Below are positions 1 to 64,000 of a DNA stretch of 64,000 nt, piece by piece (position 1 is the stretch's first letter; each line of letters opens with the position of its first letter). Below the pieces are notes generated by a model. That model did not search any database, was not told the DNA's origin, and saw only the letters and a program-made list of their open reading frames with translations. This stretch comes from Octopus vulgaris. Its lineage: Eukaryota. The stretch spans positions 111,476,001-111,540,000 of the forward strand of contig OX597818.1 of assembly GCA_951406725.2 (NCBI GenBank), written 5' to 3'. The translations under genes and the position numbers were made by a program.

Positions 1-117
1 TTCTGTTGGCCTGCTCGCTTAGCGAGCGGGGTGGCGTCATTCGAAGGCTAAAACAATGCGAACGCATTGTGACCAGCGATGTGTAGCAACATCTGATGGT
101 CTGGTCGGTCACGTGAT

Positions 118-120
<3 letters not shown>
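1..120. repeat. Unclassified interspersed repeat, cut by the window edge
   Basis: Its reverse complement aligns by eye to 43190-43260 plus 43437-43465 (ccaga/gctatc.gatgt...cgctggt..caatgcg...gaatga.gcca); it ends at a (TA)n array. Confidence 0.5.
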
Positions 121-150
<30 letters not shown>

Positions 151-151
151 C

Positions 152-450
152 AGGCACTCCGTCAGTTACGAGGACGAGGGTTCCAGTTGAACCGACCAAC
201 GGAACATCTTGCTCGTGGAATTAACATGCATGTAGTTGAGCACCCCACAGACACGCGTATCCTTAACGTAGTTCTCAAGGAGATTCAGCATGACCCAAAG
301 TGTGTCATGGTTTGCCCTTTGGAAATAAAGATACGACCCACATTCGCCAGCTGAGCAAACTGGAGCAAGATGATTTAAAGTGTCTTGCTCATGGCACAAA
401 GCACCGTCGAGTATCGAACTCACGGTCTTACGATCGCGAGCCGAATTGCC
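152..450 (-). mobile_element. tRNA-derived SINE, family C
   Basis: Minus strand starts with a tRNA-like head (ggcaattcggctcgcgatcgtaagaccgtgagttcgatac, B box) followed by gtgccatgagcaagacac; homologous to 38775-39070. Confidence 0.65.
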
Positions 451-679
451 TTCATTACGCACATATTCATGCACACTCAAAGGCAGACGAGAAAAAACAC
501 ACACAGAAGCATACATTCTCACACATGCATATATAGAAAGTGTGAAAGAAAACCGCTCATAGGTTTTTTTGTTGTACCCAAGCGTTGGTGAAGTAACGCA
601 GGTGCGATCAGTGTCTTCATATAAATAATATTTCTCTTTTTTCCTTTTTTTCTTTTAGTTACCATCATCAATACATTTA

Positions 680-1156
680 CAGATAGAAACAAGCGACCGT
701 CCGTCGAAGGGTCTTTGGGCTAACGTTCCTCGATCGAGTACTTAACTTGGAGGTCAAAGAGGCGCTGCATGTAGAAACGCTACATTTCTGAAGTGAGAGG
801 TCACAACTCCGATACTGCGGGCATGTGATAAGAATATCCGAGGAAAGTATCGCTGGACAGGTTCTACGGGCAAAACCAATCGGCAGGAGACCCAGGGGTA
901 TGGCTGCGATCGAGATGGTTGGATAATATCCATTAGCTCGGTTGGTCTTGCCTGCGGAAAGATCAAGATCCGATGGACGGCGTGCTTGAGGGCTCTGCCC
1001 CCACGACCGTCCCTGGAAGAAGTGAGCGAAGGAGATGAGATGCCACTGTCTTTGTTTGGAATGGTGCACCTGGTGTGTTTGTTGGTGAAACATTTATAAA
1101 GAATGGTGAACGTGGAAGGTATTCCTGCCATGCAATGAAAGGTAAGGTAAGGTAAG
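680..1156 (+). mobile_element. RTE-clade LINE 3' fragment (degenerate ORF2 C-terminus) with short (GGTAA)n tail
   Basis: Manual translation RRRVFGLTFLDRVLNLEVKEALHVETLHF*SERSQLRYCGHVIRISEESIAGQVLRAKPIGRRPRG matches the RTE C-terminal pattern (RRI.G...DRV.N..I / QLRW.GHV.R / G.RPRGRP); in-frame stops; ggtaa x3 at 1141-1156. Confidence 0.8.
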
Positions 1157-1159
1157 GAA

Positions 1160-1450
1160 ATGGATAGAGATGGCAGAGAGGTAGAAGAGCGGTAGAGAGT
1201 GAATGATTTAGAGGTGAAGAAAGGAAGTGTGCATGTGTGTGTGTGTGTATGTGTGTGTGTGTGAGAGAGAGACAGACAGAGACAGAGACAGATAGAGTGA
1301 TGGAGAAAGGGAGAGAGTGTGAGATATAGAATGATGGAGAAAAAGAGAGAGTGAGAAATGTATTAGGAAAGGGTGGAGGTAAAAATTGATGATGAGAGAT
1401 GAATAAAGGAGAAATGGTAAAAAACTGATGATGAAAAATGTAAGAGAAGC

Positions 1451-1500
<50 letters not shown>

Positions 1501-1945
1501 ATGAGAGAGAAAGAGAGAAAGATAAACAGTGAGTTAAAGGATGTGAAGTATTAAAAGACTTTGGTAGAGAATTAGATATAAAATAGGAGAAAGTAAAAGA
1601 AACAGAAACGAGATAAGAGAGAAACTGGTCAATAAGAAAGGATTGATGAATGAGTGATGAGAGAGGGATTGTAAGGAAGAGGATAAAGAGAGGAGGAGGA
1701 GAGAGAGGGTGAGGAGAGAAAGAGAAAGGCAAAGAAAAGAAAGAGAAATGAAGGAGGAGAGATAAAACTAGGGTGGAAGGAGAGATTGTGAGAAAAAGAA
1801 TGGTTAAAGTGGGAAAAGAATGAGAGAGAGAGAGAGAGAGAGAGGGAGAGAATAAAAGAGAAGAAAAGGGAGAGAGAGAGAAAATAAGGGAGAAGACAAA
1901 AGAGAAAGAGAGTGAAAGGAGGACGGTGGGGGTGGGGAGAAGAGT
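1160..1945. repeat. Purine-rich (GA)n low-complexity tract
   Basis: Near-continuous A/G composition with (GA)n runs. Confidence 0.85.
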
Positions 1946-2064
1946 TTTAAAGTGATCTTGATTTGTTTAACAAACACGTCAGACTGTTGAATTTTATTCG
2001 AAATAAGAGGCAAATCATTTGAATTCCACTTGAACAGATATTGGGGAATTAATTTAATATTATC

Positions 2065-2099
<35 letters not shown>

Positions 2100-2454
2100 A
2101 AACACACACCAGTTAAATGTACCTCCCCGCGTTATTCCATCTGACGTCAAATACGAATCACGCAATTAAAAGTGATCGAGAATTAAACCAACAAAGAAAA
2201 GAATACGAAAAAGAAAAAAAAAGAATTAAAAACAACATACAAAATTACAAAAATGATTGTAATTAGCAGCTTAGAAGTCTACTTTACAAATCGATACATA
2301 TTTGAAGTTGAATTTAGCTCGAGTCAAGCCGTAGATTGTTTTCGATATATTCTATTCTAATTCAGTTAACGATGGTCTTATATATTTTTGTTTGTTTCAA
2401 AATCAATTATACTTGCGAAAACTGTTTGTATATTTCTACATTTATACATTTAAA

Positions 2455-2539
2455 ACACACGCGGGCACACACATACACACACACATACATATATATACAC
2501 ACACATATACGTTCATATATACATGTATATGAAAATATA

Positions 2540-2583
<44 letters not shown>

Positions 2584-2825
2584 CATACATATACGTTCAT
2601 ATATATATATAAATATATGTGAAAATATATGTACATATATATATATACATACACACATATACGTTCATATATATATATATAAATATATGTGAAAATATAT
2701 GTACATATATATATATATATATACATACACACATATACGTTCATATATATATATATATACACACACATACGTCCATATATATATATATATATATTTACAT
2801 ATATATACATATATATACACACACG
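2455..2825. repeat. Compound (TA)n/(CA)n array with a higher-order unit
   Basis: catatacgttcatata...gtgaaaatatatgtacata recurs 4-5 times between TA runs of variable length. Confidence 0.85.
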
Positions 2826-3342
2826 TCAACATTGTTTTGTTTAATAGACAGCCTTTGATTTTGATTAAGCAAAGTTTGAAATTATTATTCCATTAATTTG
2901 AAATGCTACAGAGATTGCAGAGTTGGATAATATGATCTGTGTTCCAGTGTCTGTCACTTTCTTTGGAGCACATCAACCTGTGATCGATGAGAAAATACAA
3001 ATGAAAAGAAAGAAAAAAAGAAACAAAAAAACAAAGAAAAAGGGAAACCGATATTCTATATGGTAGCTTGTACAGCATTCACATCGACAGAAAGCTTTCT
3101 AACAGTATAATTCTCATCGATTCCCATGATTGCGGTGCTGTGTTCTTAATAAGACCATATAGTGTTCAAAGGATCCGGAGACTGAATTTTAATTCCTTAC
3201 TTTGATGAAAGGATTCGCGAATAATACCACAGAGTTATATTGGGGGCTACTTTATTTGATTTCGTGAGACAAAAGAGATTTTAAAGTTATTTAAATTAAA
3301 TCTGTAACGAAGAGTAAAACATTGGCGTTGATGGCAATTCTT

Positions 3343-3475
3343 GTGAAGAAAGTCAAGGGAGACAACTTTGATATCCAAATTGATGAGTTGAAGTTCAATC
3401 ACAGGAAATCTGTAGACGAGCAGGTCTACGATCAGACATGATTCGACATTGGCAGAAGTAACTTTACAAGGTATA
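3343..3475 (+). pseudogene. Probable Merlin (IS1595/ISXO2-like) transposase relic
   Basis: Manual translation VKKVKGDNFDIQIDELKFNHRKSVDEQVYDQT*FDIG resembles the Merlin motif KIGG....V[EQ]IDESKF.[KH]RK...G.....WVFG; short and degenerate. Confidence 0.4.
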
Positions 3476-3489
3476 CAGACAGCGTTATC

Positions 3490-3645
3490 CAGGAATGGCT
3501 GTGTGGTAAGAAGTTTGCTTCGCAACCACGTAGTTCCGGGTTCAGTCCAACTGCATGGTACCTTGGGCAAATATCTTCTACTATAGCCTCAGGCTGCCGA
3601 CTAAAGCCTTGTGAGTGGATTTGGTAGACTGAAGCTGAAAGAAAT
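3490..3645 (+). mobile_element. SINE family B, 5' half
   Basis: tRNA-like head ggctgtgtggtaagaagtttgct...ccgggttcagtcc, then ccttgggcaa and ccttgtgagtggatttggtagac. Confidence 0.8.
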
Positions 3646-3649
3646 CCTT

Positions 3650-3805
3650 TTCTCTTGGACTTTCCTTTGTTTCCTGTTTCTAAAGAAGAGCTTTGCCCGA
3701 AACGAAAAACACCCTTTCTTTCCTACCCTGAGCGTCTGCTAATACTTTGCATGTACCACGTCCTCGCGTTGTTGTTTTGTCTTCCTTTTGTTTTGGGATT
3801 AACTA
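3650..3805 (+). mobile_element. Penelope-like pLTR fragment with degenerate minimal hammerhead
   Basis: Homologous to 24625-24822 and 45283-45478; ctaaagaagagc-tttg-cccgaaacg; ends at (TA)n. Confidence 0.6.
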
Positions 3806-3851
3806 TATATATATATCATCGTTTACACACACACACACAGACAGACAGACA

Positions 3852-3899
<48 letters not shown>

Positions 3900-3900
<1 letters not shown>

Positions 3901-4292
3901 GAGTAGCTGTGTGGTAAGTAACTTGCTTTACAACAACATGGTTCCGGGTTCAGTCCCACTGCGTGCAGCTTGGGCAAGTGTCTTCTACTATAGCCTCGGG
4001 CCGACCACTGCCTTGTGAGAGACTTGGTAGACGGAAACTGAAAGAAGCCCGTCATATATATATATATTTATTTGTATGTTTGCGCATATGTTTGTGTGTC
4101 TGTGTTTGTCCACCTACCATCGCCTGACAATTGATGCTGGTGTGTTTACGCCCCCGGTAACTTAGCCCATCGGCAAAATAGACCGATAGAATAAGTACTA
4201 GTCATACAAAGAATAAGTCCTGGGGTCGATTTGCTCGACTAAAGGTGGTGCTTCAGCATGGCCACAGTCAAATGACTGGAGCAAATAAAAGA
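3900..4292 (+). mobile_element. SINE family B, near full length
   Basis: tRNA head, internal (TA)/(TG) spacer, conserved 3' body ...ggggtcgatttgctcgactaaagg...cagcatggccacagtcaaatgactg. Confidence 0.9.
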
Positions 4293-5010
4293 ATATACAT
4301 ATATATTCTACAGACCACTGATTGATAAATATTATTTGAACAGCCCATGCAATAACAGTTGTTTAATTAGAATTGTTAATTATAATAGATTTCTAAATCA
4401 TTTGTTGCATTCAGCGCGGTCCTACTTTGCTGCGATATTTTGTTTCACATAACTTGCCAAACATTATACAATCGCTGAAAAATCAAAAAATTATTTTATG
4501 TGGACATAAATAATTTTAAAATGTAACATAAATGCATAAACATATAGCATGAAACCAGTGCAAATAATATAATTATGAAAAACGAATTCCTCTCTAAACA
4601 CACTTTCGTGTTTACTTCAAGAAAGAAAAAAGAAGTAAAATGGCTACTTTTTGTGAATTTAACTTTTCCTCCATTTTGAATTTGTTTGCTTGTTTTCTTG
4701 CTTCTCACTTCATGTATAACTTTCTAATGTTTGAATTCAATCAGGCAATGTCATTAACAAAAGGATTGAAACTTAGCTCTTTATCCTTAGCGTTGCCGCT
4801 TCTTGGCTAATAAAGCTAGATTTTGGAGATGTTTTTATAGTTCCGGTAGCGCAGTAAAGAAAAATGCTTCCTTTTCACGCGTTTAACAAAAGTATGTTTA
4901 CCTAACGATGTCAGCAGTAACACCTCGCCCATCATTTATTCATAGCATTCAGCCTCAGAGGAGTTTTTCAAAGAATGAACAAACGTGATTAAATCTATTG
5001 CTATTACAGT

Positions 5011-5047
5011 CTATTGTTGTTTTGTTGTTGCTGTTGTTGTTGTTATA

Positions 5048-5119
<72 letters not shown>
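5011..5119. repeat. (TTG)n/(TTA)n microsatellite
   Basis: Direct reading. Confidence 0.95.
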
Positions 5120-5165
5120 GAGTGAGAGAGCAGTGCATGTCCTCAAAGTGACACTGAGGTAAAAT
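5120..5165 (-). mobile_element. 3'-terminal 46 nt of the TAA-associated companion retroposon
   Basis: Near-identical to 5374-5419 and to the reverse complement of 51445-51490. Confidence 0.8.
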
Positions 5166-5169
5166 TTCA

Positions 5170-5362
5170 GGCTCTGTTTTCGCGAACAGTCTTAAATCAT
5201 CCATGAAGAGAAGGTGGTTGAGACGGGATCCGTCCTTTCTCAGTTCATAGTGCGCGTTGACATTGCGTAGGACTACAGGAAGTTGGATCAAGGCTATAAC
5301 AAAAAAGTCAGGTGAACAAGAGTCTCCTTCGAAGTTACCTCTTTTGATTGTTGCCTCGGCTG
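5170..5362 (-). pseudogene. R4/Dong-type reverse transcriptase catalytic-core fragment
   Basis: Manual translation AEATIKRGNFEGDSCSPDFFVIALIQLPVVLRNVNAHYELRKDGSRLNHLLFMDDLRLFAKTE = non-LTR RT motifs RGI.QGD.LSP and HLL[FY]MDDLKL; not in the ORF track. Confidence 0.85.
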
Positions 5363-5373
5363 TTATTATTATT

Positions 5374-5821
5374 GAGTGAGAGAGCAGTGCATGCCATCAA
5401 AGTGACACTAGGGTAAAATATACGAAGCCCAGTATACCCATCATGACTACCCGTCTGATAAGGGTACACTAGGCATATTCATCACAACCATATGTGCGCG
5501 ACATCGTGATCTCATATCAAGATAAACAGCACATGACCTTGCAGTTAGAATTTTCTTCTGGTCGAGTAGCCCATCCCGCTCAAAAGGTCCCTGAATAAGG
5601 ATTGTTTAAGGATGTTGAACGAAACACCCATGTTTCCAGAGGTGAATTATTCAAACCCCAAAGAATCCCTCTCAACACATGGCTATGATGCTTCCCCACT
5701 ACTTCTGCTCATGATCAGAGATGCACATATCGTCAGCGACTAAGGGACATGCTCAACCGGTTAAGGTCAAGCAACTAACAAGCAAATCTGTGGTATTAAG
5801 CAGAATATTTGCTGTAGCCCT
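5374..5821 (-). mobile_element. Non-coding TAA-associated companion retroposon, 5'-truncated
   Basis: Aligns to about 51033-51490 in inverse orientation; (TAA)n on both sides. Confidence 0.8.
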
Positions 5822-5884
5822 ATTATTATTATTATTGTTATTATTATTATTATTATTATTTATTATTATTATTATTATTATTAC

Positions 5885-6750
<866 letters not shown>

Positions 6751-7043
6751 TGCCTTTGTACAGCTTCTAACACTGGAGATGTATTACAGTGTCAGCTGTT
6801 CACTACCAGTGAACTAAGGTAACACCTCTTATTTTTCGAGCACCTTCCGGAGTATTCGCGCTGGTTCCGAGCAGTGCGATTTTCTGCAAGTGCTCCACCC
6901 CTTTTGCAGCCCCCATTTGTTCCATGTACTTCTCAAGATTCTTGCTCACTACTCCCAGGGCTCCGACAATTATTGGTACCACTACCACCTTTTTCAATGA
7001 CCACAACTGCTTAACCTCCCAAGCTAACCTGTCATAGCTCTCG
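6751..7043 (-). mobile_element. R4/Dong-type 3' fragment, subfamily C
   Basis: YDRLAWEVKQLWSLKKVVVVPIIVGALGVVSKNL...LQKIALLGT = RLE C-terminus; flanked by TAA repeats. Confidence 0.85.
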
Positions 7044-7551
7044 ATTATTATTATTATAATAAATGAATTCCATTAACAAAAGTTGGTGAACATTTGAGAA
7101 GCCTTTTCCCTGATTTAGAATTTCAGTTGTTGTCCCTCCTGCTAAAGCTAGCGAATCGCAGTCTCTTATTGATTTTTCTGTGATTCAAGCAGTTCTAGAA
7201 TTAGAGTCTTCCATTGTGACTTATAATGACTAAAACTTATTCGCTTAGAATGGATACAGATAAAATAGCAAAACAAAATGCAGATGAATGTGTGTGTGTA
7301 TATTCCATTTAGAGATATTAGATTTCTATGGTTTCAGGTAAATTTATTTAGGCACAAGAATATACACATTCAGTGAACCATACACCATTATATAACACAG
7401 GATAGCTTAGGCACACACATACACACACACTATACACACACACTATACACACACACTATACACACACACTATACACACATATGCATACATATAATATACT
7501 GTAATAATTACAGATAATACTACATATACGTACATATATATATAATGTATA

Positions 7552-7634
<83 letters not shown>

Positions 7635-9264
7635 TCTCACAGGCACTAATGCACACACATGCAAAACAGGAAATGACACACTCACTTGCAAGATATGTCT
7701 TGACAAAGACGGTGAGTAAAAGATGGAAGGAAAGTGCTTAAGCTCTATACCCAAGAGCGCCCTAATGTCAATAAATTTCTCTTATAAGATCCAATTTCAT
7801 TCGCGTTCTTTCTTTCTATCTCTCTCTCCGTCTCTCTCTTTAGTATTTTACTTCTCATAAAGTCAAACATACATACACACAGATAATATACATATGTATA
7901 CATAGCTATAGATATATGAATCTATGTATGTATATATACATGTACAACTATTTGTGTGTATAAACGTATACGTGCACGTATATATACATATATATGGCCA
8001 CCAGCACATATCGTAAATCTGGCTCTTTAATAACGAGATGTTCTACCGTAACATCAAAATATATGGAGGAATATGTTACAGATTTATGTATAATTTGTAT
8101 TTGCCTTGCTCTCAAGCTTTATGATGAGGCAGTGATGGTGCATATACGCAGCGAATCGACCCACTAAATATAACAACTAATTCTCCGTTGTAGCATGGCT
8201 ACATGTTCCATGATAAAACATTCGTTAGTGTAATCCTTTGTCAGGTCATTTGTGTGGTCCCTCAAGAGTGATACTGATAACAAGGAATCCAGTACAATCT
8301 GTTGCTTGGTCGGGTCGTCGTCGGCTAAACCGCCACCCCCAATAAGCTTGCCTGGTTATGAGGGTTGCTAGAAAACCCAGTTGGACTAAAAATAAAAAAA
8401 AACGGGTGAACCTAGAGTAGATTCAATTACTTTTTAGCAATAACAGGAGCCCTTAGACATCCTGGATTGGTGTCCGGCGTATTGGAAGACCACTGGCAGT
8501 GATACACCCCTTAGCTTTTGTTAAAGTATGTCTATAGAAAACCGCTTCAACTCTATGATACGTTTGCTCAATAATCGGCGGAGACGTGTTCTGTGAATTC
8601 TCTGCGACGGTCGACAGTCGATGGCTAGATGATCTGTTACGTATCACACTATTCCAAACGTGTGTATACATGTGACCTGGGACCACATGTGATCTTGTAC
8701 TTCCGCTGAAACTCCGAGCACGAACTCTACACCTCAACAGCGAATGACGAGTACGGTTACGGTGTCCGCATTATCCCCGACTGTGGCCGACCGTCGGCTG
8801 TGGTCATTGTTCGAGGGGGGACAGAGTGAACTCATGAATCGGAGCCGTTTCAACCCACCTCGGATGTAGCCGCCAAAAGTACAAACTCAAGTAAGGAATC
8901 CTAGTCGGTTTCATATTGAAGGTCTTTGATCAGGGGCGAGACAAAGCTACAGAGTAAGGGCGGCGATTTTTGTATAGTTTATTTTGGGAGATAAGAATAT
9001 AGAATCAGAAGTGAAATGGTAAAGCAGGTACCCGACGTTGGGTACTATTTCATTTCACAGCAACACCAAGAACAACAACTTTAGCTATTAGATTTTGTAA
9101 GTAAACTTACTCATATAACAAAACAGTTTCAAAACACATTAAATAATGCGCCCTTGATATTCTCTCTCGGCAAACCGGAAACGCCTCTTGATCAGAATTT
9201 TGCATAATCAGGGTTTACCTGGAGTAAGCAACAAGAACCGCAAAATAAGGATAACGCAAGCTTA

Positions 9265-9270
9265 TACTAT

Positions 9271-9324
<54 letters not shown>

Positions 9325-9359
9325 CATCACTACTACTACTACTACTACTACTACTGCTG

Positions 9360-9418
<59 letters not shown>

Positions 9419-9425
9419 GCTGCTG

Positions 9426-9495
<70 letters not shown>

Positions 9496-9497
9496 AC
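9265..9497. repeat. (CTA)n microsatellite
   Basis: Direct reading. Confidence 0.95.
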
Positions 9498-9947
9498 TAA
9501 TATTTAGCACAAGGACACACAAATTTTAAAGAAAACCATTGAATCAGTCAAGGTACCAGCTTGATCTTCAACTTATCAATCCAGCTTTGATAAAAAAAGG
9601 GGGGGGGCAGCGTTGTCTTAGCGGTCTTTGAATTGCGAACATGGGAGGATGGAAGCTAATGTTGCGAGATCTTTATCAGGCTACTCAAAGTCTGATTAAA
9701 AAGTATCGGGACTGTTGCTATAGGAACAGAGCTAAACTAAGCAGAGTGAATGACCTTCAACTCCGTCGCTCATGCGCACTAAGTCATAACGTTCTCGCTC
9801 AATTCCGATGTTTTTAGTTGTGTTTGGTAGTAACGTGGGGGAGAGTGTGGTCATCTCACCACACCACAGAGGTTCCATCAGTGGCCACGGAAATGAAAAC
9901 TGAGCTGATAATCTACCTCAAATTTTACCCAAAGCATAATCACCGTT

Positions 9948-10360
9948 TACTCTTTTACTCTTTTTACTCTTTTACTTGTTTCAGTCATTTGACTGTGGCC
10001 ATACTGGAGCACCGCCTGTAGTCGAGCAAATCGACCCCAGGACTTATTCTTTGTAAGCCTAGTACTTATTCTATCGGTCTCTTTTTCCGAACCGCTAAGT
10101 TACGAGGACCGTAAACACACCAGCATCGGTTGTCAAGCGATGTTGGGGAGACAGACATAGACACACAAACATATACACACACATACATATATATATGCAT
10201 ATATACAACGGGCTTCTTTCAGTTTCCGTCTTCCAGATCCACTCACAAGGCTTTGGTTGGCCCAAGGCTATAGTTGAAGACAACGTGCCACGCAGTAGGA
10301 CTGAACGCGGGACCATGTGGTTGGTAAGCAAGCTACTTACCGCACAGCAACTCCTACGCC
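9948..10360 (-). mobile_element. SINE family B, full length
   Basis: Reverse complement of the family B consensus with (gagtaaaa)n tail. Confidence 0.9.
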
Positions 10361-10702
10361 TATTATTATTTATCTTTCCTTTACACGTGATTGTGTCAAC
10401 CGAGTTATGATATATTCAGGTCTAGGTACAGTGAGGTGCTTTCAGGGGAGAAGCGAAAGAGAAGAATCGACCCCAGTACGACAATGGTACTTTGTCGATC
10501 TAGAAAAATAAAAGGGATAAGTTGCTCACGGGCGGATTTGAACTCGTTGTGCAACGAAACTGAACAAATACAGCACAGTATTCTCCGCCGCCCTGGCGAC
10601 CCTGCTAAATCGCTAACCCATGACTTGTAGTATTAAGATTCTTTAAGTTTTGGTAAATATTCTACTTTCAGGTCATTGAATAAAGCTTTCGTTATTGTAA
10701 CC

Positions 10703-10760
10703 CAGTGGTTCTCAAAGTGGGCGGTATTGCCTCTCTGGGGCAGTGGAAAGTTCTAAAGGG
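10703..10760 (+). mobile_element. hAT (Charlie-like) MITE end
   Basis: cagtggttctcaaagtggg terminal motif; partner TIR not found. Confidence 0.4.
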
Positions 10761-11464
10761 GCGTTGAAGAAAAAAGGAGTCAGTAGATGTTCTGTAACAA
10801 TCTTTATTAAATATCCAAGCAATAAATGATTTTTTTTTCTAGAAGTGAAGAGTTGCAGTGTCTTTGCTTAACTGGCGGGGAACATCGGTTGAACTAAGTT
10901 GAGGTGATTAAATATACTTCTATGACTGAAATTGATTCCCACCTCAGTTTTCAAGTAGCTTATTCACTCAGTGATATAAAATCTTGCATTTCATGTTAAA
11001 AACCACACAATCATCCACATTTACTATGGATTTTTGACTTATAGATTCATTTACTTACCGTGCATTTAACGCAACAGGCTTTCCTTTTCGTATTTCTTTG
11101 TCTGTAATATCCAAATTCTTGGGACAAGATACCTATAAAATATAGAGAAAGAAAGAGTTGTTAGAACTTACGCAAACAACGAAATGAACAGCTACTACGG
11201 TATCAAACACACACGCATCGCAATTACGCAAAAGCAGATATGCACACACTCGTGCATACACACATATTACTGACGTCATAAGAATACATAAATTTTCAGG
11301 AGAACGTGAAATAATTTTTGTTTGGAACAGTGAGTCTCGCAAAACATAAACTAAAAATAATAATATTTGGCTGAAAACCCGTATATTTCGAAAAATCGGA
11401 AGGTGTCCGAGATAGATTGACTGTTATATTTATAGAAAACGTGGATTCGTGTTCCACGGAAATT

Positions 11465-11503
<39 letters not shown>

Positions 11504-11514
11504 TTTTATTCGTG

Positions 11515-11770
11515 TAACATCGTCCGTTTTCCGTCCCTGTGTTGTATACTTTCGAGGCTTTCTTCCAAGGAATCTAATGCGCTTGGCTTAGATTTCCCTT
11601 GGGGGCTGCCCAGATCGGAACAATCTCAAGATTAATCAGCCGAAATTGCGAAGATGATCCGGTTCTTGACTGATGACTGAGAGCTTCGAAAGTCCCGTCC
11701 GTGTTTTTTGTGTCGTCTTCTAATGTTTCACGTTCTTGTCCCAGTTTGTGCATTTTTTTACTTTTACATA
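11515..11770 (+). mobile_element. Interspersed repeat in a (TA)n context, possibly Penelope-related
   Basis: Homologous to the reverse complement of 53455-53700 (ctttcttccaagga.tctaatgc.ctt.gct.ag.ttt.ccttgggg); contains CTGATGA...CGAAA at 11670-11691. Confidence 0.5.
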
Positions 11771-12237
11771 TATATATATATATATGTGTGTGCATCTCTC
11801 TCCTTCTCTCTCTTTTTCTATGTGTGTATATATATGTATACTTCCTAAATAAATAAATACTCGAAAATATTTATATAGATATTATTATTAATTATCATCA
11901 TTAGTAGAATGGATGATAAGAACAATAATATAAGCTTTTATCAAACACGGCGAAATGGGAAAAGTTTTTAACCCTAGGTATATAGTGAGACCTGATGATG
12001 AGAATTAAGGGAGGTAAGCTCTCAAAATTCGAAATCGATTGATCCATTGATATCTATTTCCTCATTCTACGGCTTTCTGCCGGGATGGCAAATTAATTTC
12101 TTTGCTCGTAACCCGATTTCGGTTATGCGTGTTAAATTTCCCGTGATCTTTTACAGGATTTTCCACTCTGATTTTCACAGCAACGCTGGCACCTCGTGTG
12201 CCCCTATTATAAGTATAAATTAAATATAAAATTTCAT

Positions 12238-12310
<73 letters not shown>

Positions 12311-12810
12311 GTATGTTCCTTCTGTTCTCTCTGCTGGATTGCATGCACAGATGCAAACCAGGAAACTTCATGGTAGTATTTGACCGATATCGGGTTACAC
12401 AATACGAGTAATGAAATCACGTCCTATTCTTCACTGAAAGCATGCATAGTGCATGCATTCAAATCAAAAGCTACAGATACATAGTGGAGCCCTGCGCTTC
12501 CTCATTGTAAGTGCAACACGCGCAATTACAACGTAGTGAATATATCGACGGCGATATCATAGCTTGTAGATTGTAAAACAAGCTAATTACATTGTGAGCT
12601 AATACATACATCATCGTTAAATTCATCATTTGAACATTTTAACAACAAACGGAATATAGCGCTAAATCACGTTTAAAGTTTTTATTCGAAGAATAAATAC
12701 GCTAAATTTCGTTAATAATGAAAAATAAATTAATGTAAATGCAATTAATAATAAGTTGATTCTCTCTCTTTCTCTCTCTCTCTATCATATATATATATAC
12801 GCGCACACAT

Positions 12811-12873
<63 letters not shown>

Positions 12874-12907
12874 GATATATATATTTACAAATACATACAC
12901 ATATATG

Positions 12908-12946
<39 letters not shown>

Positions 12947-12969
12947 AGTCAGTTTATTAATAATTTGTA

Positions 12970-13016
<47 letters not shown>

Positions 13017-13429
13017 CTGTATATAAACAAGTGAATTTGCTTTAAAAATGAGAACCAAAATATATTCTTTTAAATTGGCGAAATTATGAGTAATTTATGA
13101 GGCAATATAATACCAAGTCATATAATATGATATATTATGATATAGTTCACTATGTTATAATATTAATATGAAATAACACGCGCTAATTATTAATTTCATT
13201 TGATAACGAAATTTATATAACTTTTATATTCTAAAATAAATTCCATGTGAATATTGGTGTTATATACAAGATACATATATATAATGTATGGTTATATATA
13301 TTTGTGTATCTATCTATCTATCCATCTATGTATCTATCTATCTATTTAGCTATCTATGTATGTATATATGTTTAGATATATTACACTTCCTTAAGAATAT
13401 AAGAATATAAGAAATAGAGATTTGATGTT

Positions 13430-13830
13430 TCATGCAAAGTGCTTAGTGTTTTTAAATAGGAAGATTTCCATAAAATCATTGGATACATGAAGAAGATGAG
13501 TTGGAACCATGCAAGATTTTTCTGAGATTTCCCTATTCAAACGGATAACAAGAATTAACATAGCGAGTCAGACAATACATTAATAGACAGTGAAAAAAAC
13601 CGATTTGCTTACTGGTTAATCCATCATGCCCGTTTGATCGTTGTAAGAAAGCATTAATATGAATGACTGAAAAAGCTACAACCCTTCACAACTTGAGACA
13701 CCATTACACTCCACAGTCGTTAGGTCTTAGTCTCTATTCGAAAACCCCACGACAAGTATGCACCTGAATAATATTTGAGACGCCAGCAGTCTAATCTTGG
13801 AGACTTCATTTGAACCAAGAATGCAGTTCC
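13430..13830 (+). pseudogene. Old degenerate R4/Dong-type RLE domain fragment
   Basis: EPCKIF*DFPIQTDNKN*HSESDNTLIDSEK.. then LLVNPSCPFD matches CKILWDFPIQTDKKLENNRSDI...CLLID.ASCPF at 61820-61948. Confidence 0.7.
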
Positions 13831-13887
13831 TTCAAAGATACCCCGTGTAAGTATCGCAAAATTTCCTTCAATATTTGGTCACTTTAA

Positions 13888-14085
13888 GGCGGCGAGCTGG
13901 CGGGATGGTTGCAGCGCCAGGCGAAACGCTTAGTGGTATTTCGCATGTTGCTATGTTCTGAGTTCAAATTCCGCCGAGGTCGACTTTGTCTTTCATCCTT
14001 TCGGCGTCGATAAAAGAAGAACCAGTTGATGTAACCGACTTATCTCCTCACCCGAAACTGCTGGCCTTGTGCTAAAATATAAAAT
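13888..14085 (+). mobile_element. SINE family A
   Basis: ggcggcgagctggc head, gagttcaaattcc B box, central g.ctttcatcctttcgg.gtcgataaa domain (overlaps a stretch with no RLE similarity). Confidence 0.85.
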
Positions 14086-14114
14086 CAGTATTTAGCCACT
14101 TTAACGATGTGATG

Positions 14115-14290
14115 CTGAGCAAAATGCCTAACGGTATTAAATCCCTCTTTCCGTTCTGAGTTCTAGCGCCTCCGCAGCCGACTTTGCCTTTCATCCTTCC
14201 GGAATCGATCAAATTAGTACCAGTTGTGCACGGGTGTCGATGTAATTGAATAGCCCCGTTTCAGGCCTTGTGCCTATATTAGAAAGGAAT
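14115..14290 (+). mobile_element. SINE family A, diverged
   Basis: gactttgcctttcatccttccggaatcgat...ggccttgtgcct. Confidence 0.7.
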
Positions 14291-14379
14291 ACTAATCTAA
14301 TTCATATTTAGTCCCCAAAGACGATACGAATGCACATGCATTACACTTATTCTCCGTTGTTTTCTATTATTCTTTATAC

Positions 14380-14794
14380 TCTTACTCTTTACTCTTTTAC
14401 ATGTTTCAGTCATTTGACTGCGGCCATGCTGGAGCACCGCCTTTAGTCGAGCAAATCGACCCCGGGACTTATTCTTTGTAAGCCCAGTACTTATTCTATC
14501 GGTCTCTTTTGCCGAACCGCTACGTAACGGGAACGTAAACACACCAGCATCGGTTGTCAAGCAATGCTAGGAGGACAAACACAGACACAAAAACACATAC
14601 ACACACATACATATATATATATACATATATACGACAGGCTTCTTTCAGTTTCCGTCTACCAAATCCACTCACAAGGCATTGGTCGGCCCGGGGCTATAGT
14701 AGAAGACACCTGCCCAAGATGCCACGCAGTAGGACTGAACCCGGAACCATGTGGTTGGTTAGCAAACTACTTACCACACAGCTACTCCTGCGCC
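14380..14794 (-). mobile_element. SINE family B, full length
   Basis: Complete reverse-complement copy from ggcgcaggagtagctgtgtgg to the (gagtaaa)n tail. Confidence 0.92.
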
Positions 14795-15540
14795 TATATT
14801 TATGTTTCTTTTATGAAATACACTTGGCTCTGCGTCTATAAATTACATTAGAATGATTACATAAGTGTTCTTTACAATCGATGATAGAGTATGTACACAC
14901 GAAAGTTTGCGGTCTCATTGCTTGCATCTTATGCGTCTATTTTTATTTTCACATCTGTACATATAGACGTTGTTTCCTGTATATTGTGATTCTTAACCGT
15001 AGGCAGCACCCACGCTCTCCAACACACACTCGCTTATGTATTTATGCATTTGTATATATATGTATATGTATACACAGTTTTGTATAACAAGTCTCTGATT
15101 TATTTTGGGAAAATTTCATGCTATCTCATTGTGTCGGAGGTTGCAGATTTCTAAGAAATAATGATATTTCGATTAAGATTTCAATGTAGATGTTACGTTT
15201 GAAATATGAGTTACAGCATCTATTTAATCTTATATAAGTCATATGTTAAATATACACCAACATTACAATATATAAGGAATGTAATGTAAAGTCAATGGTT
15301 TGTTGTGTCTTTTCAATGTATCTGATGTTAGTTTCACGTTGGTTTCCAAAACCGGCGTTCAGTTGTTTGAGCCAAAGAAGTACGTATTCGTCAGGGTCGT
15401 GGAGTTAATGGTTGTGTAATTCAGAAGTTTGTTTTAGGGTTGACGTAAGTTCTTTTTTCTTTTTTTGAATGAGAAGTATTGAAGCTGTGGCGAATGGATT
15501 ACATCTTTTTGTGGATGGCAATTATTACTTTCTTTACTAG

Positions 15541-15690
15541 GCGCAGGAGTGGATATTTGGTTAGAAGTTTGCTTTACAATCACATGGTTCTGAGTTCAGT
15601 CCCACAAAGTAGCACTTTGTGAAAGTACCTGCTAATATATTTAGCTTGGGTCGTCCAAAGCCTTGTGAGTGGGTTTGGTAGAAGCCCGCT
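15541..15690 (+). mobile_element. SINE family B, 5' half
   Basis: ggcgcaggagtgg...gagttcagtccc...ccttgtgagtggg. Confidence 0.75.
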
Positions 15691-16157
15691 GTGTGTGTGT
15701 ATATATATACACATGCATATTGAGCCACATTATCCAATATGACCTCCGTTTACAAGACAATGGTAGTATAATTGTGACTGTTTTGTTCTCGGAGGGAGGT
15801 CTAGTGACCAGAAAGTAAGCAGAAGTAATCTGACTGATTTACAAAATTACGCTAACAGTCGTTTTGTATGAGTTAATCCAGGAAGTGATGCTACTTAAGC
15901 TATTTTTGTTACATAAGGGATTGGACCTTTATGCAACCAATTACGATATATAATTTTGGTTTGTACAACAATGGGAAGAAAATTGAATTCATACTTTATC
16001 ACGTGATAGACTAAAACTACAGTATATTATTATACATAGCTGGTCACAATACATTTACGTCGTTTAATTAACTTTTGAAAGAGGCTGGAGGCAAGGCGAG
16101 CAGGCCAACATTCTACCTAATCAAAATGCTGGTCCGTCGCAGGGTTAAACATTTACA

Positions 16158-16288
16158 GCTGACCGGATTGGAGTAACGAGGAATGTAAAGTTTAGCTCAA
16201 GGACACAACGCGTCACTCTGGCTGGAAATCGAACCGACAATTGCGAGATCGTGAGTGCGACGTCCTTATCACTGGCCACGCGCCTTCA
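16158..16288 (-). mobile_element. SINE family C, 5' part
   Basis: gctcaaggacacaacg...ggaaatcgaacc...gatcgtgagtgcga...ggccacgcgcc is a reversed tRNA-like head. Confidence 0.6.
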
Positions 16289-17078
16289 CAATTCAATTCA
16301 TAATTGATAATATCTCAAAAGTGATTATTCGCATCGATAAAAAGTCTACATTAATCAGTTTTCAAGTTTCGAAGACTTAGATGTTGAGATCAAATTTCCA
16401 GCCAATCAGCAGAAACGTTACAAAAATGTGACAACTCGATAACACAATTGATCCATTGCAGTTGCCGTATTACGTGATTGAAGACCAAGATGTCTGCTGA
16501 AGATAACATGTCTTCGGTGAAAGCTGTTTTGTGGTTAAATTTTGTTTAAATTATGCCGTTCTTTCGATGAAAAGCAATTATATTAAATTTTAAAACGTCA
16601 CTGGAAACCGATTGGTTGATTTCACGACTGAGATTCAAATTCTGTTGCAAACAGAATGAAACAGTCACCGAAAACTTTAAGTCACGACGAATCTGCGATC
16701 TTTTGTTATTTATAAACGTGTTTGTTTACAAAAACAATGCCATAACCGTATCAGGTTCTGGTCATGCTGCACTGGTTTGGCAGCGAGTCAACGATGGATT
16801 CTTTCAGTCATTAGACTGCGGCCATGCTGGGGCAAACCATGAGGAATTTTAGTCGAAAGAATCGAACCCAGTACTTAGTTTCTTGTAGTCTAGCACTCAA
16901 GGGAATAATGGAGCGATGATGGATTTACTTGTAATGGAACTTCATTTTAACGACGAAAAAATAGACACCTGATTACTTTTGAAAACAAAATACATTTAGA
17001 AGCTAGTTTCTACGTGAAACAAAACTATTGACATCTACATCAGTTCTGTTAGTTGTGGCTAAAAACAGTATAGATGCA

Positions 17079-17312
17079 TGTTTCTTTATTACCCACAAGG
17101 GGCTAAACACAGAGAGGACAAACAAGGACAGACAAACGGATTAAGTCGATTACATCCATCCCAGTGCGTAACTGGTACTTAATTTATCGACCTCGAAAGG
17201 ATGAAAGGCAAAGTCGACCTCGGCGGAATTTGAACCCAGAACGTAACGGCAGACGAAATACCGCTAAGCATTTCGCTCGGCATGCTAACGTTTCTGCCAG
17301 CTCGCTGCCTTT
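17079..17312 (-). mobile_element. SINE family A, tail type 1, with 17-bp TSD
   Basis: Full copy flanked by aaaacagtatagatgca at 17062-17078 and 17313-17329. Confidence 0.93.
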
Positions 17313-18341
17313 AAAACAGTATAGATGCAGATTTGTCCATTTGTCCATATGAGAAGCGCACAGAAGATCACGATACTTTTTCTTTTCTACACCAGTTATA
17401 ATAATGAAGCCTGCAGCCCTGACCACGATTTACATTTTTGTTACTTTAGCTTATATGTGGCATCATCCCTAGTTGGATGGATTACATTTATTCACCAGCT
17501 CTGAAACTGTTTGTGGATTCTTTGTGAAAGGGAAGAAGGTATCTTTCCAAATAATGGTCAAACTCGAGCGCTACATATATCTCTCTCAAGTGCTCGGTAC
17601 ATATTTCAGTTGATTTCATAACCTAGTTTCTTATTTGGGTTTGTCACTGTCAAGAGAAATCTTGAGACGTGTTGCTAAATATCACATGTCCCGACTTCAT
17701 GCACGCACATAGTCACTCCTTTAAAAGAAAGACTTTATTGTGCAACACGACGCTAGTAATTATACACTAATTATTATCCAGGTGTATTTCATTGCTGCTT
17801 TGGGACAATTATGAAAATAGTCCTGTGTCGAAATGAAATGGGATATTATCGGAATTGGAGAGATTTCTACCAGTTCCAGATAATATTTTGGAACTGGTTA
17901 AATCGAGTTGCCAGAAAGGCAATTGCAAGCATTAGCCGAAATTGGAAGCCGAAATTGAGCCGAAATTGAACCGAAATTGGAAATTGCAAAAACATGAGCC
18001 GAAATTGGAAGATATCGCCATAAGCTTCATACTATTTTTTAAAAATCGGAATGCAATAAACAGGAGGAGTATTTAGGTGCTCAGTTCTCTAAAAAATTGC
18101 AGCCGAACCTACTGCATTTGATAACGAGGGACGGGACTCTGATGGTGAGCGTTTATAACAATGTTTATTGACCCTCTTAAATACCTTGTTTTACAGTATT
18201 AAATTCAAGGACTACACTAAATACACAAGCAGAAATAAAATTTATCACCCCATTGTCGATCTTGTTGAACTTTGTCCCAAATAAATACGAACAATCCTTT
18301 TTTTAACAACAACAACAACAACAACGATAACAACCACAACA

Positions 18342-18405
<64 letters not shown>

Positions 18406-19337
18406 CGTCGTCGGTGCCGTCGTGCATTCGTAATTTTCATGTTATATTGATGAAAGTGAATAAAACTTAAGACAATAAATTGTCAAGGCTTTTATTTTCT
18501 GGTGGCGTCAGCGGCCATAAATATTTCTCATTTCGGGAGAATGGAGGGACGTCGTCAGAGAATTTTTTTTGCTTATAGTTTTATTTTTGAATGTATTTTA
18601 ATGTTTATCTTTTGCTTGTTTCAGTCATGTAACTGAGGCCAGGCTGGAGCACTGCCTGGAAGAATCTTTAGTCGAATGAATCGTCTCCAGTGCTTCTCTT
18701 CTTTTTGTTTGTTTTCTTTTAAACCTGGTGCTTTATTCAATCGACGTGCTAACGATTCTGCCAGCCCGCCACCTTGCATCAAATGGACATTAAAATAAAA
18801 CTGTACAAAGCTGTGTACAAGCTGTCTTTAGATGTATTTAAATTTTCTTCAGGTGTGTCTATGGAAGTAGCCTTTACAAACAATCTACGTTGACATCACA
18901 CCTGTTGCATGGATCTGTGAAATAAACTTGGAAATGGCAAAGATATCACAATAAAGACGACCTTATATCACCACGTGAAAAACATGTTTCGACTTCAAAA
19001 TGGTAATTCAACTTTGTCTCTGTTACCCTTTCTCTTCCTCTTACGCTATCTATCGTTCAGCTTCTACTGGTTTTTGTCATTGGACTGCAGCCATGCTGTG
19101 GAGTTAACCTTTAATTTTAGTCCAACAAATCGACCCCAGTACTTATCTTATTAAAGTCTGGCACTTATTTATCCTATCAGTATCGTGTACCGCACCGCGA
19201 TATACATACAAAAAAATACCCTGTTGTTGATGTGAAATTCCAATGAAGGAGTCTTGGATCTAGGTTAGAAACCGGTTCTTTCTCTATCGGCAAGAAATCT
19301 TGAAATAAACTGAATAATGACATACATACATATACAC

Positions 19338-19404
<67 letters not shown>

Positions 19405-20249
19405 CATGCATACATACATATATATATATTATAGATAAATGGGAATTTATGTATTTCTGCGTGTTATCATCTTGTTGCCTATACTAGTCAAACAGTCTTC
19501 ACGAAACTTTGCATACATGTTAAACTAACATCCAGTTCAGTTATAGGCTAATTAGATTTCAATAAAAATCGATAATGGGCCTCCTGCAGGGGTTGGGCTA
19601 TAATATGATAAAATGAGAATGGTGCAAAGAGTGTTAGGTTGAGGAAAATGTGGCGGCATAATGTGGGTGGCTGATATCAGGGAAGAGGAGGAGACAAGAA
19701 GAGACGGAGAGAGAGAAAGAGAGAACGAGAGACAGGTACAGAGCGGGAGAAAGAGAATATGTTTACTAAAGAGAACAGCGAATTTTAATACTCGGTTCTT
19801 TAATTTTTACCTCTCAATTAACGCATGCGCTTTAGTGAATTAACTATCGTCTGCTCAATCGAAACTTTTGCAATATGTCCAACAACAGATGTGAAGCTAA
19901 CAAGTGAAAGGTAAAGTGTTTTTATATTTGTTTTCAGATCACCGTATTAAGATTTATGAAAACTTTAGCAACGTACTGAAACAATAAATCTATAGATAAG
20001 GTCTTGCATATTGTTCCATAGCTAAAACTGTTTCATTCTTAACATAAATTGGAAAATAACACACAACTCAAACTAGAAGACCTAAGAACATAAAACATTC
20101 AGAGTTGCTTCTTTACAGAGTTGCCCCTTCAATACTACTTATATGGAATTTTCCATCATCTCAAGATTCTAATGGCTCAGAAAAATATTCAATTCCATCT
20201 TCCAATTCTCAAAATAACCATAGAACTTTCCACGGGCTACTACTACTAC

Positions 20250-20283
<34 letters not shown>

Positions 20284-20284
20284 G

Positions 20285-20339
<55 letters not shown>

Positions 20340-20341
20340 CA

Positions 20342-20410
<69 letters not shown>

Positions 20411-20426
20411 GTTCTATATATACATC

Positions 20427-20457
<31 letters not shown>

Positions 20458-22977
20458 CCTTTGTGTTCTGTTTTTAATTTTATTTGATATATTCTCTCTC
20501 ACCTCTGCCACTATCTGGCATATACCGGTGCTTACACTTATCAAGTATTCACCCTAAATTTACAGTACCTATATATAGTAACTATATAGCCCGTCGTTGT
20601 CGGGAAGTTTTTACAATAGAATGTCTCATATAAATTTTTATTTATTGCATGTCAAACCATAACCTCTTCCTTAGGACAGATTTGTGCAATTTTTCGCATA
20701 AAACTTCGTTGACGATCTTTTTTCCTTTTAAAATTATTTACATATTTCTTCGACACTTTCACATGACTTTATTCATTAAAACATATTAAAACTTATTAAA
20801 ACTTATTAAAACTTCGAAAGTTCATATAACTTTGGTCACCGTAATGCTTTGCCTTCGTTTGTTTAGTTCTCGTAATGATTTTGCTTTCATTTTGTGATAG
20901 AAAGCTATTATGCAGAAAATTCCAGCTTCCAAATTCTGTTTTCTGATTAGATAAAATTGATTAAACTTTTAAACCCCAGTAACATTTTACATGAATTATT
21001 CTGGAACAAATGAATAACAAAATCGGATTTAACGTGCAAAAATTATTTCAATATACCAAATTTGAAAATTTTGTCGTAATTTTAAATTTTCACAATGTGA
21101 TAGCAACAGGGAAGACCCTACAAAATAGAGAGACGGATAGTTACTCGCAACCACGCCACCTACAATACGTAGATTGTCTTAAATCGACGGGTTGGGCACC
21201 ACGTTAACTGAACAAGAAACGGGTTAGGACATGAAACAGTGCAATGGTAAACGGGAACTGGGAATAAACCCCGCTTTCCCCGTATTACCGGTCAACTCAT
21301 TTTACTTACATGCATATTTGTTCATTAAAATAATGGCATTCTTTCGTTATAACCCGCACAGCTGTCAAACTTCAATCATACAGGACCACATGATTGTTCG
21401 TTAATTTCCGTAAAAAGCTTTTATTTATTTGCTTTTGTATTAAAGTGAAAGAGAGGTGAAAGTGAAAAATGTATGTACGTGTATATTAAATGGCAGTGGG
21501 TGTGTTTGTGTGTGTGTGTATGTTTGTGTGTGTGTTTGTGTATGCTTGTGTTTGTGTTTGTGTGTGTGTGTATGCTTGTGTGTGTGTTTGTGTTTGTGTG
21601 CGTGTGTTTGTGTGTTTGTGTGTGTTTTTGTGTGTGTGTCTTTGTGTGTGTGTTTATGTGTGTGTGTGTGAGAGAGAATGAATAAAGGGATGTGTTGTCT
21701 TCAATACGTACATGCCTAAATACATATGCATACATCTTTTTTGTTTGTATGTGTGTGTGTATGAGACAAAGAGAGAGAGAGAGAGAGTGAGAGAGAGAGA
21801 GTGAGAGAGAGAGAGAGTGAGTGCCACTTAGACATTACTTTCGCTCTCTCTCTGTCTCGCACACACACACACACACACACATACAAAAAAGATGTATGCA
21901 TATATATACATGTACGTACTTATACATGACAACACACGCCTTCACTCACTCTATCTCTGGGTGACTCGAAGTCTCGCAAGCTACACCATCATCCGACGAT
22001 AGTTTAGCTGGCCGCAACTTCGAAGTGACTCTCAACAACATTCTTGTTTAAAAACAATAACTTTTTTCTCTACAAAACTATAGAGTGACCGATTAGATTA
22101 CTTTAAGACTAATTTCATTGGAACTGAACATAAAAAAAACAAATGCATGTACGTCCGTCCGTCCCTCCGTACGTACATACGTATGTATGTATGTATGTAT
22201 GTATGTATGTATGTATGTATGTATGTATGTATGTATGTATGTATGCATGCATGCATGTATGTATGCATGTATGTATGTATTTATGTATGTATGTATGTAT
22301 GTATGTATGTATGTATGTGTGTGTGTGTATATATGAATGATGGCTGTTCACTGGTGGCTGATGAAGAGGGTCACTGCCCATTGCCCATTTAAAATGACAG
22401 CAAAGTCTGTGCATACCATTATTGCACTCGCGATCAGCTTCATCTGGGCTTCCGCTCGACCGGGTGTAGGACTGGGAGAAGGAAACTCGCCGGCAATCGT
22501 GCAACCGAAAATTTTAGGTCCAAAAGCGCTTGAAAAATACCTGGTAGGCCCTCGCCACCCTACTGTCATGATTCAGAGACAAGCCAGTGTAAGATAGTCA
22601 GTGCCAATATGGGTCACAGGCTCAGGAATGTGGGAACTCGATGGTCTCGAGTGTAAGTAAAAGTCCTCCGAAATACCCATTGCCATTTCCTGCTTATCCG
22701 GTTTTATATCAGTGTGACCTTTTCCCCGAGACGTAGTTTAAACCTGAGGGGTACGTCAGTCCCAGTGGTCTTCCCGCATATCAGATACTATCCAGCTACT
22801 GAGCACAGAAACTCTGCTGTTGTCGACAGAATCCATCGAACTCAGTTAGGCACTTTACTGTATGCCGTCCCTAACGATTTGCATTTGAGCTGTATGAACA
22901 TATGCATACATACATACATACATACATACATACATACATACATACATACATACATACATACATACATACACACACAC

Positions 22978-23011
<34 letters not shown>

Positions 23012-23137
23012 ACATATCTATCCATCTATGTATGTATGTATGTATCTACAAAACTACCTACCTATCTACCTACCTACCTACCTACCTACCTACCTACCTA
23101 CCTACCTACCTACCTACCTACCTACCTACCTATCTAC

Positions 23138-23214
<77 letters not shown>

Positions 23215-23907
23215 AAGCGAATATATGCATATACATACATATATACATACATGCATACACATATACATACATACGTACCTATATATACATATGTATGTAT
23301 GTATGTATGTATGTATATATGCATAAGAAAACACGCGAAGAAAAAGGTTTATGAACGGGAAGAAAGAACCTCTACTAGGATCACCCATTCTTTTAACAGG
23401 TCTTGTTTTGAGTCCTGCTTTGGTTTCCCGCAATCCTTCTCACCACAGAAGCATTGTGATCTAAGTGGAGATAACTACTCCGAAGTGCTTGCACCTTACA
23501 GTCTGGATAGGTGGCGCTCCGAGCTCATCTCTAGGTGTATACACACCATTTGTCAGTAAACGAGATATATTTTCCGTGACAAAATGCAGTGAGTAGCTTG
23601 TTCACCGGTTCGAAAGTGCCTCAAGTATATTCGAAATGATAATTACATAACATATTGAGTAAAGCTGTATGTAGAATACATCTTCTTCATTTTTCATAAC
23701 CAAAATGCAGATTATAATTAGGGTTACGTATGAGACAGAAAAGATTTTCTCTCTGAAGAAAAAACTCAATAATGCCATAAACATTACCTGTATTTATTAT
23801 ATATCAATATTTCTGTGTGTTTTTTTTACATGTAGAATGAAATACAAAAAAAATCTCGATTATAATAAATTACCTGCCCCGTATATTTTACAGGGTGATG
23901 TAGCAGC

Positions 23908-23948
<41 letters not shown>

Positions 23949-24344
23949 TGTATACGTATACGTATCTAAATTCATGCAAATAAAAATATGTATATATATT
24001 TTTATGTGCCCATAATGCATTATGTATATAATGTCGATATGAAGGTATGAATTAAACATACAGTGTAAAAAGGTCGGGAAAATATTTTTCAATAATATAT
24101 TTCAAGTAAAACTTGTCATGTGGCTAGGCCAACACATCCATCACTCGTTGACATTTTAATATTTTCGTTTCGCGGCTTAAGTGAAAAACTTGCTGACACG
24201 TTGAGGAGCAATGGATGATCTATTGACAGACTGTCTAGAGAGAAGGTAGTTAACAGTTGTTGCTTGCGATACGCATTATGTTCACGTAGAGAGTGTGGGA
24301 GAGAGAGAGCGAATATGCATAGACACATACATACATACATATGG

Positions 24345-24398
<54 letters not shown>

Positions 24399-24545
24399 GT
24401 ATATGTATATATACGTGTATGTATGTATGTATGTATGTATAGACACACACGTACATATACACAGACACACAAACACACACACATACTACATACAAAGCAG
24501 CAAATATAATTACATAGTTTGACAAAAATACACTTATGCATTCAT

Positions 24546-24596
<51 letters not shown>

Positions 24597-24624
24597 CGTA
24601 CGTGTGTGTGTGTGTGCGTGTGTG

Positions 24625-24821
24625 TGACCGCGTGTGTATCGCTGGCGATTTTCTTTCTGTCTTCCCTTCTTTGGACTTTTTTCTATATCTCTGACGAAGA
24701 GCTCCGCTCGAAACATGAAATCCTCTTTCTTTTCCTTCCTTTCCTGAACATCCAATAACACTGTACTTATTCCACGTCCTCGCGTTGTTGTTTTTTCTTG
24801 GTTGTTCATGTTTGGTTTGAC

Positions 24822-24822
<1 letters not shown>
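24625..24822 (+). mobile_element. Penelope-like pLTR fragment
   Basis: Carries a minimal hammerhead motif; family members at 3650 and 45283; 3' end abuts (TA)n. Confidence 0.7.
24688..24721 (+). ncRNA. Minimal type-I hammerhead ribozyme motif
   Basis: CTGACGA-A-GAGC(tcc)GCTC-GAAAC: canonical CUGANGA box, stem II and GAAA box. Confidence 0.7.
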
Positions 24823-24883
<61 letters not shown>

Positions 24884-25631
24884 CACACGCACATATGTAT
24901 AGACATATGTGTGTACGTGTGTATGTATGTGTCGTCTGTGTGTGTGTGTGCATGGAGATATGAAGAGAGGATTAGATAAGCACACTCGAACTTGTGAAAA
25001 AGAAGGAAAACTAATCACGTGCTTCCAGAGCTAATATCTATTTGTGTGTGTACGTATATATTACATACATATATATTACATGCGCACATACATAAACATA
25101 TACATTCACACATTCACACACACACACACACATATATAATTATATATATATATATCTATATATATATATGTATATATATATATATGTCTATACACACACA
25201 CACACACACACATATATATATCTATATAATTATATATATATATATATATGTATATATAAATATATATATATATATAGTTAGATAGGCAGAAGACAGTTAA
25301 ATAGATGGATAGATAGATACATAGAGTTACACATTACTTTTAGAAGTCGTGTTTAGTAATAAACTATATTCTACCATCACCAATAATTATAACTGACGCT
25401 TGAAAATTGATTTCAGTTCTTAATCACAAATCTACAAAGTTTTTGATGTTATCTTGAGATCGAGAAACTTTGTAAAAAATTTAAAATTTAATGAGCTTGT
25501 ATTTTTTGAAAAATATGCACAATAACTTTCCAGTCTATCGTGTATGAAAGCATATTTATGTCCAAAGATATCGACAGGCAAGAGACAGATAAAATCAGAA
25601 AAACTTCACAAATTCAACACTTTCTACGTTG

Positions 25632-25825
25632 GTTTCAGATTTTTGCACAAGGATAGCAATTTCGGGGGAGGGTTAACTCAATCACATCGATCTTAGTGAT
25701 CAACTGGTGCTTATTTTATTGATCCCGAAAGGTTGAATTGCAAAGTGAGCCTCGGTGGAATTTGAGCTCACAATGCCGCCGAATATTTTATTCGGCGTGC
25801 TAACGATTCTGCCGGCTCGCCACCT
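25632..25825 (-). mobile_element. SINE family A, diverged, tail type 2
   Basis: ctcggtggaatttgagctc...gtgctaacgattctgccggctcgccacc. Confidence 0.75.
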
Positions 25826-25969
25826 TTCAACCCTTTATATCTTGAGATTAAGAATTACTTATTTTTTAGACAAAGGCTACAATATCTTAATTGCCATCCG
25901 CTGTGGCCTGTTTTGCAGCAGATACTGTTTAACACTGTTTCTACGCTACTTTGACGTCGTTTGATATAC

Positions 25970-26022
<53 letters not shown>

Positions 26023-26124
26023 TATATATAGATATGTATATATAGATAGTGAGAATTTACAAAAAAAACAAACAAACAAACAAAAGACGGGTGTATGTTA
26101 GTTTAACGCTCGGGAAGTGAGAAA

Positions 26125-26164
26125 ATCTTTTACGTTTCGAGCCTATGCTCTTCGACAGAAAAGA
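26125..26164 (-). ncRNA. Minimal hammerhead-like motif within a Penelope-like fragment (about 26060-26210)
   Basis: Minus strand: TCTTTT-CTGTCGA-A-GAGC(atag)GCTC-GAAACGT-AAAAGA; stems I and II intact, one core substitution. Confidence 0.6.
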
Positions 26165-26222
26165 ACACAGAAATAAACAGGGAGAGAAAATAGAGAGAAA
26201 ATAGCGATATGTATATACATAC

Positions 26223-26258
<36 letters not shown>

Positions 26259-26919
26259 GTATGTGTGTGTGTATGTATATATATATATATATACACATAT
26301 ATATGTGTGTGTGTATATGTATATATAAAGATAATAGTAGTGTAGTATTATTATTAGTAGTAGTAGTAGCAGTGGTAGTAGTAGTAGTAGTATGTAAGCA
26401 AGCACTCTAAAAGAACGTCGCTGCATCGACCATTTGTTGATGATTCCCTGCTACTGCTCGCAGATGACACCTTTGCACCACTCAGTGACAACCCTCCAAC
26501 ACAAGGGTCTGTTTGAGTAGTCGTTGTGGGTGAGGTTTTGAAGAGGGCGGAGTGCAAATTCTTTGCAACCAATTTTAACCGCCATTTACGACACGCACAT
26601 GGAGAACGTTGCGTCGGTCTTTGGCATGCCGCACCCCACCACACAGTATTAGAACAACGTAAAATGTTGCGTTTCAATTAAGGACAAAACACGCCACCCG
26701 ATCCAGGAAACGAACCCACGATCTAGCGATCGTGTATGCAGCAACATAACGACAAGACTACACACACACACATGCACACATATTTCTACACATATATTAT
26801 ATGCATGTGTACATACATACATTTATATATAAATTACATACACACACACATTTATATATATATATTATATATTTATATCAAATATATAAATATATTATAT
26901 GTATATATATGTATATGTA

Positions 26920-26963
<44 letters not shown>

Positions 26964-27101
26964 TGTATTCAAGAGCGCAATTGAGCGCATACACACACAT
27001 TTATATATATATTATATATTTATATTATATATATATATGAATATATGTACGTGTATATATTTTTATGTATACGTATATATATGTATATGTATATGTATAT
27101 G

Positions 27102-27216
<115 letters not shown>

Positions 27217-27249
27217 TCAGGAGCGCAATTGTAAATGACAGTATACATT

Positions 27250-27480
27250 GATATAACGATGTTTCGACGGTTCTTATAACCCTTCATAAGCACAACATCT
27301 CGTTTGATGGATATCTTTTCGTTGTTATTTCCTTTCTTCATAATGGATGCCATTCCTTGCATCTTTATTTCTTTACAATATCTCGCCAAGCTCTTAATAT
27401 CTTTCAAGATTTAATTCTTTTTCTTATAGAAACCTCAATTTTGATGGTTGCAATATATTTAGAATTTCCCTCGATTCTGC
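27250..27480 (-). mobile_element. Possible degenerate Penelope-like 3' end
   Basis: [14 protein letters not shown] resembles the PLE endonuclease-region pattern T.LSKY.W.LK..G; followed by CTTATGA-AG-GGTT..AACC-GTC-GAAAC. Confidence 0.35.
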
Positions 27481-27879
27481 ATTAACAACCAGATAGCTAT
27501 CAATCCTTGTCTGCGATCGTTATTTTGGTTGTCTTATCATCGAAAGTATTGACCTATAATAATTTCGGATTAAATATTTCAGTCATTTATGATTCTTGCA
27601 GACGATGGTGTTACTGGAATATTTCGTTGATTCAAGAAAATATTACACCAAAGAAATTTTAGTGTTTAACATCTTCCATAGTTGCGAACACAAATAATAA
27701 ATTTTATCAAGATCACTTGACTTGGCTTCTTGGGTAAATATCTTGAAAGGTAGTCTTGAGTTGATCGAAGCCTTGTGAGTGAAGCTGCGTAGACGGAATG
27801 TATGGAAGCCCGTCGGATAAAATGCTTTCCCTAATTGAAATGCCCAGCTTGCCTTTACAGTGTTCTACGATTTAGGCTT

Positions 27880-28100
27880 ACTCTTTTACTCTTCCACTTG
27901 TTTCAGTCATTTGACTGCGGCCATGCTGGAGCACCGCCTTTTAGTCGAACAAATCGACCACAGGACTTATTCTTTGTAAGCTTTGTACTTATTCTATCGG
28001 TCTGTTTTGCTGAACAGTTTAGTTATGGGGACATAAACACACCAACATCGGTTTTGCAACGATGGTGTGCGTGTGGGGGACAAACACAGACACAAAGACA
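27880..28100 (-). mobile_element. SINE family B, 3' half
   Basis: tttcagtcatttgactgcggccatgctggagcaccgcc... Confidence 0.85.
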
Positions 28101-28247
28101 TAAAAAAGAAAAGAATGCACAACCTCCTGTCTCAATAAACCACTGTTGTCCCTGAAATTTGTTTTTTTAATATTTATTACGGATTGTTTGAAGCTAACTT
28201 TCTTCCTAGACCCCGATCCTTGGATCTTAAATTTATATATATGTACA

Positions 28248-28347
<100 letters not shown>

Positions 28348-29099
28348 CGGGATTTTCTTGATCATAGATGTTAGACTTAATCACATCTACCTGGCCCTTG
28401 ACTGCCATAACTGAAATAAATATTCGGTCCAAGGTGTTTGGTTTGAAGATAACATCTTTCTTCGTACCAGTTACGTCATCCCTGCAGAGGAGACATGAGC
28501 GCTCGTCTTTTCCCTCCAAATGAGCCATTAAGCAAAAAGGAAACTAGTTTGTTGTTGAACAATGATTATCTTCCCTTGTCTATTGTTCACAAAGATACTG
28601 ATTGAATTCTGCTACAGTTCATGTTCAGGAATATCAGGACCAGGCGTGTAGTCGAATTAATCAACGCCAATAACTTCACTGGTGTTTACTTTATCAACAC
28701 CGGAAGGATGAAAAGCAAAGTCTAGTTCGGTAGTATTTGTATGATTGCTGAAATAATTTGTACAAAACCGCAGAATATAAACATCAAATAAGAACAAAAT
28801 GAAAGAGTTAAGTTAAGAATAATTATCATATATGATTACAGATGAAGAAAATAGAGAACGAATTGCCTCGCTGTGCTCTCAACCTTCATTTTATTCTTTG
28901 TTGAATCATTCAATTTGTCTACATTTATTTCTTACATTTTTTTCGTTTTCCCTTTCGTTAAAACTAACCCAAAATATTCCGTAAACAGAAATGTAAACAT
29001 CAAGCAAATTTATTTGTCTCCAATACTTGAAAAGCTCTTCATACACTTACAGCATTACAAAGTGCCCGCAGAAAGTGGGCTGCGCCGAACAAATCTTGT

Positions 29100-29482
29100 C
29101 GCAGGCGTGGCTGTGTCAGGAGTAGCTTGCTTCCCGCTACAGAGTTCCAGGTTCAGCCCAAAGCCTGGCCCCTTTTTTTGTTCTACTCTAGCCTCGGGTC
29201 AACCAATGCATTGTGAGTGGATTTGGTACAGGGGAACTAAAAGAAGCACATCTTATACGTGTGTGTGTGTGTGTGTGTGTGTTTTCTCTTCCTCCACTTG
29301 CCAACCGGCGTTGACGTGTTTACGTCACCGTAAACTAGCGGTTCGGCAAAAGATCGATAGAACAAGTACCACGCTTAAAAAGATAAATTAAGTACTGGCG
29401 TCGATTCATACGATTGAAATCCTTTATGGCCGTGCACCAGCATGGCCACTGTCTGATGACCGAAGCAGATAACAGATAAAAG
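29100..29482 (+). mobile_element. SINE family B, diverged full length
   Basis: gcaggcgtggctgtg...ttgtgagtggatttgg...cagcatggccactgtc. Confidence 0.75.
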
Positions 29483-29874
29483 GTCTCCAAGCTATTGCGG
29501 GACCTCTACGCAATTATTTGACTTGCTAGAAATAGCAGCTAAATCTTCTCTTAACCCACACAGCGCCATCTGTGAGAATAGGAAGGAAAGATAAGATAAT
29601 GAAGTCTGACATAATCTAGATCACAATTGATTGCCTACTCGACAGCACCATGCTGGTTTTAACCAATTTTCAGATTAAGTTCTTCCATGTCGCCGTTTTA
29701 TCATGCTTCCGCTATTTGTTGAGGTCAGGTCTTTGTAGTGTAATATTCATTAATCAATGCTATCGAAGCCTATGTGTCACACACTCTCCGATTACAAGGC
29801 AGGCAAGATGGCGTGACATTGCTCTTTGTATATCACGCCATTGCGTTCTTCATCTGCTTTTATTCCGAAGTACC

Positions 29875-30107
29875 TATTTCTTTACTACCCACAAGGAGCT
29901 AAACACAGAGCGGACAAACAAGGACAGACAAACGGATTAAGTCGATTATATCGACCCCCTAGTGCGTAACTAGTACTTATTTCATCGACCCCGAAAGGAT
30001 GAAAGGCAAAGTCGACCTCGGCGGAATTTGAACTCAGAACGTAATGGCAGACAAAATACCGCTAGGCATTTCGCCCGGCGTGCTAACGTTTCTGCCAGCT
30101 CGTCGCC
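29875..30107 (-). mobile_element. SINE family A, tail type 1, with 16-bp TSD
   Basis: Flanked by tttattccgaagtacc at 29859-29874 and 30108-30123. Confidence 0.93.
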
Positions 30108-30699
30108 TTTATTCCGAAGTACCGTTAAGTTCTGAACTGCCTCTAGCATTATTATTAGGTTTTCTTTTGGGAAGATGGTGGTAGTTATCTTTGGGAAGGG
30201 TGTGCCAGTCCCTGGAGAAAGGGACATTGCGACTGATTCCCTTGCTTCCTTCACGAAGCATGACTTAGCTGGTTTCATAAAGACAGAGAGGTAGGAGAAA
30301 ATGAGAGACAGAGAGGAAGGGAACGAGAGAGAGAGAAGGAGAGAGAGAGAGGGAGAGAGAGAGAGAGGGAGAGAGAGAATGAGAGAGAGAAGGAGAAAGA
30401 GAGAAGAAGATAGCGAGAAGGAGAGAGAGAGAATCGATTCCAGTAATTGAATAGTACTTTGTCGACATCCCTGTTGAATAAAAGCGAAACATGGCCTCGG
30501 CAAAATCTGAACTCTGAGCGCAGAGAACTGGAAACCTAACTCGTGAGGACTTGTAACCGGTGCCTCCATCAGTTCGTTACTTTATCGCTAATTGCAACAT
30601 TTCTCGACCATGATCTGTTATTTATTGCTGTTCGGAATCAATGAATCCACTTTCAGAATATACATGCATTCATGTATGTGTGTGTGTGTGTGTGTGTGT

Positions 30700-30752
<53 letters not shown>

Positions 30753-30940
30753 TCATAATATTTATGAATTGTTTATGAATTTAACCTTTAAAGGTATTTT
30801 TTAATATGCTGGCCATTGATAAGATTTTTCTTGGAAAAGAATTTTTTTCGAAAAAAATGTTATCCTACATTAGATATATATATATACATACATACATACA
30901 TATACATATATATACACACATACATACATATATATATATA

Positions 30941-30978
<38 letters not shown>

Positions 30979-32096
30979 AACACACATACACACACATACA
31001 TTCTTATTCATGAACTTTGAGCTGAGCACAGTGTATTGCAGCTGATAACACTTCTAATCACATATGACTGGGTGCCACTTATCGCATGCAAACAGAATTT
31101 ATTGTCTGTCAGGTCATCGCAATCCTATTAGAATTAGGCCAAACCTGCTTAATAGGATGTGGCTAATCATTATCAAAATATCTCTGCGTTAAAGTTTTAT
31201 GAAGTGTCGAATATTGTTGATAGGATCTGTTTCTGTAAGAATTTAATTTTTAAATTATGTTTATAATTATAAATAACACAATTTATGTTTGATGTAGAAC
31301 TCGTGTTGAACTTGGCGGTTTGTTTTATGATGGACTCCTGTTCCCTAGACTGCAACTAATGAACACAATTGAGAAAATATCAGATGTAGTTACATCAGGA
31401 ACCAACTCGAAGATCCAATAATCCTTTAACCAACATTGTCCATTCGACTCTGGACTTCCTTGCAACGCCTCAGCAGTGCTTGGTTCACTAGTTTACCCTC
31501 TTCGTCAACCAGCATTTTTCTCACGTTTGAATCATCAGTAACTCTACAATAATCTGTATCAGTAGGATTCATAAATGCCGCCGTTGCTGTGGAGCTACTA
31601 TCGATGAGACCAGGCAGCACCCGCACCTCTGCCGCCGCTACGATGCAAAACATTTTCACCACCATGCACGTTGACTAACAATTTTATGTAAATAGGCCCC
31701 TACGCTACCACATTCTTTGGTTGATCTCAATAGTGCAACGGCAGGCATTCTCACAGGATGCCTGTTTCTTCGTTTGAGCGCATCAGGTTACTCCTCTAGG
31801 ATTCCAGAGATTGTGAGACATACTCCCATGCCAAATTGTGACATATTCTTCCACCTGTTACGCAGAGGTACGGAATAAGTAGGAGTAATTCACGTCTGGT
31901 TGCTGAGGAAAATTCTGGCATTCTCGGCTATCGGACTCTCGCTCTCCTCCACACTGAGATACAGGATCTCGTGACTGAGGGAAGAACCATAGGTAACTGT
32001 GTAGTTGATACTACAGATGTCACTGGTTGATGAGTGGCTCTTACTACGCGATCAACGTCACATATATTCTACACAAGATGTAGAATTATTTTCAAT

Positions 32097-32130
<34 letters not shown>

Positions 32131-33254
32131 GCACGCACGCACATACACACTCACACACAACTACCACTTCTTTATTGAATTCTTTCTCGGACTGACGAAA
32201 GCAGGCTTTCGAGTGAGTAGGGAGTCACGGGTCACTGTTTGCGCACAGCAACGAAAGAACTTTGACAAGCAGACAAATAACCGATTGATTGTTTAACCAA
32301 TGCGTTAAACAAAATATTGATGAGTTAGTTGGTTAGATAGTTAACCAACAGACTAACAATAAAGAAGTTGAATTGAACCTGTGCGTGTGTTTATCATTAT
32401 TGGTGAAATGACGCTCCCAAGGCAATAAAATTTGTTTCAACACGATTTCGCATCAAGAATCTTGCAAACTCGATACGAAAATGAAATAATGCACACACAC
32501 ACACATACATACATATCTACATACAAACATATACATACATACACATGAATACATACGTACATACATATCCATAATGCATACATACATACACCCATACATA
32601 CTTACATATATGCATACATACATATACACATACAGACATTCACACATATCTACATATATACATACGTATATACATACATACATACATACATACATACATT
32701 CATGCATGCATGCATGCATATATGTATAATAAACAAAACAGCATATATCAGAATCATAGTACATTTAAATATCACATAGCCTTATTCTGGTATTTAATGG
32801 TAATATAAGCGCATTCCCTGTACACTATAAATGTACGAAAAAGTGGTTAGAGTCTCCTGACAGACTGTTTCCTCATTTGTTGACAGCTACTCACAGAAGA
32901 CGTACCCGACATTCTTCCTCAAATACTAACGTCGGTCAACTGCTACTTAAGGTAGCCGTAAATTAAACTAGTACAGTAGTGCACAGCTTCATTCAAATTT
33001 TTATGTTTTCGAAGATTAGAAATTCATCTACGCGTAACTCAGAAGAACCGAGATAAATACTAGAAAGCCTCACTGTGCGGTTAGATGAAAGCACACTATT
33101 TTTATACTTATTAATACGCGGAATAGTGTAGGGTTTCTTATTGCGGACCGTTTCAGAGTTGGTCGCTCGTCAGAGTGAACAAGCCTGGCTTGCTTAGACA
33201 ATCAAACCACAGGTTAGATGCTATATAAATGTATGCATATCTGTATGTATGCAC

Positions 33255-33329
<75 letters not shown>

Positions 33330-35324
33330 CATATGTATACATACATATATATATACGTATACATATATAAATATATATACACATATACATACATACACAC
33401 AGACACACACAGACACACACTCACATATATATACACACACAATCAACACACGCACGCAGACACAGAAACATGAATATATACATATATAGGCACATAGATT
33501 TATGTTCATAAGCATAGCTTTTTAACTATCAATCTAATTGTCTCGCTCTGTCTCTCTCTCTACCTCTCTCTCTCTCTTTATATATATATAGATATATATA
33601 TATATATATATGTATATGTATATGTATATACGCATGACAATGTGTATATTCGTAAGCCTTGCCTCAGCTATATACACATACAATTACATTTTGTTAAAGA
33701 AAATCAATTTTGCACAACCTATATCAATGGGTCATCGTTTGATTGCATTGCCAAATGAGGTGCCAAGACGTCCTCCCACTTTTCCTCTTACACTTCCTCC
33801 TTCACCATGATGACTACGGCGATGATAATGATGGTCATCATCACCATCAGCATCATTAGCAGCAATATCATGATTATCATGAATGTCATAATCACAGTCA
33901 TGTTCGCCATTGTTAGCATCCGTTCCATTTCATGATTATTATAATCATCACTTCACTTCTATCTACCAGCAGTAGTAGCAGTAGTAGCAGCAGCAGCAGC
34001 AGCAACATCATCAGAAGTCTATAAGCAATGCACCACATGGGAATGGTCTATATTTATAAATGATAATGAATAAGTCAGTTTGGCATTAGTTTTCCAATAA
34101 CGATATCGTCCAACCGTTTAGTGCGTCTATAATCACCCATTTCCCCCTCCACCCGCGCCAATACATCCCCTTCTCTCTCCTCTTACCCTTCTTTCCAAAT
34201 CACCTCCGCCACCTTCTAAACGGCTCTCAACACCGTATTTGATTCAACGATAATTATATTAATTAAATCTGTCTGGATGACATACGGTTATTTTGTCTGT
34301 CAGATATTTATCTCGAATTAACACACACACACACACACACACATACACATACACATACACACACAGATATATATAAAATATTATGTCGTTTCAGAAGGGA
34401 ATTGTTTAAGATTCAGACTTCATGCTGTGACGGATTTCCCTTTATAAGGGAATCAGATGAAAGGTGATGGGTAAGAACAGATAGAAACATTTAACGTTTA
34501 TTTTCAAATTAAGTTAAAAGATAAGACAAAAATATATGCATAAAAAAAAATAATTATGCCATATATTTGAGAGATTGAATTGCGATATTTGAAATGAAAT
34601 CATTAAACACATTACGATTATCACATCTGGTGATTACCTTTTGTTAATCTTAAAACTGAATTTTTAAATTTCGTTTTTGGATTTGGTTTGCAAGATTCTT
34701 TATATGAGTTCGTGTGTTGAAGCATATTCTGTTGTGTTTGGGGAGAGTCATTTTCTTTTTGTGCATTATAATATATCACACTCACCGGTAAAATTTCCAC
34801 TTTTTTCTTATTTTTATTTCCCTAAAATTTTTGTTGCGTCTTGCAACATTTTTCAATAGTTAGCATCTTAAAATTTCAAAATGGACTCCGTAAACACCAA
34901 TAGTTTCAGCCTCATGGTTCCAACACGATATTAAAGATGCTTTTTGCAGTAATCTTGACGGTAATGGAAGTAAATGTCGCAGAGTTTGGAGAATCAAGAC
35001 GAAAGCTAATTGATTCACTGAGTTAAATAAATGGCTTTTCGTATTTAGAATTGACAAACGAAGGCCGGTTGACCGCATTTGCTATGAGAAGCTGGAGGAA
35101 TGTCGTGTAGTGACATACGTGATAATCGAAACCTCCTAGCTACAATCGGGAATCAAAGTTGGGTCGAATATTCTGAGAGTTCACTGCTAATGTCACTTAA
35201 TCCCTGACAGCAGGGACACGGCAGGGTGGTTGCCGCGCCGGACAAAATGCTTAGCGGCATTTCTCCGTCGTTACCTTCTGACTCCAAATTCTGCCACTTG
35301 CAGCCTTACAAGCACACATATATT

Positions 35325-35515
35325 GGCTTTAAATGTTGGCACAAGGCCAGCAATTTGGGGGAAGGGGTTAAGTCGATTACATCGACTCCACTCTTCAACT
35401 AGTACTGATTTTATCGATTCCGAAAGGATGAAAGGTAAAGTCGACCTTGGGTTAATGCAAAGATCGATGAAATGACGCTAAGTAATTTTCCCGGTGTGCT
35501 AACCATTCTCCCAGC
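35325..35515 (-). mobile_element. SINE family A, tail type 2, diverged
   Basis: gcacaaggccagcaatttggggg...cgaaaggatgaaaggtaaagtcgacc. Confidence 0.75.
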
Positions 35516-35532
35516 TTCAAGCACACATATAT

Positions 35533-35748
35533 CTATTTCTTTATTGCCCCCAAGGGGTGGGGCTAAGGACAAAGGGATTAAGTCGATTACATCGACTCCA
35601 GTGCGTAACTAGTATTTACTTCATCGACCCCGAAAGGATAAAAGGCAAAGTCGACCTCGGCGGAATTTGAACTCAGAACGTAGCGGCAGACGAAATACGG
35701 CTACGCCTTTCACCCGGCGTGCTAACCTTTCTGCCAGCTCACCGCCCT
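35533..35748 (-). mobile_element. SINE family A, tail type 1 variant
   Basis: Full head and body; tail reads ...ccttagccccaccccttgggggcaataaagaaata on the minus strand. Confidence 0.88.
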
Positions 35749-36041
35749 TCATGCGCACACATATCGACAAGGGAAAGTCTGACGTTGACGTCGTAGTGTT
35801 AAACTTGCAACAGTTTTGTGAGACTGTTCGACGAAGCTGGCGGAAGGCGAAACCTGTAAGTTTCTATTAAATTCTGTCTAAATAAATTTAATTCTCCTTT
35901 AAATGTATTGAATATTGCTATATTTACTTATACGATCGGCTGCGCATTTCCACCACTTATTTGACACATGTTACACATTCGACGTTTTTCGGCACAGTTC
36001 TTCCTGTCGGCTTTTATACGCAAGGTATCGATCAGCTTTGA

Positions 36042-36252
36042 GGCGGCGAGCTGGCAGAAACGTTAGCACGCCGGGCGAAATGTGTAGCCGTATTTCGTCT
36101 GCCGTTACGTTCTGAGTTCAAATTCCGCCGAGGCCGACTTTGCCTTTCATCCTTTCGGGGTCGATAAACTAAGTACCAGTTGCGTACTGGGGTCGATCTA
36201 ATCGACTGGCCCCCTCCCCAAAAATTTCGGGCTTTGTGCCTAGAGTAGAAAA
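36042..36252 (+). mobile_element. SINE family A, tail type 2, young copy
   Basis: ggcggcgagctggcagaaacgttagc...gagttcaaattccgcc...cctcccca aaaatttcgggctttgtgcctagagtagaaaa. Confidence 0.92.
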
Positions 36253-38774
36253 GCATTTGAAAAGAGACAAAAAAAAAGAGAAAAAAAGAAAAAAGACAAA
36301 AAGAAAAAAGAAGGGCTGCTCAGTTTGATGAAATCTGTACCTCAAGATTGTGATGAGTTTTATTTCTATTGTAATTCTGGCTATAAAAGTCTGGTTTGAC
36401 TTTACCAAATTTATTCAGTAATAAGTAAACCCATAGCTTAGATTGAGGACCAAAACTAGATCATTGTACGTATAAGCTCATAAAGATCGAATAATTTTCT
36501 CATGTTTATCTGCAAAGTAATACAAAGCGTTTTTCAAATATTTAAGTCAATATTTCTGTGTTTTTGTCAATTATGTAACGTTTTGGCAACATCTTGAAGG
36601 TTATCTCGTGACAAACCTCCCAATCATAATTTCCTATCACTCCTACCTGAATACGTGTCATCAATCTCACATAGAAGATACAATTTTCATGTCAGTTCAG
36701 AGTTTAAAACATGAAAAAACAGGAGTAGTTTATAGTCTAAAAACATTAAACATTTCCTGGGATAAAATCTGACATGTGCGATAAGAAAAGGATACATGAT
36801 GTGAATCCATTCTTTATAAGTAAAACTGTAAGACGTAGTAAGACAACTTCCTAGTTTGAAATTCAACTCAGCTAAATTAACTGGAGAAGAAAATTTATTG
36901 TTAATGAACGTATTTCAGGTAACATCAGGGTACAAGTTAATTGTAATATATAAATGCGATAATAAAGAAATATTAGAGAAAGGCTAAAATCATTCTCTAT
37001 CGTTAAACAAATAAGGTAGACAATTCTCAAAGTGATTTCGTCTTACTCTGACCTCAACAGCGATATGTAGTTATCATGTTCTTGTCGAAATAATTTACAA
37101 TGAATGACCCACTATTTGCATATTAAAACATGATGTACAAACTAGAATCTTTCAGAGATTAAATAATACATGTTTAAAGACTCAATCTAGAAAGGAATTG
37201 AGTTCCAGAAATACTGTACTTTTTTACTGTCTCCGGTAGAAGTTCGTAGGTAATAGAGAGTTACGAGGATAACTTTGCAGCCGCGTGGATTAAAACTAGA
37301 GACAGCAAGTGTTTTCTTAGTCCCTTTTGCAGGATTTGATTGATTACCTGAACGATTTTGTGTTACCATTGAACAGAAACCTGGTTCACTAAGCACCAAA
37401 GACCAATATAAGTTATTTTTATAAGTCATCACTTTCTCTAAAATTTTCATACAAATTTAACTTAGTACCGCTAACATCTAAAACAAACAAATGCTAAATG
37501 GGACAGAATAGAAAATTGGATTATAAAACCTTGTACAAAATTAAAGTCTGTTTGATTAATGTCCTTGAGCTGGAATTGAAACCGAATCAGAAATGGTACT
37601 TTAGCTCCGGTCGCTTAACTCCTATTTAATTCTTGTTTGTCCTCATTTTCAGTTGACTGAAGATGAATGGTAGGCTACTAACATTTAGTTACATTACTAA
37701 GGTCCTTTGTTCAAATCCTATCCAGTCCAATTCGGAGTTCAGTCCCTACGCCCACCCCCCGATATCGATAAGCTCCCTATTAGTGATGTAGAAAGGTCCA
37801 GCTCAGCCACAAAATGTTTATAAGTTTCGAGCTTACGATGGAACCGTGTGCATGATCGATCCATCTCTTAGAAATAACTGTCAAATCTCCATCACATTGC
37901 TTTGTACAGTTTTAAAAAGAGAGAAAGAACACACTGGATAATGTGGGCTTGGATATACAAAAAGAACGGGATTTTCACGACCGGAGCATATTTCTGATCG
38001 ATCGAGGAATTCGATAGAAAATACATTTATGAACTGCAGTGCCTATACTACAAAGGTTTCGTGGTGTATTAAAAATATTCTGCCAATATATTATTTTCAG
38101 CCGAGAAGTGATATATTCGGACAACTTTCTCAACTGTAGTTCGTAACCTTTTCATCATCAAAGATTGCTATTATTTAAATGAATTTTCTTGTGGACTCCA
38201 GGATTTACAAAGTTCTCTTTATGTAATAAAACTATGTTATTGACTTACGAAGTCATTATTCTAGTTTCACCACTCAATCAATCAAAAGATAGACGCAGCT
38301 GCATAATTAGGCATTTTGATACAACAGCCTTTTCAGATTTTAGACAACGCTCACCATCCGTTAGAACTTAATCTGCAGATCTGAAAAGGTGTGCGGAGCC
38401 AGGAAGGGATACGGTTGTTCTATAATGTAAAACCAACTCAAAATAAGCCTGGAGCCAAAGAAGGAATCTCTACTTGATTACTAGACCTACAAGAAACAGC
38501 AGACAAATCACCTTTGAATCATACTGTACACTCTTGAAAGAAATAAAAAAACGAAACAGGGGCACATTACAAAATCTAAGGTAGATAATACACAATGGCT
38601 GCAAAAAAAACATTGAGCTTGCCAATGGAAACATTTTAGATGAGAGTTTTGGCAGAATAAAACTGATATAGTGGTACGAACCGAAGCAAAGGACTCTCTG
38701 AATGGTTGCGTGACTCATAAAGGTAGCAGCCAAATTTTCTTTGATCATGTACTACCGACTTAACAAAGAGAATA

Positions 38775-39070
38775 TAGTATATTGTCGGTGGTCGGTCGGC
38801 ACTCTGTCGGTTACAACCATGAGTGCTCCAGCTGATGCAACCAACGGAACAGTCTGCTCGTGAAATTAACGTACAAGTGGTTGAGTATTCCACAGAAGTG
38901 TACTCTTAAGATAGTTCTCATGGGGATTCAGAATGACACAGAATGTGACAAGGCTGCCCCTCTGAAATACAGGTAGAACTCATTCTTGTCAGTTGAGTGG
39001 ACTGGAGCAACGTGAAATATAGTGTCTAGTTCAGGGATGCAAACACGCCACCATGAATCCAACTCAACAG
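38775..39070 (-). mobile_element. SINE family C
   Basis: Colinear with 152-450 (ggcactc.gtc.gttac / ccaacggaaca / gtagttctca.gg.gattcag / actggagcaa). Confidence 0.7.
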
Positions 39071-39159
39071 TCTATCTGAGAAGAAGGTATTTATGTATGG
39101 AGTGAAGGTCGAGGCTGGAGCTACTTTAATGTTCTAAATAGACTGATAGAAAAATATTC

Positions 39160-39381
39160 ATTTCTCCTCTAGGCAAAAGACCTAGAAAATATTAGGGGTA
39201 AGGGGGCAAGTCGATTATATTGACCTCAGTGCGTAACTGGTACTTATTTCAACGAACCCACTCCCGTAAGGATGAAAGGCAAAGTCGACCGCGGCTGAAT
39301 TTGAACTGAGAACGTAACGGCAGACGAAATACTGTTAAGCATTTTGCCCAGCGTGCTGACGATTGTGCCAGCTCGCCGCCT
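39160..39381 (-). mobile_element. SINE family A, tail type 2
   Basis: aggatgaaaggcaaagtcgacc...gccagctcgccgcc. Confidence 0.85.
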
Positions 39382-40042
39382 TCTCTGAGTAGAAAAATGA
39401 TAGAAAAAGGAACAAGATGCTCATAGTTGCAGGGTCTTATATCATAAATCTACTTGGTCACAGCTGACCCTGGGCTAAGCGTCCACAACACCTTTTTTTT
39501 GCCTTACACGTTCCAAATATGAAAGTAGCTATAGAAACGTTTACTTTTAATTTATTATATTCTACATCAAACAACCCACCCTTATCCGGTATCTCAGGTA
39601 CGTCAATACTTAAACACATCTTCCATTTGTTCTCTCAGATCTCTGTAAATATTTCATGCCAATCGATTTATCAACTAATCCGCTTCCAACTTGTTTACTT
39701 CTTCGCTTCTTCTTTTCTGTTTTCTTTCGCCTGTTTCTTTCCTGCCTTCATCCTTTCATTATTTTCCTCCCTTCGTCTTAACGTTCGTCGTTTTACTTGT
39801 TGCTCTTTTCCAGTTCTTTAGCCTTCCTCCTCCCAATGTCTGCTTCCTGTCGCTTAATTCCAAGATGATGAGGGACAGCAACGAAATCATAGTTTCTGGT
39901 TGATTCACCAACGAGAAACGCAAATAATAGAGAGAAAATAAATCAACTCGACTGCAAATTGCATTTGATGGGAAGTATGGGAAAAAGAAGAAAAAAAATG
40001 AAAATTGAGAGATACAGATAGAAAGAAAGAAAGTGAGAGAGG

Positions 40043-40076
<34 letters not shown>

Positions 40077-40133
40077 AAAAAGTGAACGAGTGAAAATGCA
40101 AATACATACACACATGCGCGCCCTCGCACACAC

Positions 40134-40177
<44 letters not shown>

Positions 40178-40320
40178 AACACCATACGTAAATATATCAT
40201 ACGTACATGTATTCACACACACGCATACACACACACACACACGCACACACACACACATATATATATCGAGAGAAAGAAAGAATGAGAAAGGTAGCGGTAG
40301 AGAAAGAATAGATAATAACA

Positions 40321-40356
<36 letters not shown>

Positions 40357-40749
40357 TACCAACAAATAAATCACTTGGGATACTGTACTGAAGACAGCAG
40401 TACAGTCCAAGACATTATACCATAATTATAGTTAAACACTGAGCTTCTGCAAAGTTTGGCACTTTTTCCTCTCGATGCCACTTAGGATTCAAATTGGTGA
40501 AATTTGATATTTTTGTCATTTTTATATTTTGTATTCCTTTACTCGTACCAATCTGTTTTTCTCTACAAACAACTCCTTCTACACCTTGCTACACAGATGA
40601 ATATACGCACAGGCGACTAACCAATAACTATCCACCTCCAGCGTCTCATATATACACCTATATACACACGACACGTATCTGTGTCAACATCTATAAAAGT
40701 CTGTTTCGTGTGTCTCTTGGAACTTGGATAATCTTATTACCATTATTAA

Positions 40750-41662
40750 CTTTCTTCTTCTTCTTCTACTTCTTCTTCTCCTCCTCCTCCTCCTCCTTCT
40801 TCTTCTTCTTCTTCTCGTCTTCTTCTTCTTCTTCTTCTTCTTCTTCTTTTTCTTCTCCTTCTCCTCCTTCTCTTCCTCTTACTCCTTCTTCTTCTTCTTT
40901 TTCTTCTTCTTCTTCTTCTTCTTCTTTTTCTTCTTCTTCTTCTTCTTCTTTTTCTTCTCCTTCTCCTCCTCTTCCTCCTTCTTCTTCTTCTCTTCTTCTT
41001 CTTCTTCTTCTTCTTCTTCTTCTTCTTCTTCTTCTTCTTCTTCTTCTTCTTCTTCTTCTTCTTCTTCTTCTCCTTCTCCTCCTCTTCCTCCTTCTTCTTC
41101 TTCTTCTTCTTCTTCTTCTTCTTCTTTTTCTTCTTCTTCTTCTTCTTCTTCTTCTTCTTCTTCTTCTTCTTCTTCTTCTTTTTCTTCTCCTTCTCCTCCT
41201 CTTCCTCCTTCTTCTTTTTCTTCTTCTTTTCTTCTTCTTTTTCTTCTTCTTCTCTTCTTCTTCTTTTTCTTCTTCTTTTTCTTCTCCTTCTCCTCCTCCT
41301 CCTCCTTCTTTATCTTCTTCTTCTTCTTCTTCTTCTTCTTCTTCCTCCTCTTCCTCCTCTTCCTCCTCCTCTTCTTCCTCCTCTTCTTCTTCTTCTCCTC
41401 CTTCTCCTCCTCCTTCTGCTTCTCTTCTTCTTCTTCTTCTTCTTCTTCTTCTCCTCCTCCTCCTCCTTCCTCTTCTTCTGCTTCTCTTCTTCTTCTTCTT
41501 CTTCTCTCCCTCCTTTTTCTTCCTCTTCTTCTTCTTCTTCTTCTTCTCCTCCTCCTCCTTCTTCTTCTGCTTCTTTTCTTCTTCTTCTTCTTCTTCTTCT
41601 TCTTCTTCTTCTTCTTCTCCTTCTCTCCCTCCTTTTTCTTCCTCTTCTTCTTCATCTTCTTT
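40750..41662. repeat. About 910-bp (CTT)n/(CCT)n polypyrimidine tract
   Basis: Direct reading; almost no purines on the + strand. Confidence 0.97.
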
Positions 41663-42084
41663 TGAAGACTATCCTTCATCTATCCAGCGTTGGAATTTCT
41701 ACTTCTTATTTACCGCCTTCGCTATATTTTTATTACACTCTACATGACCTATCGTACGAAAATATACACGAATATGATCACTATGCACTCGTACACTGCA
41801 TGCTTATAATAAAGCATCCATGCAGTCGCCCGGCCAATTAGAAATAGCAGCAAAATCTTCCTCCAGTTACTCTCTGCTAGTTTTAAAACTAGGAGAATGT
41901 ATTTGATAATGCAGTCCTTCTCCTGTATACGTTATGCTTCAATAACAGACGAAAAGGCCATTACTAAATGTTGTTGATGATAAATCTGGTCAAACAATAA
42001 ATATACTGGTGATGTACTTGCATAGCAAGTGACATGATCTGAGATCGTGTGCTGGATTGCAGCGTGGAAGGTGTTAATAAGCCA

Positions 42085-42200
42085 TTTAAAAACACACAAA
42101 AACCGTTAGATTCACTTCAACATTTAAATTTAATTTGTCAAAATATTTTCGTCGCTTTGAGACCGCGAATTGTTCACTGACAAAATTCCGTGCTGGGCCA
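42085..42200 (-). mobile_element. Penelope-like fragment with variant hammerhead fold
   Basis: Minus strand: TTTGTCA-GTGAACAA-TTCGC(ggtctcaaa)GCGAC-GAAAATATTT-TGACAAA. Confidence 0.45.
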
Positions 42201-42222
42201 AAATGTGCGTTGTGGCGTGTAT

Positions 42223-42319
42223 ATGTACACTTGGAACATACATGTACACCTGGTACGTACATGTACACTTGGTACGTACATGTACACTTGATACGTACAT
42301 GTACACTTGGTACGTACAC
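42223..42319. repeat. 19-bp minisatellite, about 5 copies
   Basis: Unit atgtacacttggtacgtac with 0-2 mismatches per copy. Confidence 0.9.
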
Positions 42320-42334
42320 GCCACACCTCCCAAC

Positions 42335-42587
42335 TCAAATTCAGAGTCCGGGGCACATTTTTAGAGATCGAAGAACGGGCTAAAATAGCAAATGTTTGAC
42401 CAACAACAAAGACGACTTAGCAGGCCTCAGCATCGAACTGCTTCTGCATATCAAATGGCGGAGAGCATGGTCGATGTCACATTGCCGAGCGTGTGGACTA
42501 GAGTCCTAACGATTGGCTGTGCTAATCACAGAGATATGATGATGACAATGACGACGATGATGAAGATGATGATGATGATAATGATGG

Positions 42588-42624
<37 letters not shown>

Positions 42625-42665
42625 GATGATGATGATGGCGACGACGATGACGATAATGATGGTGA
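42335..42665 (+). mobile_element. Possible degenerate RTE 3' end with (TGA)n tail
   Basis: GHIFR and KDDLAGLSI...KWRR fragments followed by a (GAT)n array at 42535-42665. Confidence 0.3.
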
Positions 42666-43260
42666 AGACGTGGGTAAGATATCTGCGTGTTTAAGGTTAT
42701 GTCCAGCCTAATTCCGTTTCAATGATTTTATAAATTTGACAATGTTATTTCATTTGTTTTGTGTATAACTTTCAGTGTTGTGGTCCCTCCAAACTTATCC
42801 AGTATTAGATGAAGTTAAACAACAACAACAACAACAACAACAATAACAGCAGCAGCAGCAGCATGTGTAACAGCAATAATGACAGAGTCAATAGCAGCAA
42901 CATTTGTATAAGAACAAAATCACCGAACGAACATCAATAATGAAATATGAAGTGCAGCAGCTGGGAAATGGCAACAACAACAACAACAACAACGACGACG
43001 ACGCGGGATCAGAGCAAAGCCGTCGAAGTAATTTGTTACAACGAACACTAACCTTCGTTCGTGTTATAACATGTTTAATGTTGGACATTTAATTTTTTAT
43101 TTGCAAAAGTCCTGACGCCAACGTGCGTGTATGTAGGTAACTGTATTACATGAAATACGTATTTCGTAAATATATATCAGTGTATAAAGCTATCGACCAG
43201 GCTATCGGATGTCCTTATACAACGCTGGTAACCAATGCGCTTCCACGCGTTGTTGTAGGG

Positions 43261-43428
43261 CAGTGGTTCCCAACCTTTTAATTACCAAGGACCGCTCTTT
43301 ATGTAAGTGAGTTTTCCTACGGATCCCCAGGATAATGAAAGGTCTGTCAGCTTAACAGGTCCACGGACCACCAGCGTTACCTTTGTGGACCACCAGGGGC
43401 TCCGCGCACCACAGATTGGGAACCACTG
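43261..43428. mobile_element. hAT (Charlie-like) MITE, 168 bp
   Basis: 13-bp TIRs cagtggttcccaa / ttgggaaccactg; 8-bp TSD ttgtaggg (43253-60) / ttgaaggg (43429-36). Confidence 0.9.
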
Positions 43429-43569
43429 TTGAAGGGTTTGAATGAGGCCAGTCCGCTGCCTAGGGATATAAATGCGTACAAGTCAAAGCTAATGGTATAC
43501 AAATGTCTCACACTCATAAATTTGAAGTCGCATGAAAGCGAAACGGCCTTAAAAAGAAATCATGACGAT

Positions 43570-43670
43570 TGCATCGACCCCTAGTGCGTAACTGGTACTT
43601 ATTTAATCGACTCCGAAAGGATGAAAGCAAAATCGACTTCGGCGGAATTTGAACTCAAAAAACGTAACGG
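43570..43670 (-). mobile_element. SINE family A, internal fragment
   Basis: agtgcgtaactggtacttatttaatcgactccgaaaggatgaaagc...ggcggaatttgaactc. Confidence 0.8.
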
Positions 43671-43739
43671 ATATATATATATATAACTCCTAGTAAATAA
43701 ATGCTTTGAGCGCGTTTTTCTTTCATGTGGCCACTTCCT

Positions 43740-43786
<47 letters not shown>

Positions 43787-43984
43787 CATGAGTAGAGGAA
43801 GAGTACACACGAAGATGGAAAGTGTCGCCGAGGAGGTCACAGATGTGTGACGAAAGATTTCCAGACGATGGGCATGGGTTAGAAGAAGAACAGTAAACGA
43901 GTGAAGAACGAATATAGAGTGCGTGTGTTTATTTGCCACAAAAACAAAGAAAAATACAAAAACAAATGACCATCTCGAAATACA

Positions 43985-44030
<46 letters not shown>

Positions 44031-44894
44031 GTATTGGTATCTAGAAGACCCAAAGAGTGTCAGGTAACGCTAAGTAAGTGCTAAGGACATATCGTAGTTA
44101 AACTCTTGGTTCGCTAGTGATACGAGTAAGAAGTCTAATGTGGGTCTTGTACTATCATGCATGTATATATATTGTATAAAGGATGATGGGTATCAAATGA
44201 GCAGAGGAAAAGTACACACGATCCTTTATACAATATAGTCTACACAATACTTCATAGTGAATATATATATTTATGTATGTGTGTGTGTCTGTGTGTTTGT
44301 ATGCATGAATGTATATCCTTCCTATTAGACCTTGTCTTGCCGCCGAAACAAGGAGAAGGCTATCGATGGCAGAAAGTGGCCAGAGGCTTTCATCCAATGC
44401 TTACCTGAGTGGAACAGTATTTAACATTTACATGCATCAGTTCACTTGCTGTTGGCGAACATGACCTGTTTTTAACCGACTTAGGTCTTGTCTGTCAATA
44501 TACTTAACTCTTAGTCATTCGTGCGCACACACACACGTGAATGTATATAGTGATTATAGAACTGTATAAGATAAGGCTACAGCTTCAAATAACAAAGCGA
44601 CTCCCACTGCTTGTCTCATAAGAGCAACGTATGCGTGTCACTTTCCATGAAGACCGTCAGATTTAACCTTGTCTCGCAATCTCAGGTCGTTCGTTGATGA
44701 CTCTGGTGTCTGTGTACTTCGCTATGTCGCTCATGTCACTTTAAGGAATCTGACCTAAATGGCTCAGCGGATAAAGAATTATATTGTTGTATTTGTTTCT
44801 ACTGCCCATGCGAAAGATATGCTACTCCGAGTCATTTCCGTAGTGACATAAATGTGTGTGTATATAAATATATATACACTTGTCATTCACATGT

Positions 44895-44929
<35 letters not shown>

Positions 44930-45008
44930 ATTAATACTTAATTAATTAATTTTACCCTTTGTTATTATATATATACTTAAGTAATACTTAATTAATTTTA
45001 CCCTATGT

Positions 45009-45053
<45 letters not shown>

Positions 45054-45099
45054 TTTATACATACATATATGTATATATATGTATATATATATATTCATT

Positions 45100-45260
45100 T
45101 ATTTGTTTCAGTCATTAGACTGCGGCCATACTGGAGCACCCCAGGGTTTATTCTTTGTAAGCCTAGTACTTAATCTAATAGACTCTTTGCGAACCGCTTA
45201 GTTATGGGGACATAAACACACCAGCATCTGTTGTCAATCGATGGTGGGAGTACAAACACC
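45100..45260 (-). mobile_element. SINE family B, 3' half
   Basis: tttcagtcattagactgcggccatactggagcacc...aaacacaccagcatc. Confidence 0.8.
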
Positions 45261-45282
45261 ATATATATGTATATATATATAT

Positions 45283-45474
45283 GACCACGTGTGTATCGTT
45301 GGCGATTTTCTTTCTCCGTCTTCCCTTCCTTGGACTTTTCCTTTTTTCTATATTTCTGACGAAGAGCTCCACTCGAAACGTTAAATCTATCTTTCCTTTC
45401 CTGAGCGTCCAATAACGCTATACTTGTTCTACGTCCTCGCGTTGTTGATTTCTATTTGTTCATGTTGGATTAAC

Positions 45475-45478
<4 letters not shown>
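45283..45478 (+). mobile_element. Penelope-like pLTR fragment
   Basis: Homologous to 24625-24822; bounded by (TA)n on both sides. Confidence 0.7.
45352..45386 (+). ncRNA. Minimal type-I hammerhead ribozyme motif
   Basis: ATTT-CTGACGA-A-GAG(ctcca)CTC-GAAACGTT-AAAT, with palindromic AACGTT in place of stem III. Confidence 0.7.
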
Positions 45479-45552
<74 letters not shown>

Positions 45553-46939
45553 AATAAGTTGTAAATGAAAGGAAACACAAGTCTACACAATGAATGACAG
45601 TGTAAATTGAATTCGATTTGCTACAGGCGGCAACAGTTTGTGAAAAACAGAAACAGCTGTGATGTTAAAAATTATCTTCAAATTAACTACCGAACTTAAT
45701 TGATTTTTAAGAATATTTATACTGTCGTTCATTCTGCGTGAAATAACAGCCAACTCTTCTTCAAGTCATTTCACTCAATGATCAGAACAATGTATATTTG
45801 ATAATATAAACTTAGAACAGTGTCTGGCATTCACAAAAGACAGGACAATTGTTTGGAAAACTTTTGATCAACAGTAATGACCCGAGACTAAACAGTAATA
45901 AAAGCAACTTGTACATTATCCTCAAAGGAAAATGATATCTCAGTCAACCTTATCTAGAAGTGAAGAATAAAAGACGGAATGCGACAAGACAAAAACAAAA
46001 GATCATTAAATAGAAGATAAACTACATACGAAAGAAAATAACAGATTACGTGAAGAGATAGTGTGAGGGGAAAAGTCACTCTGAAGAAAATATGTTTAAA
46101 AGAACTAAAATCAAATTACAACAAAAACAAATCACAGGAACTCGAAGAGGTTACCGTTTGTTGCGATTGTTTAGCTGAGATCATACCGAAGAAAATGTAC
46201 GATCAAACTTTTTCAGACACCATCATAGCGTCTTTTATATTTTCGGCGTCGTGTCTAGGATTGCGTAGTCTAATATGTTCTTCGGTTTCCTTATAATTTT
46301 GAGATATTCAGGCAAAAAATATTTTCTCTTTTATCAAAAGACACCACATGCAAGAGAAAATTATGCAGACCAGATTTACGTAGTTATGAATTGTCAACAA
46401 GACACATTTCTACAAAAACGAAAGAAAGTGTGTAAGGAAAAAATGATAAAATATGAAACCACGAAGGGCATAGATTAGATTTTATTCTATATTAAGTATT
46501 CATTCCTCTATACACGCTGTGTGGTACAAATGTTCCTCATTCACCAATTTGTTTTGGTTGTGATGAACTAAATTTACTTATGTAAAATAAGTTTCCGACT
46601 ACCAAAATGTCTTGTGTGTTGGGCAAACAGGCCCTCCTAGATCTGGAGTTATCAGCAAAAGAAGGCGATACTCTCACTTGTACACATTTATATCTCTGCA
46701 TGTACATCAGAAATATAAAAAAAGAAACTCCTTTCAATTTAACAAAGAAGGTTCATAACTGAAGCTATTTTTATAAATACAAACGAACAAAAGCGTCTTA
46801 AATGAAACCTTGGTACGAAGAAAAACAGAAGAGATAGAAGAAGGATAAGAAAAAGAAGAAGACGAAGGAGAAGATGAAGAAGAAGAAGATGAAGACGACG
46901 AAGAAGAAGAAGAAAACCTATCAAAATTATAATTATAAT

Positions 46940-47155
46940 GGTGATGAGTTGGCAGAATCGTTAACATGCTGGGAGAAATGCTCAGCGGCATTTCGTTCGT
47001 CTTTACGTTCTGAGTTCAAATTCCACCGAGGTCGACTTTGCCTTTCATCTTTTCGGGGTCGATGAAATAAGTATCAGGAAAGTACTGGAGTTGATGTAAA
47101 TCGACTTAGCCGCTCCCTCGAAATTGCTGGCATTGTGCCAAAATTTGAAACCAAA
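46940..47155 (+). mobile_element. SINE family A, tail type 2
   Basis: ggtgatgagttggcagaatcgtta...gagttcaaattccaccgaggtcgactttgcctttcatc. Confidence 0.85.
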
Positions 47156-47437
47156 ATTATACTTTGAGATAAAAGATTAAAAATAATTAAAATTTAACAA
47201 CAGAAATTTAATTAAACTAAGCAGTTCGTGTCACATATTTAATAAGGTTTATAGTCACACCCTAGAAATAAATCTACAATCGGTAAATGCTAAAGAATTA
47301 CAATAATACCAACTGCAGGTGGTTTATGACTTTTGTTCTCTGCTCTGCCAAATCTGACAGACTAAACAGACTAGTGGCTACCATGCTGCATGTTTAGTCA
47401 TTAACTATTTCATTTATGAAGCCTTTCCCAGGAATTT

Positions 47438-47480
<43 letters not shown>

Positions 47481-47763
47481 AAGGAATTATAGGTTAGGAT
47501 GAACGCCTGGCACTTATTTTCATCGCTTGATACAGGACCTGTTATACAGAGAAATTGTTAAGAAACTACAAACCACACGAATATTAAATTGATTGAATGA
47601 TCCTATAATTTCTGAGTTGTACTTACGCGAGAGAATTGATCTAAGATCATGTGTTAGAACTGAGGCAACATGGAAGAGTCATTTCAGCCAGTTAGAAAAA
47701 CACACAATTGCTATCTTCATTTTCGTATTATAATTAGTAATTTTAGTATTTTAATTATCAATA

Positions 47764-47948
47764 GGCACAGGAGTGGCCGTGTGGTAAGTAGCGTGCTTAC
47801 CAACCACACGGTTCCGTGTTCAGTCCTACTGCGTGGCACCTTGGTCGACCAATGCCTTGTGAGTGGATTTGGCAGACGGAAACTGAAAGAAACCCGTCCT
47901 ATATATGTATGCATGTATGTATGTATGTATATATATATATATATACGC

Positions 47949-47979
<31 letters not shown>

Positions 47980-48181
47980 TGTGTGTGTATGTTTGTGCGT
48001 CTGTATTTGTCCCGCCAACATTGCTTGACAACCGATGCTGGTGTGTTTACATCCCCGTAACTTAGCGGTTCGGCAAGAGACCGATAGAATAAGTCCTGGG
48101 GTCGATTTGCTAAAACTAAAAATGGTGCTCCAGCATGGCCGCAGTCAAATGACTGAAACAAGCAAAAGAGTAAAAGAGTAA
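47764..48181 (+). mobile_element. SINE family B, full length with internal deletions
   Basis: ggcacaggagtggccgtgtggtaag...gactgaaacaagcaaaagagtaaaagagta. Confidence 0.9.
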
Positions 48182-48347
48182 GCGTAATCGTATTTTAAAT
48201 TATCACAACCCTTTGTCAAGGTTCTGCAACGCTAATCACAGACACGATTTCACTGTATCTTTTTACAGTTATTTTGGAAATGTATGTATGAAATTCTGTA
48301 CGATAGTTGCCTACTCTATGTATATATGTATATATATGTACGATGAA

Positions 48348-48572
48348 GGCGGCGAGCTGGCAGAAACGTTAGCATGCCGGGCGAAATGCGTAGCCGTATT
48401 TCGTCTCTTGATACGTTCCGAGTTCAAATTCCGCCGAGGTCGACTTTGCCTTTCATTCTTTCGGGGTCGATAAATTAAGTTGCAGTTACGCACTGGGGTC
48501 GATATAATCGACTTAATCCGTTTGTCTGTCTTTGTTTGTTCCCTCTGTGTTTACCCCTTGTGGGTAGTAAAG

Positions 48573-48576
<4 letters not shown>
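48348..48576 (+). mobile_element. SINE family A, tail type 1
   Basis: Full head; tail tttgtctgtctttgtttgttccctctgtgtttaccccttgtgggtagtaaagaaata. Confidence 0.92.
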
Positions 48577-48645
<69 letters not shown>

Positions 48646-49547
48646 AAGCAATCTATAAATTCTACAACCGTTGGTTCTATACACTTATGTAGCTCACGTG
48701 TAGTTGACAGAAAGACGCATTAAGTGATATTACAAAAGCAAAAACTCTGTCACCGTGGTTCACTAACAAATTTACCTTATGCTCACACTAGCATAATAAT
48801 CGATTCTTTAATGATTCACCTGCAGCACTGGTGAAATTCAGTCCCAAATGAAACACCAACGAGAAAATGAAAGACCTCGTAAAAAACAACAAAATTATAT
48901 AATATATTAATTGGCTAAACAAACTTTGCCAGTAAAGCCATAAACGCAACCGAACTTACGTCAGAGGAAAACCATCCAATGAACTGCAAGTCCTTTCAAT
49001 TAACGGTGCGCAATAAAAGCGCGGCAATCAAACACTTATGCACTCTTCACATTCTTTAACCATAAATATAAAGGAGAGGAAAGAAGAGTGAAAAACTGCA
49101 ATCTCAACAGTTTAACTAAGTTTCATGTAGTTTCTAGTAGGTGCAACATGGAGAAGAGTAAATATTAATAACCTGGAGAAGGAAGAAATATATAATTCAA
49201 TCAATAAGTAGTCTTCGTACTAACGTAATGATAAACTGTTGGTGAATAAATTCTATGAAATGGATTACAGTTCTCATTTAAAGCTCATTACAAGGGGACG
49301 AGAAGCGATAAACTTTGCACGGTTTTATTTCTTTGCTTCAGGTGTTAAGTTCCATACTCGTCCGTCATTAGTGTAATTGGAGCTAGCAATAATTCTAATA
49401 ATTATATCTCTCGATGTCGTCTAAAATCATTGGTCGTATTTCAATGTATGAAATATTCTTCGTTCAATTTTTAAACGCGGAGCCGCCATTAAAGTACTGT
49501 TTTAGATTTTTAAGAAGTTAAAAAAAAAAAAATAGCGTCAGCTTTAA

Positions 49548-49764
49548 TATTGGTTTTAGATTTTGGTACCAGGGTTCCAGCTTCGGTGTAGGGGATTAGT
49601 CGATTTCATCGACCCCAGTGCTCCAGTGACACTTATTTTATCGACTTCAAAAGGATAAAAGACAAAGTCAACCACGACGGAATTTGAACTTCGAACATAA
49701 AGACGGACGAGACATCACTAAGCATTTTACCCGGAGTACTAACGGTTCTGCCAGCTCACTGCCT
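49548..49764 (-). mobile_element. SINE family A, diverged, tail type 2
   Basis: catcgaccccagtg...ggaatttgaact...ttctgccagctcactgcc. Confidence 0.8.
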
Positions 49765-49769
49765 TAACG

Positions 49770-49840
<71 letters not shown>

Positions 49841-49842
<2 letters not shown>

Positions 49843-50217
49843 TACAGACCGAACCATCAAGGCCAATAAACCAGATATTGTTGTGAAAGACCAAAACAAT
49901 AAAGTTTGCTTATTGATCGACATGAGCATCCCCTGTGATCATAATATCTCAGCGAAAGAGTTTGACAAGCTCAGAAAATATAAAGACCTACTCATTGAAA
50001 TTGAGAAAATGTGGCACCTCAAGGCGGTTACAATACCAGTGATCGTAGGAGCACTAGGAATGATCAAGAAGGGAACCGAAAATTATATGAGAATGATCCC
50101 TGGCTTACCATCCCTGCAAGAAGTGCAAAAGATTGTCTTAACTGGTACATCACACGTATTGAGAAGAGCATTGTCGATGTGAGAACTGTTGCTGCTCATG
50201 TATTTTAATTTAACTTA
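49841..50217 (+). mobile_element. R4/Dong-type 3' fragment, subfamily A (RLE domain, open to stop at 50182)
   Basis: TDRTIKANKPDIVVKD...LLIDMSIP...DKLRKYKDL...PVIVGALG; starts directly after (TAA)n at 49770-49840. Confidence 0.92.
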
Positions 50218-50920
50218 AAAAAACATGTAATGAAAAGAAATATTACAAGTAACTGCAGAATATGTGGAGATGGACAAGAAACAATAAATTATATTATCTC
50301 TAGCTGCCCAGTCCTGGCTAAGAAGGAATATATTCACAGACATGACAGAGTTGGAACCTACATACATTGGAAGCTATGCCAACATTATGGAATAACAACA
50401 GAAAAAAGATGGTATAGGCACACACCAGAAAAGGTCACAGAAAACGAGAAAGCAACCATATTCTGGGATATGCCGATACACACAGATAGAGAAATTAAGG
50501 CCAACAGACCAGATATAGTTGTCAGAGATCATGAAGAAAAAAATGCTTTCTAATTGATGTATCAATACCGGCAGATGACAACGTGTCTCTAAAAGAAATG
50601 GAGAAACTCTCAAAATACAAAGACCTGGAAATAGAGGTAACTAGAATGTGGAATCTGAAAACAGAAACAATTCCTATCATAGTAGGTGCATTAGGCATGA
50701 TAAAAAAATATTCAGACAAATACATAACAAAAACACCAGGACTTACAAACACATATAACATACAGAAAATTGCACTACTAGGCACTGCACACATCCTACG
50801 CAGAACACTTTCCATACAATAACCATCAGAGCATCACAACAAATTACAGCACATACCCAAGGCACACAGAGCTGCGCTCGGTAGTGAAGTGAAAGCACGC
50901 TATAAAAATAAAACTACTGA
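50218..50920 (+). mobile_element. R4/Dong-type 3' fragment, subfamily B (zinc knuckle, RLE, 3' UTR), one frameshift
   Basis: CRICG...ETINYIISSC, RHDRV, RPDIVV; continues in the -1 frame as CFLIDVSIP..EKLSKYKDL; followed by (TAA)n. Confidence 0.93.
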
Positions 50921-50937
50921 ATAATAATAATAATAAT

Positions 50938-51490
50938 GCCCTGATGCAGTACCAGGCAGTGGCTCTCATGGCTTCTGATCTTAACTGATCGCAAGTGTTA
51001 TCATGTACATTGTTTTGTCTTGGTATAAAAGAGGGCTACAGCAAATATTCTCCTCAATACCACAGATTTGCTTGTCAGTTGTTTGACCGTAACCAGTTGA
51101 GTATGTCCCTTAGTGGCTGACGATATGTGCATCTCTGATCACGAGCAGAAGTAGTGGGGGAGCATTATAGCCATGTGTTGAGAGGGATTCTTTGGGGTTT
51201 GAATGATTCACCTCTGGAAACATGGGTGGTTCTTTCAACATCCTTAAACAACCCTTATTCAGGGACCTTTTGAGCGGGATGGGCTACTCAACCTGAAGAA
51301 AATTCTAACTGGGCCCCACCTGCAAGGTCATGTGCTGCTTATCTTGATATGAGATCACCATGTCGCGCACATATGGTTGTGATGCATGTGCCTGGTGTAC
51401 CCTTATCAGGCGGGTAGTCATGATGGGTATATTGGGCTTCGTATATTTTACCCCAGTGTCACTTTGATGGCATGAACTGCTCTCTCACTC
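50938..51490 (+). mobile_element. Non-coding TAA-associated companion retroposon, longest copy (553 bp)
   Basis: Bounded by (TAA)n; no ORF of 60 aa or more in the track; two other copies share its 3' end. Confidence 0.8.
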
Positions 51491-51509
51491 AATAATAATA
51501 ATAATAATA

Positions 51510-51550
<41 letters not shown>

Positions 51551-52504
51551 TATTATTATTATTATTATTGTTATTATTATTATTATTATTATATCTGAAA
51601 GTTAAGCAACTGTGCTCGAGAAGCAATGCGGTGTCGTTCAAAGAATGCGAACTCTCGTTATGTCGGTGTTGTCAGATGGTGTTACATTTCCTACTTAGCC
51701 ATCCATGTCCTGAAATTCATTTTTTCCCCCTTTTCTTTCATTCCTAAATGCTATCGGGTTTCTATTTACAAAGTATATCGTGACTAATATCGATTTCTGT
51801 CGTTTGGTTTAACACAGCCGCAAATATAAGCGAGAGAGTTTGAGAGAAAGGAAGGCGGGGGCGGGGGGTGAGAGAAGGGGAGGATATGAGAGAGAGAGAG
51901 AGGGGGGGGGAGATCGATTTAATCAAAAAATCCTCTCTGTTTGAATGGTACATATTTTATCGACTCTGGGGAAATGAGAAGCAAAGTCGATCTCAGCTGC
52001 TTATGGAATAAGAACATAACGAAACAGTGCGTGGTAACATTTCTTCTTCTTCTTCTCTACCATTCACCTTGCAAAACTGTGACACACGAAAATAAGTAAA
52101 AGTGCAATTACTTGAAAGAATGTTCTTTTCTTTTCTGTATTTAACAAATTGTTCTTCCATGAATGATAGAACTATCTTCCGTTCATGTGGTTAAAACCTA
52201 TAGAAATAAAACAAAAGAAACAAAATATCGGTTACCATCGTTTAATTCTTTATCAATTTTGTGAAAGAGTATCATAAAACAAAAAAAAAAATGGTTTTCA
52301 TCACACATATTTTTGTTATAAGATTTGGTGCATTTCCTTCTACCGTTTCCTGTTTTCAAGTTTCCCTCTTTATTCCCGTTCTTCCTTCTTTCCTATTATT
52401 TTCTTCCTCTTTGTCCATTCACCTACTTTTACCTCATTCACTTTTCCCACACTGTATATACATGTATATGTATATATATATATGTATATGTATATGTATA
52501 TCTT

Positions 52505-52558
<54 letters not shown>

Positions 52559-52588
52559 TTGAGTTGTGGGGTATCGCACGAGTGGGAT

Positions 52589-53950
<1,362 letters not shown>

Positions 53951-53957
53951 AGAAGAT

Positions 53958-54116
53958 GGGCTTCTTTTCAGTTTCCGTCTACCAAATCCACTCACAAAAC
54001 ATCGATCAGCCCGAGTCTATAGTTGAAGACACTCGCCCAAGGTGCCACATAGTGGGACTGAACCCAGAACCATGTGGTTGGGAAGCAAGCTTGTTACCAC
54101 ACAGCCACTCCTGCGC
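53958..54116 (-). mobile_element. SINE family B, 5' half
   Basis: Reverse complement of ggcgcaggagtggctgtgtgg...gaaactgaaaagaagccc. Confidence 0.88.
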
Positions 54117-54443
54117 CTATTTATTACCTCTGCCTTAGTGAAGGCCGAGGTATTGTTTTTCAGACGCGTTTGTTTGTTTGTCTGTGGACAAGATATCTCA
54201 AGAATCGCTGGATGGATTCTAATGAAACTTTCAGCGATGTTTGACCTCGTGAGTGGCACAAACTGATTAGATTTTGGTATCGATCCGGTACCGAACAAGA
54301 ATTCTGGATTATTTTACCTGTTTTTTACTTAATATTTGAGAGCGGTTGGGTTCAGTTTTAGTATTCTCGTTTGTCAGAACAGTCGAGTTTATTTCAGATA
54401 TTCTCGCTTTAAAATTCATCTCTGGCTAATCGTTGAGAGGACG

Positions 54444-56243
54444 CCGGCGTTGTCGTTAGTGTTTCGTATGATTTAGTGAGTTGGAAATGTATACGCTCCT
54501 TGTGAGTATCGTTTTTAACTGTTATTTATTGAATTGTTGGATTGTTGTTACCTGTTGCACTCATTGTTACCGTCTTTTAACTTTATTCCCCATTTATGGG
54601 TGAAATTGTGAACATTATGGAAGGTACAGCAGTGCAAGCGGGCAGTTATGCTGCAGTGACTGGCAAAAGCCTGTCAGCGGAGGGACTGCAAGTCAAGGAA
54701 ATTAGTTGAAGGAGAAAAACTTTAAAAAATACAATGATTTATTGAGAAAGGAGAGAGATAGTTTGAGGTTGACGCACCCCCACAGAAGTAATAAATAAAA
54801 CGAAGAGGGTAACAATTGTGTACAGAACATTAAAAATTGGAACAAAAAAGGTGGAAATAGCAGCAGTAGCGGAGGTCGAGGAGTGCCTCAGAGAATTTTA
54901 GAACGTAGTGACTTACTACAACAGAGGAAGGAAATACGGCACAGTGGAGGTACGCATCGTGAGTGAAGAAGAAGCGAGGAAATACTCCACTGTGCCTTTG
55001 AGATCAGCAGAGTGGGCCCTGCTACCGACATACTGTGGCAAACGTGCGGCCAGAGTTAGAATAGGTAGAGTTTCCCCAGAAATTGATGAGGCGTTGCTGG
55101 TGGCAGCCATCCTCTTTAACACAGAGGAGGACACTGAGATAATAAAAATATCAAGAACTACGGAGGTGAAATGATGAGGGTATTGACTAGAGGCATTGGT
55201 CCATATAAGCTTGCCAGACTTGCACAAGATTGCGGAGGAACTGATACTGCCGGACGAAGCAAGGTTGATAATAGTGGTGGAAGGAAGACCGCCGGTATGC
55301 TTTCTTTGTGGGGTAAGGGGACACATGAAAGCAAGGTGTCCCCAGCAACAAGAAAAGGAAGTAGTACAAGAGAAGCAGGAAGAGGAAGAGGAACAAAGAG
55401 CGGAGGTACAAATGCAAATAAGCGAAAAGTTAGAAAATGTAGGAGAAAAATAGACAGTTGGAAAAAGGAAGAAGAAAAGAGAGGAGAACGTTAATTCACC
55501 ACCCAAAAGTTCATACAAAAAGAGAAAAGAAAATATAGAGAAGAATCACTGCGAAAGACAAGATATACCCCCCCCACAAAAAAAAGAGAGAAAATTACGG
55601 AGGAGGAAGGAAGTGCACAGAAAGGAAAGGAAGAGAGAAGAGAGATAGCAACAACAAAGAGTAAGAGAGATACAGGTATGGATGAGACACCAATACCAGG
55701 AACATCAGGAGAGAATAACGACGGAAAACAGGAGTTGGTACCGAAAGGAAAACACATTCGAACGATGATAAACTATAAAAAGAGTGTAGAGATCGAAAGA
55801 TTACAAAAATGAAAAACGGAATCAGAGAGGGAGTGTACCGAGAACGACGAGGTGGTCTTGCTTGAGAGAGACAGAGGTGAAAGGTTAAAGGAACTATTTG
55901 GTGACAAAATGGAAATATCGCCGTTACAAGTTCGATTCGATGAGATGCCACCAGTGGCATTTGAGGATATAATACAATATGTAATATGAAAGTGGAATAT
56001 TTAAAATTTCAAAATAATGACTTTTCAAGCAAAAACAAACAAAAAAGAACAATGTTAATATGTGATACATAACCAATTAAATGACACTACCTGCGTCTGG
56101 GTGCAGGGAAGACATTTCATTTTTCATGATATCATTATATTCATAATTTCGTTCGTTATGTTTTAAGTACCCCACTGTGTTGGGTTGTCTGTCCTTGTAT
56201 TGTCCCTTCTCTGTAGAACCAATGTTCTCATAATAAAGAAAAT
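54444..56243 (+). mobile_element. ORF1-only L1/Tx1-like retroposon (HAL1-like), 1800 bp
   Basis: 6-bp TSD aggacg (54438-43 / 56244-49), 3' taataaagaaaat, gag-like ORF1 relic, no recognisable APE or RT motifs. Confidence 0.7.
54617..55790 (+). pseudogene. Disrupted L1/Tx1-type ORF1 (gag-like) with CX2CX4HX4C zinc knuckle
   Basis: MEGTAVQAGSYAAV N-terminus; ARVRIGRVSPEIDEALL and IVVEGRPPVCFLCGVRGHMKARCP resemble Tx1/L1 ORF1; broken by stops and frameshifts; end coordinate approximate. Confidence 0.7.
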
Positions 56244-56888
56244 AGGACGTGGATGTTGACTTGGCGGAGGTTTGCGCGCTTTGAGTGCTCTTGTTTTATA
56301 TTATTTTTTATAAATTCTATATATTTATTTTATCATAAATGCGAAACACCTCCACAGAGGAATCGACGTAAGTTTAAATAATAAACAGCGATAAGTGAAC
56401 CGTGATATGGCGAGTGATTACTGCATACATACATATACACACATATAAATATATCTCAATTTTATTTCATTTAAAAAAATTTTATTCGTTTTCTTTCTAC
56501 AGTTGTTTGCATGACTTACGTTAAATGCCATCAACTCTAATTGAAAATAACGAGAAATAATGCTGAAGCTTTTTTTTTGTGTTCTACTTTTCTAAATGTT
56601 CAGCTTCGAACGTTTGTTTTTGCCACTTTTAACTCAAAGCAATTTTAAGTATGTCATGGGTATTGTGCTGAACTATTAATATTACAGGAATCTAACGTCG
56701 AGCGACATGTTTGAAAAAAAAACTGACCTCTTAAATTACCCAGAATAATTTTCAGTGCATAACAACTAAGTCAACATGCATACATACATACGTATACATA
56801 CGTGTATACACACACACACACACATATGTATATATCTATGTATGTATATATATATGTATGTATGTATATATATATATATATGTATATG

Positions 56889-56943
<55 letters not shown>

Positions 56944-57315
56944 GGTAGAAAGGGCTCCTTAGCCGTAGTGAAGGCAATCTATCTAGGGAGATAACCTTAC
57001 AATAAATCACTCGGTCCATAGCTTAGAAATACTGGGTTGGCGTCCGGCGGGAACAGCTCTGTTTCATGGAGGAGGAAAGATCTTCTTTAGTACTTGGTTG
57101 TACAATGCTTTCCAATGTGTGTAGTAGTGGCGCGCGCACACATTATTAGCCATTTGAAAAGACTATGAAAGTCTCGACTACGGTCGAACAATGATGATGA
57201 TGATATATATATATACGTATGTATGCATGTATTTGTATGTATGTATACATATATATATATATGTATATACATGTATGCATGCATATATATATATGTGTGT
57301 GTGTACATATGTACG

Positions 57316-57374
<59 letters not shown>

Positions 57375-57426
57375 GTGTGTGTGTATGTAGACTTTTTCCC
57401 TAAATAAAATTGCATTTCATTTCTGA

Positions 57427-57491
57427 AGCTCCGATGAGGCTATAGGGCGATACGCAAGCATAGCATTTCATAGCAGAAACAGCTGTGAGCT
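57427..57491 (+). ncRNA. Minimal hammerhead-like motif, degenerate
   Basis: AGCT-CCGATGA-G-GCTAT...ATAGC-A-GAAACAGCTGT-G-AGCT with palindromic ACAGCTGT. Confidence 0.55.
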
Positions 57492-57597
57492 AATGAAGAT
57501 CACGACTTGATTTCTTATTTCTTCATCGCTTCAATTTCTTATGCATATCCATAGATATTTTCAATATATTGCATTAATGCTTATGCAATGGAAAATG

Positions 57598-57630
<33 letters not shown>

Positions 57631-57637
<7 letters not shown>

Positions 57638-58148
57638 TTAAGATACACGTACAGACACACATATAAAGGCAACAGATAGCCATAGTAATATGTCGATTAA
57701 CAAGGTTAATATGCTTCACTTTTTAGTTCGCTGTGGTATCACACAGTGTTTTTAGTGCATTGTGATTCTGAGGTTATTCGTTTTCAGAGGAAAAAATAGC
57801 GTCACAGAAATCTTCCAAAATATATCGATATCACGTGATGCTATGTAAATTATTTGTGCACGAAAATATGTGACATGCAATTGGGAATAAATGATAGGTT
57901 CGTTTTTTATATCTATGAATCTATGCTTTTATCTATCAAAGCGTAGAAAATGTAAAAAAATATTAGAATGAAAAATGCTTGCTATTTGTCATGTTCCTTT
58001 TATTCTGCTAATACACACACACAAACACACACGCACACATTCACACATAGATATTAAGATACACGTACAGACACACATATAAAGGCAACAGATAGCCATA
58101 GTAATATGTCGATTAACAAGGTTAATATGCTTCACTTTTTAGTTCGCT
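57631..58148. repeat. 102-bp direct repeat pair (57631-57732 and 58047-58148)
   Basis: Identical by eye, offset 416 bp, each preceded by (CA)n. Confidence 0.9.
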
Positions 58149-58588
58149 ATGATGTTCTCGATCAGAGAAAAGTAAAATAGTTTTTACGCATATTATCTCG
58201 TTTAATTATTGAAGAAAAAATATGAAAACACACTAGATCTAGAATGCCCCCACGTAAATGGAAGTGCGTCCTTGAACAAAATTATATTAAATTCAGCTAA
58301 AAAAAAAACGACTCTATACAGACTATCATTAGTTTATGGCACAAGGAAAACAGATAGAAGAACAAAAAATAAATACTGTGTCACAGGTTGAGTTAGGTTT
58401 CTATTTTTCATAAACAACTTCCCGAATGACGTCTGATTTTCTGCCTTCTTATCAACTCTTATTATTCTTTATAACAATTCCATTGTATTTTCCTTCAACT
58501 TCCAAGCATCGTACAATACATACATACATACATACATACATAAATACATACATACATACATACCTACATACATACATACATACATACA

Positions 58589-58620
<32 letters not shown>

Positions 58621-58621
58621 C

Positions 58622-58665
<44 letters not shown>

Positions 58666-58737
58666 GAATATATATATACATATATCAAATCGCGACGGGC
58701 TGAAATAATATATATATATATATATACATATATAAAT

Positions 58738-58809
<72 letters not shown>

Positions 58810-59362
58810 AAATATATACAGGAAACAATAAATAGTATATAAAGAAGGGGGGAGTACGATTCAACAGCTGTTTCATGACCACTAGAAATGTTTCGATACA
58901 ACATAGATCTATTTAATACTGTCGGCTATCTGGTAATTCTAAGGGTGAAAGTATCAAGGTAACTCATACATGCAAGTATGAATTTTACCTGTCAAAGTAT
59001 TAATCTGCATTGCAGAAATAAATAAACTGACTGAAGATGAGGTACCCATTAGAAAATGGGTACCCATTAGAAATGATGTTTCTTATGGTTTGGTTCATAG
59101 TTCCTTAAATTTACCTTTTGTCAATGGGTTTCCTCATAATTTATAATTGGTATACATTGCTGGGCTTGATTATCGTTGGAAATATCGAACCGAGGTGGAA
59201 TGCACCGTTCTTTTGAATGTTAGTGTAACTGCTGCGTTGTTTTTGTAATAAGTTAATCGTCAGATTAAATGGGAAATAAGGACGATACTTGTGATGATTG
59301 AATGCTGAAAAAAAAGAAAGTCTAATTCTCCGTACAACATACACACACATACACATGCATGT

Positions 59363-59513
<151 letters not shown>

Positions 59514-59652
59514 ACGTCAGCAGTTCATATATCCCAAAAAGAAGCACACTCTAAAACATATATATATATATGTGTGCGTGTGTGTATATATATATGTGCG
59601 TGTATATGCGTGTGTGTGTGCATATATATGTGTGTGTATATATATGTGTATA

Positions 59653-59698
<46 letters not shown>

Positions 59699-60289
59699 CG
59701 AAAGTTCGTGTGTATAAGAAATAATTCATCTCCTCATCGATGTCAGATGAACTAAGCATTGATGCAGCTCAATTAGAACGTATTTTTTTGCGAAATATCA
59801 AAGTGAAAGAAATAAAAATTTTAATTGAAGAGGATATTCACAGGCAAAGAAATAGAATCATTGATGTTATTAGAAGTGTTTCACCATGTACACAACTTGC
59901 TATCATTGCTTTAATCATGTCGAATCTCAACCGAATGAGATGCACGAGTGAGAAGCGACAGTACTCACCTGGTCGCTCGTCTTGCAAGACTACAATACAA
60001 ATCACACACCACCATCTTGGGTGACATCGTTAATTTGTAGCTTATGTTTAAACCAAGCTCTGGTCTTTGAGTGCTTCTAGTGGAGTCCTCTCTGTTACAA
60101 ACATTAGGAACAGGCACTCAGTGCGTATGTAACTTCTTCGCTTTTTCCCATCTGTTATGAATTAACTGAGATCCTATTTAGAAGATGAGCTTTCCCTGGT
60201 TAGCTGATGGAGATATCTGTCCTTGTATTATTAAAAGCTGGGGTGAATACATCCAGAGCAAAAGTATCAATCAGCTTTGAAGCGAGTGC

Positions 60290-60840
60290 AGTATACAAGC
60301 GCAAAAGGAGTGTAAACGCTTACTGCATCACTGCACAGGAAAAAGAGTGCATTGGGATGTTAGCCAAGTGTGTGGCTTAAAAAAAAAAGCCAGAAAAGTG
60401 GTAAGAACACGAACCAGGAGCTGTGATAGAAAATGAGAATTACAAGCTCTTGTGGGATTTCCTAACAATAACTGACCATTATAGTGAAGCAAGAAGATCG
60501 GATCATAAATAACAAAATAAACAGTGTAAGATCATAGGTTTTGAAAATCCTTTTGATAACAGGATTGATATAAAAAAGACTGAAATATTGAGAAATATCC
60601 AGATCTAGCCAGAAAGTTGAGGAGACTGCAGTAACTGGTGCACTTAGAACCACATGCAAAAAGCAAAAATGCTACCAGGCAGAAGGGATTCGAATTGGAA
60701 CTCGCATCGGCCAGCTGCAGAAAAGTACCATCCTATATATTCTGCAAGAATTCTAAGGAAGATTCTTCAGATTTGGGGAGACTTGCTGTCCCCAAAACAT
60801 CAAGATAAAATACCTGCCCCCAAAATTAGCATGTACCAAC
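60290..60840 (+). pseudogene. Degenerate R4/Dong-type 3' fragment, subfamily D
   Basis: KW*EHEPGAVIENENYKLLWDF...TDHYSEARRSD, VTGALRT; followed by (TAG)/(TAA)/(TGA) repeats. Confidence 0.7.
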
Positions 60841-61172
60841 GTAGTAGTAGTAGTAGTAGTAGTAGTAGTAATGATAATGATAATAATAATAATGATGATG
60901 ATGATGATGATGATGATGATAATTTAAAAGTTAGTGCTCCAGCACTAAACAAAAGGATAGGTGAATAAAATAATAATAATGATATTTCTTTTATTTCTTT
61001 ATTCTTTATTTTTCCTTTCTCTCTGTGTGTCTTTCTTCCCCTTTTTCTCTGTCACATGGCTTTCTAAATGGTGTGTTTGTTTTAATGTCCCATCAGTGTA
61101 TACAGTACATTTCTCTGCCCTAGGTGTCAGAAAGACACTCGGCAAGAAAAGGAAACAGAATTGAAAGAAAAT

Positions 61173-61224
<52 letters not shown>

Positions 61225-61231
61225 GTAATAA

Positions 61232-62292
61232 TCAACTGGCTGTACTTGTAGAGATACCAGGGCAGAAGATGCTTAATAGCACAAGAAGAATGTGTATAGC
61301 GGAAAGAAAAAGTATAGTAGAGTATTTACAGAGCGGCACAGAAAAAAACTACTAAAGCCAGTTAATAAAGAAGAGGTTATGAAGCGCGTGATACGAGAAA
61401 AGGGCAAGAATGAAATACAAAGAGAGCACGCCAGAGAGGTCGAAGGGAAACCTCTGAATGGCCAATTTTGAAGACCCACTGAAGACGTATGTGGAAGAAA
61501 ATCTGGGGCTTGGTTAAAAAAGGAGCCATTAAAAGAAGAAACAGGGAGCCGAGTTGTAGCAGCCCAGGCGATAAAAACAAACAACTTGAGAAAAAAAAAT
61601 ACATGGAGAGAATGTGTCAGAAAAATGTTGAGTCAGTGGAACTTTGAACAGTGGCACACATTGTGGAAGAATGCCCAAATTTGGCACAGGAAGAACATAA
61701 GAAATGGAGGCACGACCAGGTTGTTAAAGTTTTGCATTGGAAACTGTGCCAGAAATGCGGATTCGAAGCTGGAAACACATGGTACAATCATCGAGCCGAA
61801 AAAGCACCGAAGTCTGAGAAATGTAAGATTTTGTGGGATTTTCCTATTCAAACAGACAAGAAGTTAGAAAATAATAGATCCGACATAACGATTAGAGAAA
61901 AGGAAATGCGAAGTTGCTTACTTATCGATGATGCATCATGCCCTTTCATTCCAGGATTATGAAGAAAGAGGAAGAAAAATAATACAATTCCTTAAAATTT
62001 GGAACAGAAAAATTTCGGAGCATGTGGACAGTACAGGTCGTGACTATAATGATTGGTGCGTTGGGAACAGTGTGTAAATAGATAGACTAACGACGGAAAG
62101 AGATTGGAATAGAATGCACGGTAGAATTCCAACAGAAAGTTTGTCTCTTAGGGAGAGCAAGTGTTATCAGGTAGGGTCCTAAGGACTTGAAAGGCTGCTG
62201 AAAACTTGTGGATACCTAAGGTTACGAGCAGTAACCCGCTTTCCACATGAATCCTATCAAGAATAAGATCGAACCTGAGCCAAACACCAAAG

Positions 62293-62295
<3 letters not shown>
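61232..62295 (+). mobile_element. R4/Dong-type 3' fragment, subfamily E (RT C-terminus, CCHC, RLE), degenerate
   Basis: GKPLNGQF, VVAAQ, VAHIVEECPNLAQ..RHDQV..LHWKLC, CKILWDFPIQTD..NRSDI, IGALGT; (TAA)n on both sides. Confidence 0.9.
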
Positions 62296-62339
<44 letters not shown>

Positions 62340-63146
62340 TTGTTATTATTATTATTATTATTTGACCTCTTTCTCCATGCGACCTGTCAGCAAAATATCC
62401 ACCATTCCCTCATCTAAAGATACTTTCAATAATTGTTTCAGAATGCTAGACTATCTAAGCCTCAAGTCATACAAGTCCATTTTAAGAATATCCTATCTTA
62501 TTATAGATGCTATTTTTGTTTCTATGTAATTTTTCTTTCAATTTTTATTATTTCCCTCCACTGCATTCCAAAAACCATGTTAGCGTAAAGCAATGTTTTA
62601 TTAATAACACACATAACTCAAATCTTTCTAAAGAAATAAACTTTTTTTGTTTGCTTTTTTTTTAGCCCCAAGTTGTCTGCAATGCGTTATTGATTTCAGT
62701 GAGGAATCCAATATATTTTTATAATATTATTTGATTTTTTTTTCATTATTATTTGTATATTTGTTTCTCATATAGTACCAAATAGAAGAAGAAATATTCT
62801 TCAACTATCGATTCATGAGTGATATTTTGACATTTTGCTGTGCTGAACATTCACACGCCTGCAGTCATACATACACCAACAGACATATGTTTAATATGAA
62901 ATCAAATAGTCTTGCTTTAGTTGCTCTCAGCATGTACATTTACATGAATATAAAGAAAGCTATCAGTTCGAGGTAGAATTTTACTATTATCATATTTAGA
63001 CTTATATAACATCCAACAATAACAGAAATTCAGACGTGTGTTCATTAGTCACTCTTATTCACACATACTCCATTATTCAAACACTCAGCGACTTCCAGTT
63101 TACCATTTATTCACTTTAAACCAGTTATTCTTTGTCCCTCCTGATA

Positions 63147-63367
63147 TTGGCTTCAAATTTTAACACAAGGCCAGAAATTTCAAGGGAGGGGCTAGGACGA
63201 TGACATCGACCCCCAATGATCAACTGGTATTTATTTTATCCTCTCCAAAAGGATAAAAACCAAAGCCGACCCGACCTCGGCGGAATTTGAACTCGGAACG
63301 TAAAGTCGGACGAAATGCCGCTAAGAATTTTGCCTGTTGCAGTAACGATTCTGCCAGCTCATCGCCT
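63147..63367 (-). mobile_element. SINE family A, tail type 2
   Basis: cacaaggccagaaattt...cctcggcggaatttgaactc...ttctgccagctc. Confidence 0.82.
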
Positions 63368-64000
63368 TTTACCTCTTTCAATATTAGCAATAAATAAAGA
63401 CCTAATCACAGTCTGCTCCAGTGTGTTATGCCATTTAATCAAGCTACATCGATTTACGAGTGGGTTCGAAATGTCCGAGTCAGTTGTTTGTCTTCAAGTA
63501 TGATATTATGAAGATGGGAGAATGTGGTTTACCAAACTTTTAGTTATCAAGCAAGTACCTTGTTATCGGTACAGCACCCTCATCAGCGGCATGCCTGAAA
63601 ACAAAGAATACGTCGCCCCTTCCATCCGTAGACTGGTGTGGAACCTCGGCAACCCCTTAGCCTCCTGTGCGAGGGATACGGTGAAGACGCTGGCAGCAGG
63701 ACATTGGATAACTAACAAGGCAGAGGTTAGTCCTAAACTAACGGCTTCAAGGTTATTGTGGCCAAGAATAAGATCTGTAACGTCAGACAACGGTTGGGCG
63801 TCAACTAGCAAGAAATTTGCTATCGCATGGCAGTCTCTTCGTCGACCATGCTCATTGTACTCTCGTAGATCTCTTGGTAGTTGGGATGGACGCCTAGAGA
63901 GGCAGTCGGCTGGGGGAGATGACGCCAACTGCCTTATTCACCGCCCAAAGGCGGTTTAGCGAATTTCTGAACAGAACAAAAAAAACATCGATCTATGACG

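What the first reader, a model, noticed from the sequence alone, without database searches (positions are those of the whole stretch)
56185..56243. A SINE subfamily and the ORF1-only element share one 3' terminus: candidate LINE / half-LINE / SINE system
Seen: the 1.8-kb element ends ttgtctgtccttgt-a-ttgtcc-ct-tctctgt-AGAAC(caat)GTTCT-ca-taataaagaaaat. The tail-type-1 SINE at 17079-17312 ends (minus strand) ttgtctgtccttgt-ttgtcc-tctctgt-gttta-GCCC(cttgt)GGGT-aataaagaaa, and copies at 29875, 48348 and 35533 have related tails. They share a 14-nt identical block, a short hairpin of different sequence at the same position, and TAATAAAGAAA with no long poly(A). Established: SINEs often carry the 3' tail of the LINE whose RT mobilises them, recognised through a stem-loop. 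Inference: an autonomous L1/Tx1-type LINE, absent from this window, drives both an ORF1-only derivative and this SINE subfamily by stringent 3'-end recognition. I do not know whether this pairing has been described.
Basis: partly seen in the sequence, partly recalled or inferred. Interest (0 to 1): 0.8.

Follow-up and report, generated by a model that had tools for sequence, protein, structure and literature searches.

The report
Octopus half-LINE sharing a SINE tail
An octopus jumping-gene family of about 1.8 kb that keeps only the RNA-binding gene of a LINE retrotransposon ends in a sequence 70-74% like the end of one subfamily of a common short repeat (SINE), so both likely borrow the copying enzyme of related, not yet identified, full-length LINEs.

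Summary
The shared tail is real. Three SINE copies match the element's last 59 nt at 40-42 of 57 columns (0 of 3000 shuffles, global score); 35533 and the other tail types do not. The tail is not a separate SINE insertion. The 1.8-kb unit sits inside a Helentron-like repeat with a target duplication and an empty site in 4 of 4 public runs. Diverged copies carry the same UTR-tail junction. The unit has a decayed type I ORF1 (two predicted RRM folds, CCHC knuckle) and a 254-nt 3' UTR with no room for ORF2. Relatives are deeply diverged across octopods. So it is an ORF1-only non-autonomous LINE (the HAL1/Sponge/HeT-A kind). No autonomous LINE was found, and L1/Tx1 is inferred only. The hairpin argument is weak: the loop CTTGT is SINE-wide, the element's loop is CAAT, and folding beats shuffles in only 1 of 4 tails. 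New lead: other copies seem to follow the same host-repeat site (Tx1-like targeting or cargo), whereas the SINE copies do not, which argues against one single driver. Verdict: new variant of a known kind.

The parts
54122..54437 (+). Left part of the host repeat, a very high-copy non-autonomous Helentron/HINE-like element (subterminal IR ACCTCTGCC at 54126, short internal IR, GTTT microsatellite)
   Evidence: Sequence; summed contig depth 3e5-9e5 in three runs versus 4e2-1e4 inside the insert (table 2); feature list from PMC4067079 passages
54438..54452 (+). Left target-site duplication: AGGACG exact (54438-54443), probably a decayed 15-mer (11/15 identity)
   Evidence: joint 54437->56244 skipping 1806 nt with 6 ambiguous letters in 4, 6, 6 and 7 contigs of 4 runs; one paralogous contig aligns from 54452
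54453..54616 (+). 5' UTR of the ORF1-only element (5' end at 54444 with a 6-bp TSD or about 54453 with a 15-bp TSD)
   Evidence: tables 3, 5, 8
54617..55989 (+). Decayed type I ORF1: N-terminal region, two predicted RRM folds, one CCHC knuckle (about 55295-55345), low-complexity linker, conserved C-terminal ferredoxin-like domain, stop at 55987-55989; 5 in-frame stops in 54773-55567 plus frameshifts
   Evidence: (zf-CCHC E 7.6e-4)
55990..56184 (+). T-rich 3' UTR, no ORF2 (longest stop-free stretch in the 254 nt after the stop is 35 codons; no Pfam hit)
56185..56243 (+). 3' tail shared with type-1 SINEs: 30-nt TG/TC block, hairpin AGAAC(CAAT)GTTCT, AATAAA, GAAAAT
56244..56258 (+). Right target-site duplication (AGGACG exact at 56244-56249)
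56259..56295 (+). Right end of the host HINE-like repeat: subterminal IR GGCGGAGGT, 3' palindrome, T-run
   Evidence: joints
17079..17312 (-). tRNA-type SINE, tail type 1, 17-bp perfect TSD
29875..30111 (-). SINE, tail type 1, about 16-bp TSD
48346..48578 (+). SINE, tail type 1, in a (TA)n tract
35533..35750 (-). SINE with a shortened related tail (type 1b) that lacks the 14-nt block

Best explanation
The 1.8-kb unit is a decayed copy of a multicopy octopus element that carries a LINE-type ORF1 but no ORF2, and its 3' end is homologous to the tail of one SINE subfamily; both were likely copied in trans by the reverse transcriptase of related full-length LINEs, probably of the L1/Tx1 group. Shown: boundaries, target duplication, empty site, paralogues, ORF1 architecture (fold predicted), lack of ORF2, tail homology. 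Inferred: (1) the element arose by internal deletion of ORF2 from an autonomous LINE, keeping its 5' promoter region, ORF1 and 3' UTR; (2) the SINE, which has one head and body but at least three tail types, gained the type-1 tail by template switch onto the 3' end of a LINE of the same lineage, probably a sister family rather than this very element, given 70-74% identity and a different hairpin; (3) an ORF2p binds these 3' ends and inserts by target-primed reverse transcription with duplications of about 14-17 bp; (4) this element's partner may prefer a site in the HINE-like repeat, as Tx1-clade elements prefer DNA transposons.
For: Empty-site joint 54437->56244 (skip 1806, 6 ambiguous letters) in 4 of 4 runs, and a roughly 500- to 900-fold depth step at the 5' boundary. 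Diverged contigs (up to about 20% different) cover ORF1, and shared non-reference bases are seen at the UTR-tail junction, in all 4 runs. In X10 a contig with non-reference bases aligns from <=56085 to 56247, and in X2 one spans at least 62 nt either side of 56183. 402 cluster representatives match the ORF1 core at E<=0.001. Of 30 looked up, 18 carry an octopod name (Octopus bimaculoides, O. vulgaris, O. sinensis, Argonauta) and 12 no species name. Predicted model with pLDDT about 90+ over the core, tandem-RRM hits (Foldseek E 5e-5 onward; VIA Z 8.4, rmsd 2.4, 80 residues to La RRM); ESM neighbours are CCHC and ZCCHC3-RBD clusters (0.93-0.90). Tail statistics. SINE TSDs of about 14-17 bp fit a 15-bp decayed TSD for the element. 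O. vulgaris has 80 L1-Tx1 families, 13 recently active, averaging about 5.4 kb per recent insertion (PMC13282606). Tx1 targeting of DNA transposons is documented (PMC4494074). Weak: 20 of 22 Logan/ENA contigs holding ORF1 relatives are <=2.4 kb.
Against: No autonomous LINE with this ORF1 or tail was retrieved. Type I ORF1 is found in I, Jockey, R1, Tad1, L1, L2 and CR1 (PMC4120745), so the clade is unproven. The hairpin segment is only 4-5/16 identical, its loop differs from the SINE-wide CTTGT, and only 1 of 11 consensus pairs shows a two-sided change among 4 sequences. A 5-bp Watson-Crick stem occurs in 1.6-5.2% of background 16-20-mers, 8-20% with G-U. AATAAA is expected at the end of any Pol II element and is AGTAAA in 2 of 3 type-1 SINEs. 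SINE copies do not share the element's apparent target site.
Confidence: 0.6

Rival explanations
1. Shared ancestry but different machinery: a SINE picked up the 30-nt block from this element or its LINE by one template switch or recombination, but is still mobilised through its own CTTGT hairpin by another LINE.
For: A >=4-bp stem around CTTGT or a one-base variant is present in 10 of 13 SINE copies across all tail types, with different stems; the element has CAAT. SINE flanks do not resemble the host-repeat site that precedes paralogues of the element.
Against: The match runs on both sides of the hairpin with the same spacing to the 3' end. 70-74% over 57 nt is at the low edge of accepted bivalve SINE-LINE pairs (72-95% over 35-61 bp, PMC11481361). 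TSD lengths are alike.
Confidence: 0.2
2. Cargo: one internally deleted LINE inserted once into the Helentron-like repeat and the composite was then amplified by rolling-circle transposition or duplication, so there is no retrotransposing half-LINE family.
For: Contigs carrying family alleles at 54465-54472 align leftward into the host repeat to 54422 (X1), 54407 (X2) and 54381 (X15), i.e. other copies sit behind the same site.
Against: ORF1 relatives form a deep radiation (core identity 25-80%, branches of several octopod species interleaved) far older than one insertion. Depth is highest over the RRM/knuckle region, as for many subfamilies. Same-site insertion is also what Tx1 targeting predicts.
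Confidence: 0.1
3. The ORF1-only lineage has no ORF1+ORF2 parent any more and rides on an ORF1-less LINE (RTE or R4/Dong type), possibly supplying ORF1p in trans; the SINE uses the same LINE.
For: No ORF2 link found for 150 homologues. Short contigs around relatives, including four at 1849-1930 nt and four at 1884 nt. RTE and Dong-R4 are active in octopus (PMC13282606).
Against: The LINE 3' fragments in the window that look R4/Dong-like (label recalled) end in (AAT)n, unlike this tail. One distant relative lies on a 6.2-kb contig, long enough for ORF2. Short contigs are the norm in these collections.
Confidence: 0.06
4. 56185-56243 is a separate, 5'-truncated SINE insertion, or a chance match of T/G-rich sequence.
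For: Only 30 nt align well, and the block is of simple composition; 7 unrelated metagenome contigs carry a 20-21-nt version of the block by chance.
Against: Shuffle controls 0 of 3000. No TSD around the tail alone, while the TSD and empty site bracket the whole unit. Paralogues join UTR and tail. The apparent SINE-like TAAGTACC just upstream is private to this copy (other contigs differ at 56166). The element has its own hairpin.
Confidence: 0.04

Closest known systems
HAL1 (half-L1), Ag-Sponge (CR1-derived) and HeT-A (Jockey-derived) ORF1-only non-autonomous LINEs (PMC5786205, PMC5753468 passages)
   Same: Encodes only ORF1p, keeps LINE 5' and 3' ends, multicopy, needs ORF2p in trans
   Different: Mollusc; type I ORF1 (2 RRM + one CCHC + extra C-terminal ferredoxin-like domain) instead of HAL1's type II ORF1; no long poly(A); tail shared with a tRNA SINE; parent LINE not identified
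Tx1-clade LINEs (Tx1L in Tx1D; crocodilian Tx1-Mar with SINEU; PMC4494074 passages)
   Same: RRM+CCHC ORF1 consistent with Tx1 (PMC5203782); insertion into a non-autonomous DNA transposon, apparently at a recurring site; about 15-bp TSD
   Different: No ORF2 here; SINEU was linked to Tx1-Mar by shared target with no shared tail, whereas here the tail is shared and the target apparently is not
Stringent SINE/LINE pairs with a common tail (UnaSINE/UnaL2; L1-clade pairs ZmSINE2/3 with LINE1-1_ZM and SINEX-3_CR with L1-1_CR; PMC3747384 Table 1)
   Same: About 57-nt homologous 3' end with a terminal hairpin
   Different: In those pairs the loop is conserved and the stem varies; here the loop differs. 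Table 1 of that 2013 review lists no animal SINE with an L1 or Tx1 tail
Tail-swapping SINE superfamilies (MetaSINEs, PMC4824008; bivalve HCD SINEs, PMC11481361); octopus OR1/OR2/OK SINEs (Ohshima and Okada 1994, seen only as citations)
   Same: One tRNA head and body with several exchangeable tails
   Different: Reported mollusc partners are CR1, CR1-Zenon, L2 and Nimb; which named family this SINE is was not established

Membership tests
ORF1-only non-autonomous LINE (HAL1/Sponge/HeT-A kind) | Encodes a LINE ORF1-type protein | tested here: met
   zf-CCHC; tandem RRM fold predicted for homologue P0008; ZCCHC3-RBD/CCHC neighbours
ORF1-only non-autonomous LINE (HAL1/Sponge/HeT-A kind) | No ORF2 between ORF1 and the 3' end | tested here: met
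   254 nt from stop to end, longest open stretch 35 codons, no Pfam hit
ORF1-only non-autonomous LINE (HAL1/Sponge/HeT-A kind) | Inserted as one unit with a TSD | tested here: met
   AGGACG duplication; empty-site joint in 4 of 4 runs
ORF1-only non-autonomous LINE (HAL1/Sponge/HeT-A kind) | The deleted form itself amplified by retrotransposition (many independent full-length ORF1-only insertions) | tested here: inconclusive
   Diverged contigs tile the unit and span the UTR-tail junction, but no contig spans a whole paralogue, and same-site flanks allow cargo amplification
ORF1-only non-autonomous LINE (HAL1/Sponge/HeT-A kind) | Identified autonomous parent sharing ORF1 and both ends | not testable with these tools
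   No genome held; collection scans empty or chance
HAL1 in the strict sense | Derived from mammalian L1 with type II ORF1 (coiled coil-RRM-CTD, Transposase_22) | tested here: not met
   Type I architecture; no Transposase_22 among the families listed for 40 aligned homologues (25 of 31 families shown) or
L1/Tx1 clade | RT phylogeny groups with L1/Tx1; APE endonuclease | not testable with these tools
   No ORF2 available
L1/Tx1 clade | Type I ORF1 (RRM + CCHC) | tested here: met
   not clade-specific (PMC4120745)
L1/Tx1 clade | Target preference for a repeat (frequent in Tx1) | tested here: inconclusive
   Paralogous contigs align into the same host-repeat site in 3 of 4 runs, and a fourth has 29 loose letters there; cargo amplification not excluded
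Stringent SINE/LINE pair | Homologous 3' terminal sequence | tested here: met
   40-42/57, 0 of 3000 shuffles; the partner compared is the half-LINE, not an autonomous LINE
Stringent SINE/LINE pair | Stem-loop with conserved loop and compensatory stem changes shared by both | tested here: inconclusive
   Hairpin at the same position but different loop; 1 of 11 pairs with a two-sided change in 4 sequences; z-scores mostly weak
Stringent SINE/LINE pair | Tail required for retrotransposition by the partner ORF2p | not testable with these tools
   Needs a cell assay
MetaSINE / CORE-SINE (SINE superfamily) | Central domain matches the published consensus | tested here: inconclusive
   Resemblance to the Meta-domain is recalled only; motif search in 2 supplements of PMC4824008 was empty and file 1 was not searched
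HINE / DINE-1-like Helentron derivative (host repeat) | Subterminal inverted repeats, 5' internal IR, 3' palindrome, T-rich ends, microsatellite | tested here: met
   ACCTCTGCC / ACCTCCGCC (8 of 9), other features visible in the sequence against PMC4067079 passages; link to an autonomous Helentron not tested

The most novel reading that the evidence does not exclude
Octopods host a deep radiation of Tx1/L1-type LINEs and ORF1-only derivatives that use stringent, structured 3' tails. An abundant tRNA SINE survives by swapping tails among them, and this half-LINE targets a Helentron-derived repeat. That would be a three-member LINE / half-LINE / SINE system with an L1/Tx1-derived shared tail in an animal, which the papers searched here do not report.
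Probability: 0.25. Interest if true: 0.65.

Novelty: new variant of a known kind. Interest (0 to 1): 0.42.

Why it matters
SINEs make up about 12% of the O. vulgaris genome and 893 of its 900 recently active SINE families are unclassified (PMC13282606); no partner LINE for them turned up in the searches run here. This tail gives a concrete probe for the partner of one subfamily. It also adds an ORF1-only non-autonomous LINE in a mollusc to a short list (HAL1, HeT-A, Ag-Sponge). If the partner is L1/Tx1 and recognition is stringent, it bears directly on whether animal L1-clade elements were ancestrally stringent (the open question in PMC3747384).

Tried and rejected
No genome was held. Pattern scan of viral contigs: 0 hits. 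Metagenome scan: 7 hits, none octopus-like; only one 22-nt match to the window. ORF1 locus searches in viral and prokaryote genome contigs: 70 and 236 pattern hits, none confirmed. Longer-protein searches for ORF1 fused to ORF2 in gene models: none of 2522 and 7999 candidates (weak). Earlier-findings look-ups: nothing for this genome or sequence; two unrelated notes. Rfam: no match on the SINE. No RNA holder listed among sequencing runs, which says nothing on expression. The loose-end table of the read overlay was filled by a neighbouring high-copy SINE, so flanks of tail-only contigs were not visible. No human L1 ORF1p chain among the listed fold hits. The C-terminal domain had no usable ESM hit and only generic ferredoxin-like matches, Z<=6.8. 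Rejected: the tail as a truncated SINE; the TAAGTACC/CACT likeness upstream of the tail as SINE body (private to this copy); 35533 as a carrier of the 14-nt block; the 60213-60229 14-nt match and TAATAAAGAAA at 36960 as further copies (no flanking similarity); the R4/Dong-like fragments in the window as partner (different, (AAT)n ends). Literature searches found no description of this element or pairing. Repbase, Dfam, the Zenodo library of PMC13282606, Bao and Jurka 2010 (not held) and Ohshima and Okada 1994 could not be seen and may already hold these families.

Full report
Setting. No genome is held for this window. The window is AT-rich, microsatellite-laden animal DNA. The closest protein relatives of the element are Octopus bimaculoides gene models at 56-77% identity, so the source is inferred to be an octopus.

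Observation. The 14-mer occurs at 56185, 17135(-), 29931(-) and, with one mismatch, 48522; 6 hits at up to 2 mismatches against 0.55 expected. The element's last 59 nt match three SINE tails at 42, 40 and 40 of 57 columns: 25-26/30 in the first block, 4-5/16 across the hairpin, 10-11/11 at the end. No shuffle of 3000 reached the global score for any of the three, and they are the best non-self scores among 3654 windows. The copy at 35533 lacks the block (global 199 of 3000). Eight type-2/3 tails show no convincing match (best global 20 of 3000). The terminal motif is TAATAAAGAAA in 17079 only; two copies read TAGTAAAGAAA.

Boundaries. The 1.8-kb unit interrupts a very high-copy repeat with subterminal inverted repeats, a 5' internal inverted repeat, a GTTT microsatellite and a 3' palindrome, the features given for HINE/DINE-1 elements (PMC4067079, passages). 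AGGACG is duplicated at 54438 and 56244, extending to 11/15 identity in the same register. Contigs of four public runs (organisms A, B, D, E) show the empty site: joint 54437->56244, skipping 1806 nt with 6 ambiguous letters, in 4, 6, 6 and 7 contigs. Summed depth falls roughly 500- to 900-fold across the 5' boundary (depth is not a copy number). ORF1, UTR and tail therefore entered as one unit. Contigs up to about 20% diverged cover ORF1 in all four runs, beside near-identical contigs of this locus in X1, X2 and X10. Non-reference bases at 56166 (6, 8, 6, 16 contigs) and 56183 (16, 20, 17, 30 contigs) come with alignments from 56085 or earlier to 56247 in X10 and of at least 62 nt either side of 56183 in X2. 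Other copies thus join the same UTR to the same tail. A one-base gap at 56199 (5-56% of depth by run) matches the SINE form of the block. The tables were cut, and no contig spans a whole paralogue.

Coding part. From ATG 54617 to the stop at 55987 lies a decayed ORF with 5 in-frame stops in 54773-55567 and frameshifts; most other contigs lack the stop at 54899. Pfam finds one CCHC knuckle (E 7.6e-4). phmmer gives 402 representatives at E<=0.001; of 30 looked up, 18 carry octopod names including Argonauta and 12 no species name. A model of homologue P0008 on a 40-row alignment has pLDDT about 90+ over the core and matches tandem-RRM proteins (VIA Z 8.4, rmsd 2.4, 80 aligned). ESM neighbours are CCHC and ZCCHC3-RBD clusters. 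This is a type I ORF1 (PMC4120745, PMC5203782, passages). A conserved C-terminal domain is predicted as beta-alpha-beta-beta-alpha-beta (pLDDT 72-89; generic matches Z<=6.8). A tree of 28 of the cores shows long, interleaved lineages from several octopods with weak deep support. Only 254 nt separate the stop from the 3' end, with at most 35 open codons and no Pfam hit: no ORF2.

Partner LINE. Not found. None of the 150 listed homologues showed RT or endonuclease families, and longer-protein searches were empty; ORF2 is a separate ORF, so this is weak either way. 20 of 22 Logan/ENA contigs holding relatives are 1.1-2.4 kb and two are 3.5 and 6.2 kb; short contigs are normal there. O. vulgaris has 80 L1-Tx1 families, 13 recently active with 421 insertions over 2.29 Mb (PMC13282606, parts 1-2 of 3 and supplement search), so candidates exist. 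L1/Tx1 is inferred from the ORF1 type, AATAAA with a short A-rich end, TSD length and target behaviour.

Hairpin. The SINE has one head and body and at least three tails. Ten of 13 copies have a stem of 4 bp or more around CTTGT or a one-base variant, with different stems per tail type. That is a SINE-wide motif that looks covarying. The element's loop is CAAT. Its tail folds no better than shuffles (z -0.96), and 5-bp stems occur in 1.6-5.2% of background 16-20-mers. In documented stringent pairs the loop is conserved (PMC3747384, passages). The hairpin therefore does not by itself show a shared recogniser.

New lead. Distances to alignment ends put the left ends of contigs with family alleles at 54422 (X1), 54407 (X2) and 54381 (X15), constant over two to three neighbouring positions. 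These lie inside the host repeat. In X10 a diverged contig aligns from 54452 with 29 loose letters. Other copies thus seem to follow the same site (the X15 case could be an orthologue; I did not see the contig letters). That fits Tx1-like targeting of a DNA transposon (Tx1L/Tx1D, Tx1-Mar; PMC4494074, passages) or cargo amplification, and favours a 15-bp TSD. None of 4 type-1/1b SINE 5' flanks resembles the site. If targeting is real, the SINE's driver is a sister LINE rather than the same one.

Comparison and novelty. ORF1-only non-autonomous LINEs are known: HAL1, HeT-A, Ag-Sponge (PMC5786205, PMC5753468, passages). Shared SINE/LINE tails and tail swapping are known (PMC4824008 passages and section 9; PMC4758252, PMC11481361, PMC3531059, PMC8967140 passages). 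Table 1 of PMC3747384 lists L1-clade pairs only in maize/sorghum and Chlamydomonas, and SINEU was tied to Tx1 by target, not tail. Ten literature searches showed no account of this element or pairing, but Repbase, Dfam and deposited octopus libraries could not be checked, and file 1 of the MetaSINE supplement was not searched. The R4/Dong and Meta-domain labels are recalled, not tested. Verdict: a real, modestly novel variant of known kinds; the decisive piece, the autonomous LINE, remains to be found. Interest 0.42.

Noticed in passing
SINE copies at 17079, 29875, 48348, 36041, 39208, 46946, 63198, 35362, 13883, 14112: All tail types end in a hairpin with loop CTTGT (or one-base variant) and type-specific stems, which looks like covariation (10 of 13 copies).
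   Followed up: partly
window 54381-54452: Diverged copies of the element appear to follow the same site of the HINE-like host repeat in three runs: possible target-site preference or cargo amplification.
   Followed up: partly
window 55740-55989: About 85-aa C-terminal ORF1 domain conserved among octopod relatives, no Pfam or ESM family, predicted ferredoxin/RRM-like fold.
   Followed up: partly
window 49844-50182, 50300-50900, 60380-60800, 61470-62300: Four decayed 3' fragments of LINEs with a restriction-like endonuclease motif (R4/Dong-like, label recalled; no endonuclease family in Pfam for the two scanned), followed by or near (AAT)n tracts.
   Followed up: no
proteins P0017, P0072, P0112, P0149, P0046: Pieces of this ORF1 are spliced into gene models (WD40, astacin-ShK, LDLa, RGS proteins); P0046 joins the C-terminus of one copy to a second copy, hinting at neighbouring copies.
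   Followed up: no
proteins P0075/P0152: Distant intact 861-aa ORF1 relative on contigs of 3.5 and 6.2 kb; the longer one could hold an ORF2.
   Followed up: no
window 9505-9600 (-): Short stretch resembling a type-2/3 SINE tail before a (TAG)n tract without a clear SINE body.
   Followed up: no
window 53949-54126 and related copies (e.g. 47752-48192, 9947-10383, 14367-14813): A second, very high-copy interspersed repeat abuts the host repeat's 5' end.
   Followed up: no
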